Part shown: positions 1 through 64,000 of the stretch, one piece after another
How the letters are laid out: every line of letters begins with the position of its first letter
Position numbering within the stretch: the first letter of the stretch is position 1
From: Hyaloraphidium curvatum SAG 235-1
Lineage: Eukaryota; Fungi; Monoblepharomycota
Length of the DNA: 64,000 bases
Reading direction: 5' to 3'
Assembly: GCA_025558095.1 (NCBI GenBank)
Contig: JAIVFI010000003.1
Span: 372,001 to 436,000, forward strand
Notes under the pieces: model-generated
Seen by the model: the letters and a program-made list of their open reading frames with translations, nothing else
What the model was told of the DNA's origin: nothing
The model's database searches: none
Made by a program: the position numbers and the translations under genes

Positions 1-509
1 GGGCACCTCGGCGCCGCGGCCGATGGGCATGCGCGTGTTCAGCTGGGTCGGGCAGAGCTCCTCGCACAAGGCTGCGCCCGACACGGCGGTGGCTGCGGAA
101 GCCAAGGCGGCGGCGGCGGAGCTGCGCGAGGCCGGCGAGTCGGGGGAGGCGTTCACGGCCGTGGTGACGGACGAGGCGGCGGCGGCCGCGCAGGGGCACG
201 ACTACGGGTCGCTGCTGTGGTTCTGGCTCCCGATGGCAGTCCGTGGGTGTCGACTGGTGCGCGGATGCGTCGCACGCATTGCTGACTCGCCTCCCCGCGC
301 ATCCAGTTCTGGCGTCGCTGGCCACGCTTCGCTACTTCAACTACACGGACGACATCGAGCGCGTCTTTGTGGGCTTCGTGAACCACTACCTGTTCCGCCT
401 CGTCTCGGGCGGCGCCGGCGCGGTGCGCGTGCTGCACGCGCACGCGCTCGGCGAGGGTGCCCCCATGGACGCGCTGGTGCAGCCGGCCGTCGTCGCGGCG
501 GTCGGGTAG
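1..509 (+). CDS. Hypothetical protein, probably the 3' part of a gene entering the window (intron ~243-306)
   Basis: Coding-like frame ...YGSLLWFWLPMA joins LASLATLRYFNYTDDIERVFVGF... across a GTGGGT..GCTGAC..CAG intron; TAG at 507-509. Confidence 0.55.
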
Positions 510-617
510 CGGGAATGGGAGGCGGGGATGGTCGTGTGTATATACGCAGGCTGGGTTCATGCTTTTCGGCGGAGGATAGCTAGCTCGGGGCTTTCGGTGT
601 AATCCTTTCTTTCAACG

Positions 618-1463
618 TCAGTTTGCGCCAGCGGACATTTCGCCTTGCTGTTTCCGCGCTGGAGCGGCCGACGCGAATGGGCGCCCGAGGTTCCGGGCGA
701 TGAAGGCCGCCAGGTCCGGCGCGGCCTCCTCCACCGACACCATCCTCCTGCCAAGCTCGTCCCCCAGGATCTCCACCGCCAGCGGCAGAACCTTTCCTAC
801 CGACACCGTCCCGTCCCTGGCGGCCAGCTCCGCGCTCCGAGCGCACTCTTTGGTCAGCGACGTGACCCCCTTGTCCGGCAGGCCGCAGGGCACGATGTGC
901 CCGAACCACCCCAAATCCGTGTCGCAGTTGATTGCGAACCCGTGCGCCGTCACCCCGCGCTGCGCCTGCACCCCGATGGCGGCGATCTTTTCCTCGCCGA
1001 CCCAGACGCCGATGTTTTCCGTGGTGCCGGCCTCGACGCCGAACCGCGCGCAGATCTTTATCATGGCGCGCTCCAGCGCCCGCACGTACTCGCGCGTGGT
1101 GAGGCCATAGTCTTTGAGCTGCAGGATCGGGTAGCCGACCAGCTGGCCGGGGCCGTGGTACGTGACCTGCCCGCCGCGCTCGACCTCGAAGTAGTCCGCG
1201 CCCAGCGCGCGCAGGCGGGCGCCCTCTGTGGCGTCCTCGCCGCGGATCCGCCGGCCGCCGGTGTACACGTGCGGGTGCTCGAGCAGCAGCACGACGTCGC
1301 CGATCGGCGGCTGCGATCGGTCCTCTTCGGCCAGGCGGCGCGCGACCAGCGCGTTCTGCAGCGCCAGCGCCCGCGCGTACGGCACCGATCCGAGCACCGC
1401 GTACGGCAGCGCGGGCCGCGGCGGCGCAGATGACGTGGCCAGGCACGCTGCCGCGCGCCGCAT
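618..1463 (-). CDS. LIP2: Octanoyltransferase LipB/Lip2 (mitochondrial lipoylation), intronless
   Basis: Motifs LLLEHPHVYTGGRR, ERGGQVTYHGPGQLVGYPIL, KIAAIG, HGFAIN, IVPCG. Arg/Ala-rich presequence-like N-terminus; alternative starts at 1475 or 1493. Confidence 0.95.
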   Translation of the reverse strand: MRRAAACLATSSAPPRPALPYAVLGSVPYARALALQNALVARRLAEEDRSQPPIGDVVLLLEHPHVYTGGRRIRGEDATEGARLRALGADYFEVERGGQVTYHGPGQLVGYPILQLKDYGLTTREYVRALERAMIKICARFGVEAGTTENIGVWVGEEKIAAIGVQAQRGVTAHGFAINCDTDLGWFGHIVPCGLPDKGVTSLTKECARSAELAARDGTVSVGKVLPLAVEILGDELGRRMVSVEEAAPDLAAFIARNLGRPFASAAPARKQQGEMSAGAN

Positions 1464-1612
1464 TGGGCCGTACATCGGTTGGAGGGGAGGCATCGCGGGG
1501 AAAAGGGGGGCAAGTTTGAAGCTTGGAGAGGCGCCTTCTGAGACCGGTCACGGAGCGCAAGAGCACCGTTATTCGGGGACGCGTTCAGAGAGGGAGAAGG
1601 AAGGCAGCCGTG

Positions 1613-2642
1613 ATGCTCGAGTACCTGATCCCGCTGCTGCGGGGCTACTCCGCAACGGTCGGCGTCACCACAATCATCGGCCTCGGCACCGCCGCCCTGG
1701 CCGCGCGCTTCCTGCCCGACTCGTGGCGGATTCAGGCCGCCAAAAAGGCCGAACTCGTCAAAGAGCTCGCGGCAGAAGGCCACCCCGAGGCCGGGAAGGA
1801 CTTTCTCGTGATGGAGAAACGGGAGTGGCGACGCGAGGTCCCCTACCTGCTGCGCAACGTCATCTTCCAGGTCGCCCTGTTCTCCTGGTTCGACAGCTTG
1901 CGGGCAAAGGGGATCGTCAGGCTGGCGAAAGGGCTGGTGGACAACTCGGTTCCAAAGACGGTCGCGCTGGTCGCAGGACAGTTTGCCGTGAGTCGGAGTG
2001 ACGAGTCGATGACGACGGTTTGACACGGCCCCGAATCTCGATGGAACGGACCTGGCTCCCTGCTTCCAACAGGCCTACTTCGTCGTCTTCGACGCCTACT
2101 ACTACTTCCTTCACCGGTTCTTCCTCCACGGGCGCCTGGGATGGTGGATCCATGAGGTGCGTCCCGACGGCCGACCGCTCTGATGAGACCGACGAATAAC
2201 CGCGGCCTCACAGATCCACCACAAGTCCTTCGTCCCCAACGCCTTCACGGGCTTCACCTTCCACCCCATCGAGGCGGCCATCACGGGCGGCTTCGTCCAC
2301 CTCGTCGCGTACCTCGCCAAGGGCCGCATGCACGAGGCCACATTCGCCGCCGTGATGCTGTACGGGCTGCTCGAGAACCTCTACGTGCACCTGGGGTTCC
2401 AGGTCACCCCGATGTGGCTGCAGCGCTCCCCCCTGTTCAGCTGGTACATGACGACCGCGGCGCACGACCTCCACCATTCCCGCGTGCGCTGCGCGTACGG
2501 GGGCTTCACGGTGGTCTGGGACAGGCTGTTCGACACCCTGGGCGGCGACGCAATGGAACAGTCGCTGCAGCGGGTCGAGAAGCAGGTCGAGGAGGCAAAG
2601 AGGGCGCGGGAATCCGGGCTGGCGGACCAGAAGTCGTCGTAA
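1613..2642 (+). CDS. Fatty acid hydroxylase / sterol desaturase family membrane protein (3 exons)
   Basis: After removing introns ~1988-2072 and ~2157-2214, the three His boxes HRFFLH, HEIHH and HDLHH appear, plus FHPIEA and YGGFTVVWDRLFDT. Confidence 0.9.
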
Positions 2643-2787
2643 ACGGACAGTCGAGGCAGTTGGAAGTAGTGACGTCTGTTAGGTATCGTACCAAGCTACA
2701 TACGAGTGGTTGATCGTGAGGATCCTCCGGGTATCTCTGTCTATACATAAATGACCAAATCATGCATGTTCACGGGATTGCACCAGC

Positions 2788-4702
2788 CTAGATGGAAACC
2801 TCGCGACCGAACCAGCAATCGATGTCCCAGAAGGGGAGGCCCCGATTCCGAAAGGCCTGCTCGTCGGCAAGGCTTCCTCCGTTGACGACGCATCTGATGT
2901 CCTGGATAGTGTTGATGAGGACGATGATGTCGTCCGCGCCGAGCCCCCTCCAGCGGAACGAAAGGATCTTCTTGTTGCACGCGAGGTAGATCTGGCCCAT
3001 CACGGCCACGAGCCCGCGCACCAGCCGCCTGAACGCCGCATCCAGGGACTCCAGTCCGTGTTTGACGGTGAGGCAAGCGAGGCGCACGGGCACGTCCATC
3101 GTCCGCAGCCTCGAATTGAGATCCAGCTGCCGCTTGCGGTGGGGAAGTGCCTTGTAGAACTCCACGGTCCTGTCGAACATGATGTGGATGTTCCTGCGAA
3201 GGGCCTTGAGCCGCCCAACGAAGCCGCGTGCAGCACGGACATCATGGCGCACGACGATGAGCATTTCCAGCAGGGCAAAGGCCTCGACAGTGGCGTAGTC
3301 AACGTATATCTCCTTCCTCCGCTCGGGAAGCTCGGGAAAGGAGTCGACCATGGACGAGAAAGCCGTAAACTCCCCGTCGTGCGAGAAGGGTGCGTCAAAG
3401 AGCGCTGGCACGTTGTCGGCGATCGCGAGCGCAGCCTTGCTCTTGGGATTGGCGAGCGCCGGAGGTGGCGTGAGCCTCTTCTTGACCCTGGTCTTCAGGA
3501 TGTTGAAGCCGATCCGGCACTTGTCGGCGAGGTTGAGTGAATCGTTCGAGCTGTAGGCAGGCGAGGTTGGGCTGGCCACCGCCGTCGACCCATCCAGATC
3601 CGTGTCCACGGGGCTGCGCTCCTGCTCGGAGATGTCCGCAAACAAGCCATTCTGGCTGCAGCACCGGGTGACTTCCAAACCAAGAGAGGCCCAGGCGTTG
3701 AGCTGCAGGTCAATGTTGGCATCGGCGGCGGGGACCGCGACCGGCTTCGTGACTCGGGAGTACGTTTCGACGAGGTCGGAGATGACGCTGGACGTCATGT
3801 CGGTGCCATACTCTTCCTTGCCCGAAAGCGCGTTGGCGTTGGCGGTGCGGATGGTCGCAACACTGGTTTCAACCGACTTGCGGAGGTGCGAAATAGAGTG
3901 TGCGTGAGCTGGAATAGTCTGAAAGGAACTGAAGTATCAGAGGGCTGATAGCCGAGTACCGTTGCACATGCAGCTCACCGGCTCGGTCGATGAAGGCGCC
4001 TGAACTGCGAGGTCTTGAAGGTCCTTGAGCTCGAGTGTAGCAGAGGTCTGCGCATCGAATGCCGCGACTCTGTCGAGTGAAGCAGGCTGACCAACTGAAG
4101 GCTGCGCCGTTGAAGACTGGTCGAGAATCGCGCCCCCATTCTCGGCAGAGAAGATACCGATGGTTTCGTACTGAGCGCTCCGCCGCCAGACGGACGGCAC
4201 GGGCTTCTTGACCGACTCGCCGTCCTCGAGGACCGTGAGCGTGTCGTCGTCCGCTTGGTCGAAGTACTGGGATTGGCGCGATGCTGTCAAGTAAGCGCGG
4301 GCGCCGCAGAACGGGGCCTCCACGCACCTTTGCGACGTTCAGTGGCAAGACCTCCATGACCTCGGACGCGTCGGACCGAGGGTCGGCCTCGATGAAAGCA
4401 CTCTTCAGGACGGGGCGGTGCCTTTAGCACATGTACGTGGCGAGGACGGGCGCAAGTGCGACGCACCAGCTCTTCTTGCTGGAAGTTGAAGCGCTCGAGT
4501 TGGCCGGCGGTATCGGTCCGGGCTACCGAGTCGTTGCGGGACTTTTGGGGATGAGCAAAGAGGTGTCAAACAGACGCATGTTAGCTCTCGTTTCCCGGAA
4601 GCCAACACCCACGTCGGCGAGTGCGGTCTTGAAAACGTCGTTTTCCGAAGCGGCAGCTTGCGGTGCCTTCCGTGGAGGGCGGAACGGAGTCAGGTTCGAC
4701 AT
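2788..4702 (-). CDS. Hypothetical protein (about 5 exons; disordered N-terminus, helical C-terminal domain)
   Basis: ORF pieces 4523-4708, 3937-4323 and 2788-3798 join through GTGGGT/GTGCGT/GTGAGC..YAG introns; no family recognised. Confidence 0.65.
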
Positions 4703-6182
4703 GCGCATTTGCGCGGTGGGCCCTCACCAGTGCGCTGAAGCGGTGAACGCCGCGCAGCGGCTTGGAAGACATGCTTTTTCGAGCTGACTGATTGAAGCGC
4801 AGGTCGCGGCGGCGCTAAGCAGGGGTGCTGGGGCGCGGAGGGAGCCGAGGTGTGGTTTGAGGTGGTTCGCTTGCGACTCAGCCCACCGCGCTCGCGCACT
4901 CGAGTCATCCCGTGCCGTGGCCCTAGGCAACAAGCGAGCACCACGCTCCGGGCATCGCACAGCGTTTTGAAGCGATGCTGGGCCCGCACCGGGTCTGCTG
5001 CGGGCTTAGGAAACCGCGCCGGGCCGGCGCCGCGCCGAGCGGCAATGGGGCGTCCGCCGGCTTCCCGGGCCTCTCTCCGAATCGTTCGAGCCCATGTGGC
5101 ATCCAAAACGCTTGCTTGGGTGCCGCCGACCGTCTGGCAGCCCGTCGAAGCGTCGCTTGGAGCGAGAAGCCCCCGGACCGCTGGCGTGTCAACCCCGAAT
5201 CTGGGCAATCGAGGAACTGGATCTCCGTCGGCTTCCCAGCTCCACAAGAGCTTGCAGAAACAACAATCCGTGACGGATGGTACAAAACCGTTCGTGTTCC
5301 TAAGCTGGAAGAGCCGGATAGAACTTCTTTCTTTGGATCGGGCGGAAAGCTTACGGCCGCGGTGGATCAAGGCACCGGAACTGATCTTGGAAGTCTGTGC
5401 TTATCTGAATCCGTGCACCAGTTTCAATCCCGCGCCAGAATGATGTGCATGTGTTTGCTCGACGGCGCCGCAGAAAGCGGTCGCGTTCTGCAGGGAAGGT
5501 CCGCCGACATTGCACTGAACGAAACTCGGCGCGCCGCCCGGATCAGCTCAAAACATTGCATTCAGATCGAATCCCGGATTTTGGAGGCCATCGCAACGGG
5601 ATTGTGTTCTCGGGAGAGGCCGTCGAAGGAAGGAGGTACCTCGGAACCGCGGATCCTTCAATTCCCCTCGGCGTTCAAATCCGGGCAGGTGACCCTCGAC
5701 CAGCTCCATTCGGTTGTTTTCTATTGTGTGACGTCCGTGCGGGACGCGGCGGCGCCCGACGCCCGTCCGAGCAGGCTTTGCGTTGGAGTGTGTTTGGGTG
5801 AGGGGCTTCGGAACTGATGGAATCACGTTGCGCTTGGACTCATCGCGCCCTTCGTCTCCGGCTCATCAAAGCGACTTCGGCTCCGTCTTTGCGGTACGCC
5901 GACTACTCTCGGGTCGAGAACTCCGGTGGAGCGGGGTTTGGCTCAGTGGGACACTCGCCTCCGATGATGTAATCGACTTCCGTCGTTGCAATGACAGGGA
6001 ACCAGCTGATGTACCTCATTGCGAAGAACAGTAGAAGTAGTTTATTCGTTTTGCGCTACAGATACATTGCAGTTTGCTCTTCGGCGTCATCATTCGGCCC
6101 GCGAAAGTCCGCGACTTGGGGTGACGGCTGTCCCCGATTGAGAGTCGCCCACACGGCGGCTTCCGGGGAGCGGCCCGCGGCG

Positions 6183-9100
6183 ATGGCGGGCAAGAAGGAG
6201 GTTTTCCTGGTGGAGGACGAGTCGGATGCGTCGTCCGACCGCCCGCTGAACGTCTACGAGCTGTCGGACGACGAGGGCGCGGCGCCGGCGCGGGCCAAGC
6301 TGCCCGCGGCGCCGGCGCGGCAGCCCTTCTTCGGCAGTGCGGCGGGCGGCCGCGGGCCGTCTCAGCCCGCATCACGGCCGCCGGCGCCCGAGGCGAAGGA
6401 GCGGGATCTGTGGAAGGAGTTTGCGCGCGCGCGGGAGGAGCAGAAGCGGGCGTCGGCGACCCCGCTGGCCCGGGCGCCCGCGGGGTCGGCGGCCGGCGCC
6501 TCGTCGGGCGGGACCAAACAGCCCGTCCAGGCAAAGATCGTGCTGTCGCCGAGCCGGCCGCCCGGGCTGGCCGGCAGGCCCACGCCGCCCACCGCCGCGT
6601 CCGTGCAGGTGTCCTCGACGAGCCTCTCGCGCTCCGGGTCGAGGACCGACTTTGTGGCCACGCAGCACCCCGTCGGACGGTCGCCGCTGCCGACTGCTGG
6701 ATCTGCAGGCCCGCTGGCGAAGCCGCCGGCTCCTGCTGCGACGTCGGGCTTCGGGAACTTTTCCATTTCGTCGGGAAGCTCGCGCCCCACGGGCAGCCGG
6801 GCGAGCCCGAGCATGCCGAGCTCGTCAAAGGTGCCGACCAAGCCGTTCGACCCGGCAAAGGAGTTTGCCGCCTTCCGCACCGGCTCATCGCGCTTCGGCG
6901 GCATGGCCAGCGTTTCCTACAAGACGCCCTCGGGCTTCATCCACATGGGCACGCTGCCGCAGAAGACCGCGGGCCCCAGCAAACCCTACAAACCCTCGCT
7001 GCCGGTGAAACAGCCGTCGTCGAAACCTGCGAACCCCTTGCTGGCGTCGATCCGCGCCGAGGCGAGGGCGGAAAGCAAGCAGCGGCAGGTCCAGGCGCCG
7101 GGGCCCGTTTCGGGGGTCCGGAAGCCGGGCGTTTCGCCGCCGCGGGGCAGGCCGACTTCGAGACCGGGGCGGACCGTTTTCGACAGCTCGACGCTGGAGG
7201 ACGAGGATTGGGCGAGCAACGATGCGCTGAAGGACGTGCGTTCCCTATTGCCACACCTTCCTGCGATGCTTTGTCTCACTTGTTTCGTTGCAGCTGATTG
7301 CCGACCACGAAGCATCCATGCAGGAGCGCCGCTCGGTCATGGCCGTCGAGGGCGACCCGATCAAGGTCTCGAACCGGCGCGCGGAGCGCGAAGCCAACAA
7401 GGCCTTCGAAAAGGCCAAGTTGGGCGCCGACACGACCTACCTGGACAGCGAGGTCCTCTCGTGGAGCTTCGCATCGCTCTCGGACGACCGCCCCCCGTTC
7501 GACCTGCGGACGCTGAAGAAGGTGCCGCTGGAGTTCCCCTCCATCGCCTCGTACCGGGACATTTTCAGGCCGCTACTGTTTCTCGAATGCTGGGAGCAGC
7601 TGTCCAACGCGAAGGAGGAGCTGGGAGACTCGGCTGAGCCGTTGGTCATGCGCCTGGAAGCTGTGGCCTCGGTCGACAGGTTTCTCGGTGAGTTTTCTAG
7701 CAAATGCTAAAGCAACTGGGGCCGTCCGACTCAAATTCACTTCAGAGATCACGTTCGCAGTGCAGACCAAGGAGTTCAAGCTCAACTCCGTCGGCGAGAA
7801 CGACCTGGTCAACTGCGTCCTCCGCCCCGACGACGGCTCCTCCTCCTCCGTCGCCTTCATGGGCCGCGTCATCTCCACGTCCATGCGCAAGGATGAGACC
7901 CGCACGGTGCTCAAGGCGCTGGGCGGGCACCTCCTCCCCTCGCTGCGCACGCAGAGCGCGTGGGCCGTGACACGGCTGATGAGCCTGACGACGGTGCACC
8001 GGGAGTACGCGGCGATGCTGGCGCTCGAGTACTTCCCGCTGCGGGACGAGATCCTTCGGCCCAAGAAGGGCGGGCCGCCAAAGGTCGACATGGAGAGGAT
8101 ACAGGAGGTGCGGGAGGCGTACGGGGTCAACGGGCCGCAGGCGGAGGTGATCGCGACGGTGCTCGGGGCTTCGTCGGGGTTCACGCTGTGCCAAGGGCCT
8201 CCGGGGACCGGTGAGCATGGTTTCGGGAACGCAATGAGGCCAGCTCACCCCGGTACCCAGGCAAAACCAAGATGATCCTCGCGCTCATCGCCTCGCTGGT
8301 CAAGGAGTACCGTTCCGGAGCCGGACCAGCTCCTTCCAAGGTCTCCATCAACTCGGCGAGGAAAGGCACCCACCTTCTCGTGTGCGCGCCCAGCAACGCC
8401 GGATGCGACGAGATTGTGCGGAGGCTGAAAGCTGGTTGGTCGTTGCCCCTGCGCCACGATTGCACGATGCTCATGTTCTCGCGCGACCGAACAGGCATCA
8501 ACCTTCCGAACGGAGAGACGCTCAAGATCAAGGTCGTGCGCGTCGGCACATCGGACGCCGTGCATCCCGAGAACCTGGACGTCTTCCTGGACAACTTGGT
8601 GCAGGAGGCCCTCCTGCAGAGCGACGAGTACCAGAAGCTCCCGCAGAAGGATTCCAACAAGGCGGAGCTGAATTCGGTGCAGGCCTCGCTGCGCAAGGTG
8701 CGCGAGGAGATCGACGCCCTCGAGGCCGCGAAGAAGGCCGCGGATCCGGACTCGGAGGAGATGGTGGAGGCCAGGGTGCAGCTCCGCGAGGCGCTGGACC
8801 GCAAGCGTGCCCTGCTTGCCAAGCAGGAGAACGCGCGCGGGGTGGCTTCCGAGGCCGAAGCCAGGCTCGCGGGCCTCAAGAAGGAGACGCGGGTGCGCAT
8901 CCTCGAGGAGGCCGACGCGGTGCTGTGCACCCTGTCGGCCAGCGGGCAGGACATGTTCCCGCAGCTTTCGCAGGCGTTCCAGACCGTCATCATCGATGAG
9001 GCGGCCCAGGCCGTGGAGCTCTCGGCGTTGATCCCCCTCAAGTACGGCGCCGTGCGCTGCGTGCTCGTCGGAGACCCGCAGCAGCTCCCCCCCACGGTGC

Positions 9101-10095
9101 TTTCGCGCCACGCCATCGACCTCTCGTACGAACAGAGCCTGTTCGAGCGGCTGAGGAGCGCGGGACACTACTCGCACCTCCTCAGCATCCAGTACCGTAT
9201 GCACCCCGACATCTCCGTGTTCCCTTCCACCTTTTTCTACGAGTCGCGGCTGCAGGACGGCCCCGGCCTTTCTCTCTCCACGCGCCGGGAGTGGCACGAG
9301 TGGCTTGGACCCTACGTTTTCTTCTGCGTCGAGGGACGCGAGGCTTCTTCCGGACATTCCCTCTACAACGCGCGCGAGGCGGATGCCGCCGTCGCGCTCG
9401 TCGATTCCCTCCTCAACCGATACCTGCGGCTCAACTTCAGCTCCCGGATCGGCATCGTCTCGCCGTACAAGAAGCAGGTCGGAGAGATCAAGAGGCGGCT
9501 GCGCGAGCGGTACGGCAAGGATGTCCTGAACTACCTGGATGTGAACAGCGTGGACGGGTTCCAGGGACAGGAGAAGGTGCGCGAGGACCTGCACTCGTGA
9601 ACAATCGCAGCGAATGCTGAACTATGGCTTTCTTCAGGACATCATCATCTTCTCGTGCGTTCGCGCAGGCTCCGGTAGGCTCGCTGCTGAACGTCCTGAG
9701 AATGTTGGCTGACTGGACTTCAGATCGCGGCATTGGGTTTCTGAAGGACCTTCGGCGTCTGAACGTCGGTTAGTACGAGTGATCCACCACATCTTGGTTG
9801 TTTCTGAGTTTGTGCTCCAGCGATCACCCGCGCGAAAGCGTCGCTGTGGATCCTCGGGGACGCTTCGTCACTCTCGGTCGATTCGACCTTCATGACCCTG
9901 ATCCAGGACGCCAAGAAACGGAGCTGCTTCCGGGCGTTCGACAGATCGCTCACGCAGCTGAGCTCGCATCCGCCGGACAACTGGAGGGCACGTGCTTCGC
10001 TGCCGGGGTCACCCGTCGCAGCACGGCCACCTGAGGTTGCAAAGAAACGGCCGAATAGCGGCGATTCTGTAGCTGCGAAGCGGGCGAAGAATTGA
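6183..10095 (+). CDS. Sen1/senataxin-like Upf1-family SF1 helicase (multi-exon)
   Basis: Motifs FPSIASYRDIFRPLLFLECWEQL, CQGPPGTGKT (spliced), LLVCAPSNAGCDEI, IIDEAAQ, VGDPQQLPPT, LSIQYRMHP, IGIVSPYKKQ, VNSVDGFQGQEK, RRLNVAITRAK. Confidence 0.9.
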
Positions 10096-10132
10096 TGAAT
10101 GCTGTGACGGGAGACACAAACTACCCATCCTC

Positions 10133-11376
10133 ATGGCTGCAATCGTGCGCGTGTTCACGCTCGGGCTCCTTGGAGACATCATGCTCGGCCGTCTGGTTGA
10201 CCAGCTCTTTTGCCCCGTGTGCGTTACCGGGCCACTCGCCGCGGAGGACAAGGCCTACGCGTCGCATTACCGAGAACTATACCGGCGCGAAGGTTACACG
10301 TACGGGCCGTCGAGTCCCTGGGGCACCATGCTGGAGCACTTGCACGCGACGGATTGGAACGTCGGGAACTTGGAAACGTCCCTGACCACTTCGGCCAGAC
10401 TCTGGCCGAACAAGACCTTCAACTTCCGTGCCCACCCCGATCGCGTCGAATCGCTTCGGGCCGCTCGAATCGGACACGTATCGTGCGCCAACAACCACGT
10501 GCTAGACTTTTCGGAGGAGGGCTTGCAGGATACGATCGAGAGCCTGGAACGCGGAGGCATTTCGTTCGCTGGGATTGGGAGAACGAGGGCTGAAGCTCGT
10601 GGTCCGCGCTTCCTCGAGGTGCCCTTTAGGCACGATCGATCTGCCAAGCCGATGTCGATTGCCTTCTTCTCTGCTTCGGACCATCCCGAGGATTGGGCGC
10701 AGGTGGAGGGCTTCTTCTTCTTGCCCGTGGACGACGATCCGCGACCCAAGGAGCTAGCGGAGCAGATAAAGGCCGCTAAGGCTCAGTCCGACCTGGTGGT
10801 TTTTTCTTTACATTGGGGGTAGGTTCTGAGCAGCTAGGCATGCACAGCAGCTAGGCATGCACGTTTCTGCTCAACTAGGCCTCAAGGCCAAACTATCAGT
10901 GGATTCCGAACGAACACATACAGAACCTTGCGCGCTGGTTGATCGATCAAGGAGTGGATGTCATCCATGGCCACTCGAGCCATCACGTGCAGGCCATCGA
11001 GATCTACAAGGGCAGGCCCATATGCTACGGTCTCGGGGATGCTGGGGACGACTACATCGTGCACGAGCGGTTCCGGAACGATCTTTCGTTCTTCCAGAAG
11101 CTCCTCTTCAGCGTGGTGGACGAAGACGGCAGCCGCAGGGTCGAACTCTCACACGTTGATCTGATTCCCCTGAAGATTTCCCGAATGATGATGCATCGGA
11201 TACGGAGCAAGCCGCACACAAAGGAAAACGGTGACACTTTCGAACCATCTCATGATGCCGCTGCGTACGATTTCTTGCTGAGGACAATGAAAGATCTGTG
11301 TCGACGCGCCAACGACGGGCGCGATCTCATCGGCGAGATTCCCGGCGAAGACAAACTTAGGCTCGCAGTCTCTTGA
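10133..11376 (+). CDS. CapA/PgsA (PGA_cap) family metallophosphatase-fold protein, one intron (~10819-10887)
   Basis: Motifs GDIMLGR, GNLETSLT, FNFRAHP, ANNHVLDF, SLHWG|PNY, IHGHSSHHVQ, YGLGD are characteristic of the CapA family. Confidence 0.88.
10829..10862 (+). repeat. Perfect 17-bp tandem duplication AGCAGCTAGGCATGCAC x2 inside the CapA-like intron
   Basis: Read directly: 10829-10845 and 10846-10862 are identical. Confidence 0.95.
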
Positions 11377-11437
11377 CAAGTCTACCGCGTTACAGCTCTT
11401 CGTCTTTCGCTTTTCCTCCATGACATAGACTCCGTGA

Positions 11438-14400
11438 TCAAGATTTTGGCGGTGGTGGTGGCGCCGGCTTCCCGGACGAGAGAAAGTTCTGCCCCAAGGC
11501 CGCCATCTTTGCGAACGCAGACGTGGTGTTCTGCGCGATGGTCGAAGATGCGGGTTTTGGCGACGGAGGGGGCACGGTGGAGGATGGGGGCTTTGGCGAG
11601 GGAGGAGCACCAGCGGGTGCCGTCGGGCTGACCCCTCCCACGACCGCGCTGGATACCGGGGAGGTCGCCGGTGCCTCCGAACGCGTAGCAGTGTTGCTAC
11701 GGCCCATGTTCATCCAGCTTTTGAAGCCGCTGGGGAAGGAAATTGAGGTCGATTTCTGCGCGGCGCTCGCGAGTTGAGCGGCCGTCGAAACCGAGGAAGT
11801 GAGGGCGCCCTGGAGCACGGCAGTCGCAGCTGCGGTAGCTGCGCTTGCCGCAGATGCGGCGGAGGAGGCCGTAGATCCAGGTGGTATTGGCGGTGGCGGC
11901 GGAGCAGGAGGCGGCGGCGCCGTCGAAGGCGTCACCACGAGTCCCACCGTCCTCCTGTTGAAGGTGTCTATGGCTGGTCCCTGGTTCGGCTTGGGAATGC
12001 CTTTGAGGTCCAGAATTCGCGTAAAGATTGCCGCACTGGCATCCGATCCAAAGAGCAGCAGATACGTCGATACCAAGCCCTCGTGTGGTTCCGCCGGAGT
12101 CATCAGGACCTTGAGCAGCGTTTCGCACTTTGCAACACCCTTTGCCAGGATCTTGGTGTAAACCGCTGGTACCGCCGACTCGCGATCTCCGTCGATGCGT
12201 GGCATGTGTGCAAAGATGCTGTTGACGGCGTTGAGGTCCAAAAGCATCTGCTCGGCACCGACTTCTCCGATGGAGCGGCAGCGGAAGATGGAACCGTAGA
12301 ACTTGGCAAAGACAGATCTTAAGGACGGCATTAGCGAGGGAGGTGGGCGAACCTAGCGAACCTACTCGGCAACCTTGTCGCAGAAGCTGCGGAAGTACTT
12401 GCTTGCCGTGAGCGTTCGCTTGATCATCGGGACGGTCGACTGAACGGCAGATTGGATGACGAAAACGTACTCGGACTGGTCGGCAGTGTTGGTCATGGTG
12501 TTCCAAGGGATCTTGGTGGTCATGATATGCCATGCCGGTTCGATCGCGTTCTCCAAGCCGCGAACCAGAGCTAACATGCAGCCGTTTGCAACGCTGCCCG
12601 CGGAGCCTGAGTGCGGTACGGACAGATTCGTCGTGTATCACTTACTTGAGGAAAATGTCTCGCTCGGTCGACATGTCCACGCTGTCCCTGAAGTTGGGGT
12701 CGATCTTCTCCTTCAGCTTGTCCTCCAGCTGGGATATCGTCACGTGGCAATATTCGGCGGTATTGAGAAGAAGACAGATCTCGTGCGCGGACGCCTCATT
12801 CAGCGCGGCACGTTCCTCTCGCGGCAAGCGGCCCGTCAAGAAGTCCGCATACACCCGCAGATACTTGGCAAACACTTTGCATAGGTTAAGGAACGGTTGG
12901 CCAGTCGACATCTTCGAGCAATGGACAAGCGTTTGACGATACGAGTAGAAGAGGTCCGTCGAAGAAGCGAGCACGGAAATGCTCGAGTCGTCGTCCGCCA
13001 CCGGCTTAGCACGATACTGAGCCATCATGTCCGCAAGATTCCGGTCTTCCGCAGCAATGTAATGGTCAAGGTAAGGCTCGAATGCCACAGATATGCGCCG
13101 AGCAAACTTGGCCGGGTAGCTCGGGGCATCCTCGCTGCGCCTGTCCATGGAAACGCGATCCGGATCCTTCCCCGCGAATCGCCGGTCCAGCTTGTTCTCA
13201 AAGTCGATGGTTTGCTGCAGCGTCTGAAGCATGAGCTTCACATCCAACGCGCCGCGCTGGTTGTCTTTTGCGAGAACGTCGACGAGGTCCTTCCGGGTAT
13301 CGTCGCAAAACTTCTCGCAGAGAACCTCGGCAACCTTCCAATGCTGCGGAAAAATGGCCGCGTGCTCGTCGTCGTGCGTCTTCAACTCGCGTCGAAGCCA
13401 GGCGTAGCGCCTCGAGGTGTTGTCCAAAGCGGCAACTTCGTCGTTGCCCCGGAAAATAGAGCGGTAGTCCTTCAGCTCCATGTCACAGTACCAGTCAATG
13501 AGCTGGCGCCTACGGATGTGTGAGCACAGTGGACACGGGACACGAGGTGCCCAAACTCACCGTGGGTTGTCCCTCTGGATGACATCCGCCAAAACACAAG
13601 CCTCGTTCAGAATGCCCACAGAATTGCGCAGCGTTGCTTGACTAAGGAAAGCGCCCTCAAACTCGTTCAGAATCCTCTTCTTCAAGTCCGACTGAATATT
13701 GTCGACCTGTTCAAAGACATCCTGGACGAACTTGATTGTGCGATACGAGGCAAAATGGGAGAGGAGTTGCAGAATAGCCTGCAACAACTGCGCAGTCTCG
13801 CGATACTGACGCTTGCTCGTCATCACGGCCAGCTGTCCCACGGCAGAAACTGGGCGAAGGTTAGCTGCCACGGCAGATCCTCGGCCATGTGGACCGTACC
13901 GAGCATCTGGAGCCTTCGCAGCATGGTTATGGACGACGTGAGATTGCGCTTGGCATAGTCCAGAGACTTGATGTCCTTTGTAATCTCCTGCACCATGTCC
14001 TCCGACTGCGTGGCGCGTTCCTTGATCCTTTTTATCCGGGCGTGCAAGGTCTCGATCGCCTGCTTCACTTCCCGGAGCTCCTCCACGGCTCCGGCGCCGG
14101 CTTCCGTCTGCGTCCGCACGAGCTCACGGATCTCCTCGTCGAGCTTCTTGACCTTCGTCCGTAGTTGAGCCAGGATCCTGTCCAGGTGTGCCAGAGACTG
14201 CTCGTTCGGAAACGCGGTGTTGATGTAATCCACGGCGTTGAACGACGACGAATCCACGCCGATCGCGTCGTCTGATTCGCCCAGGATTTTGTCAATCGCG
14301 TCCTCGAGGTCCGCGGGCAGCTTTGCCAGGGAGTCGCGTCTCTCCGGAACGAGAAGATCCACGGGTCCCTGCTCCGGGAAGCCATTGACCCCCTTCCGGG

Positions 14401-14497
14401 TCGCAGACGACGGAGATGGCAAGGAAGGCGATCCGGGAGCGTCGTGCTTCGCGCCATTGGGCACTTGGAGCCCCGCAGACGCGCCGGGTTCAGACAT
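11438..14497 (-). CDS. VPS53: GARP/EARP complex subunit Vps53 (multi-exon)
   Basis: FNAVDYINTAFPNEQSL, ITKDIKSLDYAKRNLTSSITMLRRLQML, LDNTSRRYAWLRR, LLNTAEYC, DQSEYV, GAEQMLLD. Confidence 0.95.
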
Positions 14498-14824
14498 CGC
14501 GGAGCTTCCACGCGTTCCCGAGGTTCACGGCTCCCGAGCCGGCATGGAGCCACGACGGCCCCACAAACGAGCGGAACTATGATCCAGACCCGTGCCACTG
14601 CTCTGCGGGCACAGAAAGCTGGGTCACGGGGAAAGGTCGCGGGGTGACATTCCTCGCTGTGTTCCTCACTGCGGGGCACAACTGCCAATCGCACACCCCC
14701 TGGTCCGAACCTCCTTTCCGCATCATCGGCGATCAGATCATCAATTGATCCAGATGTACAGCAGCCTAACATCGCTTTTGTGCGAAGCGCCAGGAAGCCA
14801 TGATCGCGGGCGGCGCACTGCCAT

Positions 14825-16198
14825 TCATCCCCGCGTCAAGAAGGCGTTTTTCGTTGTGTCCGTGTGCGGCAGAGAGACGGTTGTCGGGGGCACGTAAGTG
14901 CCAGTGCCGACGTTGGAAGGAGACCGTGCCGGATTGAGCACGAACCGGAAGAACTCGTACTGCACAAAACGATCAGCATGAGGCGGCGCAAGGTTGGTGA
15001 AGGAAGGGAACCCACAATGCTCCAAGAAACCGCCGTGCTCGGCATGTGGGAGAGTATCCGCGGCCTCATCCCACGAGTAAAGCCCTTCAGCCCATCGCGC
15101 TCGTAGATGATCTTCGCCGCGGTCCACAGCCCGGAGGCATTCCGAATGACGGGGTCGGTGGACGTGCCCCGGGTTTGCAGCAACGTCTTTGTCACGTCCA
15201 GAGGCTGACGCACAAAACTAAGTACGCAAACGCGTAGGCGACGTCGACGAGACCTACATTCGTGAGCAAGGAAGCCAACCCGCCCGCGACCGCGCCCGAG
15301 GTGACGTGTGTCAGAGGGTTGTAGCCCCCCTGAGGATTAAGCATTTGCCGAAAGTGCTCGTACGTAGTAAACTGGATGGATTGGAAGGGTATCGACATCA
15401 TGAGGGTGGTGGGGTATGAGACGTAGAGCGCCTTGATGCCCTCTGCCCGAACGATTTTCGACGCGCAGTCGAACACGCCGCGGTAGCTGGAGCCGTACAG
15501 CTGCATTCTTTGCTTGACGACTGGCAAAAAACACGCCGAATAAGCGAAAGATCACAGCTGAGCCGGCGCCGTCCCAACCGTCGAACGGGTTCATGAACGC
15601 GTCGTGTGCGATGACCGCACAGGCACCAGAAGCCGCGTGCTTCGCGTGGCTGGAGCCCGTTGCTCCGAACCAACGGTCAAACAAGCGGGCGTTGTGGAAC
15701 GTATCCTTGCAATGTTCGTAGGTAGCAAAGTAGATGGCATGGGCCGGTCCCGCGCCGAGGACCACCGATCCAACCCCCCTCCACAGCGACATGAAGCCCT
15801 CCGTCGTCAGAATTCGCGAGAGCGCGTTTGACATGGAGCTGTAGATCGCCTGCGGCGATGGGTTGAGGACCTGCATGCGCGTCTTGACCGCGTCCAGGGG
15901 AAACATGACGGAGTGCTCCAAAACTGTCGAAACCGAACCAAGCGAGGGCGCAGCGAAACGAGTTAGGGGTTCCGACCCTTTCAGAAAGGGCACAGAGAGG
16001 GGAGAAACCCACTGCCTGCGAGGGCGCCCGCCGTCATGTTGACCGCCACGCTCGCGTTCGGCAGCGACTCGTAATCATCCTCCGCATCGTCCGGGTCCGA
16101 ACTGTGATGATGCGCTGAGAAAACGCGGTTCCAGCGGGACATCGACCGCAGCGGTCAGCAGGGGACCCGGGAGATCAGGCGCCGGGGCGCTCACCCAT
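14825..16198 (-). CDS. MRS3: Mitochondrial iron carrier (mitoferrin, Mrs3/Mrs4), multi-exon
   Basis: Three carrier repeats (MFPLDAVKTRMQ, MNPFD.VKQRMQ, PLDVTKTLLQ) with LGAGPAHAIYF and SYPTTLMMSIPF. The first exon is only ATG-G before a GTGAGC donor. Confidence 0.92.
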
Positions 16199-16672
16199 TG
16201 CTACCGGCTCAGACTCCCGGAACGCAGAAAGGTTCCGAATCTGAGAATGCCGCAACAGCGGCGCCGCTGCAGCCGGGCTCGGGAGCGTAGTCGCCACGAT
16301 TGCCGGTCTCCGAAAGAGCTTTGCGGCCAGGAAAACTCGGAAGCTGCGTTCCTCCGGGTCTCCCTCCTAGCGCCGGAGTCGACACAGCATGGGCGGTTGT
16401 GGCCTCTTTCCCTCGTCAAGGTGAGGCTTTTGATGGCCTCCGGCCCCTGCAAGGCGCCGCGGGCAGGGAGAGAAAGTGTGACCAGATGCTTCTGAGCGAG
16501 ACTGGCTGATCCTTCGAGCTCCACTGTTCTGCCGTCCTGAGCATCGGAATCGAATTGACTACAAAGACAGCCTGAAACTACGTGACACCGTGCAATAGAC
16601 ATTACAGAATCCGCTCTCCGTGGCATGAGAGACGTGCTTCATCCATCCAAGCCGCAGGGACACTCTCCGTCC

Positions 16673-17532
16673 TCACACCAAGCCATCGTCCTCCGAACGC
16701 AGGTACTCCCCGCAATCAGCCTGGTGGAAAACCACTATGGCTGTCGGATCGAGCTTCCGCATGTCGGCAGTCGATCGGGCGGTGACTCCAAATCCCTGGA
16801 AGATGTCCACAGCGTTCAGCTTCTGCAGGCGAACGTGGTCCCAGCGAAACCCACGATGGGGATGTCTGCCATATTGTAGATCACAACGCCCTGGTGCTCG
16901 GGCGTATCGTCCGTTATGCGGCCCAGGTGCGCCTTGAGAACGTGGTTGCCGTAAAGGAAGGGCATCTCGCCGTTCGGTTTCACCCAGACCTTGTACTGCG
17001 GCCAGGTGGAACGATGAGGAAAGATAAGGCATCCCGTAGAAGGTGCGTCCGCACCTTGGCATATCGTGCCAGGTACTCGAGCGCCGTGATCGACAGGTTG
17101 AACTTGCCCGACTTGGTGAACTTGCCGAAGCAGGTCCCGAGGCTCATCAGGTGATCCCGTCCGATGCTGACCGCTCTCCTCATGATCGCCTCGCTGTGGG
17201 GCGGTGGCACAAACAGGTGCAAGGGCGATTCAGTCTTTGCTGGTCGGGAAGGTGCTGGTTTGGCCCACCTGACGTAGTACACCCGGTCTTTCTGCATCCG
17301 GAAACAATACTGCTCATCTGGTCTGTCGATGAGAAGCGCGATATTCTTGCCGATGCTGGTTTCGGGCGAGTTCCGGGCCCCGAGGGCACACGCAGCACGC
17401 CGGGGCAGTGAAGCCGTCAGATCCGTCCGTTCGGGCCAACGAGCCCCCGACGGCCCCGCCGGGTTCCGAAGCTCACTACTTGGCCAGTTTCTCGAACAGC
17501 GTCTTGGTCTCCTCCTCCGTGAGCGGCCTCAT
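16673..17532 (-). CDS. NIP7: 60S ribosome biogenesis protein Nip7 (multi-exon)
   Basis: [54 protein letters not shown]. Confidence 0.96.
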
Positions 17533-17641
17533 CGCGGCTTTGATTGGTTGTTGATTAGGTTGAGGCGTAACCCACCACAAGTTGAATTGGGTGCGCACCC
17601 GTTCCGTCAGTGTCGTCGCCTCACCTCGACTCGAATCGACA
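17533..17641. promoter_or_regulatory. Putative ~109-bp bidirectional promoter between NIP7 and RPL28
   Basis: Divergent ATGs at 17532 and 17642. Perfect 12-bp palindrome GGGTGCGCACCC at 17589-17600 and repeated TGATTGGTTG/TGATTAGGTTG. Confidence 0.5.
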
Positions 17642-18468
<827 letters not shown>

Positions 18469-18560
18469 ACTCTGTACAGATTGAATGGACCTGATCCTCT
18501 ATTCCTGGCGCGGGCGGGCACTTGTCGTCTAGATGTCCGCTCTACTACCATGTCAGTCTA

Positions 18561-19457
18561 TCACGGCAACAAGTCGCCTATCGCGTCGACGACATAGTCT
18601 GCCTGGATTTCATGTGTTTCCCATTCGTGCGCCCGGGTCACGCCCGTGAGGCAGAGCACAGTCCGCAGCCCACCCAGCTTTCCGAACAGGATGTCCGTAT
18701 CCAGCCGGTCACCGACCATGCAGGTCCGGTGCGGATCCAAGTGGAAACGCCGGATGATGGTGTCGAGCATGTTCTGCGAAGGCTTGCCAAGCACAGCGTC
18801 CGGCTGGCGCCCTAGCGAGGTCGTAAGGACAGATAGGAGCGATCCGGTCCCGGGAAAGAGCGCCCCAGCCAGCGGATAGGTGCTGTCGGCGTTCGTGGCC
18901 AGGAACAGGGTGTGGGGGTTGGTCTCGATGTAGCAGAACGCGCGTGCGAGTTTGTAGTAGTTGATGAATCCATCAAACCCAAGCAAGACCGCCCCAATGG
19001 ATGGATCCGGCTGGATCTCGTGCACATCGTCCGCTGATTTGCCATTGTCCTGGTGAGAGCCGATCCAGGAGACGCCGAACGATTCGAGCTCCGCGCAGAT
19101 GCCGTCCATGCCGACCACGTAGACCTTCTTGTCCTCCGGCAGCTTCGCGACGTGCTTCACATAGTACGCCGCGGCGTACGCGCTCGAGAAGATGCTGTCC
19201 TCGTCGGCAGGGAACCCCAGCTTCTTGAACTTGGCGAGATAGCTCTTGCGCGACTTGCTGCTGTTGTTCGAGACGTAGATGATGCGCTTGTTGTTCTCCG
19301 CGAGGAGGTTCAGGAATTCCTTCGCGCCGCGCAGCGGCGTGTCGCTCGACCACAGGACTCCGTCGCAGTCGAACACAAATGTGTCGATGTCGCGAAGCAG
19401 GTTCGCTTTCAGGTCCCCGTCCCCGCTGCCCAGCTTCGTGCCCGTTTTCGTTGCCAT
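18561..19457 (-). CDS. PHO13: HAD-IIA phosphatase (Pho13 / phosphoglycolate phosphatase), intronless
   Basis: FVFDCDGVLW, SNNSSKSR, LATNAD, LGKP, MVGDRLDTDILFG. Confidence 0.93.
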   Translation of the reverse strand: MATKTGTKLGSGDGDLKANLLRDIDTFVFDCDGVLWSSDTPLRGAKEFLNLLAENNKRIIYVSNNSSKSRKSYLAKFKKLGFPADEDSIFSSAYAAAYYVKHVAKLPEDKKVYVVGMDGICAELESFGVSWIGSHQDNGKSADDVHEIQPDPSIGAVLLGFDGFINYYKLARAFCYIETNPHTLFLATNADSTYPLAGALFPGTGSLLSVLTTSLGRQPDAVLGKPSQNMLDTIIRRFHLDPHRTCMVGDRLDTDILFGKLGGLRTVLCLTGVTRAHEWETHEIQADYVVDAIGDLLP

Positions 19458-19610
19458 TTCGCGACACGGTGAAGTCAATTCGTCTTCAATGCGCTCGACT
19501 CGCGTCAGGCAACAGCCGTTGGCCCAGATGGCGACGGCTCGTGTCCACGGAGGAGCCGCGGAGTGACGCGATCATCACTCTCCGCCGCGCACCGCACACG
19601 ACCCCCCAGA

Positions 19611-20455
19611 ATGGCCGCGCAGTGGTCGCCCGAGGACGTCAGCAAGCTCAAGGAGGCGAGCATTGAGGCGCGGGCGCGTGGAAGTTCGTCGCTGACTCCT
19701 GCGCTCCGATTGCATCGTCGCGGGCGCGCGGGGCTGGGCTTTTCGCACCGTGCCCGCACCGTCATCCTCGACCCCGCGCGCCGCGACGGTCGTCGCTGGC
19801 TCCTGCGCTCGCTTCTGTGTTGTCACGGCGTCGTTTGATGGGCTTTTCGCACCGGCATCGAACGTTTGGCCGCGCGCAACCACCCGATCCGCGCATCGCT
19901 CCGCCAGACTCTCGACAATGCGCCGAGCTTCTGCGCATCGCAGTGCCTCGCTCCCTGGAGCCTGGGCAAGGGAAAGCCGCTCCCGACCTCCCTTGCGGAG
20001 CTGCTCGCGCGCCGCCTGGTTGAAACGGCCCGCGACCAATGGGGACACGATCTGGACGACACGCGCACGAAGCTGATCGAGGTCGCGCGCCGCAAGCGCA
20101 AGGCGAAGGTGCTCGACGACGAATCGGATGCTCATGCAAAGCGAGCGAGGCTCCCGTCTCCCGACACCGAGGGGTAACGTCGAACATGCGACCGCCCGAT
20201 CGGAGGCACCGCTCACAGGGGCATTCCAGACTCCAGGCCTTGTCGCTCGAGACCATCGATCGCAAGCCTGCCAAGCCGATGGCGCAGCCAGATGACAAGG
20301 CAAACCAGACGGGCGACAAGAGCGTGCGTCGGATCCTGTTCCCCGTGCCGCCGAGCAGGTTGAAGAACCGCACTGTCCACGACGACTTCATGGTCGTGCC
20401 TACCGGAGACGACGGAGTGGACAGCGAAGAAGAGGACAGCTTTGGGTCGGCTTGA
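19611..20455 (+). CDS. Hypothetical protein (3 exons, first intron probably GC-AG)
   Basis: MAAQWSPEDVSKLKE | TLDNAPSFC...SPDTEG | LQALSLETIDRKP...; frames join via introns 19656-19907 and ~20174-20228. Basic NLS-like RRKRK. Confidence 0.55.
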
Positions 20456-20538
20456 GTTCTTTGACATACTTTATCATCCAGCGCTAATGTATTCAGCACA
20501 ACCGTGACGAGGGCAAATACCATGTGTGCAGCCCGCAA

Positions 20539-23500
20539 TCAACCCCTCGCAATTGGAACTACCTCGCTGTCCTCGCAGTAGAAGATGAGCAGAAACTTGC
20601 CGGCCCGCGGCTCCCACGTCGAGACGACTCCGACGTAGCTCCCGGCATCCAGGGAGACGGTGGGGGTCGACACGCCCTGCAGCCAGTTGCTGTATGCCCC
20701 GGATCCCGCCACCTCGTCGCCGATGGGATCCTCGCCCGACGAACGAAAGATGGCGACATTGAGCGCCGGCAGGGGATCCATCCCGACCGCCTGCAAACGT
20801 AACCGTACCCGTGTCCGTCTGTCCAGCACAAAGAGGTACGACGGGTTGCTGGCAAACATGCGGAAGTGCACACAGCCCACAGCCGTCTTGCCCTCGATCC
20901 ACTCGCCCTCGATCCTCGTCTCCTTCAGCCCGTTCCCCTCCTTAGGAATCTGTCCCATCATGAACTCGGACGTGCAGCCGACGGTGAGGAAGAAGTCGCC
21001 GAGGAGCCCGGGCTCGTACGTCGAAACCACCACGACGTAGTCCCCCGCGGGGACCTGCTCCCGCGCATAGACGAATCCGTGCCGATAGTCTCCGCTGCTG
21101 GCCACCACGCCGTCTGCGGCCACGCTGGACACTCGGCGGCTGCCGCGTACCAGCTTGATGTTGACCGCAAACGTCCGGGGAGCCTCCAGCATCGCAAAGA
21201 GTTGCACCTGCTTGTCCGGCCCGCCGGGTATGGACACGCGGTACTGCGGGTTCGTGTAGAACGAAGCGTACGACATGCATCCACCGGCGGATTCCGCGGT
21301 CCAGCTTCCGTTGCTGCGGTGCTCGTGCGGGTATCCTTTCGGTATCTCGGCGAAGAGAAGCGGTGGGTACGAAAATGCCCGAACCGTGAAGGACAGCGAA
21401 CGCCGGATCTCGTGCTGCGAAACGACCAAGGTATAAGAATGCGGCGTGTCGGGTGCCGTGAAGCGGATGAGGACGTGGGGGCTGAAGGCGAAAACGTTAG
21501 CGGCGAACCGGTTGCTTGAAGTCACGACTCGCCTGTTTATATAGACTCCCTGGATCATGGCGTTGGAGGGGTAGTAGATGCGCTGCCCGTCGGTGCTGTC
21601 GTAGAGGTGCAGCGTGATGTAGTCCAGATTCTCTTCCTTCTCGACCACGTGCTTGCTCAGGAGCAGCCACACCTCGCCTTCTCCACCCGTGGAAATCGAA
21701 AACTGGGGATTGCCGCCCAAGCTGTACACGTCCCGCTTAGGGCCATCCCCCGCTTCCCACTTGACGTGGACGGTGTGCCGATTCGGGAACATTTCGGGGT
21801 CCCAGTTCACGTGCACAGAGTCAAAACTCGCGACAAGCGAGGCGAAATCGATCCAAAAAGTGCCGTCGTCCTCCCGCGACGCGCCGGGCTCGTAGTTCAG
21901 CTTGCGCCGCAGTTCGGGCGTCCAAGAATCCACATCGAGGTGCGAGAAACGCCCACGCCAGCGTTTCCGCCTCCACGGGTTCTTTACAAGAAGAAGCCTC
22001 TCGCCCGCTTCCTCGCGGACGTCCAAAACCGCGTAGGCATGGTTTGGGACCAGGCCCGTCGCAGCGTCACAGGCCGCCGTCGCCGCCGTTACCAGGGCCC
22101 GGCCCGTGGCGTGGCCTGACAGCATCCGGCGCCAAAGAGCGTCCACATCGATGTCGTCGACATGGAGATACACCTCCTCCGGAATCCAGCCCGTCAGACC
22201 GTAGACGTCGACGCTGGCACCGCCTCCCGGGTAGTCGTACCCGCCGTTGGCTTTCATCCAGGCCTTTTCCAGGAGGCTGACCCACAAAACGCCCGGAGCA
22301 TATGTGAACAGGGGCTGTCCCGAGGATGTGAAAGGCAGGAGATCGTCGATGAGGAGGGATCGCGAAATGCCGTTCAGATGTAGCCGGACGAGGTAGAGTC
22401 CGTGCTGGGAGTACGTCCCTGGGTGCACCAGCGAGGTGATAAGCCGGCGACGCTGGCGCCGCTCCCACGCGGCCGCTGTCACGATGCCGGCAACCACGGA
22501 GCAGTCCATGACGGATTCCTGCCGGATCATTCCCGCAGTGTCCTCGTCCAGATCCCCGACAACGCGCGGCTTTGGCATCCACTCGTCAGGGCGCTTCCAC
22601 GCGCCAAGCTTCTCCTTCTGCTTCGGAGCCAGCGGAAGGAGGCCGTCCGGATCCAAAAAACGGGGCGTTGTGGAGGGAGCGGGCAGGCGCGATGGGTCGT
22701 CCGCAGACCAGGGAAGAACGAGTAGGCCATTGATCCGGCTGGAAGCCCGGAGAATGTCCTTCTCCTCCCTTGTGAGCCCTTGGCCCGCGGGCGGCTGCGG
22801 CGACCGCGAAGGCGAGGGCCTCGGCGCCGGAGGTGGGCTCGTGAGCGAGCGGGAAAAAGGCTGGGGCGACCGCGACTGCTGCCTGGCGGCGTTCGGAGCG
22901 GTCGTGGAGCGCCCCACAAGCCCGGGCGAAGAGGTCCCGCGGGGAGATTGCGGAACGTCGAGGTTCGCAGCTTTTGACGACGGCCGCGGGGAAATCGGGC
23001 TGCGAGCCCGGTCGCTGTTGGCTGAGCCGGGGCTCGGCGGAACCTCGCCCTGCTTGAGGCTTTCGGCGCGATCGAGCAGCTCCGAAACGCGCCTCGAAAG
23101 GACCTTCTTCTCCGCCGGATCCGTGGTAACTTTTAGGCGCCCCAGCATGCCCTCGATCTGCCCCGTCAGCGCGTCCAGGTCATCCTGCGCCGGGTCCGGG
23201 GGACGCAGCCCCGGTGGCGGCCCCTTGGCCTCCCGGGGCGCGGCCTTACCCGTGGACCCGTTCAGGGTGGGCAGAGGCGGTTTCGGTGTTCCCAAAGCCC
23301 TCAGCTCCGCCGCCCGGGCGACGTAAATGTCCCGTTTCTGGGCCACGTAGGCGCGCCGCTTCTCGTCCGGCTCCCGGGCCAGGATCGCGTCGAAGAGGCC
23401 CGCCGTTTGCTCATCTTGGGATCCAGTCCAAGCAGTAAGACGGAAGAATGGGAATGATATAGGAACGGCGGTATGGGACGCGTCGGGCGGGGGGAGGCAC

Positions 23501-23633
23501 CGGTCAGCGCAGGTTCGGAACGAGCCCGCCCGGACCCACAGAGCTCCGCCGCCTCCGGAAGCCCGCGGCCGTCGGCATCGACGGCTCGCGACGCGAGCTC
23601 CAGCGCCGGCCCGTACGCCGCTGGGCCGGCCAT
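20539..23633 (-). CDS. palB: Calpain-7/PalB/Rim13 protease (MIT + CysPc + C2-like domains)
   Basis: MIT-like N-terminus; catalytic triad in QESVMDCS, GLVPNHAYAV and VKNPW; LWVSLLEKAW, NPQF, WTAESAGGC. Confidence 0.92.
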
Positions 23634-23851
23634 TGCGGCCGGCCGTGTCGGAATGCGCTGAGGTCGGACCTTCAGTCAGCCCGCGTCGAAGCAAACACTA
23701 ACTTGCAATTCTCTCGCCCCAGCGAAGCGTCAGGGGCATCAGGGAGGCGTTCAGTTGGCGTCTCGATCTCCATTAAGCCCAGCTTGGTGCGTCTCGGACG
23801 GAAGCTGCCCCACGGAGCCGCCCCGAACCCCTGGTCGCCCGGCCGCCCGCG

Positions 23852-25734
23852 ATGTCCCGCACGTCGCTGCACGCGGCCGGCGAGGCGCGAGCAAAGGAGA
23901 GGACCGGGATCGGCGAGCTTTTGAAAGATGCTGCACAGTCTGGTGCACCAAAGCTCGCGGATCCCGCGCCGCCGGCCATCCCATCCCCCCGATCCCGCGC
24001 CTCCCGCCTCCCCGCGAGCACCGCCCTCCGCGGCTCCCTCCCCTCCCCCTCCCCCGCCACCCTCCACGCTCCCCCGCTACCCAGCGACCCCGATGCGTAC
24101 CGGTACTGGCCCCCCGGCCCGGCGACCTACTTCCCCCCTCCCTCCCCCGGCTTCTTCCCCTCGCCATACGGCCCGCCCCCCATGGCCCCGGGCTACCCCC
24201 CCTTCCCGTACCCCATGCCCCCCCGCACCGCACCGCCCCGCGCAGAAGGCGACCCGTACTTTCCCTATTACCCACGCTTCACGTACTACGACGGTTTCCC
24301 GTTCCTGCCGCCCTACTGCTACCGAGAGTTTCGCGGGGGCACGCCGTACCCGTTCGCGGACGAGAGAGCGTCCAGCAGGGCGAGCCAGAGGGAGAGGAGC
24401 GAGGCGCTGAGGAGGGCGAGGAGGGTGCTTGAAAGGGACGATTCGGAGGGGGCGGCGGACGAGGAGTCGTCGTCGGGGGGGAGGCGCAGGGGTGAGGAGG
24501 GCGAGCCGCGCGCTGGGAGGAGGGCGCCAGCAACGGAGAAAGCGACGCCGGTGGAGAGGACGGCGGTTGCCGAGAAGATCCGAGCACCGGGCAAGCTCGA
24601 TCGCACCCCGTCGTCGGCCGCCGCGCACGCCAAGCCGGCCAAGCAGCCTTCTCTCGGTGACACCGCACGTGCCGCGGTGGCCGCCCCCGAGCTCGCGCGG
24701 GAGGAGCGCAAGGCGTCTCTGTTCGACGAGACGCCGATCAAGCCCCTGGCGAGCAACAGGGAGGCGCTCGCTGTGTGGAAGGATTTCGAAAAGGACAGGC
24801 CGGCGGCCGCGGCGGCATCCGCACCACCGGCACCGCGGCCCGATCGCGAGAAGCCAAAGGAGAGGGAGAGGGAGAGGGAGAGGGAGAAGGAGAGGGAGAG
24901 GGAGAAGCCGGCCGCGGCGCCTCCCCCGCCGGAAGCCGCTCGCAAACCCTCCAAGCCCCCCAAACCCGACCGCAAGCGCCCCGATCCCGCACCTCCCGCC
25001 CTCCCCTCCCCGTCCCCAGCAGCGCAGCCCCAACCCGACCGCCCCCTGCCCTCGGCCCCCTCGGCCCCCTCGGCCCCACCCGCCTCGGACCCCTCGCCCG
25101 ACGACGCCCCCCCAGTGCCGTGCCCGCACTGCGCGCGCAAGTTCCGCGCGGACCGCCTGTCGAAGCACGCGGCGGTGTGCCAGGCCGCACCGAGGGCCAA
25201 GCGCAAGGCGTTCGATGCGGCAAAGATGCGGCTGGCGGATTTGGCCAAGGAGAGCCCCGGGATATTGGCCAAGGATCCGGAGAAAGAGGCGCGGGATCGG
25301 GAGGCGGAGGAGAGGATCAAGAAAAGGAAGGACGGGTGGAGGAGGAAGCACGGTGGGTCCGCGTCCCCCTCCCCCTGCCGCCGCAGGGAGCGCTGACGCC
25401 CGATCTCCACGTTGCAGAGCAGTTCATCCGCTCCATCCGCGCCGCCCGCTCCCCCAGCCCCGGGCGCTCCCCTAGCCCCAAGCGCACCCCCAGCCCCGGG
25501 CGCTCCGAATCCCCGTCCCCCTCCCGCCCCAAGAACACCGAGCGCGCCCCCGTCTCGGAGCCCATCCCGCCCGCGCGCATCCAGGAGGGCGAGGAGGACG
25601 ACGGCCGGGTGCCGTGCCCGCACTGCGGGCGGCGGTTTGCGGAGGACAGGGCCGAGAAGCACGCGTCCATCTGCGGGGCGCTCAAGGACAAGAAGGGGGG
25701 GTGGAAGGCGTGGGGCGGCAAGGGGAAGAAGTAG
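23852..25734 (+). CDS. Pro-rich protein with C2HC zinc fingers (ZC2HC1-like)
   Basis: VPCPHCARKFRADRLSKHAAVC...RKAFDAAKMR...WRRKH|EQFIRSIRAAR and VPCPHCGRRFAEDRAEKHASIC; intron ~25353-25417. Start uncertain. Confidence 0.8.
24857..24907 (+). repeat. Coding (GAGAGG)n microsatellite encoding a KERERERE tract
   Basis: Sequence aaggagagggagagggagagggagagggagaaggagagggagagggagaag. Confidence 0.9.
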
Positions 25735-25776
25735 CGCGTGTACCGTGCATTCCCGAGAGTGCGGTGCAAGATGGGT

Positions 25777-27699
25777 TCAGGGAACCTCGACGTCGTCCGC
25801 GCCCACGGCAGCGTCCGGGTGCTCCATCAGCCAGCGCTCCCGTGCGCGCCGCCCCGCCTCGCGGACCGCGCGCGAGTCCTCCTCCACCTTGTACAGGTCG
25901 CAGCGGTTGCATTCGCCGCACGGGCCGGGCAGCGGGCGGAAGTGTTGGCTGCGAACGGGCCGGCGGTCAGCAAACGCGCGGTGCAAAACGCGGCGGGCGG
26001 ATTACCAAAAGTGCCCGTAGCCCTCCTGCCCGATCTCCTTCCTGCACACGTAGCACAGCACGTAACCGCACCCCGGGCATGTCATCTTGTTGCACCCGTC
26101 CGCCTTCTGGAACTGCAGCGCGCACCGCGGGCACGTGCGCACCAGGGCCAGGGTCATGGCCTGCTCGACGTACTGCCGCAGCGAACCCGCGTGGTCCCCG
26201 CGGCAGCGGTGCAGGGTGCCCCATTCGCGGCCGCAGACGAGGCACGAGCGCCGCGAGCAGCGGGGGTTGAGGCAGGTGAAGAGGCGGGCGGGGGGAGGGC
26301 CGGGGGGGCGGGGTGGGGGGAGGAGGAGGCGGAGGAAGCGCGGGACGGGGTGGTCCGGGTCGAAGGGGAGGATGCGGAGCAGGGGGAGGGCGATCAGCGG
26401 GGGCACGACGACGGAGAAGAAGATGGTGCCGGCGACGAGGGGCGCGACGGGGGAGAGGAGCGCCGAGATGCAGGTCCAGAAAAAGAGCGCGCGCGCGTCG
26501 ATGGGGCCGACCTCGGGCGGCGGCGGGCGCACACCGCGCAGCCTGTCCTCCGCAAGGCCGTCCACCTCGGCGTACGGGCACCACGGGCACTTGACGTACG
26601 GTAGTCCGGCCTTTTGGAGCTCGGCGACCGCGAGCTTCTCGCGCCACTTGGAGTGCACGTCGGCGCCCGCGCAGAGCTCGACCACCTCGTCGTCGAAAAA
26701 CTCCGGGCACCGCCCGCCCTCGGACCCGTCCATGCACTGCAGCCCGCCGGCGTCGGCCGCCGCGGTGCCGCCGGCCTGCCCGAACACGGCCTCGGACGCG
26801 TAGCGGCCGACGCACGGCCGGCAGAAGAGGTGCCCCGCGGGGCACGCGGCCATGTCCTCGAAGGCGAAATCGTCGAAGCAGCACCCGCAGGGGATCGCCT
26901 GCCCCGACTCGCGGTACTCGCGCTCGTTGATCTGCGCGGCGACGGCGGCGTCGGCGCGGGCGGCCTCTTCGGCGCGGCGCCGCGCGAGCTCGTCCACGTC
27001 GCGGAGCAGGTCGACGTCGAACGCCGCGGGGTCGGACGACGGGCGGCGCTGGAACACCTTGGAGATCAAAGTGGGTATCCAGCCGGGGCGGCCCATAGCG
27101 GCGAGGCGGGCGTGCGACTCGAGGTAGTCGTCGTTGCACTCGGCCATGACGGCGCGCACGGTCGACTTCCAGCGGTCCGGAAAGTCGTTGCACAGGCGCG
27201 TGAAGCAGCCGCGTGCGTAGTGCGGCGAGCGGAAGCGGTCCTTTGCTGCCAGCGGCTCGCCGGGTTTGAGGCGCACGGGGTACCCGGCCTCGCCGGGCCG
27301 CTGCAGCGCCAGCAAGGCGTCCGCGGCGCGGAACACGGTGTCGTGCTGGTCCGCCAAGACACGCTGGCGCAGGAACGCGGGGTCCGCGTCTGGGAAGGCG
27401 TCCGCGAGCGCCTCGAGCGCGTCGTTCTTTGCCGTCGTGGAACCCGGGCCTCCGCGCGCCCGCGGGTACTCGCCCGCGTTGAGCTCGAACACCTTGCGGG
27501 CGACGCGGGCGGCCACGCGGTCGGGCGGCTCGCCGAGATCGTAGTACGCGAGTTGCTGCTCCACGTACGCCGGGTCCGCGTCGGGCAGCAGCGGCGAGAG
27601 GGCCGCCAGCACCGCCGCACGCGCGGCCGCCGAGCCCGCAGCCGCCGCCCCGCCGCCGCCCGCGGGTCCGCCCAGCCGCCGCCGCTCCCGCAGGAACAT
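25777..27699 (-). CDS. RBR-type E3 ubiquitin ligase, RNF216/TRIAD3-like
   Basis: CUE-like FPDADP repeats; RING1 CGCCFD..CPAGHLFCRPC; IBR CPWC..CLNPRC..CLVC..H; RING2 CPRC..KADGCNKMTCPGCGYVLCYVC; terminal exon HFCQHFR..CGECNRCDLY. Confidence 0.9.
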
Positions 27700-27845
27700 C
27701 GCTCGGAACAAGGGCCGAACGGGACGGGGGAACTTCTGAGAAGTTGAGAGCTACGCAACTACTCATCATCATCGGTCAGCTTGCCAAAGCCATGCACCTC
27801 GAATTGACGAAAAGCATGCGCTCTCTATGTTCGAAATACGTCAAA

Positions 27846-30800
27846 TTACAGAATCTTCGTCAGCTCGTTCTGAATCTCGACGAAATCCGGGCGGCATGCC
27901 GGATCCTGGTCCCAGCAGCGCTCCATCAACGCCCACATCGCGTCCGGCACGCCGGCAGGCCGTGTCGGGCGTATCTTTTCGATGGCGACCTTGTAGACGA
28001 TCTGAGAACGATTGGCTGATGAGCATTGTGAGCGATCCGCGAGGGCCGGTGGACATACCGCGGCCACGTTGTTCAGATCGTCGAAGGGGTACTTGCCCTT
28101 GCTCACGACCTCGTAGCAGAGCATCGCGTACGCATACACGTCCGCCGGGGGCTTCAGGGTCTCGCCAGCCAGCATTTCCGGGGCGACAAAGCCGGGCGTG
28201 CCCTGCATCCCGTTGCCGGTCCTGTTGGTCGACTTGCTGACCTCGACCCGAACCCGCGAGAGGCCGAAATCGGTGATGACTGCCCTCATCCCATCGACGA
28301 GGACGTTCAGGCTGCGGCAAGAGCGGGGAGATCAGACCCCGAGCAATTGGGAGAGCATGCGGGCCCACCTCTTGAGATCACCGTGCAAGATTCCCGATGC
28401 ATGGAGGTAGGCCATGCCGCAGGCGACGTCGTGGAGGAAGCGGCGTCCCAGCGCCTGGTCCCAAGCGCGCTGGCCGAGGAACTTGCGGAGGTTGCCCTCC
28501 TCGATGAGGTCCATGACCATCATGGGCGGGGATATGCAGAAGGCCATCAGAGGGAGTACTGCGTGATCGTGCATCAGCGATCGGGCAGGTGGAGCCGGCG
28601 GCGGAGCCCTACCGTTCCTCTGGACGAGCCCTTCCCAGTTCGCCACCTCCTTCACGAACGCCGTCATCGTCTTCTCGTCCAGGTCGCCCTTGATGGTCTT
28701 GACAGCGACCTTGTTCGAGCCCCGGAGCGTGCCGACGTACACGACGCCGAACCCACCCTCGCCCAGCCTCTGGGATCGGTCGATGGCCACGTCTTCCGCG
28801 TGGATCAGGAGCTTGGAAGCCGACGGGGATATGTTGACGGCGAAGCCGTCGCCGCCGCTGCCCGACGAAGCCGCGAGGACGGCCGTGGGGGTGCTCCGCT
28901 GCGATGCCAAGATCGTCGCGGAGGATTTCGATTTCGAGTACGCGATCGGGGGCTCGAACAGGGCGTCGGCGGCCTTTTGCGTCGCAGCTCCCGGGGCCGG
29001 CATGGCCGGCACGATCAACTCCGCCGCCGCGGGCTCGGGCTGCGCAGCCGCCAGTGCGTTCGCGGGTGCAACGGGGGACTTCTTGAGCCCGTGATCGGCT
29101 TCTTCGTCGGCGAGGGTCGACACCGAATCCGAGTTGCCGTTCTCCGCTTCGGCGGCTTTCCCGCGCTTGGCATGAACGTAGTAGCCGATGCCTCCGGCGG
29201 CCGCGATCGCCGCAACGCCACCAACAACGCCGCCCACGATGGCGCCGATGTTCGTCGAGGATGAAGCCGGAGGAGGAGCGGTAGCGGGGCCGGCGGAGAA
29301 GGTCCACTGCCCTGCCTGGGCGCTGGAGCACGAACCGAGGCCCACCGACCCCGCGGAGGGGACCTGCATGCAGCCGCTAGCGGCATCCATGTTGGCGTTC
29401 ATGAGCTTCGTCGAACCCGAGGAGTTATAGAGCACCCAGTTGGGGAACAGCTGCGGCTCGCCCTGGCGGCGCTGGCGCCGGCCCGCACCCGAAGTCGGGC
29501 AGCTTCCGTCGATGACCGCAAAGGAGGAGGAGGCGGAACGCTGGGCCTGCAAGCATGAAGATCCGCGCTGCAACCTGATGGCAGCCGAGCCGGGGATGGC
29601 CGCCACAGCATACTCGCCGGAGGATCCGTCCGCGAGCACGCACCCCGGATTGCAAGAGAGTCCCTTTGTTCCAGAAGTAAGGAAGATCCGAGAGCCCGCT
29701 TCCAAAGGGAACGTGGTCGCGCCGGAGGGGGTGGCAATGGCAGTCGGAGCACTTGCAAACAGAACCGTGGAAGTCGGCAGCGAGTTGCTGGTGGTTGAAG
29801 TAGTGGAAGGAGTCGACTTAGTAGTCGTTGTAGTCACAGATGAGGCCGGTGGCAGGGCAGTTGCCGCAGGTGGATTGACGGTGGGAATCTGACAGACCCC
29901 GCCGCTGCACCCAGTAGCGCGAGAGTCGCAAGCGTTGTCGCACCGTCCGCAATGCTTGACGTCAGAACTCGTGGAGACGCAAGCGTCACCGCATTTCGTA
30001 AGCTCGCTTGAACAGGAGCAAACTCCGGAAGCGCACTGAACGGTGCCGATTGCGGTGAGACTGGATATGAGAGAGAATCGCAAAGCAGACTCACGATCTG
30101 TCCGCTAGGACACGCGGCTCCGCATGTGCCGCAATGCCGCAGATCCGAGTCCAACGCAACGCAGTTCAGTGAAGTCTGGCTGCCACAGTTTGTCTGACCC
30201 GGCGAACACGTCGGGCGGAATTGGCAAGCGCCCGAGGAACATCCGGTAGAGTCTGCAGGGCAGCTGTTGCCGCAACGACCTGCATGACAATGAGTGTGAT
30301 GATTCCGAAAGACGATGGCCTTGCTCACCACAATAGTTCCGATCCGAATCGATGGCGACACAGAAGCCATTACAATCTGTGAGGCCGCTGGGGCAGACGC
30401 ACCGTCCTCCTGAACACGTCTGTCCATTAGGGCAAGATCTGCCGCAGGATCCACAGTTCTGCTGGTTCGAGTCGAGGACAACGCAGTTGAGCGACGTCTC
30501 GCTGCCGCAGTTGGTCTGGCCGGCGGGGCACGTGGGACGGAACTGGCAATTGCCAGAAGAGCATCCAATCGAATCAGAAGGGCAGCTGTTGCCGCAGCGC
30601 CCTGTCCGAAATGTAAGCGGGCGCCTCGCAAGCGTTGCTTGCCGATCCTACCGCAGTGGTTCTTGTCCGAGTCGATGGATACGCAGTAGCCATTGCAGTC
30701 CGTTTGGCCGCTCGGGCAGACGCATTTGCCCCCCGTACAGGACTGTCCATTAGGACAAGATCTGCCACAGGCTCCACAGTTCTGCTGGTTCGAGTCGAGG

Positions 30801-31749
30801 ATGACGCAGTTGAGGGACGATTCGCTGCCGCAGTTGGTCTGGCCGGCGGGGCACGTGGGACGGAACTGGCAATTGCCAGAAGAGCATCCAATCGAATCAG
30901 AAGGGCAGCTGTTGCCGCAGCGTCCTGGAAAGACGTCAGAAGGGCGTCCTCCCCAAATGCTGGTGAACAGCTCACCGCAATTGCTTCGATCTGAGTCGAG
31001 AGCCACGCAGTAGCCGTTGCAGTTCGTGAGGCCATTCGGGCAAAGGCAACGTCCCCCCGAGCAAGACTGTCCACTGGAGCACGTCGCGCCGCAGGCCCCA
31101 CAATTGCGATTGTCCGAGCCAAGTGCGACGCAAGATCCTCCGCAGTTTGTTAATCCAGAGTTGCACATGCAGTTCCCGTTTGAGCACTTCACGGGCAGTC
31201 AGTAAACCGGGGCCAAATAATGAGGAGAAGTGCCACCCACAGTTGAGCCTGCAGAACATGTCACACCTAAACATAGATCCCTGGAAACGCATCTGGCATT
31301 GCGGCACTGTCGAATCATTTAGCAGAAGAGGCCTGCGAAAGATTAATCGCCCTCACCTCCTGATCCGAACTGCAGCGGTGATCACAGGACCCGCAGTTCT
31401 CGGAGTTGGTGCCGAAGTTGACGCATCGGGAGCGGCTCCCGATGCCGCAAACGTCGGGCGCATATGAGGGGCAGTTGCATTTATCCCAGCATAAGCAAGT
31501 TCCAGTTGTTTGGCAGTCTTGGCCGTACTTGTTCAAGCAGTTGCCAGACCTCATTTGGCAGTCCGTGTTTCCAGATGGGCAGTACGTAGCGTCACATGGT
31601 CCTTCAGAGCATGGTTTGCCCCAGTCGCGACAATCAGCTGACGTGAGTTTGTCGCTGGGGCACGACAGGAGACAATCATACTGGGCCGCCAGGACCGGCA
31701 GAATCATGGCACAAAAGAGCACGACCAGAAGGAAGGCGGTGAGAGCCAT
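27846..31749 (-). CDS. Single-pass receptor-like TKL protein kinase with Stig1-like Cys-rich ectodomain (about 10 exons)
   Basis: Signal peptide MALTAFLLVVLFCAMILPVLAA; nine [DN]xx[NHY]CGxC repeats; S/T stalk; TM IGAIVGGVVGGVAAIAAAGGIGYYV; kinase motifs LGEGGFG, VAVK, HGDLK, DFGLS, GTPGFVAPE, DVYAYA, CWDQDPACRP. Confidence 0.88.
30330..30975 (-). repeat. ~323-bp tandem exon+intron duplication in the receptor ectodomain
   Basis: About 100 nt are identical at 30499-30599 and 30822-30922 (offset 323). A more diverged third copy lies at ~30096-30280. Confidence 0.9.
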
Positions 31750-32379
31750 CTTGGTGAACAGGGGCGGAGTCGGATCTTCGTGGATCCCGGCTGCCCTACG
31801 ACGGCCGGTTGGGCGTCGCCGGCTGCGGGCGCTCCCGTCCTCGATGCCAAGTGAATGTTGGCGGCGCGTTTGAGACCAGCCGTTCCTCGCTCCGACCCGA
31901 GTCGAGGAGCGGAGGACAGAGAAGAGAAAGCGCGACTTGAGTTCCGAATCGTCCCCGTCTAAGCTCATTCGACGTCATCGTCAGAGCCAAAAACTCCGTG
32001 ACGTTGCGGCTCGACAACGCTTTCCCCATCCTTTCAAAACCTTCGGATCTTTTTCACACATCCGCGGTGGCTGATCGTGCCAGTCTGAGAAGGAAGGAAG
32101 GAAGAAGAAAGAAATAAGGTAAGGTCCTTTACTCTCTCCTTTTCCCAAGCTCGTTGCGGTAGTTTCCGCAGTTCATGGAAATCGTAGCGTCTTAGCTAGC
32201 TTGGTATTTTGGATGCAGGGAGACCTTTTGCTATCTTCAGCACGTCAGACGCGATGGGCCACGAGGACGTCTTTGTCGTCGCGTGCGGACTTTCGATCAC
32301 GCGTCTCGACGACACAACCACCCTTCATAGTGCTCTCGATCAACAATGAACCCCTGCTGAACGCGTCACTGCTGCGCAA

Positions 32380-33021
32380 ATGAAGATCGCCGTGTTCGGA
32401 GCCACAGGGGGCACCGGCCTGGCGTTCCTCCCGCGTGCCCTCTCCGCGGGCCACACGCTGCGCTGCCTGGTGCGCAACCCGGCCAAGCTGCCCGAGGACG
32501 TGCGGTCCTCGCCGAACGTGGAAGTGGTGGTCGGCGACGTGACAAAGGACGAGAAAGCGATCGAGGACACCCTGTCGGGGTGCGATGCGCTCTTCATTAC
32601 CCTCGGCGGCGCCGGGACGGGCAGCGATGTCTGCTCCGTGGGCACGAAGAGGATCCTGGCCGCGGTGAAGGCGCTCAAGATGGACCCCAAGACGGTGGCC
32701 GTGACCTCGTTCGGCGTCGGCGACTCGTGGAACGACATCAACAGCTACTTCGTCCAGTTTTTGATCTGGGTCTTCATTGGACGGGCCTTGGCAGACAAGG
32801 AGATCCAGGAGGCGGACCTGAAGGCCGCGGGCCTGTCGCACCTGGTCATCGTCCGCCCCGGCGGCCTGACCAACGAGCCGCCGACGGGCAAGTGGAAGGC
32901 GGGCAGGTTTTCCACCCCGGGCGGCCGGATCTCCCGGGAGGACGTCGCGGCATTCTGCCTAGGGTGCTTCCACGACGGCACCGAGTACAAGAACCAGACC
33001 CCGACGCTGGTTTCCGTCTAA
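32380..33021 (+). CDS. NAD(P)-binding Rossmann protein, flavin reductase/biliverdin reductase B-like, intronless
   Basis: MKIAVFGATGGTG, LVRNPAKL, IVRPGGLTN, RISREDVAAF. Confidence 0.9.
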   Translation: MKIAVFGATGGTGLAFLPRALSAGHTLRCLVRNPAKLPEDVRSSPNVEVVVGDVTKDEKAIEDTLSGCDALFITLGGAGTGSDVCSVGTKRILAAVKALKMDPKTVAVTSFGVGDSWNDINSYFVQFLIWVFIGRALADKEIQEADLKAAGLSHLVIVRPGGLTNEPPTGKWKAGRFSTPGGRISREDVAAFCLGCFHDGTEYKNQTPTLVSV

Positions 33022-33132
33022 CGTGGCTAAACGGTAGATGTAGAGCTGGGAATCGCCTTGATCATGTATCTCTTGACCGCTTGTACACGTCAACCTTCGC
33101 ACCTCGTCTCCTTTCCCCGCCTCATCCACAGC

Positions 33133-34270
33133 TCACAGCTTGGCCGGTGCCTCGGGCGCCACTTCGACCAGCATCTTGCCCACGTTGGCCCCCGCAAACA
33201 GCTGCACCAGCGCCTCGGGCGCGTTCTGCAGCCCCTTCACCACCGTGTCCCTGTTCTTCAGCTTGCCCTCGCGCAGCCACTGCGCGAGCTGCTTCCGCCC
33301 TTCGCCGTACCGCTTGGCGTAGTCGAACAAGATGAAGCCCTCGAGGCGGACGCGCTGCGTGATGATGTTGGTGTAGGACCTGAGCGCGTATGGTTCGGTG
33401 GTGTTGTACTGCGAAATGGCCCCGCAGGCGACGATGCGGCCGCGCGTGGCGATCCGGGCGAGGCAGGCGTCGAGGACCTCACCGCCGACCTGGAGAGGCA
33501 GTCAGCAAATTGCTGCAGCAGGGCGAGGTAAGGAACGTGCGTTATCGAAATACATGTCGATGAACTTGGGAGTGGCCTTGGCGAGGTTGCGACGGAACTC
33601 GGGGTCCTTGTAGTCCAGCGCCTCGTCCAGCCCGAGCTCGTTCTTGAGGAACGCGCATTTGTCCTTGCCCCCCGCGATGCCGATCACGCGGCACCCCAGG
33701 ATCTTGCCGATCTGCGCCGCCACGAGGCCCGTCGCCCCGGCTGCTCCGCTCACGACGACGGTTTCCCCAGCCTTCGGTCTGCCCACGTCCAGCATCCCGA
33801 AATAAGCCGTGAGACCGGTGCCCCCCAGCACCGACATGGCCTCGAGCGTCGTCGCCCCCTCCGGAAACCCGTCCAGCTTCTCCATCTGCCTCCCCGGCAC
33901 CGCCGCAAACTCCTGCCACCCCGTCGGCCCCTGCACCCTGTCCCCTTCCTTCAACCCGGGGTAGCGCGACGCCACGACGACACCGGCGCCGTTGGACCGC
34001 ATCACCTCGCCCGGCTGCATGGGGGCGATGTAGGAGCGGACGTCGTTCATCATGCCGCGCATCGCGGGGTCGAGGGAGACGAGCTGCACGCGGACGAGAA
34101 CCTGGCCATCCTGGGATCGGCAGGGTGAGACGGCCGAAAGATGGTGCGGGCGCAACAAAAGGCACCTGGAGCTCCGGGATCGGCGCGCGGTCCAGGCGGA
34201 AGGTCTGCGAGGGCACGATGGAGCCCGTGGGGCGGGCGGCAAAGATGACGCGGAGGTTTTCGGCGGGCAT
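33133..34270 (-). CDS. NADP-dependent alkenal reductase (PTGR1/CurA-like MDR), 3 exons
   Basis: SLDPAMRG, GLTAYFG, VVSGAAGATG, GIAGG..KC, YFDN|VGG, GANVGKMLV. Confidence 0.93.
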
Positions 34271-34696
34271 CGCGGGCGCGTGCGATGAGGGTGTGTGTAT
34301 GGGAGACGCCAGAGATCGACGGACAGCGGGGAACCCGATCGCGCCAACCGACGTGGCCGGACAACGTAGAGCGGCCCTGTCGGCTAGATTTTGACCCTGT
34401 TCGAGGCATTGCGATCGTCGAGTAGAAGCTCCTCGGGCCGTCGCGTCTCCTCGGCTCCCGCACTCGACGCGATCGGAGTTTACCCGACGCCCCCCCCACC
34501 GAATCGGGGAGAATCGCGCGTCAGAGGGAGTGATCTCGGTCGTGCGCATCAGTCGAACGCCTGGACGCGTTTTCCGGTCCGCGATCGCGCCCATCCGGCG
34601 CCGGGGGGCGTTGAAAGACGATCGCGGCTTGAAAATGGGTCCCGCGTTGACTTGCCCGACCTTCTGAACGCATCGCTGGCCGCTGACTTGGACGCG

Positions 34697-35630
34697 ATGC
34701 GGAGGCGGCAGGAGGACGCGGGCGACGGCGACGAGTTCGACGCGCCGGACGACGCGCCGCCGCCTCCGCCCCCGCCGCCCGCGCCCGCTCCCGCCGCGCC
34801 CCCGCCGGCCGCGCAGCCGACGAGCTATGTGATCCCCGGGATGAACGACGGGCCCGCGCCGCCGGCGCCGCAGGCTGCTCCGCAGACCACCGCGGTCGCA
34901 GTGGCTGCGGCGGCCTCGCCGTCGCCGTCGGCAGCGCCCGCGGCGGGGCCCAACCTCCCGCTCATCATCGGTGGGCCGATCCCCGCCACCGCACAAGCGC
35001 CGCTCACTTCCCCGCCGCGATCCAGGTCTCTCCGTCGGGCTCGGCGTCGTCTTCATCATCCTGCCCATCTGCATCCTGCTGATCCTCGTCGTCCGCCACC
35101 GGATGCGCCGCGCAGAGCGCCGCCGCAAAAAGACGCTCTCGCGCGAGATGCGCAAGCAGCAGGAGGAGCTGCTGGCCAACCGCGAGATGGAGGAGGCGGA
35201 GGAGTGGGAAAAGGCGCAGTTTGGCGGCGGCCGGAAGTCCACGTCGGGGGACTACCTCGGCGAGGGCGGGCCGTGGATGGTGCCGGTGCTGTCGGTGCAG
35301 CACGCCTCGGGCGAACTTTCGGGGGAGAGCGACGGGAGGAGGTCGCCCGCGCGGCCGCCGCCCAAGAGCAAAGCGGGGAGGCCGCCAAAGGCGAAGGCGG
35401 GCGCGGGCGCCGGGGAAGGGCCGGTGCCGAGCGAGGACAGCGATCCGCAGGACACGGAGCTGCAGAACATGCTCACGGACCTGTCGCAGACAAATGCGGA
35501 CAGGAAGGCGACGCGCGAAAAGAGCCCCGTCAAGGGTTCGTCGCGGGCCGGCCAATCGCCGTACGAAAACCCCGAGGCGAGACGGAGCTCGTCCGGGCGG
35601 GTGGGACAGTTACGGAGCGCGTTCGAGTGA
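34697..35630 (+). CDS. Hypothetical single-pass membrane protein with Pro/Ala-rich N-terminus
   Basis: PNLPLIIG|LSVGLGVVFIILPICILLILVV followed by RHRMRR; intron ~34971-35025. Start uncertain. Confidence 0.65.
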
Positions 35631-35688
35631 TGCGACTGAGATCTTTGACTATGTAAGAGCTACAGGTATTGGAGTTCGATCGCTGGTA

Positions 35689-38427
35689 TCACTGGTCATC
35701 GACCGCATTTTCCGCCGCCGTCTCACCGGCATCCTTTTTCCGTGAAGTAGCCCGGCTCCCCTTTTTCCCCGGTTTCCTGGCCCTTGGTCCCGACGCGGCC
35801 TTGCGCGCTTTCGAAAGGGGCATTCCGCCAGCGTCCGCAACGGCCTCTACAGAGACGTCGGCAAGAAACGGGTCGACTGCCGCAGGGGGATCCCCACGGC
35901 TCGCCTCCGGCTGCGGGTTGCTCCCCACTGCCGCCGCACTCTGTGCCCTGCTCGCCCTAGTATGGGCCCTCAGCCCAGTCGGCGCAGTCTGTGCCTTGGT
36001 TGCCTTCGCCACGGCCGCCGCAGCCTTCGGCTTCGTCACCGTCGGCGCGGCCGGCGCAGTCTTTGGCTTCGTGACTCTCCCCTTTGACTTTGGCCCGCCA
36101 TTGGCAACGTTGGCTTCGGTGACGGTCTGCCGCGCGGCTTCCGAAGCGAGCAGATCCAGCGCATCCGTTCCCGAGGGTGCCGCGGAGGGTGTGGTGATCT
36201 GTGCCACGGCGGGAACCGCGGCGGCCTTGGCTCGCGACTTTTTGTTCTTCGCGGGCCGAGCTTTCCCGTTCGGCGCGCCTTGGGCGACGGGTGGGTCATC
36301 GCCCAGCGCCTCATCGTGTCCAACATCCAAGTTCGGTCCGTCCACGGCTGGCGCGATAGGACTCGCGGTGTCCATCGGCTGCTCGACGGCAGCTTCGACG
36401 GATGCCTGTTGCGCGGCCGGCGACGCAATGCCGCCCTCCATTCCTTCCGCAGCCTGCTCCCTTTCGAGATCCGCGAACGAAACCTCGTTCCATTTGCGGC
36501 GCACACGGTCCTTGTTGAACCTGCCGCCGAAAGCCGCCGAGATTGCGCCCCAGCTGTTGCCGTGTATCGCAATGAGCTCCCGCAACCGCTCGACGTCCTC
36601 GGCCGTCCACTTCGCGATGACTCGGGCGGGCTTCGCGTCCTTGGCGCCCGTTTTCGCCGCATGGGCTCCGTTGGCCGGTTCCGCGGTTCCAGGCGCGGCG
36701 CCCGATCCTGCTTCCGCTCCAGGTGCGGGCGAAGCAGGCTCCTCGGCGGCCGCAACCGACTCCGGCTTTGCGGTCTTCTTCCTCTTCGGCGCCGAAGAAC
36801 CGTCCGCGGCAGCCTTGCGCTTCACAGGCGTCGACCCGTCCTCGGACCCAGTCCTGCTCGCCCCGCCGCTCTTGGTGATGCTTTCCCACTCCCGCCGGCA
36901 GCGGTCGTCCGAGAACTTGTTGCCGAACGCCAGCGCGATCGTCGCCCACTTGCGCCCGTGGCGCTCCACGAGCTCGCCGAGTCTCCTGCGCTCTTCGGGC
37001 GTGAAGGGGTCCTTGGACCGGGCGCCCGGTGCGAGATGGTTGAGGTACCGCTCGCGGCACTGGGTATCGCTGCGCGTGGGAACCAGGAGCTGGACCATGG
37101 CCCAGGAAGTGCCGTACAGAGCGACGCCCTTGACGAGATCCTGCAAAGGAGGAGAGTGAGCCAAGCAGTAGCAGCGTTGAGGTGACAAGAGACAAACCTC
37201 GTCCTCGTTAGGCAGCCACTTGCCCTTCCTGAGCAGCGGTTTCGATTCAATGGCACGGGTTCGCCGCCTCGAGGAGCCCTTCTCGTCCTGGGAACGCGGG
37301 GTGTTGGCGGCCGAGAGCGAATCCCCGGCTTTCTTGACCGCCTGCGAGGCCGGTTTGAAAGCGACCGTCTTCGCCTTTTCCCTAATCACGAAGCCCGCTC
37401 TCGGCCTGCTCTCATCGATGCCCCGTTCCTGGGCCACCTTTTTCCACGTCCGGAAGCAATCGATCGCCGTTCTTCCGCGTCCGACCTTCTTGGCAATTTC
37501 GGTCCACCCGCTGTGCTCCCCCGACGTCACTGCGGCCACCAGCTTGTCCTTTTCCTGCGCGGTCCACTTCTCCACGTTGGCGGCAAAGTCACGGTTGGTC
37601 CATCGGGCCCGGCACTCGGCGCCGGTCCGGGTCTTGACCAGCTCCGCGACTCGGGCCCATCCTGGATCGTCCATGACGATGCGTACGAGGCCCAGGATCT
37701 GATGGCTGTCCATACGGTCCACCTGCACCTTGGCATTGCCCTTGGCGATGCCCGACGTCATCCCCTTCTGCATGAAGTCCCGCTGCACCAGCATCAACAC
37801 CTTCTGCCGCGCTACGTTGATAACGGCGGACTTGAGCCGCGCCGCTTCGTGGACGCTCCAGTAGTTGTTGCCGGCAAACAGGAGTGAAGACGGCCGCAGT
37901 CGGGGGTTCTGGTTTGCCGGCGGCGCCAGAGGGCCCTGCCGATCCTTTGAAACAAAGTACGGCGTCCGCGTGGGGTACAGTGCGGTATCAATCAGAGGCG
38001 CCGTGTCCTCGGGAGCGTCCCGCGTGACGAGGTCGAGAAGTTTTCCCTGGAGCATCGCGTTCTCGGCGAGCGCGCGGTCGATGGCAGCCATGTCCGCCAA
38101 CAGGAAGGCATCGTACTTGTTCGCGAGCTCCGAAAGACGTCGAGCTGAGGGATCGTCCGATTCCGAATCGTCTCCGAGGCCGCCGTCACCGCCGATGAGC
38201 TCCGCTTCGTCCATGTCCAGGCCCTCGTCCCCGTCCGACGGCGGATACTGCAGTCCATCTCCGTCATCTTCGTAGCCATCGGCATCGTCCGAATCGCCAT
38301 CGTCGTCTCCCCAGCTGCCGCCGTAGCCGTTTGTGGGGCTCGCCCCGCTCCATGTTCCGACCCCGCTGCGCACCCCTCCCCAGTGGGACGCGTCCTCTCC
38401 CTCATCCCAATCGCGGACGGACTCCAT
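35689..38427 (-). CDS. Multi-Myb-repeat protein, SNAPC4/SNAP190-like
   Basis: Myb repeats WARVA..RTGAECRARW, KWTAQEKDKL..WTEIA..RTAIDCF, KGKWLPNED..WAMVQ..RSDTQCRERY, PFTPEE..WATIA, and a separate KWTAEDVERL repeat. Confidence 0.75.
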   Translation of the reverse strand: MESVRDWDEGEDASHWGGVRSGVGTWSGASPTNGYGGSWGDDDGDSDDADGYEDDGDGLQYPPSDGDEGLDMDEAELIGGDGGLGDDSESDDPSARRLSELANKYDAFLLADMAAIDRALAENAMLQGKLLDLVTRDAPEDTAPLIDTALYPTRTPYFVSKDRQGPLAPPANQNPRLRPSSLLFAGNNYWSVHEAARLKSAVINVARQKVLMLVQRDFMQKGMTSGIAKGNAKVQVDRMDSHQILGLVRIVMDDPGWARVAELVKTRTGAECRARWTNRDFAANVEKWTAQEKDKLVAAVTSGEHSGWTEIAKKVGRGRTAIDCFRTWKKVAQERGIDESRPRAGFVIREKAKTVAFKPASQAVKKAGDSLSAANTPRSQDEKGSSRRRTRAIESKPLLRKGKWLPNEDEVCLLSPQRCYCLAHSPPLQDLVKGVALYGTSWAMVQLLVPTRSDTQCRERYLNHLAPGARSKDPFTPEERRRLGELVERHGRKWATIALAFGNKFSDDRCRREWESITKSGGASRTGSEDGSTPVKRKAAADGSSAPKRKKTAKPESVAAAEEPASPAPGAEAGSGAAPGTAEPANGAHAAKTGAKDAKPARVIAKWTAEDVERLRELIAIHGNSWGAISAAFGGRFNKDRVRRKWNEVSFADLEREQAAEGMEGGIASPAAQQASVEAAVEQPMDTASPIAPAVDGPNLDVGHDEALGDDPPVAQGAPNGKARPAKNKKSRAKAAAVPAVAQITTPSAAPSGTDALDLLASEAARQTVTEANVANGGPKSKGRVTKPKTAPAAPTVTKPKAAAAVAKATKAQTAPTGLRAHTRASRAQSAAAVGSNPQPEASRGDPPAAVDPFLADVSVEAVADAGGMPLSKARKAASGPRARKPGKKGSRATSRKKDAGETAAENAVDDQ

Positions 38428-38761
38428 CGTCAAAGATGGTCCTGTTGTGCACAATGTTTGGAAACGGCCAAACGAGCCATCTCGGCGCCGAAACGCGTTC
38501 CGACTTCTCTGTTGTGGAAAGCGCCGTCACGTCTGCGTGGGCTGAAACAGCCCACCCCATCGGCAGACGGAGCCGCGCCGTTAAGCCGGCGCCGACAAGC
38601 GAACAAGAGCAATCCGTTTGGAGCAGGACCTCTGTTGACAGTGCGCGTTCGGCCATCGCAAGCCCAAGCGAGGAGGCGACACCGCCGACACTCAGTCACT
38701 CAGGAACGAAAGCGAGGAGGCAAGATCGGACTTCAAATGCCACACAAAGCCTCACTATTGA

Positions 38762-40693
38762 TCAAATCTTGCTGTACAAATCTTCTGGCAGATCACTCTG
38801 GCCGTCGCCCGAGGCGGGGTCCTGGGCAGTGATCGGGGCCGTCGCAGCGGGAGGCGCCGCGACCGGGGCAGCGGAAACAGCAGCTGGCAACGCTGCCGGC
38901 GCCGCAGCAGGAGCCGGCATGGGTGTTCCAGGGGCCTCGAAAGTCTCGTTTGGTCAGTGACAGCAAAGCCCCGGAATGCGGCCCCTCGCCTACCTGTGAC
39001 GCCAACTCTTCCGCCACGTGTGGAGCCGAAGCCTGATCAACAGTATGCGTCATCGCAGTGGAAGCGGCAGGAGGAACCAGGGAAGTAGCTGTGGGGCCAG
39101 CCTCGGGGTGAACTGAAGGAGCACCGGGGGGCATAGCAGCCGGTGAGGGAGCCTGCATCGCGTTTTGGACTTGTTCCGTTGCAGATTGGGCAACTGGTGC
39201 CAATGTAGCCTGCTGCACGACCGAAGGGAGAGAAAATGCTGGTGAACAAGTGCTTTTGCCTCACTCGTCCAAATCGCCGTACCTGCGGGGCAGCCTCCAC
39301 AGGAGCCTGGTACGGCACAGGCGCGGGAGACGGGGCTGCCGCATTTTGCGCAGCAACCGGGAGTGCGGCAGGAACCACTTGCACAGGAGGAGCCTGAAGG
39401 ATGTGGTGAGTGTGAGATCAACGACCTATACACCTGGGTTCCAGCTGCCGCCCACACGCACCTGAACCGGCGCAACCGGGTCGGGAGGCCGCTGATACGG
39501 CTTTCCCGTTGCAGGATCAATGGGCGGATGGTAGTTGACCACAACAGGCACGGGAGCCGCTGCCGGAGGAGGCAGTACTGCCGGTGCAGCGGCAGCGACG
39601 ACCACAGCAGCGGGGGCGACGGCAGCTTGAGCCGGTGCAAGGGTAGCCGGTGCCATGGGAACTGGAGCCACGTATGCCGGCGCCGCAGCGTTTGGCACAG
39701 GAGCAATGACCGACTGAGGCGCCGGCTGGGGCGCTACAGCCACAGTAACTGCGCCGAGCATTGCCGCACGTTCGCTCTGGAGATCAACGATGTTCTGTTG
39801 CTGATCAGTGACCTTGTTCTGGAGAGCGATCAGCTTCCGGCTGCGGAGGAAGATGAGCTCGAGTCTCGAAAAGCCAGCACACGCAACACACTCTCGAAGC
39901 TCGTTCTCCATTTCGAGCCGCTTCACTCCGAGCAGCTTGATCGCAGTTTCGTTTGCCGTCCTAATCGCCGCACCGAGGCCCGCGGCGACGAACATGATGC
40001 CGATTCCGACTCCCGTGGCGGCAGCGCTCCGCCGCCACTCGGAGTCCACATCGGCGCAGTACTGCTGGTTGTACGTTGGCAGGGTGTACCGGTCGTAGTT
40101 CTGACCAACGACATTATCGCAGAAGAGGGGTGGCACAGAGTTGTAAGCCCCATCCGACGTGAATCCACGGGCAATCGGCCTCAGGAACAGGTAAAGGCAA
40201 TAGATGCCCATGCCTGGTGAGCAACGCAACCCATAGGAAGGTAGGATGAGCTGGAAGCAACCCAGATCAGGCCGGCGACACACACCTAGGTACCCGAGCC
40301 AGGCAGAGTTTGCAAGCCAGTACAGGATTCGAGTGCAGAAGATGCCGAAGCCGTTGGCCTCCTTGCCCGACTCAAGCTTCTCAAGGTCCGGGAGACGGGG
40401 GCCAAAGAGGAAGGCTTCCCATCCGTAGAATAGGCCGCAGAAGGTTGCGAACGCGGCGAAAAACATGAGAATCCAGCCCCAGTAGAGGTTCAGCATGGCC
40501 GGAACTGCGGCGCCAATGGCGCTGCCCAGAGCTGTGAGGAAGAGGGCTTGCATGACGAACCTGTGCGAGAGAGGGACAGGCCATCGGTGCTCGGACCGCT
40601 CCGCCGCCCCAGGCGCACGCACCGCATGGTCGTGGAAACGAAGCAGCATGCGCACCGGTCGGGGCCGGGCTCATCGTTCTTTTTCTTTGCCAT
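38762..40693 (-). CDS. Hypothetical multi-pass membrane protein with coiled coil and Ala/Pro-rich tail
   Basis: Several hydrophobic helices (ALFLTALGSAIGAAV, WGWILMFFAAFATFCGLFY, ATGVGIGIMFVAAGLGAAI); exons joined by GT..AG introns; ends DLPEDLYSKI*. Confidence 0.65.
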
Positions 40694-40972
40694 TGTTGCT
40701 AGTGTTCGAGTGGTGTGACTCCAACCGTTGGATCCCGTTTGTGGCGGTGCTATAACCCTGTCGGGGCTGGACAATCCCGCCCCTAGTTGGTCGCTACCTG
40801 CGGCCTCTGGAACGATTTGCATAAGAGGAGCACCAGAGACCTTTTTTCGGACAATCGGCTCCGATGTGCAACTTGCTTGCCACGTGAGCGCATTCGAGAC
40901 ATGCACGCCGTCTGGCAAGAACCGCCTAGCTGCGGACGCCACCGGCGTTTGATTGGGAAGAAGTGCTCCATT

Positions 40973-43755
40973 TCATCCTTCAGCCTCGTTGGCCAGCTGC
41001 CGTTCCTTCGTCCTCCCCCAGATGGCATGCACCTCCTCCTCCTCGTCCTCCGAGGCCACGCTCACGAGCATGTCCCGCGCCGCGTCCTCGATCGCCGCCG
41101 CCTCGGGCAAGACGTCCAACAGCGTCCCGTTGGCCAGCCTGCCCGCGCAAAGGACGAGCAGGTCGTGGGCCTGCCGGTACGGGTATATCAAGGTCCGCTT
41201 GAAGGCGTCGCCCGCGCGGACGGTGAAGAAATGCAGCAGTTCCGCGGTTTCAATCACGAAGCGGGCACTGAGGTCCCGGTCCGGGGAGCGCTCGTCGATG
41301 CAATCCTGGATCTCAAGGGAGAGGGATCGAACGACCGAGAAGACGATCTGTCATGGACCACGTTAGAATGTAGTCGCCACGGCGCGAGACCGACTGACCC
41401 TAGCCGAATCGACGAGCGCCCCCATGCCGGACGGAAACTCGCTTCCGGCGATTGCAGCGTACAGCTTGATGACGGCAAACCGCAGCCTGAGCGAGTCCAG
41501 CCGGTAGTTCGGAGGAGGCGAGGGAGGGAACTCTTCGACGAGGAAGTTGGACAGCTGGTCCAGGAAACCCATTTCGAGCCACGGAGTGCGGTGGTCGTCA
41601 TCGTCGGCGCGCTGCGCGATGACGCTCCCATTGGTTGGCGAAAGGAAGACGGAAAGAATCTCGGGGACTGGGTCCGAGTTGCTATCAGCATTGCGGAGAG
41701 TCTTGCGGAAACATGCTCACCTCGTACAAAGAGTTCGCAAAGCTGCACGAACTTGGCGACAGATTCCGGGTGCTGCCGACGAAGACACATGTGCCTGTGC
41801 AGCCCGGCGGAGAAGATGGGCACAAACGCAGCCGCGTGGCTTTCGCGGTGCTTCCAAGCCAGGGTCTGCAAAACGACGTACAGCTCGTCCCACAGATCCT
41901 TGGTCGATTGCTCCGTAAGCCAGGCAAATGAAGCCGCCGAAGCGCCGGGCGACGAAGCGAACGCAACGTGCTTCAGAAGCCGCAGGATGAGGCGCAATGT
42001 CCGGGAACCAGACAGCGGCGGCGCAAGAACGTCCGGTGGATCCCCATCGACTTCCATCGGCATCTGACCAGCAGCAGCACGCGGCGCCTGATGCTTGGCC
42101 GAGTCCGTTGTGTTCTCGGTCGAACGGCCGGCCAGTACCGCACCGCGGCAGTCCTCATCCGCCGTCAAGAGAAGCTTCACAAGGCGAACAGCAAACAAGA
42201 CCAGTGTCGATGCTCCCAGCGCAATGGCAGAGTCCAGGAAAGAATCCAGATGCGGCAGAACCCCTGCGAGAGGCGCTGTTTTGTCCGCGACAATGCGCGT
42301 AAGCTCGGTGGAGAGCGATAACCGCGCGGCCTCGAACTGCGACAGAAGCTCCTTGGTGAGCTTGATTCCAGAGTGCGCCTGCAAAACCAGCGAGGTGGAG
42401 AAGAACGAAGGGGCCGGGGTCCAGGAGGGTCTGGCGGCGACGCCGTTGGTCGCCGAGCCCGCTTGAGGGACGATCGTGGGGTCCGAAAAAAGCGATCTGA
42501 CGAACTGCCACAAGGAACATGAGTAAATTGACAACACTAAAGCGTGACCAGCCCCTACCTGGGATCGTCTAGCATCCCCCAACCTCTCGTCTCGGATTTG
42601 CCGCTGGTGCCGCAGCCTGTCCGCAGAGATCTCGGGCGCAGAAGGTTCGAGCGGTGAGACAGCCGCGACGCTGCCGACCACAGGCTCAGTCATGATCGCC
42701 ACGCTCTTCCTCTCCACTTGCTGACGCGGTACGTTCGAAACATCAAAGTTCGGCGCCGGGGCGCGCTTGCCCCGCGGCGGGCTTGGGGACGGTTTCGGAA
42801 ACACCGGCGCCGGCCGCGCAAAGGCGGGGTTCCTCTTCGATGGCGTAGCGCGCCATACCTGCGAGGATGGCCCGGCGGCCTGGTTCGCGTCCAAAGACAT
42901 GGGCACCTGGGAAGCGGCGAAAGAGTTGCGCTTGTTGCGGTTCTCCTGCTGCATGATCTCCAGGTCCTTGTACCGCAGCTCGGTGTTGAGCTTCTCGATC
43001 TCCTTGGAAAACCGTTCGCGTTCCTCGTTTCGGACCTGCTGGATCGCCAGCTCCTTCTCCGCCAGCTCGGCACGAAGCCGCGACAAATCCTCCTCGAGCC
43101 GACCGTACTTGCGACGAAAGGTGGTGACCTCCCCCTCTTTGCTCGACAACTGCCCCTCAAGAGCCGATTTCTCCGTTTGCAGGGCATCGCGCTCCGTCTG
43201 AAGCTGTGCCAAGCGCTGCTGCACCGCCGCGTCGGCACCGCCCGGAGCGGCAACCGGGTGCTTGACAGTCGAGCTCTCCGCCGCGGGCTTCGTGACCCCG
43301 TTCAGCTGCGACTCCACCATCGAGTCCAACGCCGGGTCGTCCAGCGCAATGTCGGGCAGCTCGTCGAACTCCTGCTGCAACGCGTCTACTGTCCGCGGCG
43401 GACCATTGTTCACCATCTGTGACATTGAGTACTTGCGCTCCTCCTGCTCCAGCATCATGAGAGACTCCGGAGCGGCGAGAAAGTCCAAGTCCCCGTCTTC
43501 GAACTCGTCCAAATCCATACCCTGCCCGGTTTGCCCACCAGGAGCTCCCAGGACGCCAGGCGGGGGGCCATTGGAAGATCCCTGCGCCGGAAGAGGGGCC
43601 TGCGGAGGCGTTGGAGGCCTCTCCGGCGCGAGCGGGGGGCGGGGAACCGGTTCGTCCCTCGGGGGAGCGACGACAAACTGGAGCTGCCGATGGGCGTCCA
43701 CGGCCGAAGCCGGACGCCGCCGGACTTTCGATGACGTGCCAGGTGCGCGCGACAT
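40973..43755 (-). CDS. ATR-interacting protein (ATRIP/Rad26/Ddc2)-like
   Basis: Acidic DEFEDGDLD..LEQEE..SQ N-terminus and coiled coil KEGEVTTFR...FSKEIEKLNTELRYKDLE, resembling the ATRIP KNGEIKILR..LQSELQFKDAE signature; helical C-terminus. Confidence 0.72.
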
Positions 43756-44189
43756 CGCGGCGTTGCGGAGGACGGTCACCAGAGCGCGGTCATGCCGCGG
43801 AAGAGTTGACGGGGACGAGAGACCCGTGACACAGCAAGACCCCTCCGCGATCCACGCTCGCCAGCCCAAGGAACCAGACTCACTGGTGCCAAATTTCAAT
43901 GCCTCGTGCTGTACACGCCGCCATCCGTGCTTGGAGAGGTGATCGCCGCTTCACGGCTGGGGTGTGATCGGTTTCCATCGGAACGGCCAGAGGCACATCC
44001 ACCGCGTCTCTGAGCACTAAAGAGTGGCTTTAAACGAGTGCTCGAGCGCAATCGGGTTATTCGGACAACGCCTGCGTGGCCGATCAGGGCCGAGGACGTC
44101 GACTTGGCGCCGCGACGCCACCATCAACACCCCAAGCCCGTTATCTTTCGCCGCACCGCACGAAGAATCCCAGACATCGAGGCGCCAAG

Positions 44190-45793
44190 ATGTCGCTATG
44201 GGGAGGCCGGTTCACCGGCAAGGTCGGCCCACCCACGCATCGCCGCGATTCCTTCCCTGATGGTCGTGGCCGCGCTTGACAGACCGACCCGCTCATGGAA
44301 AAGTTCAACGCCTCCATGGGGTTCGACAAGCGCATGTACGCGGCCGACATCCGCGGCTCGCAGGCGCAGGCCAAGGCCATCGGGAACAGCGGGATTGTCA
44401 CGCCGGAGGAGTCCAAGCTGCTCGTGGACGGCCTCGCCAAGGTGCTGGAAGAATGGGAGGCCGGGACCTTTGCCATTCATCCCTCGGACGAGGACATTCA
44501 CACCGCCAACGAGCGGCGATTGGGCGAGATCATCGGCAAGGATGTCGCGGGGAAGCTGCACACGGGTCGTTCGCGGAACGACCAGGTGGCGACGGACATG
44601 CGGATATGGCTCCGCGACGAGGCGACAAAACTGCTGGGATACCTGAAGGAGCTCATAACCGTCGCCGTGAACCGCGCGGAGCAGGAGATTGACATCATCA
44701 TGCCCGGCTACACGCATCTCCAGGTAGAGTCCGGGTCGCTGGGGCCCGGCCGCTTGCCGCTGAACCGTACCGCAGCGCGCGCAACCGATTCGCTGGGCGC
44801 ACTGGCTCTTGAGCTACGCCTGGGGCTGGCAGGCCGATGCCAACCGTTTGGCACAGGTTATCGACCGCCTGAACGTGCTTCCTCTCGGTTCCGGAGCGCT
44901 AGCTGGCAACCCCTTCGGCGTCGACCGCGAGTTCATTGCCAAGGAGCTGGGCTTCAAGGGAGTGATCAACAACTCCCTCTACGGAGTCAGCGACCGCGAT
45001 TTCGTCGCCGAGTTCCTCTTCTGGGCGAGCCTGACGATGGTGCACATCAGTCGATTCGCAGAGGACCTTATCATCTACTCCTCGGGCGAGTTCGGGTTCG
45101 TGACCCTCGCAGATGCCTACAGGTGCGGAGCTGGCCGAGTGATTGCCCACCTGGCCTTGTCTGACCGCTTGTTGTGCAGCACTGGAAGCAGCTTGATGCC
45201 GCAGAAGAAGAACCCCGACTCGCTCGAACTTCTCCGCGGCAAATCCGGCCGCGTCTTTGGCGACATGACCGGCTTCATCATGACGCTGAAAGGACTGCCC
45301 AGTACCTACAACAAGGACCTGCAGGAGGACAAGGAACCCATGTTTGACGCCGCCGACACCCTCGAAGGCTGCCTGCAGATCACGACCGGCGTCCTGTCCA
45401 CGCTCAAGGTCAGCTGCGTGCCGATCAATGCTGGCGTGTGGATCTTGCTCACCCTTGGTCGCAACGCAGGTCAACCCGGCCAGAATGTCGGCATCGCTCT
45501 CCATGGACATGCTCGCCACGGACCTGGCCGAGTACCTCGTCCGGAAAGGTGTCCCGTTCCGCGAGACGCACCACATTGCCGGCCACGCCGTGCGGATGGC
45601 GGAGGAGCGGGGTACGAGCATGGACAAACTGACCCTGGAGGACTTCAAGGGCCTGCATCCTGCGTTTGGGGAAGACGTGGCCAAGGTTTGGAGCTTTGAG
45701 AGTAGCGTAGAAAGCCGGAATGCGATCGGGGGCACGAGCAAGGCGACGGTGCAAGAACAGATCAAGCTGATGAAGGCGTGGCTCGCTAGCTAG
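44190..45793 (+). CDS. ARG4: Argininosuccinate lyase (multi-exon)
   Basis: [67 protein letters not shown]. Confidence 0.98.
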
Positions 45794-46038
45794 AGCTTTT
45801 TATAGAAGATTGCCACATTCCGGGATGCGACGCGCGAAAACTCGAGTCATTGAAGGAGCCGTCTTCACATGTGTCGGGCGTTTCGAGACCCCCGGCGAGG
45901 GTAGCCCGAAAGTCTTCCGACGGCACGCTCGTTTCCTAAAGAAGGGAGACCAGAGCCTCGCTGCGGGCTCTCGGGATGGGACGTTGAGCAATAAGCGCCA
46001 CTGGTCGACGGTCCCCCAGAAACTTTGAGCCTCCCGAA

Positions 46039-49000
46039 ATGCCGCTGTTCCGCGACGACGTCGTCGCCGACAGCCTGAATTCGGAGCGCATCGGGCTGGT
46101 TGTCAAGGGGTGGGATGAGGACAGCGACCTGGACTCGGACGACGGAGGGAGGGGCCCGGGAGGCAGGGAGGTGAGACTCGCTCCGGAGCGCTCCGCCCGG
46201 CGACTCCGGGTTCCTTGGGGCAAAGACTAACGTCCATCGCCCCCTGCGCATCTCATTCAACGTCCAGGCGGAGCCTCGGCAGTTCCGGGTGTGCTTTTTC
46301 GACGACCCGGAGTCGGTCCCCTACCATGTGATTCCCGAGTCGAGGCTCCTGCTGCTCGACCGCTCGTTCCTAGTGGGCGACATCGCCAAGTACCCCGTCA
46401 AGGTGCCCGGGACACCCTCGCCGGAGCCGGCGAACGACTTTTCCGACGGCGACTCGGTCACGGAGGTAACCTCCGAGGTCATCCGCGTGGAAGGCTTCGC
46501 GGGCAACTCGATCCAGGAGCAGAGCGGGACCATACTGCGCGTGCACATGAGGGTGACCCTGGAGCACGTCATGACCGGCCGGAAGGTGGAGGACGTGGAT
46601 GCGCGGGACCTGCAGTACGTGCACGACGTCGAGGAAGGCGACGCCGTGGTCCTGGACAACTGGTTCGGCGTCGTCAAGGACGTTTTCGACGAGGTCACGG
46701 TTGCCTTCGAGGACGGATCCATTTGCGTGATCAACGAACCGCCGGACCTGACGCCGGTGGAGCGCTACCACGAGAACTCGGTCTTTGCCAGCACGCGGGT
46801 CTATCCCGGGCTGACTGTCCGCGCCGATCCCGATACGTGGACCAACTCGGGGCACTGGATCCAGGGCTCGTACCGCAAGAACGTGCACAAGGTCGGCGTC
46901 GTGGTGAACGTCAAGACCTACAGCGCGACCGTCAACTGGACGGTCCGCAACACGCTCCTCGAGCACGAGGGCGAGGACGAGCCGGAGCCGCCGCCGACCA
47001 GTCTGTCGGACTTTTCCAGCGTCAAGGTCCTCAGAAGCTCCCAGGAGCATGGGAGCTTCCAGATCGGGGACAAGGTGCAGTTCAGGAACCGGCAGCGGGC
47101 CTTGGACCTCTTCGGGTACAGCGCCGACGACGACACGCTCGTCAACCAGTGCCTGGTTGTCCGGAAGACCAGCACGGCCGTCGACGTGCTGTGGCAGGAC
47201 TCGTCGCTGTCCATGGGCGTGCCGACGTGCAAGCTCATCCCCTGCAACAACATCGACGACCAGGAGGTCTGGCCGATGGACTACGTCGTGTACACCCCGC
47301 GCGCGCAGGCCGCGGAACCGAGCAACCTGTCCAAGACTGCCATGGTCATCTCTGCTTCGGCCGCGGATCGGACGTGCGTGATCGCGTGGCTCAAGGACGA
47401 CATGCGGACCCTCGGCGACAAGGAGGACATGTCGGTGTATGAGGTGCGGCCGCACTCGGAGTGGCAGTTCCGCCTCGGCCACACAGTCCTTGTCACGGGC
47501 GACAATTTCTCGGGGGAGAACCTGCCGGAGCTGGACGTGGAGACGGAATGGGTCGGGGAAGTGACGGATATTGCGTTTGCCGGACGGGTCACCGTCCACT
47601 TCCCGCTCAGCGGAAGGCAAATGGACTTTCTTCCGGGCCAGCTTCTGCTGCTGGAGAACGGAAACCAGGCCGATGTGACCTCGGAGGAGGACACTTCGCG
47701 GGCGCGGCGTGGAACGGGCCTCGGCCTCAATTTAGAGGACTCGGACGATGTCACCTTCTACGGCTTGGAGAACCGATCGCGGGGCCGTCGACGCGACCGA
47801 CGCGGACTCCTGGACACGAGCAGCCACGACAGTGCGGAGTCGCCCACGACGTGGGAACCGGACGATTCGTTCGATCGGCCATCGCGCGGGACCTGGGAGG
47901 ACACGGACATCATCGAGTTTGAAAGCGCGTCGCCGTACGGGAACTACCGCGAAGGAGACTACCTCAGGGTGCAGGTCGTTGGCAAGGACGAGGAGGAGGA
48001 AGAAGAGGAGGACGAGGTCGCCGGCGCTGCAAACCCGCCCGCACCTGCTCAGTCAGCCGAAGGCCAACCAGAAAGCGAGGCGAAGCAGTCGCCAACGATA
48101 CCTCCGGGTGCTCTTTCGGGAGGATCGGGGTCGCCGCGGCGGCTCTCGCGGACCGGTGCTGCTGTCAACTCGTCGCCGCCGCGGGACGATGCAGGCTCGA
48201 CCTCGGAGCTGGGCGACAACGATTCCGAGTTCTTTGTGCGCTTGCGCCACCTTCGCCGACATGAACGAATCGATCCGTCCTCGGATGCCTCCTCCGAGGG
48301 CAGCCGGCACTGGGACGTTGAGTCGGAAACCTCCTCGCTGAGCGAATCCTCGGGCGTGCTCGCCATCGGACGGTTCTTCAACCGCTTTGCGATCGTCGAC
48401 ACCCCGCCGCCAGCGAACCACCGCTTCCTCTCGAAGGCGGGCCCCTCCCAGCAATCCAAGGCCTTCGCCAAGAGGATCAAGCGAGAATGCGACATGATGG
48501 CCATGGGCCTGCCCGACGGCATCCTCGTCCGCTCCTTCGAGTCGCGGCTGGACCTGCTCAGGGCGCTCATCGTCGGGCCGCCGCACACGCCGTACGAGGC
48601 CGCGCTGTTCCTCTTTGACCTGTACCTCCCCCCCGAGTATCCGGCCGACCCGCCGCAGGTGCACTTCCACAGTTGGACGGGCGGCATGGGCCGGCTGAAC
48701 CCCAATTTGTACGAGGAAGGGCGCGTGTGCATCTCCCTGCTCGGCACGTGGCACGGCAAGGAGGACACCGAGACGTGGTCGTCGCCGTCTTCCTCGATCC
48801 TGCAGGTCCTGCTCTCGATCCAGGGCCTTGTCCTCGGGGTCGAGCAGCCCTACTTCAACGAGGCCGGTTACGAGCGCCTGGTCGGGAACCAGGAGGACAT
48901 CCGGAACGCCGCCATCTACTCGGAGCGGGCGTTCCTCCTTTCCGTGCGCAGCATCCTGCACGTGCTCGAGGAAAGCCCGGAACCTTTCGAGAAGGAGGTG

Positions 49001-49404
49001 CACGGGTTCTTCGGCGAGCCCATGTGCAACCTGGAGCGCATAATCGGGCGGTGCGAGGCCATCGTCAGGCGGACGGAGGAGGACGGCGCGGGGACGGTGG
49101 TCGTTTCGCACGACACAGATAGCCTCAAGGACAAGGACAGCGATGCCGGGTGGAGCGCGGTGGAAGATCGGCGCGTGGAAGGCGGGATCATTCGCTCTGT
49201 GTCCAAGGGCTGTCTGAAACTGCTCAAGGTGGGTGGTGGATGAATCGCAAATAGTGCAGTAGGCTGACGGTTTCTTGCGACCGCCTACAGGCACAGATCG
49301 AGCAACTCAAGTCCTACGCCAGCCTGCTCCCTTCTCCCATCGTCGACACCTCGGCACAAACACAAACTGCCGACGACGCAACATCTGGATCTGGCGCCGG
49401 GTGA
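46039..49404 (+). CDS. UBE2O: UBE2O-like E2/E3 hybrid ubiquitin-conjugating enzyme
   Basis: LLDRSFLVGD and VDVLWQD conserved regions; UBC domain RLNPNLYEEGRVCISLLGTW, SSILQVLLSIQGL, PYFNEAGY. Confidence 0.9.
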
Positions 49405-49447
49405 ATGCCGGCGGCATCGATCGCGATGTAGCGGCCCCTGAACATGT

Positions 49448-50395
49448 TCAGTCGGAATCGCTCCCGCTGCCGTCGTCCACCGGTGCGCTCTGTTCCCCAT
49501 TGGCCTGCCCCTCGGATGCCTTCTTTCGCTTGCGGCGTATTCGCGGCTTCCGCGGCCGTTTGCGCTTTCCGCCCGTTCCGTTTGCCGGTGTGCCATCCGC
49601 GTCCGCTTTTTGTGCGGCCTCTTCCACGTCCCCGCCCGCTTCAGCGTCAAAGTATTCGGTCTCCGAGGTCGGTAGATGCGGCGAGGCTTCCCTGACCTCG
49701 GCCGGCCCTTCCGATGGTTCCCGGCTCCACTCCCGCTTCGCACCGGCGGCCGGCTCCGCCTTTAGCTTCTTTGGCTTCTTGATCGAGAGCGGGTTGGGCT
49801 CCTTGCGCTTCTTCTTCTTCTTCGCGGGCTCCTCGGCCTTTGCCTCGATGTCCAGGCCCTCCGCTTTGAGCACCTTCTTCTCGAAATCGACCGGCATCGT
49901 CTTTGCCTGCTCGAGCTCGGCCACCGTGTGCTCCGTGGCCGGGCTGGGGCTCTCGAGCACCACGACATTCTTGCTGATGAGCACCAGCGGGGTCCCCGGC
50001 ACCTCCCTCAGCCGCTTTCGCAGCGCCAGGTCCTGCGTGGCCACGCAGTATCGGTGCTTGTTGTCCTCCCCCACTATCCCGAGGATGCAGGTCGCCGCGT
50101 CGACGGGCTTCCCGGTGTGCGGGCACCGCCGCTTCTCGAGCCTCTTGACGGCCAGCGCCGTCCCGCCAAAGTCCGGCCCCAGCGCCCTGATCTCGGCCAG
50201 CACGCACTGCGTCGTCATCGGCCGCACAGTGCCCGCGAGCACCTTTGGCAGCTGCGTGCGCGGGTCGAGGCGGCCGGCCAGCGCGGCGTGCACGAAGTTG
50301 CCGTCGAGGAGCACCTGGTACGGCTCGCGGAAGCCGAAGGCGTGGTGGTACACGGCCATGCGGCGGCGCGCGGACTTGGCGCGCTTGACGCGCAT
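49448..50395 (-). CDS. UTP23: rRNA-processing PIN-domain protein Utp23, intronless
   Basis: MRVKRAK, FGFREPYQVLLDGNF, RRCPH, YCVATQD..LRKRLREVPGTP, EPNPLSIKKPK. Confidence 0.95.
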   Translation of the reverse strand: MRVKRAKSARRRMAVYHHAFGFREPYQVLLDGNFVHAALAGRLDPRTQLPKVLAGTVRPMTTQCVLAEIRALGPDFGGTALAVKRLEKRRCPHTGKPVDAATCILGIVGEDNKHRYCVATQDLALRKRLREVPGTPLVLISKNVVVLESPSPATEHTVAELEQAKTMPVDFEKKVLKAEGLDIEAKAEEPAKKKKKRKEPNPLSIKKPKKLKAEPAAGAKREWSREPSEGPAEVREASPHLPTSETEYFDAEAGGDVEEAAQKADADGTPANGTGGKRKRPRKPRIRRKRKKASEGQANGEQSAPVDDGSGSDSD

Positions 50396-50524
50396 CGTTC
50401 CGGGGGGGACCAGATGGTCTGTTTGCGGTTGTTGATCCTGGCGTCGCGCGATTCCTCGATCTGCCTTCACTCCCGACTCGACCAGCTTCCTTCCCCCTAG
50501 TCCAACGTTGGATCCAGGCCAGGA

Positions 50525-50806
50525 ATGAGCCAGGCCACCAAGTTCGCCGACCTGGCGCAGAAGGGCATCGCGCTGTTCCTCTTTGGCGGCGCCGTGTGGA
50601 TGGGCACCGAGGCGACCATCCTGGGCTACCGCATGTCGCAGGCAGCAAAGGAGCGGATCCGCGTCGAGGTGCGTGTTCCTTTTTGTAGTTTGGTTGAGGC
50701 GAAGGCGCTGAAAAGGACCTCCGAGCAGCAAGAGCGGCTGGCCAAGGAGGCCAAGGAGAACCCCGATGCGGCGGCGGCGCCCGCGCCGACGACCAACGCG
50801 GCATGA
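50525..50806 (+). CDS. Small single-TM protein, COX14-like cytochrome c oxidase assembly factor
   Basis: About 70 aa after removing a GTGCGT..AG intron; KFADLAQK + one TM + charged tail resembles the COX14 family. Confidence 0.55.
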   Translation: MSQATKFADLAQKGIALFLFGGAVWMGTEATILGYRMSQAAKERIRVEVRVPFCSLVEAKALKRTSEQQERLAKEAKENPDAAAAPAPTTNAA

Positions 50807-50991
50807 GGCGGTTGTGCACCCGAATGGACTTTCTCGACCCTGGTGGTTAAAGGGACGGTGCTCGGACATGGATAGTTGCGGTTGCGGGGGTGTGCAGGCC
50901 GTGATTGGTGGAGGGCGAAGCTGGGGACGCGGGCGCGCGATTCAAGCCTGGCCGCATGTCTATGTCGGGACAGACTACATCAATTTCCCGC

Positions 50992-51950
50992 TCAGTGGTG
51001 TCCGCTGTGCGTGCGGGCCTGCGTGGACGGGGTGAGCGGCGTACGGAAGGAAAGCAAGTCCAGACACCCACGCCCTCGACCTTGTAGCCAATGATGTTCC
51101 GCCGGCCGATCATCTCGCCAACCGTGAAGAACCCGAGCACCTCGAGACCCCTGGCGGCCATGCTGCGAAGCTGGCCGACGGACACGTTGCGCCAGGTGCC
51201 GGTCGAGAAGGAGCGGAAGAAGCCGACGAGGCCCTCGCGCGCCTCGGCGAGCTGGCCGGGCAGGGCGAGGGGCGACATCTGCTGCTGCGCCGCCGAGGTG
51301 CGGATGACCTCGAGGACGACGCGCAGGTTGTAGAGGACGGGCTCGACGATGCCTGCGGGGGGCGGTGGAGGTTTAGCTGGGCTGTTGCACGGCACCCCAC
51401 GGCACCCCGGGAGGGGCACGGCATCGCAGGAGAGGGCGAGATCCGGCAATGCAGAGAGCATGCATGCCCTGCCTCGATGGTCCTCGGCAGCCGCAGGAGG
51501 CCGCAATGTCGGCCAGAGGCCGGATGCCAGAACGGGATGGCGCAGGGCGCCCCCACGCCTCCCGCCCGGCCTCCGGCCGCCACGACGCCGCCCTCCGATG
51601 CGAAAACCATATCTGCCGCCGGATTCCGCGCATGCCGGGGCCGGATGGCGCCTCCCGTGTGGGCTGCGCGGGCCACTGCAGAACGCCGCCACGCAGCCCC
51701 CCGCGGCCATCCGCGCCCCATCCGGCCGCCCGACGTGCCGCGGACCGCGCCACTCCACCACGGCATCCCCGCGCGCCTCCCGGCGTCTCTCAGAGGGACA
51801 CTCACGGCGGTTGAGCGTGCCGACGATGCCCGAGGCGAGCGCCGCGGGGTCGCGCGAGGCCTGCTTCGAGGGCGCCGACGAGCGGAACGCCGCGCGCTGC
51901 GCTACGGCGCGCGCGCCGAGAACGGCCGCGCTGCGGGCGACGCGGAACAT
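50992..51950 (-). CDS. ATP20: Mitochondrial ATP synthase subunit g (3 exons)
   Basis: Presequence MFRVARSAA; YNLRVVLE, LEVLGFFTVGEMIGRRNIIGY; introns 51353-51805 and ~51019-51071. Confidence 0.92.
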
Positions 51951-52334
51951 GGCGGTGAACGAAAGCGGCGTCGACCGTGCGGAAAGGGGTTTGGCGCGCG
52001 AGGAGAGGGGCGGGGGCGCCGGGCGCTCGCCGGGCCGAAGTCTGAACCGGACAGCGCCTTTCCCACGGAAAGGGTACCTCCGAGCACCCGTGTCCTCCCT
52101 AGCTCCTCTCGGAAGAACATCTTCCACATTTCCAGAGGGCCAATTTCACCACCAAACCGCTCGAAACGGGCCGAAGCCTTAGTCACCGCCGCCGATTCCA
52201 CCGGCCACTTCCCGACCTCTTCGGCACGTTCTTAAAAGCTCAGCGGCAGAAACAATCACTCTTGAGCCCTGTCTCGAAGCTCATCAGCTGAGACAATCTC
52301 CCTTTCCCGTTCTAAACACTCATAAATCAAGACA

Positions 52335-53583
52335 ATGGAGATTTACGGCAAACCGTAGGTCAGGCTCGATGGGCTGCTCATCTTGACCTTACCGGCTCCT
52401 TGCAAAGGTACCCCCGTCCATCGGAGATCACTTTCCGTGTGGCACACGGCCTGCGGATGGCAGGAAAAGTGTGGGGTCAGCCAATCACGAGAACCGGCCT
52501 GCAGAACGTCACCGAGTGCGGCGATATCAGAATTGTGGCGCTCCACGGATTCCTGGACAATGCCGCGACGTGGGACCTCCTCATGCCCTTCTTCCTGCGG
52601 TACATGGCGGCCGCCGTGCCGTCCATGTCGGTCACCGTGGTGGCGCTCGACTGGGCCGGGCACGGCCTGTCGGACCACCGGAACCCGCAGTCGGACTACT
52701 CGACGTGGCGCTACGTCGAGGATCTCCGCTACGTGTTCGAGGAGCTCAACTGGAAGCGGGCGATCGGGCTCGCACACAGCATGGGCTCGGGAGCCCTGTG
52801 CCAGTTTGCCGGCACCTTTCCGGACCTGATCAGTCACTTGATCCTCGTCGACAGTGGGTCTCTTCCGCGGCTCATGTCATGATTGCCTGTTTGATTGCTG
52901 ACCGCGCCCCTTTTACAACAGACTTTGGCCCTTGGTCCCGCCCCGGCAAGTACGCGCCGATGGAGCTCATCTACCACCTCCGAAAGTCGCGCGCCCTCGT
53001 GACCAAGGCCAAGCCGACCTACACCACCGTCGAGGCCGCCACCGTGGCCCGGATGAAGGGCCAGAACCCGCTCTCGGAAAAGGCCGCCAAGCCGCTGGTC
53101 GCCCGCGGCCTGATGGAGGTCGAGCTGGGCACGGACACGTTCGAGGACGAGGAGGAGGAGATGGAGGACTCGGACTCGCAGCCGGACCGGTCGCGCTCCG
53201 CCGCGCCGGAGAAGAAGCTGTACACGTGGCGCACGGACCAGCGCCTGACCATCGGCGCCGCGCAGCACTTCTCCGAGGACGCGGCCGAGGCGTACATGGG
53301 CCGCATCAAAAGCCCCGTGCTGGCGCTGCTCGCCAAGACGGGGCACTGGACCAAGAACGCGCGGCCGATGCTGGACGCGCGGATTGAGCTGCTCAAGAAT
53401 GCGACGGGGGATCTGGTGGTGGAGCTGGTCGATTCGACGCACCATCTGCACCTGGAGGAGCCCGAGCTCACGGCCAAGCTCATCGTCGAGTTCCTCAAGC
53501 CGCGGTTGGCGATCCTCGACAAGCCGGCGCCCAAGCGCAAGCAGAAGGGGATCGTGGAACAGGGCGTCGAGGCCAAGCTCTGA
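52335..53583 (+). CDS. Alpha/beta hydrolase, SERHL-like
   Basis: ALHGFLDNAATW, ALDWAGHGLSDH, nucleophile AHSMG, HHLHLEEP. Confidence 0.88.
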
Positions 53584-53697
53584 GGATCAGGAAGCATGGG
53601 GCGAGATGGAGCGGATAGAACTTTAGATCACACTTTGGAAGCGCAGGAATTTGTATTGCCGAACTCAATGAAATGCCATTTGGAAGATTGCACAAGC

Positions 53698-54708
53698 TCA
53701 AAAGTCGAACGCCAAGCTGAACGATAATGATTAGATGGCTCTTCGCCGGTGACCGATGTTCCCACAGTACCCACATCCGGAGGAGGGGATTGCCGCGTTT
53801 CTTGCCCTTCCCACCCTTCCGCTTGCCGTACCGCGCCTCGGCTTCCTCCTCCAGCTCCGCCGCACGCTTTGCAGGGTCCCACCTGAGCAGGACACGCCGA
53901 TCAGACCGCGAGATCGCGGAGGAAGCAGGCGACCCACCCTCGCTGCACAGCTGGCCCCGACTGTGCGCGCTGCACCCCGCGATCACCCCTGACAAACACC
54001 CCGTGGTACTCGTCCTTCTTCCCCTTCCGGCCGTCGTCCGAGCTGCCGCTGCTCGTCCCTTCGCTGGTCCCCGATGAGGTGCCGGAAGAGGTTCCCGACG
54101 AGGTGCCCGAGGACGTGGAGGCGTCGGACCGCCGGCGCCGGTGCTTGCCCGTTTCGGCGCGGGGCTCCTCGCGGGCCTCGTCACGCCGGGGAGGGGGCAC
54201 GTAGCCTCCCTCGGTGACGCGCTCGATTTCCCGTTCGAGGTACTGCTGTTGGGCTGCATGTAGACACATCAACGGCTTGGTCCGGGGGAGTTGGATAAAA
54301 GCCACCTTTCAGGTCCCCGATGCGAGCGTCGAGGCTCTGGATGTAGTTCCGCGCGTTCTTTTCGAGGTCTTCGGTCTCGCGGTAGCGCGAAATCGCCTCG
54401 TCCGCGCGGCGGAACGGGTCGTCGGCGGAGGGAACTGGTGCCCGCTCACCCTCGCCTCCGAACCGCGGGGTCACGCCAGGCGCTGCTTGACGGTGAGGTT
54501 CGCTGGTCACGGGCTCGTCGGGCTGAGAGAAAAAGCGCTCGCCCGTGCCCGGCTCCGGGACTTGGCCGCGTTCGACGGCCTCTGCGAGGGCCGGGTGCCT
54601 CTCGGTTTCGTGGTACACCGCTCTCGTGTCGTGCTCGGGGTTGGGAGCGCGGGCCGCGTCGTGATGGATCGCGTGCCGCCGCTCCAAGCTATCCAAGACG
54701 TTCCCCAT
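53698..54708 (-). CDS. Hypothetical hydrophilic protein (4 exons), possible N-myristoylation
   Basis: MGNVLDS start, coiled coil, (SSGT)n tract; three GTGG(C/G)T..CAG introns give one continuous frame ending RILAFDF*. Confidence 0.65.
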
Positions 54709-54852
54709 GGTTGTTCGCGTTTGGGAAGGTGTGTTGGTGGACAGCTGGCGGTGAGTCAGCGGAGGCTTCCACTCCGCCGCATCACATCACCGCAAAGTTG
54801 ATGCTCGGCGAAACCAAGCAGGCCGTCCTTCCATTCGAGGGGCAGGATCTTT

Positions 54853-57800
54853 TCAAACAACGCCAGCTAGATGGGCACTAAGAATTCTCCACGGCACAGA
54901 AGGGAGCTCCGCCGTCAAGAAAGCGGCTGCCAGCTCCTCGCGCGATCCCAGCGCGCGTTCCACCTCGTCCAGCCCGTCCACAGCAGCACGCACTCGCGCA
55001 ATCGCCGCAGCCATCGCCTCGGGCCTCGGGATGTCGTTCACCGCGAGCGTGCGGCCCAGGATGCGCGCATCCGCCCCGCTCAGTGACGTCCAAACTCCAG
55101 CTGCGCCATCCGGTCCCTGGGCAAGGCCTGCCATGTACCTGCCCATGAGGACGGAGGCGGGCGACGAGGGATCCGCGCCACCGCCGTCCCAAAGCGCTCC
55201 CCCGACCACAGTCTCAGTCTGCTGGTCCAATTCCGCGACAAAGTTCTCGTTCAGCAGCGGCCGGTTGTTCGGCACCGCACCCTCGCCAACTGGCGCAGCC
55301 GCCGCCATCTTCCGGAAAAGCTGGGAGCGGTAAAAGGCCACCACGAGCTTTGCGTTCCACACCGCCTCGCAGTCCACCGTTGCGAGACCGTGCAAGGTCT
55401 GGTAGAGGGCAAGGTAGGTTTGCAGTACGTCGGGCTTGTCTTGGGCCAGGCACTCGCGCAGCACCGAGGTGCAGAACGACGCGAGCCGCACAGCGTCCGG
55501 GTTGTCCCCCTCTTCGCATACGCATAGGTGCGTGGCAAAGGCCAGAACATGCGGATCCGCCGAAAAAGACTTGACAATGTCCTGCAGCAGGCCAAACTCG
55601 GCATCGGAACCACCGTCTGCCGAAGCGCTCGCCTCGCCGGCGCCAAAGACCTTGGGGAAAGAGCGGGCAAAGAGGCTCTTGAAGCCCCGAGGGTCCTGGG
55701 ACCGGCAAAGATCTCATTAGATCGATTCGCACCTGGCGAACCGCGAGCACTCACTTGGTTGTAGCTCAGGTGCCCGGTCTTTCGTTTGACAAAGACGGTA
55801 CGCGTTTTTGTCAGGCGGGCGGAACCTTCGGAACCGTCACGCAGATCGATGGCCACAGGGTAGTATCGCGGGCTCTCGATCGACACAGACACGAGGCGGT
55901 CCCACTCCGGGAAGAGGCAGGGCGTGACCAACTGCAGGTTTTCGACCCTCGACGGCATACCCTTTTCGGCCGGTGCCTTGACGGCGATCGTAACCGGCAT
56001 CTGGCAAACCTCGCGGGTCTCCACATCGCGCGTGACCAGGCACCTCGGCTCGGCTGCGAGAACCCAGAGGTGTCGCATGGCTTGGAGGTGGGCCCGGTTG
56101 TCGCTCACGTGCGTGGGAAACTTGGGGTAAAGGCAGCAGAAGAGGGCGGCGATCGCGATGTCGCTGGTGCCCAGGGTGTAGGCGCCCTTGGCCAGGAAGA
56201 GAAATCCCATTGCCATGGTCGTCGCCATGTGATCGCCGTAGCTGACTTCAGACGACACCCGGCCAAACATCCGCCGGGTACGCCGCAGGACTTCGAGATC
56301 GCCGGTTCCGGCCATAACGACGGCGGCGCACACCAACGTCGTGTCCACGCACGTGCGCACAGTCACGCGCAGAACCTTGTCCGCTACAGTGACCACGGGA
56401 GACGACAGCATCTCGTAGAACCAGTCAAAGTAGAACAGCAGGGTCTTGCACGCCTCTGCGTGGCCCGTGCCGGCGTACTTGAGTGCTATGCTCAGGCACG
56501 CGCCAGCGACGATGTTGTAGAGAGCCATGGTAACGGCTTCGAACTTCGCAGCGTCGTAGGGCTCGTTCTCCAGGTCCGGGTCGGCGGCCAGTTGGTAGGT
56601 GCTGCGGATGTACTCGGGGCTCTGGTTCATCACCCACCGCCGAGTCGGCTTGATGTCGCTCCACATGATGAGGCTCCGGCACATCACGCGAAGCATCATG
56701 AAGTCGGGGCGCATGTAATCCATCATGACCGGTGAGTCCGGCAGCACCAGCTTGGACGCGATCGCCTCGTTCTCGGTGCGAAGGAACATCAGGCCCAGAG
56801 CAATGAGCGCACCCGGCGCCGTTACGTCCACATTGATCTTGTCCGTCTCCCGGTACGCGGCCGATTGCACGGAAACCATGTTGCCCATGCCCGCCGTGCG
56901 GGCCTTGAGCATCTCCTTGTCGCGCTTCCTGTCCGTTCCGCCGTTCATGTAGCGGAAAAGCTCGTCCACCATGCGCAGATCGCTCAACCCGGCGGCGTCG
57001 TTGCCCTTCCCCAGCGTGATGAAACCGAGCGCGAATCCGCAGGCGATGGAATAGCCCTCTCTGAACTGGTTCACCGACACCGATTCGTTGACCGTCATTG
57101 GAGTGTCCCGCCGGCCGATCTCGTTCAGGAGGACCTCGACGTTGCGGCGGTGGAGCGACTTCATGTAGACGAGGCCGATGCCAAGCACGCTCGCGATCTG
57201 CGTCGCCGATGAGACATTCATGTCCGAAGCATTCTGGGGAAGGAGTGCCGGGACATGCACTGCAAGCATTCGGGTGACTTGGTCGTTGCACGTGCCGACG
57301 TGAGCGGCGGAGAGTCCGAGGAGAAGGCCGATGGAGGTCAGATCATGCTTCGAGGTGAGGTAGGTGAGGGAATGGTACGAGGACATTTTGCGGAGGTGCC
57401 CATTCAATCCCAGGGCGAGGAGAAAGCCAGCGTGCCTAGGTGTGGTGACGTCGTCGGGACGATGGTACACGATCCACGAGCTGTCGACGTCGGGGCAGTC
57501 GGGCGAAATCCGCAGGCCAGTGGCTACGCCGTCGTGAAACTCTGGCCAGTCGATCGAATCCGTCGGAAAGGGGCTGAGGTCGAGTGTCACTGTGGAGCGG
57601 CCAAACTTGGCCGTGACCGCCAAGGAACGGTTCTCGATGTCCGTGCTGGCGAGGACATCAACGCTCGCAAAGTCGAAGATGGCCCTGCCTGCCGGGATGG
57701 CAAACGTGCGGCTGGCTAGTACCGTCAGGTAAGCCTGTTGTTTCGCCGGGACTTCGGCAGGGCTGCGAATGCACGAACGAATCAGGTCAGGCAAAAGCAA

Positions 57801-60800
57801 CCTCATCGTTCCACCTGCACTCACTCGTCGTCCTGCTGCGGCGCAAGCCGCGCTCGAACCGGTACCTCGGTCTGCAGCAGCTCGGCGACGTGTTCCAGAC
57901 GGCGATCCTTGAAGAAGCGAAGGCGCTGCACTTCCGAGAATGGGCTCCGTCCACGGTCCACCACACCATCCTGGGCCGTGCTCGTAGCGTCCGCAGACAA
58001 TTTACCTATGTCAAGCGCCTGCTGACTGTCCTCCGCGGCGGGTGGAACGTGGACTGAGGAGTAAGATCCGCGCGACAATGAACCGCCAACTTGCTCCGCG
58101 AGATCCTCGCGCGCTTCGAGAGGGAGGGCGCATGAGCCGCAAGACATATTCGAGACATCGCTACGCACCAAGAAGAGTGTAAGCATCCCCACTCCATCCC
58201 TTTGGCGGCTTGGCGCGGCAGATTCGCAAAGCCTCTCGCAGCGGCAGAGCCAAACCGTCCGGCAAGCAGTCCAGGTCCTGCGGCATCAATTTCCATTCGA
58301 CCATTGCCTCCACACATATCTGTGCACCTCCTTCCACCAAGGACTTGTACACAGCGCACAACCGCGGGGCGGCGAAACAGGTCGTTCCCGTGTGCGGCAC
58401 GAGCTGCGGATTGACGGCACCCAGGGCGATCGAGTAGTGTTTTCGAAGGTCGGTGATGGTGGGATACGAAGAAGTGATACCGCGGGTTTTGATCGCATCG
58501 TAGACCCAACGGTAGATGTCGGCAGGTGGGAGCGGGGGGTTCGAAATCACGGGCGAAACTGGCGCAACCATTTAAGGGGCGCAATAGTCAGCTCGGGCAC
58601 ATCACTCACTTTCCAGGGGCACGATCGCATCCGGAGCGAAGCCGTCCCGACGGTAGTGATCGTCGTGGTCGCGGCTCGAGGCGGCCACGGCGAGCTGGAA
58701 AAGCAGCTGCACGAGGCGTCGGATCTCTCCTTGGGTAAGGACGTCCACTTTCAAATCCTCGTAGACCAGGTGCAACGCGGAGAGCAGGGTCCCATAACTG
58801 CCGCAGAAGGTCGTGTCGGTGTAGTTCTGTACGTAAACCTCCCTCGAGAGTTCGAACAGGCGCAAAAGCCGCGGGGTGCCGTGGCCTGCAGTCTGCGTAG
58901 CCGTGGGCGCGACGAGCGCAAAGTTGCGGAAGATAGGATCGTCCCTCAACCGGCAGTGGAAATCAGTACTTAGAAGCCTGTTCCAAGAAGCGACTGGGCC
59001 GTCCCGAGGGGGCTCGTGTCCGTGCGCAGCTCCGTGGTCCGTACTCGGGCGTGGCTGCATTCCTGGGCGCTTCCGTGGCGTCAGATGGCAGAAGGAAAAG
59101 AACGCCACGAGCAGGTTGTCCCAATCAGAATTGCCTTCGGCGAACCCGGATTCGCCAGGAATCGCAGGTCCTGCACCGTAGGGCACAATCTTGGCCGCGC
59201 CACCGTACTGGAGCTTCAGGAACCGGTGCCAGAACATGGAATAGTGCCGCTCCGGGAGAGCGTGCGCGAGCGCCTCCAGCACCAGAGAGACCAGGCGTCC
59301 TTGCCGATCCGTGTAGTCCAGCGCGGCCCGAATCACGATGCCATTGGAGAGGACAAAGTTCACGCGCGAGCCCACGGGATCTGTCAGGCCGACCACGCGT
59401 GACGATCTCGCCGGAGATCGAAGGACCTTGTCATCTCCATCGGCGGCTGCATCGGCCTTGGAGGCCGACGAAGGGGCGTTTGTGCTGGCAGATTCCGCGC
59501 CGTCTCCTTCGTTCATGCCGCCGCCATCGCTGTCCGAGGTATCGCCGCTCGCATCTCTCCGACGCTTCTTGACGATCGGCCTGAGTGCTGCTTTGGACGA
59601 TTCCCGCGACGGAATGCGCTCCTGGAAATTGTACGGCACCTCGCAGGGGATGAAAACGGGCTGGACGGCTCCGCTATCCCCGCGTTCCATGTCGCCCGCC
59701 CAAAGCGAGAGAGCCCAGTCCGTCTTGAGGATGAGAAGATCGCGTCGAGCCGTCCGCGTTGCGTAGACCGGCGCCACGGAACACGCGTCCAAAGAGAAGA
59801 GATGGTTCACCCTAACCTGGCGAGGCTGCTCAGACGGACCTGCCCCTGCCGTCTTGCTGACGAGTAAAGAAAGCATGCTTCGCCTTTCCAAATTGAAGAG
59901 CGTGAGAACTTCCTCTCCAGAGCTCGTGTGCGTGACGCAGGCAGAGGACGATGTCGGAGTTGCGCTGCCACGGTTCATGAGCGACGGTCAATCGATGCAA
60001 CTCGCCAGCACCTACCTCGATGCATTTTGCTCCCAAAGCTTGATCAGAGAAACAACAGGAGCGGTTTGCCAAGTCGTCACGGCTTTGTGGTATTCTTCGT
60101 CGTCGCCATCCACCACACCAGCAGGTTCCACGGAGGAACGCCGCACTGAGGCTTCGACGACCCCAAACTCCCGCGACAAATCCGGCGTTTCGGCGTGGAG
60201 CGACAGCAAGGAGGGCCTTTTGGGAGCATGAGCCAGTTGCACCTTCTTTGCCTTGCTCTGGCGCCTAGCGGAACCGGAAGCTTTCGAAGACGAAGCACCG
60301 CCGAGGGATGGGGAAGTGGCTTGCGGGACACCGTCGACGAGGCTATCGGAAGCGCTCGCCATGCTTGGTCTTCGAAGCGGCGGGAACAGGCTGTTTCGCT
60401 CCGAATCGCCCAGCACGCGGTGCACGTAGGTCCAGACACTGTGCTTTCCGGAGACTGCATTGTGGGACACGATGAGGCATGTCGGATCGGGCGCAGCGCC
60501 GCTCGCAGAAACAAAGACGACATGCTCGTCAAAGTCGTCGAAGGGTACACCCGTCGCTGCCCGGCTTCCACTGGCATCGCTGACCACAATAGAAGGCACC
60601 TCTGAGAGAACCGAGACCGTACGCGGCTCCTCAAGGGGATGCATCAGCGTGAAGAGACTTCCGGGGACGGAGTCCAAGGGGCCGGGCTCCGTGTTGGCTT
60701 CCAGATCAGGTCCACGTTCATCGCTCTTTGCCTTCTGAAGCAGCAGACCGCCCGAAGGACCGTCGAGCGCGAACGCCCTCTGCACGACGAAGGACATGTT

Positions 60801-61427
60801 TGCCGTGAAGCTACGGCCGTCGTCGAACTGGAATACGGCAAAGTCGCGGAAGAGAACACACAGTGCCCTGTCCAAGCACGACCTTTCCGCCGGAAATCGG
60901 GAAGGACCGTTTCCGACAGCTTGCTTCTCCGCGACCGGCGACGTTGATTCGCGGCTCCCGACGAAATCGTCCGAAAGCTCCATGGTTGGCGCGAACCACG
61001 CCCACAGGACCTGGCGAATGGGCTGCCGCAAGTGCTCGAAGTTGAACGTCGCGGTAATCACGGCGTGGCCGTCGACATGTTCCTTGCCGTCGCTGCCCAC
61101 GCAACCGTGGCACCCGCGCGAGCAAATGACGGTGGTCCCAACGACGTAGAGCTCCTCCTCCCCGACCACTCCACGCGCCTCGGCCCCTTGCAGACGCGTC
61201 CGCCCATCTGATGCGAAGGCCCGCACTTCCGACAGTGCATAGCAGCCCGTCAGCGACGGCACATTTTCCCGTAACGCGTCCGAGCTCCCGGGACGCCGGA
61301 CCCCGAGGTCGAGCGCGGGCAGAGATACCGGGTTCGACGGAACCTTGCCGGACAAGGTCTGCGTCTCTTTCGCGTAGGAGTACCCGAACGGTATGAACTC
61401 CGAGAGGAGCTCCACCTCCAGGGCCAT
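54853..61427 (-). CDS. APC1: Anaphase-promoting complex subunit 1 (multi-exon)
   Basis: EEELYV, LFTLMHPLEE, LHLVYEDLK, RFFKDRRLEHVAELL, WPEFHDGVATGL, HAGFLLALGLNGHL, PC repeats, SDNRAHLQAMRHLWVLAAEPR. Confidence 0.95.
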
Positions 61428-61580
61428 CGAAGGGCAAAAGTGTTCGGAGTTGCGCGGGCCGGTGTTCCAACGCGCGGCCGAGAAAAGACCTACCCCCAAT
61501 TCCCGCGTTCCACGCACGACCGGCGGCGTCGGAACGGGATCAGTCTCGCAACGAGACTGAGCGAGTCTCGGGACCGTTCC

Positions 61581-64000
61581 ATGGGAGACCGTGCGGGGGA
61601 TGGCGGAGCGCTGGGGAAGAGGGGCAAGGAACTGCGATTCGCATCGTCGTCGACGCCGAACCTGAAGAACAAGTCCAGTACAGCCAAAGCTACGGCATCC
61701 TTGTCGTCGATTCGGCAGTCTACGCCGCCCCGCGGTCAAAACGGCCAGCCGCAGCCGTCCCGGGCGGTGCAGCCGGGCCGGCGCCCGCCAGCTCAGGCTC
61801 CGGCGGACTCCGCTGCGCCTGCAGATGATGCGGACACCTTGCCTTCCGATCGGCGGAAATCCTTCCCTGCCCTTCTGCGCCATGGACTTGGGCAACGGAC
61901 GGAAGCGGGCGCGCCCGTCCCGGATACCTTCCATCAGACCCTGCCCGCGCTCGCTTCCACGATCGATGCGGCACTGGACGAATTCAAGCTGTCTACTGCG
62001 GCGCGAAAGACCTCTGGGGCTAGCGGGGCTCGTCAGCCGGAGCCGAGCCCCTTCCATAGCGACAACAGCATTTCGGAATCACGCCCATCCACCGCCGCAA
62101 GCGCGGTCGTCCCTCCGCATCCGCATTGGGAAAACGGGGAAGCGAACGATGACACGGAGACGGAGCCGCTCGTGGAGCAGCTGGTGGTAGGACCGCTGAA
62201 GAAATCGAGCGATCTCGCACATGCCCTGCAATTCAACGGTGCTTTGTTCCTCGAAACTAACGTGAGACATTGGGTGGAGAAACTGGATCGTACTCTTAGC
62301 GCCACCGCAAGCCGATCCGATGTAGGAGGTGCCCTCGCTGCCATGTTCTCCGATCTTGCGACGTGCCTGGAGAACTATTTGTTGGCGGTAGGCCCGTTCC
62401 TCTTCCTGGAGTGGATTCCTTTCTGAATGCAAAATCTTGCAGGTCTCTGCCTCGGATTCCAAGGCGGTTGCCGCCCTTGCTGGGCTCAAACAACCCACCG
62501 AGCCTCTGGTTCGGCACGTGCTGCATTTCCTTCGTCTGCATTTGCAGTTCCTGACCCGCTTACGGGACCGGCAACGGACAATAGCCGAGTTCCTTGACGA
62601 ATTTGCGCGCATGGAGGAGTGGTACCGCTGCTGGGGCCTGATACAGGGCGAGGTTCCGTCCTTGTCCGCCGGGGACGGGGCGGACAATCGCCTTGGGGAT
62701 GGCCGAGACGAGGTTGCAGAGGTTGGCATGAAGCTGGGACGCCTGGTCGAAGAGATCAGGCTTCTTCGTGTCGGTGTGCGTGGCGAGGCTCCCTTGCCAA
62801 CGGGCAAAAGGGACAATGCGCCGGCCGTTACAATGACCACAGCAACCAAGGCAGAGAAGAACACAGGCACAGAGCCGCTGTGGCTTTCAATTCGAAGAAC
62901 TGGAGTCACCGCGCAGAGACGCAACTTGGAGCTTAATGTTTCAATTCCTGATTACTGGGCTGAACCGACGGCGCCCTATGCCGTTCAACATGTCGCGCTG
63001 GCACCGCGAGAGCTCGGTATTGGCCGGGCGGACTATGTTGTTTGCGATGGCGCCGTCGCCGAGTGTTCAGCCCAAACGAACCCGTTGCCCGACCTAGCTA
63101 GCACGTCGTCGGAAACGACTCCCGTGCAAGTGATGGATGCGGGAAGCCAGTCGCACGTGCTCCGCGACCTCGGCCAGCTGGAGGAAAAGGGCGTCGGAGA
63201 CCCGGTCGCCTGTAGAACCGCGCAGACCGAGACAGAAGCAGTCCGCACAGCATCCAAGGCCCTTGACACAGAGCCTCGCATAGAGGTTGGATGGGTGGAA
63301 CGGGCTGTTTTTGAGGTACGCGCAGTATTCCGCTGTTGGTGTTCAGATCTAATCCGCGCAGGCGCAAGTTGCCAAGAACGAGATGCGGATACTGCAGCTC
63401 ACGAGGAAGTTGCAGCAAGACACTGCAGCACTCGAGACCAAGCTGCAAGAAGCGGAGGATAGGCGCGTAGCAGAGAAGGATCGGGCGAAGAAGGAACTGC
63501 TGCTGGCCGAGGCACAAAGTGGGTTGGGCCGCTCCGATGCCAGAACGCACCTGACGTGGCCGTTACAGACGAGACGCTCCAGATCCAGTTGGCTTCCATG
63601 ACATCAGCTCTTGCCGATACCAGGATACATCTGCTTCAAACGTCGGACGTGCTGGTTCAGGCCACCAACAACGGCGACCGATCTGCGGCAGAGCTGGCAA
63701 CGCTGCGGAAGCAGCTGGCGGCCACGGAGGAATGCCTGGCAGCTTGCAAGACCGAGCTGCACGCCAACGAAGCCAGAGTTCAAGAGCTGCAGGGCGACCT
63801 ACACGCATCGAAAGCACTGGTCTCGCAGCTGGAGGAGAGCAAGGTCGAGCTCCAGGCAGAGACCGCGAGGCTGGATTCGACGATGCAGTCCCATCTTGTA
63901 AGGCGGCCCCCGACACATCTCCGTCTTGCTTATCCTTTTGCTGTAGGCTGCGTTCGACCAGCAGAAGCAGCAGCTTCTCCGCCAGGTTTACGAGCTTGAG
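61581..64000 (+). CDS. Hypothetical coiled-coil protein, 5' part (continues beyond window)
   Basis: Consecutive exon ORFs 61581-62388, 62443-63285, ~63361-63520 and ~63570-63897 separated by GT..AG introns; heptad-rich C-terminal part. Confidence 0.65.

Follow-up and report, generated by a model that had tools for sequence, protein, structure and literature searches.

A predicted single-pass receptor-like protein kinase with Stig1/MXAN_6577-type repeats and a beta-trefoil module in the fungus Hyaloraphidium curvatum

Fungi are usually described as nearly without transmembrane protein kinases beyond IRE1 and histidine kinases; such kinases are scarce, with 54 found in 18 species, mostly IRE1, (PMC10463195), in agreement with a preliminary description of the DNA studied here that had called single-pass receptor kinases essentially absent from model yeasts and moulds. 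[quoted passage not shown] In the window analyzed in this work (a stretch of 64,000 nucleotides from contig JAIVFI010000003.1 of Hyaloraphidium curvatum, Monoblepharidomycetes), one gene combines a cysteine-rich repeat array, a second extracellular module, a membrane helix, and a protein kinase domain (Table 1). We consider it probable, with good confidence, that its product is a receptor-like protein kinase of type I, crossing the membrane once and operating by the sensing mechanism proposed below.

Table 1. Features of the receptor kinase gene (window positions; aa, residues of the 1140-aa model).
Feature	Positions	Strand	Basis
Receptor kinase gene, whole coding region	27846..31749	minus	10 exons, intact joined ORF, spliced contigs
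Exons 1-5	31749-31357, 31306-31241, 31186-30976, 30924-30652, 30601-30329	minus	frame analysis
Exons 6-10	30279-30095, 30035-28613, 28558-28369, 28311-28059, 28001-27846	minus	frame analysis
Predicted signal peptide, aa 1-22	31684..31749	minus	hydropathy, cleavage context
Cys-rich cap, aa 23-110, 15 Cys	31420..31683	minus	composition
Nine-repeat Stig1/MXAN_6577-type array, aa 111-512	29901..31419	minus	Pfam, NCBIfam, motif positions
Ser/Thr/Pro-rich stalk, aa 513-575	29712..29900	minus	composition
Membrane-proximal beta-trefoil, ricin-B-lectin-like fold, aa 576-722	29271..29711	minus	alignment, AF2
TM helix, aa 729-752, single	29181..29252	minus	hydropathy
Juxtamembrane low-complexity region, aa 753-880, Ala/Ser/Pro-rich	28797..29180	minus	composition
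TKL-type protein kinase domain, aa 881-1140, exons 7-10	27849..28796	minus	PF07714, motifs, tree

The 10-exon gene is a real, expressed, spliced transcript unit. From the ATG at 31749 to the stop codon at 27848-27846, the CDS measures 3423 nt and encodes 1140 aa, with the terminal stop as the only one. All nine introns are of the GT..AG type and 49 to 59 nt long, and spliced joints were found at eight of them in the transcript contigs of run X1 (labeled 'RNA?' and present as contigs), which also back the joints of the 66-nt micro-exon. At the last intron (28058-28002), the X1 contigs have no spliced joint, and the public model P0172 keeps this intron, in frame. No single X1 contig covers the whole gene because the repeat region breaks the assembly; one contig (record 1) spans 30479 to 28074 and joins repeats and kinase across four introns. 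Furthermore, exon 7 is one ORF that runs without a stop from repeat 9 through stalk, trefoil, and TM helix into the kinase N-lobe, and these parts therefore belong to one gene. Contigs, exon 7, and P0172 thus agree with the earlier proposal that cysteine-rich repeats, stalk, TM helix, and kinase form one gene of about 10 exons, whose listed elements were all recovered on the minus strand. A second in-frame ATG lies upstream, at 31968; if it were the start, the protein would gain 73 residues and its N-terminal hydrophobic segment would become an internal anchor. Database searches were queried with single exons, uninterrupted frames, or the public protein P0172, and the exon-joined CDS was used locally for the frame and length check, for phmmer and tblastn query pieces (some crossing exons), and for the comparison with P0172.

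P0172 is the NCBI entry for this gene, a 'hypothetical protein' of H. curvatum of 1000 aa that contains both domains. It is identical to our model over aa 160-1089 and 1090-1140 and begins at aa 160, being truncated N-terminally and without the predicted signal peptide. Since the public annotation omits the signal peptide and splits several paralogues, proteome-based surveys will undercount such receptors. The architecture was not described in the literature searched (Stig1/fungi/kinase, Hyaloraphidium, chytrid receptor kinases, and fungal TKL kinomes), and to that extent the novelty claimed for it stands. The claim needs to be narrowed in other respects, as P0172 already holds both domains in NCBI, LRR receptor-like kinases of chytrids were reported earlier, and P0359 is a bacterial Ser/Thr kinase that bears repeats of this kind outside the membrane.

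The 1140 residues contain two hydrophobic segments, one N-terminal (aa 1-22) and one internal (aa 729-752). In the former, Kyte-Doolittle hydropathy reaches 2.79 in a 19-residue window and is followed by an LAA/Q-type cleavage context. The internal helix has tandem GxxxG motifs at 731, 735, and 736 and a basic KRGK directly after it, on the predicted cytosolic side. Hydropathy and the position of KRGK agree, and both fit a predicted type-I single-pass topology. The juxtamembrane region that follows gave no match in the Pfam search and lacks an SH3 domain, which occurs in the relatives P0002, P0004, P0011, and P0274. At the other end of the protein, the cysteine-rich cap matched nothing in Pfam and NCBIfam and had no counterpart in a tblastn search of the paralogue loci. 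Its language-model neighbors are bacterial Stig1 clusters at 0.89, a weak lead.

The array behind the cap comprises nine disulfide-rich [DN]xx[NHY]CGxC repeats (aa 115-499) and 72 cysteines, about 8 per 44-aa unit, and within it an exon-plus-intron unit has been duplicated in tandem (30343-30927; TRF period 323, 88% matches). The resemblance to Stig1 (PF04885) suggested in the preliminary description was borne out by Pfam, with 50 bits (E 4.3e-13) on a frame piece against a gathering cut-off of 24.1 bits and 101.6 bits (E 3.3e-29) over five stretches of P0172. It is important to consider that the match is confined to the C-terminal half of the profile, about positions 35-84 of 85. The bacterial MXAN_6577-like family fits them far better: NCBIfam NF041328 gave 105.7 bits (E 1.9e-30; curated cut-off 100 bits) with a query that reads two exons through an in-frame intron (30652-31186, minus strand). 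The nearest named relatives of the repeats, to E 8e-152, are repeat proteins of Deltaproteobacteria, Myxococcales, and Acidobacteriota, and multi-repeat relatives of the array number in the hundreds at 39-45% identity. An AF2 model of a two-repeat unit (pLDDT 83.7) had no significant Foldseek match in the PDB, the weak ones being disulfide-rich LDLR-A, TNFR, and R-spondin structures with E of at least 0.15.

Between the array and the membrane lie the stalk and a second module. The stalk is mucin-like and consists of S, T, P, and A to 73%, with S and T at 28 of its 63 residues, a composition from which O-glycosylation appears likely. The second cysteine-containing module noted earlier is present, and structure modeling identifies it as a beta-trefoil fold: the AF2 model (pLDDT 89.2, pTM 0.84) reached Z scores of 12-14.6 with VIA-align over 123-133 aligned residues against ricin-B/CBM13-type trefoils (2vsa, 3win, 1qxm, and 8hvb) and a TM score of about 0.55 with Foldseek. 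The alignment of 16 homologues (A1) revealed six conserved cysteines, a conserved NSS sequon for N-glycosylation, and a basic loop containing an invariant Arg. Kex2-type cleavage at this loop is speculation because the residue before the invariant Arg is not always basic. Sugar binding is likewise uncertain, because instead of the (QxW)3 signature the module has one clear QxW-like motif (GQW) plus a single other conserved Trp, and because the Pfam search at E 0.01 found no match, ricin-B families included. A metagenome scan with a single-protein query for the module gave no match.

The kinase domain is intact and of the TKL type, as had been proposed. Its motifs are all present (GEGGFGVV, VAVK, HGDLKSLN, DFG, and APE), and its catalytic residues are complete except that Gly replaces the Arg of HRD, which makes it a non-RD kinase (HGDLK). 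The catalytic loop has the HxDLKxxN form expected of the TKL group, not the TK-type HRDLAARN, and P0172 scored 165.9 bits with PF07714 (E 1.4e-48) versus 122.9 bits with PF00069. The best PDB matches are TKs (Eph and ABL) mixed with MLK1, CTR1, and RIPK4; no IRAK or RLK chain was among the best 60, and no RLK kinase among the named sequence neighbors. In the tree, the kinases of H. curvatum and of one further assembly form a clade (support 100/99) inside a fungal HGD group whose own support is weak (81/84). Judged from these sequences, and with a tree that took in no IRAK or RLK reference, the kinase groups with the fungus-wide HGD TKL kinases and probably not with PRK/RLK-Pelle/IRAK.

The gene has relatives elsewhere in its own genome, where a search for the same architecture retrieved at least six full Stig1-receptor kinase paralogues (C6, C16, C10, C8, C24, and C38) with the same part order and the same kinase intron positions, and one copy without the kinase (C47). 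The resulting set of seven receptor kinases and one kinase-less copy sits within a lineage-expanded HGD TKL clade. In a census of 29 kinase loci, HGD[LI]K was found in 28, and in about 20 the same ORF encodes a hydrophobic helix upstream of the kinase; the wider family runs to dozens of HGD kinases, the majority of them with a membrane helix. Some relatives stand in tandem arrays (L023), and ectodomains vary among relatives, with one LRR form; cytoplasmic ankyrin-linked members also belong to the HGD TKL group. Sequence comparison of close paralogues indicates faster divergence in the ectodomain than in the kinase, with identities of 60-69% in the trefoil module and about 62% in repeat 9, versus 82-92% in the kinase N-lobe and middle exons. 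Among the matches examined, Stig1 and an HGD TKL kinase occur together only in H. curvatum, one metagenome, and the one further assembly.

From its predicted parts, the protein would most likely function as a surface sensor. In the mechanism that we propose, an extracellular ligand, which may be a glycan or belong to the wall or surface, would be bound by the rod of repeats together with the lectin-like trefoil. This would alter receptor pairing through the GxxxG helix, and the kinase would then phosphorylate itself or its partners on Ser/Thr, and possibly also on Tyr, sending a signal inward. Such a receptor may have originated when a fungal TKL kinase acquired a repeat module of the type common in Myxococcota through domain shuffling, perhaps following gene transfer.

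Other explanations start from the same observations. If the model had merged two genes, a secreted cysteine-rich protein and a kinase, or described a decaying pseudogene, one could point to the NCBI models of three paralogues (P0005, P0006, and P0007), which are kinase-only fragments, and to the incomplete cover by any single X1 contig. Both readings were rejected on the uninterrupted run of exon 7 from repeat 9 to the kinase N-lobe, the spliced contig across four introns, and the absence of internal stops in the full model; P0172, in which both parts are already joined, also speaks against them, and the probability left to them is negligible. The possibility of separate genes, allowed for in the preliminary description, is thus contradicted. 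The same description had proposed a ligand-like domain fused to its own receptor kinase, that is, a plant-STIG1-like ligand forming a tethered-ligand or self-activating sensing system. STIG1 and GRI bind LePRK2 and PRK5 in plants, and the Pfam match does exceed its cut-off, but it is limited to the generic cysteine-rich half of the profile and occurs as repeats. In GRI, the active peptide is located outside the cysteine-rich domain. This proposal is unsupported because the nearest named relatives of the repeats are repeat proteins of bacteria and not plant STIG1; in addition, the bacterial model scores much better, the kinase is probably not an LRR-RLK/PRK enzyme, and the same repeats stand on a bacterial Ser/Thr kinase and on many non-kinase proteins, as a general extracellular scaffold would. 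We regard it as very improbable.

Two further readings concern what the receptor senses, and each seems to us possible though rather unlikely. It could be an immune-type pattern-recognition receptor for non-self, in which a fast-diversifying, tandemly expanding non-RD family detects bacteria, algae, or parasites, a parallel to the non-RD IRAK-family receptors of plants and animals. The near-universal non-RD motif, the many paralogues with varied ectodomains including the LRR form, a kinase-less copy resembling plant receptor-like proteins, the faster evolution of the ectodomain, the recent duplication inside the array, and the tandemly arrayed relatives are consistent with it. On the other hand, HGD is common to the whole fungal TKL group, including the cytoplasmic ankyrin-linked members and Agaricomycete kinases, so that the non-RD state is a clade trait and not a receptor-specific signal. 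Alternatively, the protein could monitor cell-wall integrity or mechanical load, with a cysteine-rich head and O-glycosylated stalk anchored in the wall and a kinase that reports stress, comparable to yeast Wsc/Mid and plant WAK/CrRLK1L proteins. The combination of cysteine-rich head, S/T/P stalk, and single TM helix, the lectin-like trefoil adjoining the membrane, and the conserved N-glycosylation sequon would suit such a sensor; the Pfam search found no WSC, malectin, or EGF domain, and the trefoil sits between stalk and membrane, unlike in Wsc sensors. A broader and equally tentative idea is that Hyaloraphidium, and perhaps other zoosporic-grade fungi, run a plant-like surveillance system of expanded non-RD receptor kinases and kinase-less proteins, with ectodomains shuffled onto one TKL kinase and diversifying toward microbes or glycans. 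If true, it would represent an independent fungal invention of receptor-kinase non-self recognition, with an ectodomain possibly from Myxococcota.

The receptor-like kinase reading that we prefer places the gene among several known systems. Plant lectin-RLKs, CRKs, WAKs, and CrRLK1L have the type-I layout predicted for the receptor, with signal peptide, cysteine-rich or carbohydrate-binding-type ectodomain, TM helix, and Ser/Thr kinase, and plant RLKs form large paralogous families accompanied by kinase-less receptor-like proteins, as in H. curvatum. They carry an RLK/Pelle kinase, whereas the kinase described here groups with fungal HGD TKL kinases; the nearest plant kinase matches, models from Adiantum (PAS-domain) and Smallanthus (uncharacterized), fall outside that group. 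To our knowledge, Stig1/MXAN_6577 repeats with a trefoil form an ectodomain combination of no plant RLK class. The fungal HGD TKL kinases themselves (Agaricomycetes, Blastocladiomycota, and chytrids) have HGD[LI]K in common with the receptor, but no Stig1 appears in the pre-computed Pfam columns of the named relatives that were listed. The LRR receptor-like kinases of chytrids and zygomycetes also belong to early-diverging fungi but differ in their ectodomain, and no receptor with Stig1 repeats and a trefoil appears in those reports. The gene is a counter-example to the usual description of fungi in one early-diverging species: expressed, intact, and with a domain combination described in none of the literature searched. 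Within the HGD family, the seven-receptor set offers a starting point for how non-Dikarya fungi sense their surroundings.

On the side of the repeats, plant STIG1 and GRIM REAPER have a cysteine-rich unit matching the same Pfam family, yet they are small secreted proteins with one such domain, whereas the receptor is a membrane kinase of 1140 aa that carries nine repeats; it thus lacks the features of the STIG1/GRI family, namely small size and secretion, a single C-terminal cysteine-rich domain, and plant proteins as closest relatives. The metagenomic bacterial Hanks-type Ser/Thr kinase P0359 resembles the receptor in combining a kinase with a single TM helix and Stig1 repeats outside the cell. 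It differs in its N-terminal kinase, C-terminal repeats, and bacterial operon context, and its kinase is a Pkinase-type HRD enzyme whose long branch in the tree lies outside the fungal HGD group; the combination of kinase and Stig1 repeats arose independently in the two. Finally, the MXAN_6577-like cysteine-rich proteins of Myxococcota (NF041328) share the best-scoring family with the repeats, but those proteins are bacterial, are secreted or lie on the surface, and in most cases have no kinase. The receptor gene, by contrast, is eukaryotic and intron-rich and joins the repeats to a TKL kinase, which clearly illustrates the use of a typically bacterial repeat module as the ectodomain of a eukaryotic receptor.

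The preliminary description had placed a Cys-rich ectodomain and a kinase on one polypeptide, and both indeed belong to a single gene. Exon 7 alone spans the two parts, remaining free of stops from the ninth Cys repeat through the Ser/Thr/Pro stalk, the second Cys module, the membrane helix and the juxtamembrane region into the kinase N-lobe. Furthermore, record 1 (2986 nt), a contig of sequencing run X1, covers the stretch between position 30479, within the repeats, and 28074, within the kinase, and crosses four introns; a two-gene reading is rejected on these grounds. Record 3, from the same run, joins exons 1, 2 and 3. No X1 contig crosses the near-identical tandem repeats at 30480-30975, as expected of a short-read assembly.

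Six-frame reading and the sequence itself reveal open pieces on the minus strand linked by short GT..AG introns. X1, whose record says only "RNA?", is kept as contigs. These skip exactly the introns listed in the table, which are bounded by CT..AC when read on the plus strand. Genomic DNA cannot yield such joints; X1 must therefore contain transcripts, and the gene is both expressed and spliced. Joined over its 10 exons, the final model comes to 3423 nt and 1140 codons, its one stop being the terminal one, and every intron measures 49-59 nt. The earlier count of about 10 exons and the gene limits (ATG at 31749, stop ending at 27846) proved exact according to frame analysis and the X1 joints. 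A micro-exon flanked by 50-54-nt introns is visible only via transcript joints. The last intron is a multiple of three in length, stop-free and located at the same position in all paralogues; its splicing is neither confirmed nor excluded by the X1 contigs. The 3' part of record 1 seems to switch to another sequence.

Features of the receptor kinase gene, its product and its neighbors
Feature	Position	Details
Hydrophobic signal-like segment	aa 1-22	
Cys-rich cap	aa 23-110	15 Cys; without family match (Pfam, NCBIfam)
Nine repeats	aa 111-512	[DN]xx[NHY]CGxC signature; 72 Cys
Stalk	aa 513-575	73% S/T/P/A
Second Cys module	aa 576-722	six conserved Cys
Sole internal hydrophobic segment	aa 729-752	three GxxxG motifs, then KRGK
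Juxtamembrane region	aa 753-880	low complexity
Kinase	aa 881-1140	GEGGFGVV, VAVK, HGDLKSLN, DFG, APE
Exon 7	30035-28613 (-)	
Micro-exon	31306-31241 (-)	66 nt, 22 aa (CRNARC...)
Introns skipped by X1 contigs	31307-31356, 31187-31240, ~30925-30975, ~30602-30651, ~30280-30328, 30036-30094, 28559-28612, 28312-28368	
Last intron	28058-28002 (-)	57 nt
Tandem duplication	30343-30927	323 bp, 88% matches; copies an exon-plus-intron unit encoding two repeats
RBR/IBR-type E3 ligase gene, downstream	25967-27772 (-)	IBR 3e-7; 72-75% GC DNA
NAD(P)H-binding NmrA-like gene, upstream	32380-33021 (+)	PF13460, 7.6e-37

The public counterpart of this gene is P0172 (NCBI DFJ74DRAFT_324043, "hypothetical protein", 1000 aa), identical at model residues 160-1089 and 1090-1140. 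Because it starts at an internal Met, it lacks exons 1-2 (exon 2 being the micro-exon), and with them the predicted signal peptide and the cap. In addition, it keeps the last intron, which adds 19 residues to the kinase C-lobe. For three paralogues (P0005, P0006 and P0007), the annotation is reduced to a kinase fragment, and P0274 (contig C38, 1724 aa) combines Stig1, SH3 and kinase domains. Database searches ran on individual exons or unbroken frames and, for the whole protein, on P0172; the joined model was used locally for checking the frame and for comparisons, including that with P0172.

The resemblance of the repeats to Stig1 (PF04885) stands, with Pfam matches above cut-off (4.3e-13 for a frame piece; 3.3e-29 with five stretches for P0172), confined to profile positions ~35-84. 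However, a much better fit (1.9e-30, 105.7 bits, cut-off 100) is given by the NCBIfam model NF041328, "MXAN_6577-like cysteine-rich protein". A search with the P0172 ectodomain (E of 1e-5 or better) returned 561 proteins, the best of which, at 8e-152, are large Stig1-only repeat proteins, and among these 561 matches the named relatives are all bacterial (Deltaproteobacteria, Myxococcales, Polyangiaceae, Kofleriaceae or Acidobacteriota). Thus, the repeat is a widespread extracellular scaffold, commonest in Myxococcota, rather than specific kin of plant STIG1, with which it shares only the Pfam family. Consequently, the proposal that a plant-type ligand is fused here to its own receptor kinase is unsupported. 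AlphaFold modeled a two-repeat unit with confidence (pLDDT 83.7), and comparison with solved structures gave no match beyond generic disulfide-rich modules.

The order Stig1, trefoil, membrane helix, (SH3) and kinase recurs in relatives from a JGI metagenome (P0002) and from the SRR23967301 assembly. In the latter, a eukaryotic Logan contig of 15.4 kb (L023) carries a tandem array of three or four HGD receptor-kinase genes; a Stig1-trefoil-membrane helix ORF (P0013) precedes one of them. In P0359, a bacterial Hanks-type kinase in a bacterial, operon-like context, the kinase (residues 15-263) is followed by a membrane segment (~346-379) and seven Stig1 repeats; the pairing of such repeats with a membrane kinase has thus arisen at least twice. 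On a bacterial contig in JGI metagenome 3300082222 (L045, 1-17366), a cassette encoding a TIR_2 protein, a 256-aa protein and a giant TPR-plus-Stig1 protein occurs twice and flanks a DoxX/AhpC fusion and two Stig1-repeat Ser/Thr kinases; this could be an island for defense or sensing.

The second Cys module, modeled from an alignment of 16 homologues, adopts a beta-trefoil (pLDDT 89.2, pTM 0.84). VIA-align gave Z of 12-14.6 over 110-133 residues to ricin-B/CBM13-type domains, with matches to mosquitocidal toxin lectin domains, HA33, a lacto-N-biosidase CBM and mushroom lectins, and also to FGF and fascin; Foldseek gave TM ~0.55. A Pfam scan detected no domain in the module, whose sequence has a single QxW-like motif; therefore, the predicted fold is established, unlike sugar binding, which is a candidate property. 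At position 98 of the first aligned sequence (window ~29440-29470), directly after a conserved Cys-Pro, lies an invariant Arg within a basic loop that reads RRQRRQ here and KRQ, RRS or LRQ in relatives. This loop could be a processing site, although the residue before Arg is not always basic.

In P0172, PF07714 scores above PF00069, and the catalytic loop has the Ser/Thr or TKL form. Among solved structures, the C-lobe matched Eph, ABL, MLK1 and CTR1 best, and the close paralogue P0005 matched Fes, Src-family kinases, RIPK4, EGFR and CTR1 best; neither IRAK nor plant RLK appeared among the best 60 solved-structure matches. The nearest named sequences are H. curvatum proteins, followed by Agaricomycete, Blastocladiella, Allomyces and chytrid kinases. 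A maximum-likelihood tree was built from 40 kinase domains, without IRAK/RLK references and without two green-algal rows of insufficient length; in it, H. curvatum and SRR23967301-assembly kinases formed one clade (support 100/99) nested in a weakly supported (81/84) fungal group. Since nearly all members of that group have HGD[LI]K, the missing Arg (non-RD) is a trait of a fungal TKL lineage, not peculiar to this receptor.

Searching the H. curvatum assembly (31.9 Mb, 55 contigs; the window is C3:372001-436000) uncovered paralogues on C6, C16, C10, C8, C24 and C38 with parts in the same order and kinase introns at the same positions. Identity among close paralogues is 82-92% in the kinase N-lobe and middle exons, 60-69% in the trefoil and ~62% in repeat 9. 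HGD[LI]K occurs in 28 of the 29 kinase loci sampled; in ~20 of the 29, the ORF also encodes a strongly hydrophobic 19-mer upstream of the kinase. Other family members carry ankyrin, LRR, Sel1 or SH3 domains; several C6 loci (P0058, P0175, P0186) encode HGD- or HLD-type kinases with LRR domains (PF13516), so Hyaloraphidium also has LRR-linked members of this kinase family.

Regarding the flanking genes, only ~130 nt separate the E3 ligase gene from the kinase stop, and the long ORFs in several frames on both strands of the former are a composition effect. Record 3 continues from exon 1 through the NmrA-like gene, which implies overlapping UTRs or neighboring transcripts merged by assembly.

A predicted surface receptor kinase is the best-supported reading; it may act as an immune-type receptor or as a wall sensor. 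Transmembrane kinases are few in fungi, with 54 in 18 species and IRE1 as the main family (PMC10463195). Our literature search turned up nothing published on Stig1-type receptor kinases or H. curvatum kinases; the gene, although unstudied, was already deposited. It belongs to a known class, the receptor-like kinases, whose members are rare in the fungal kingdom. One paralogue (~5669-4097, minus strand, in the first 9000 nt of C47; NCBI P0001, 517 aa) has Stig1 repeats, trefoil and membrane helix and ends after the helix, no kinase being found within ~4 kb of contig downstream; it recalls the kinase-less receptor-like proteins of plants.
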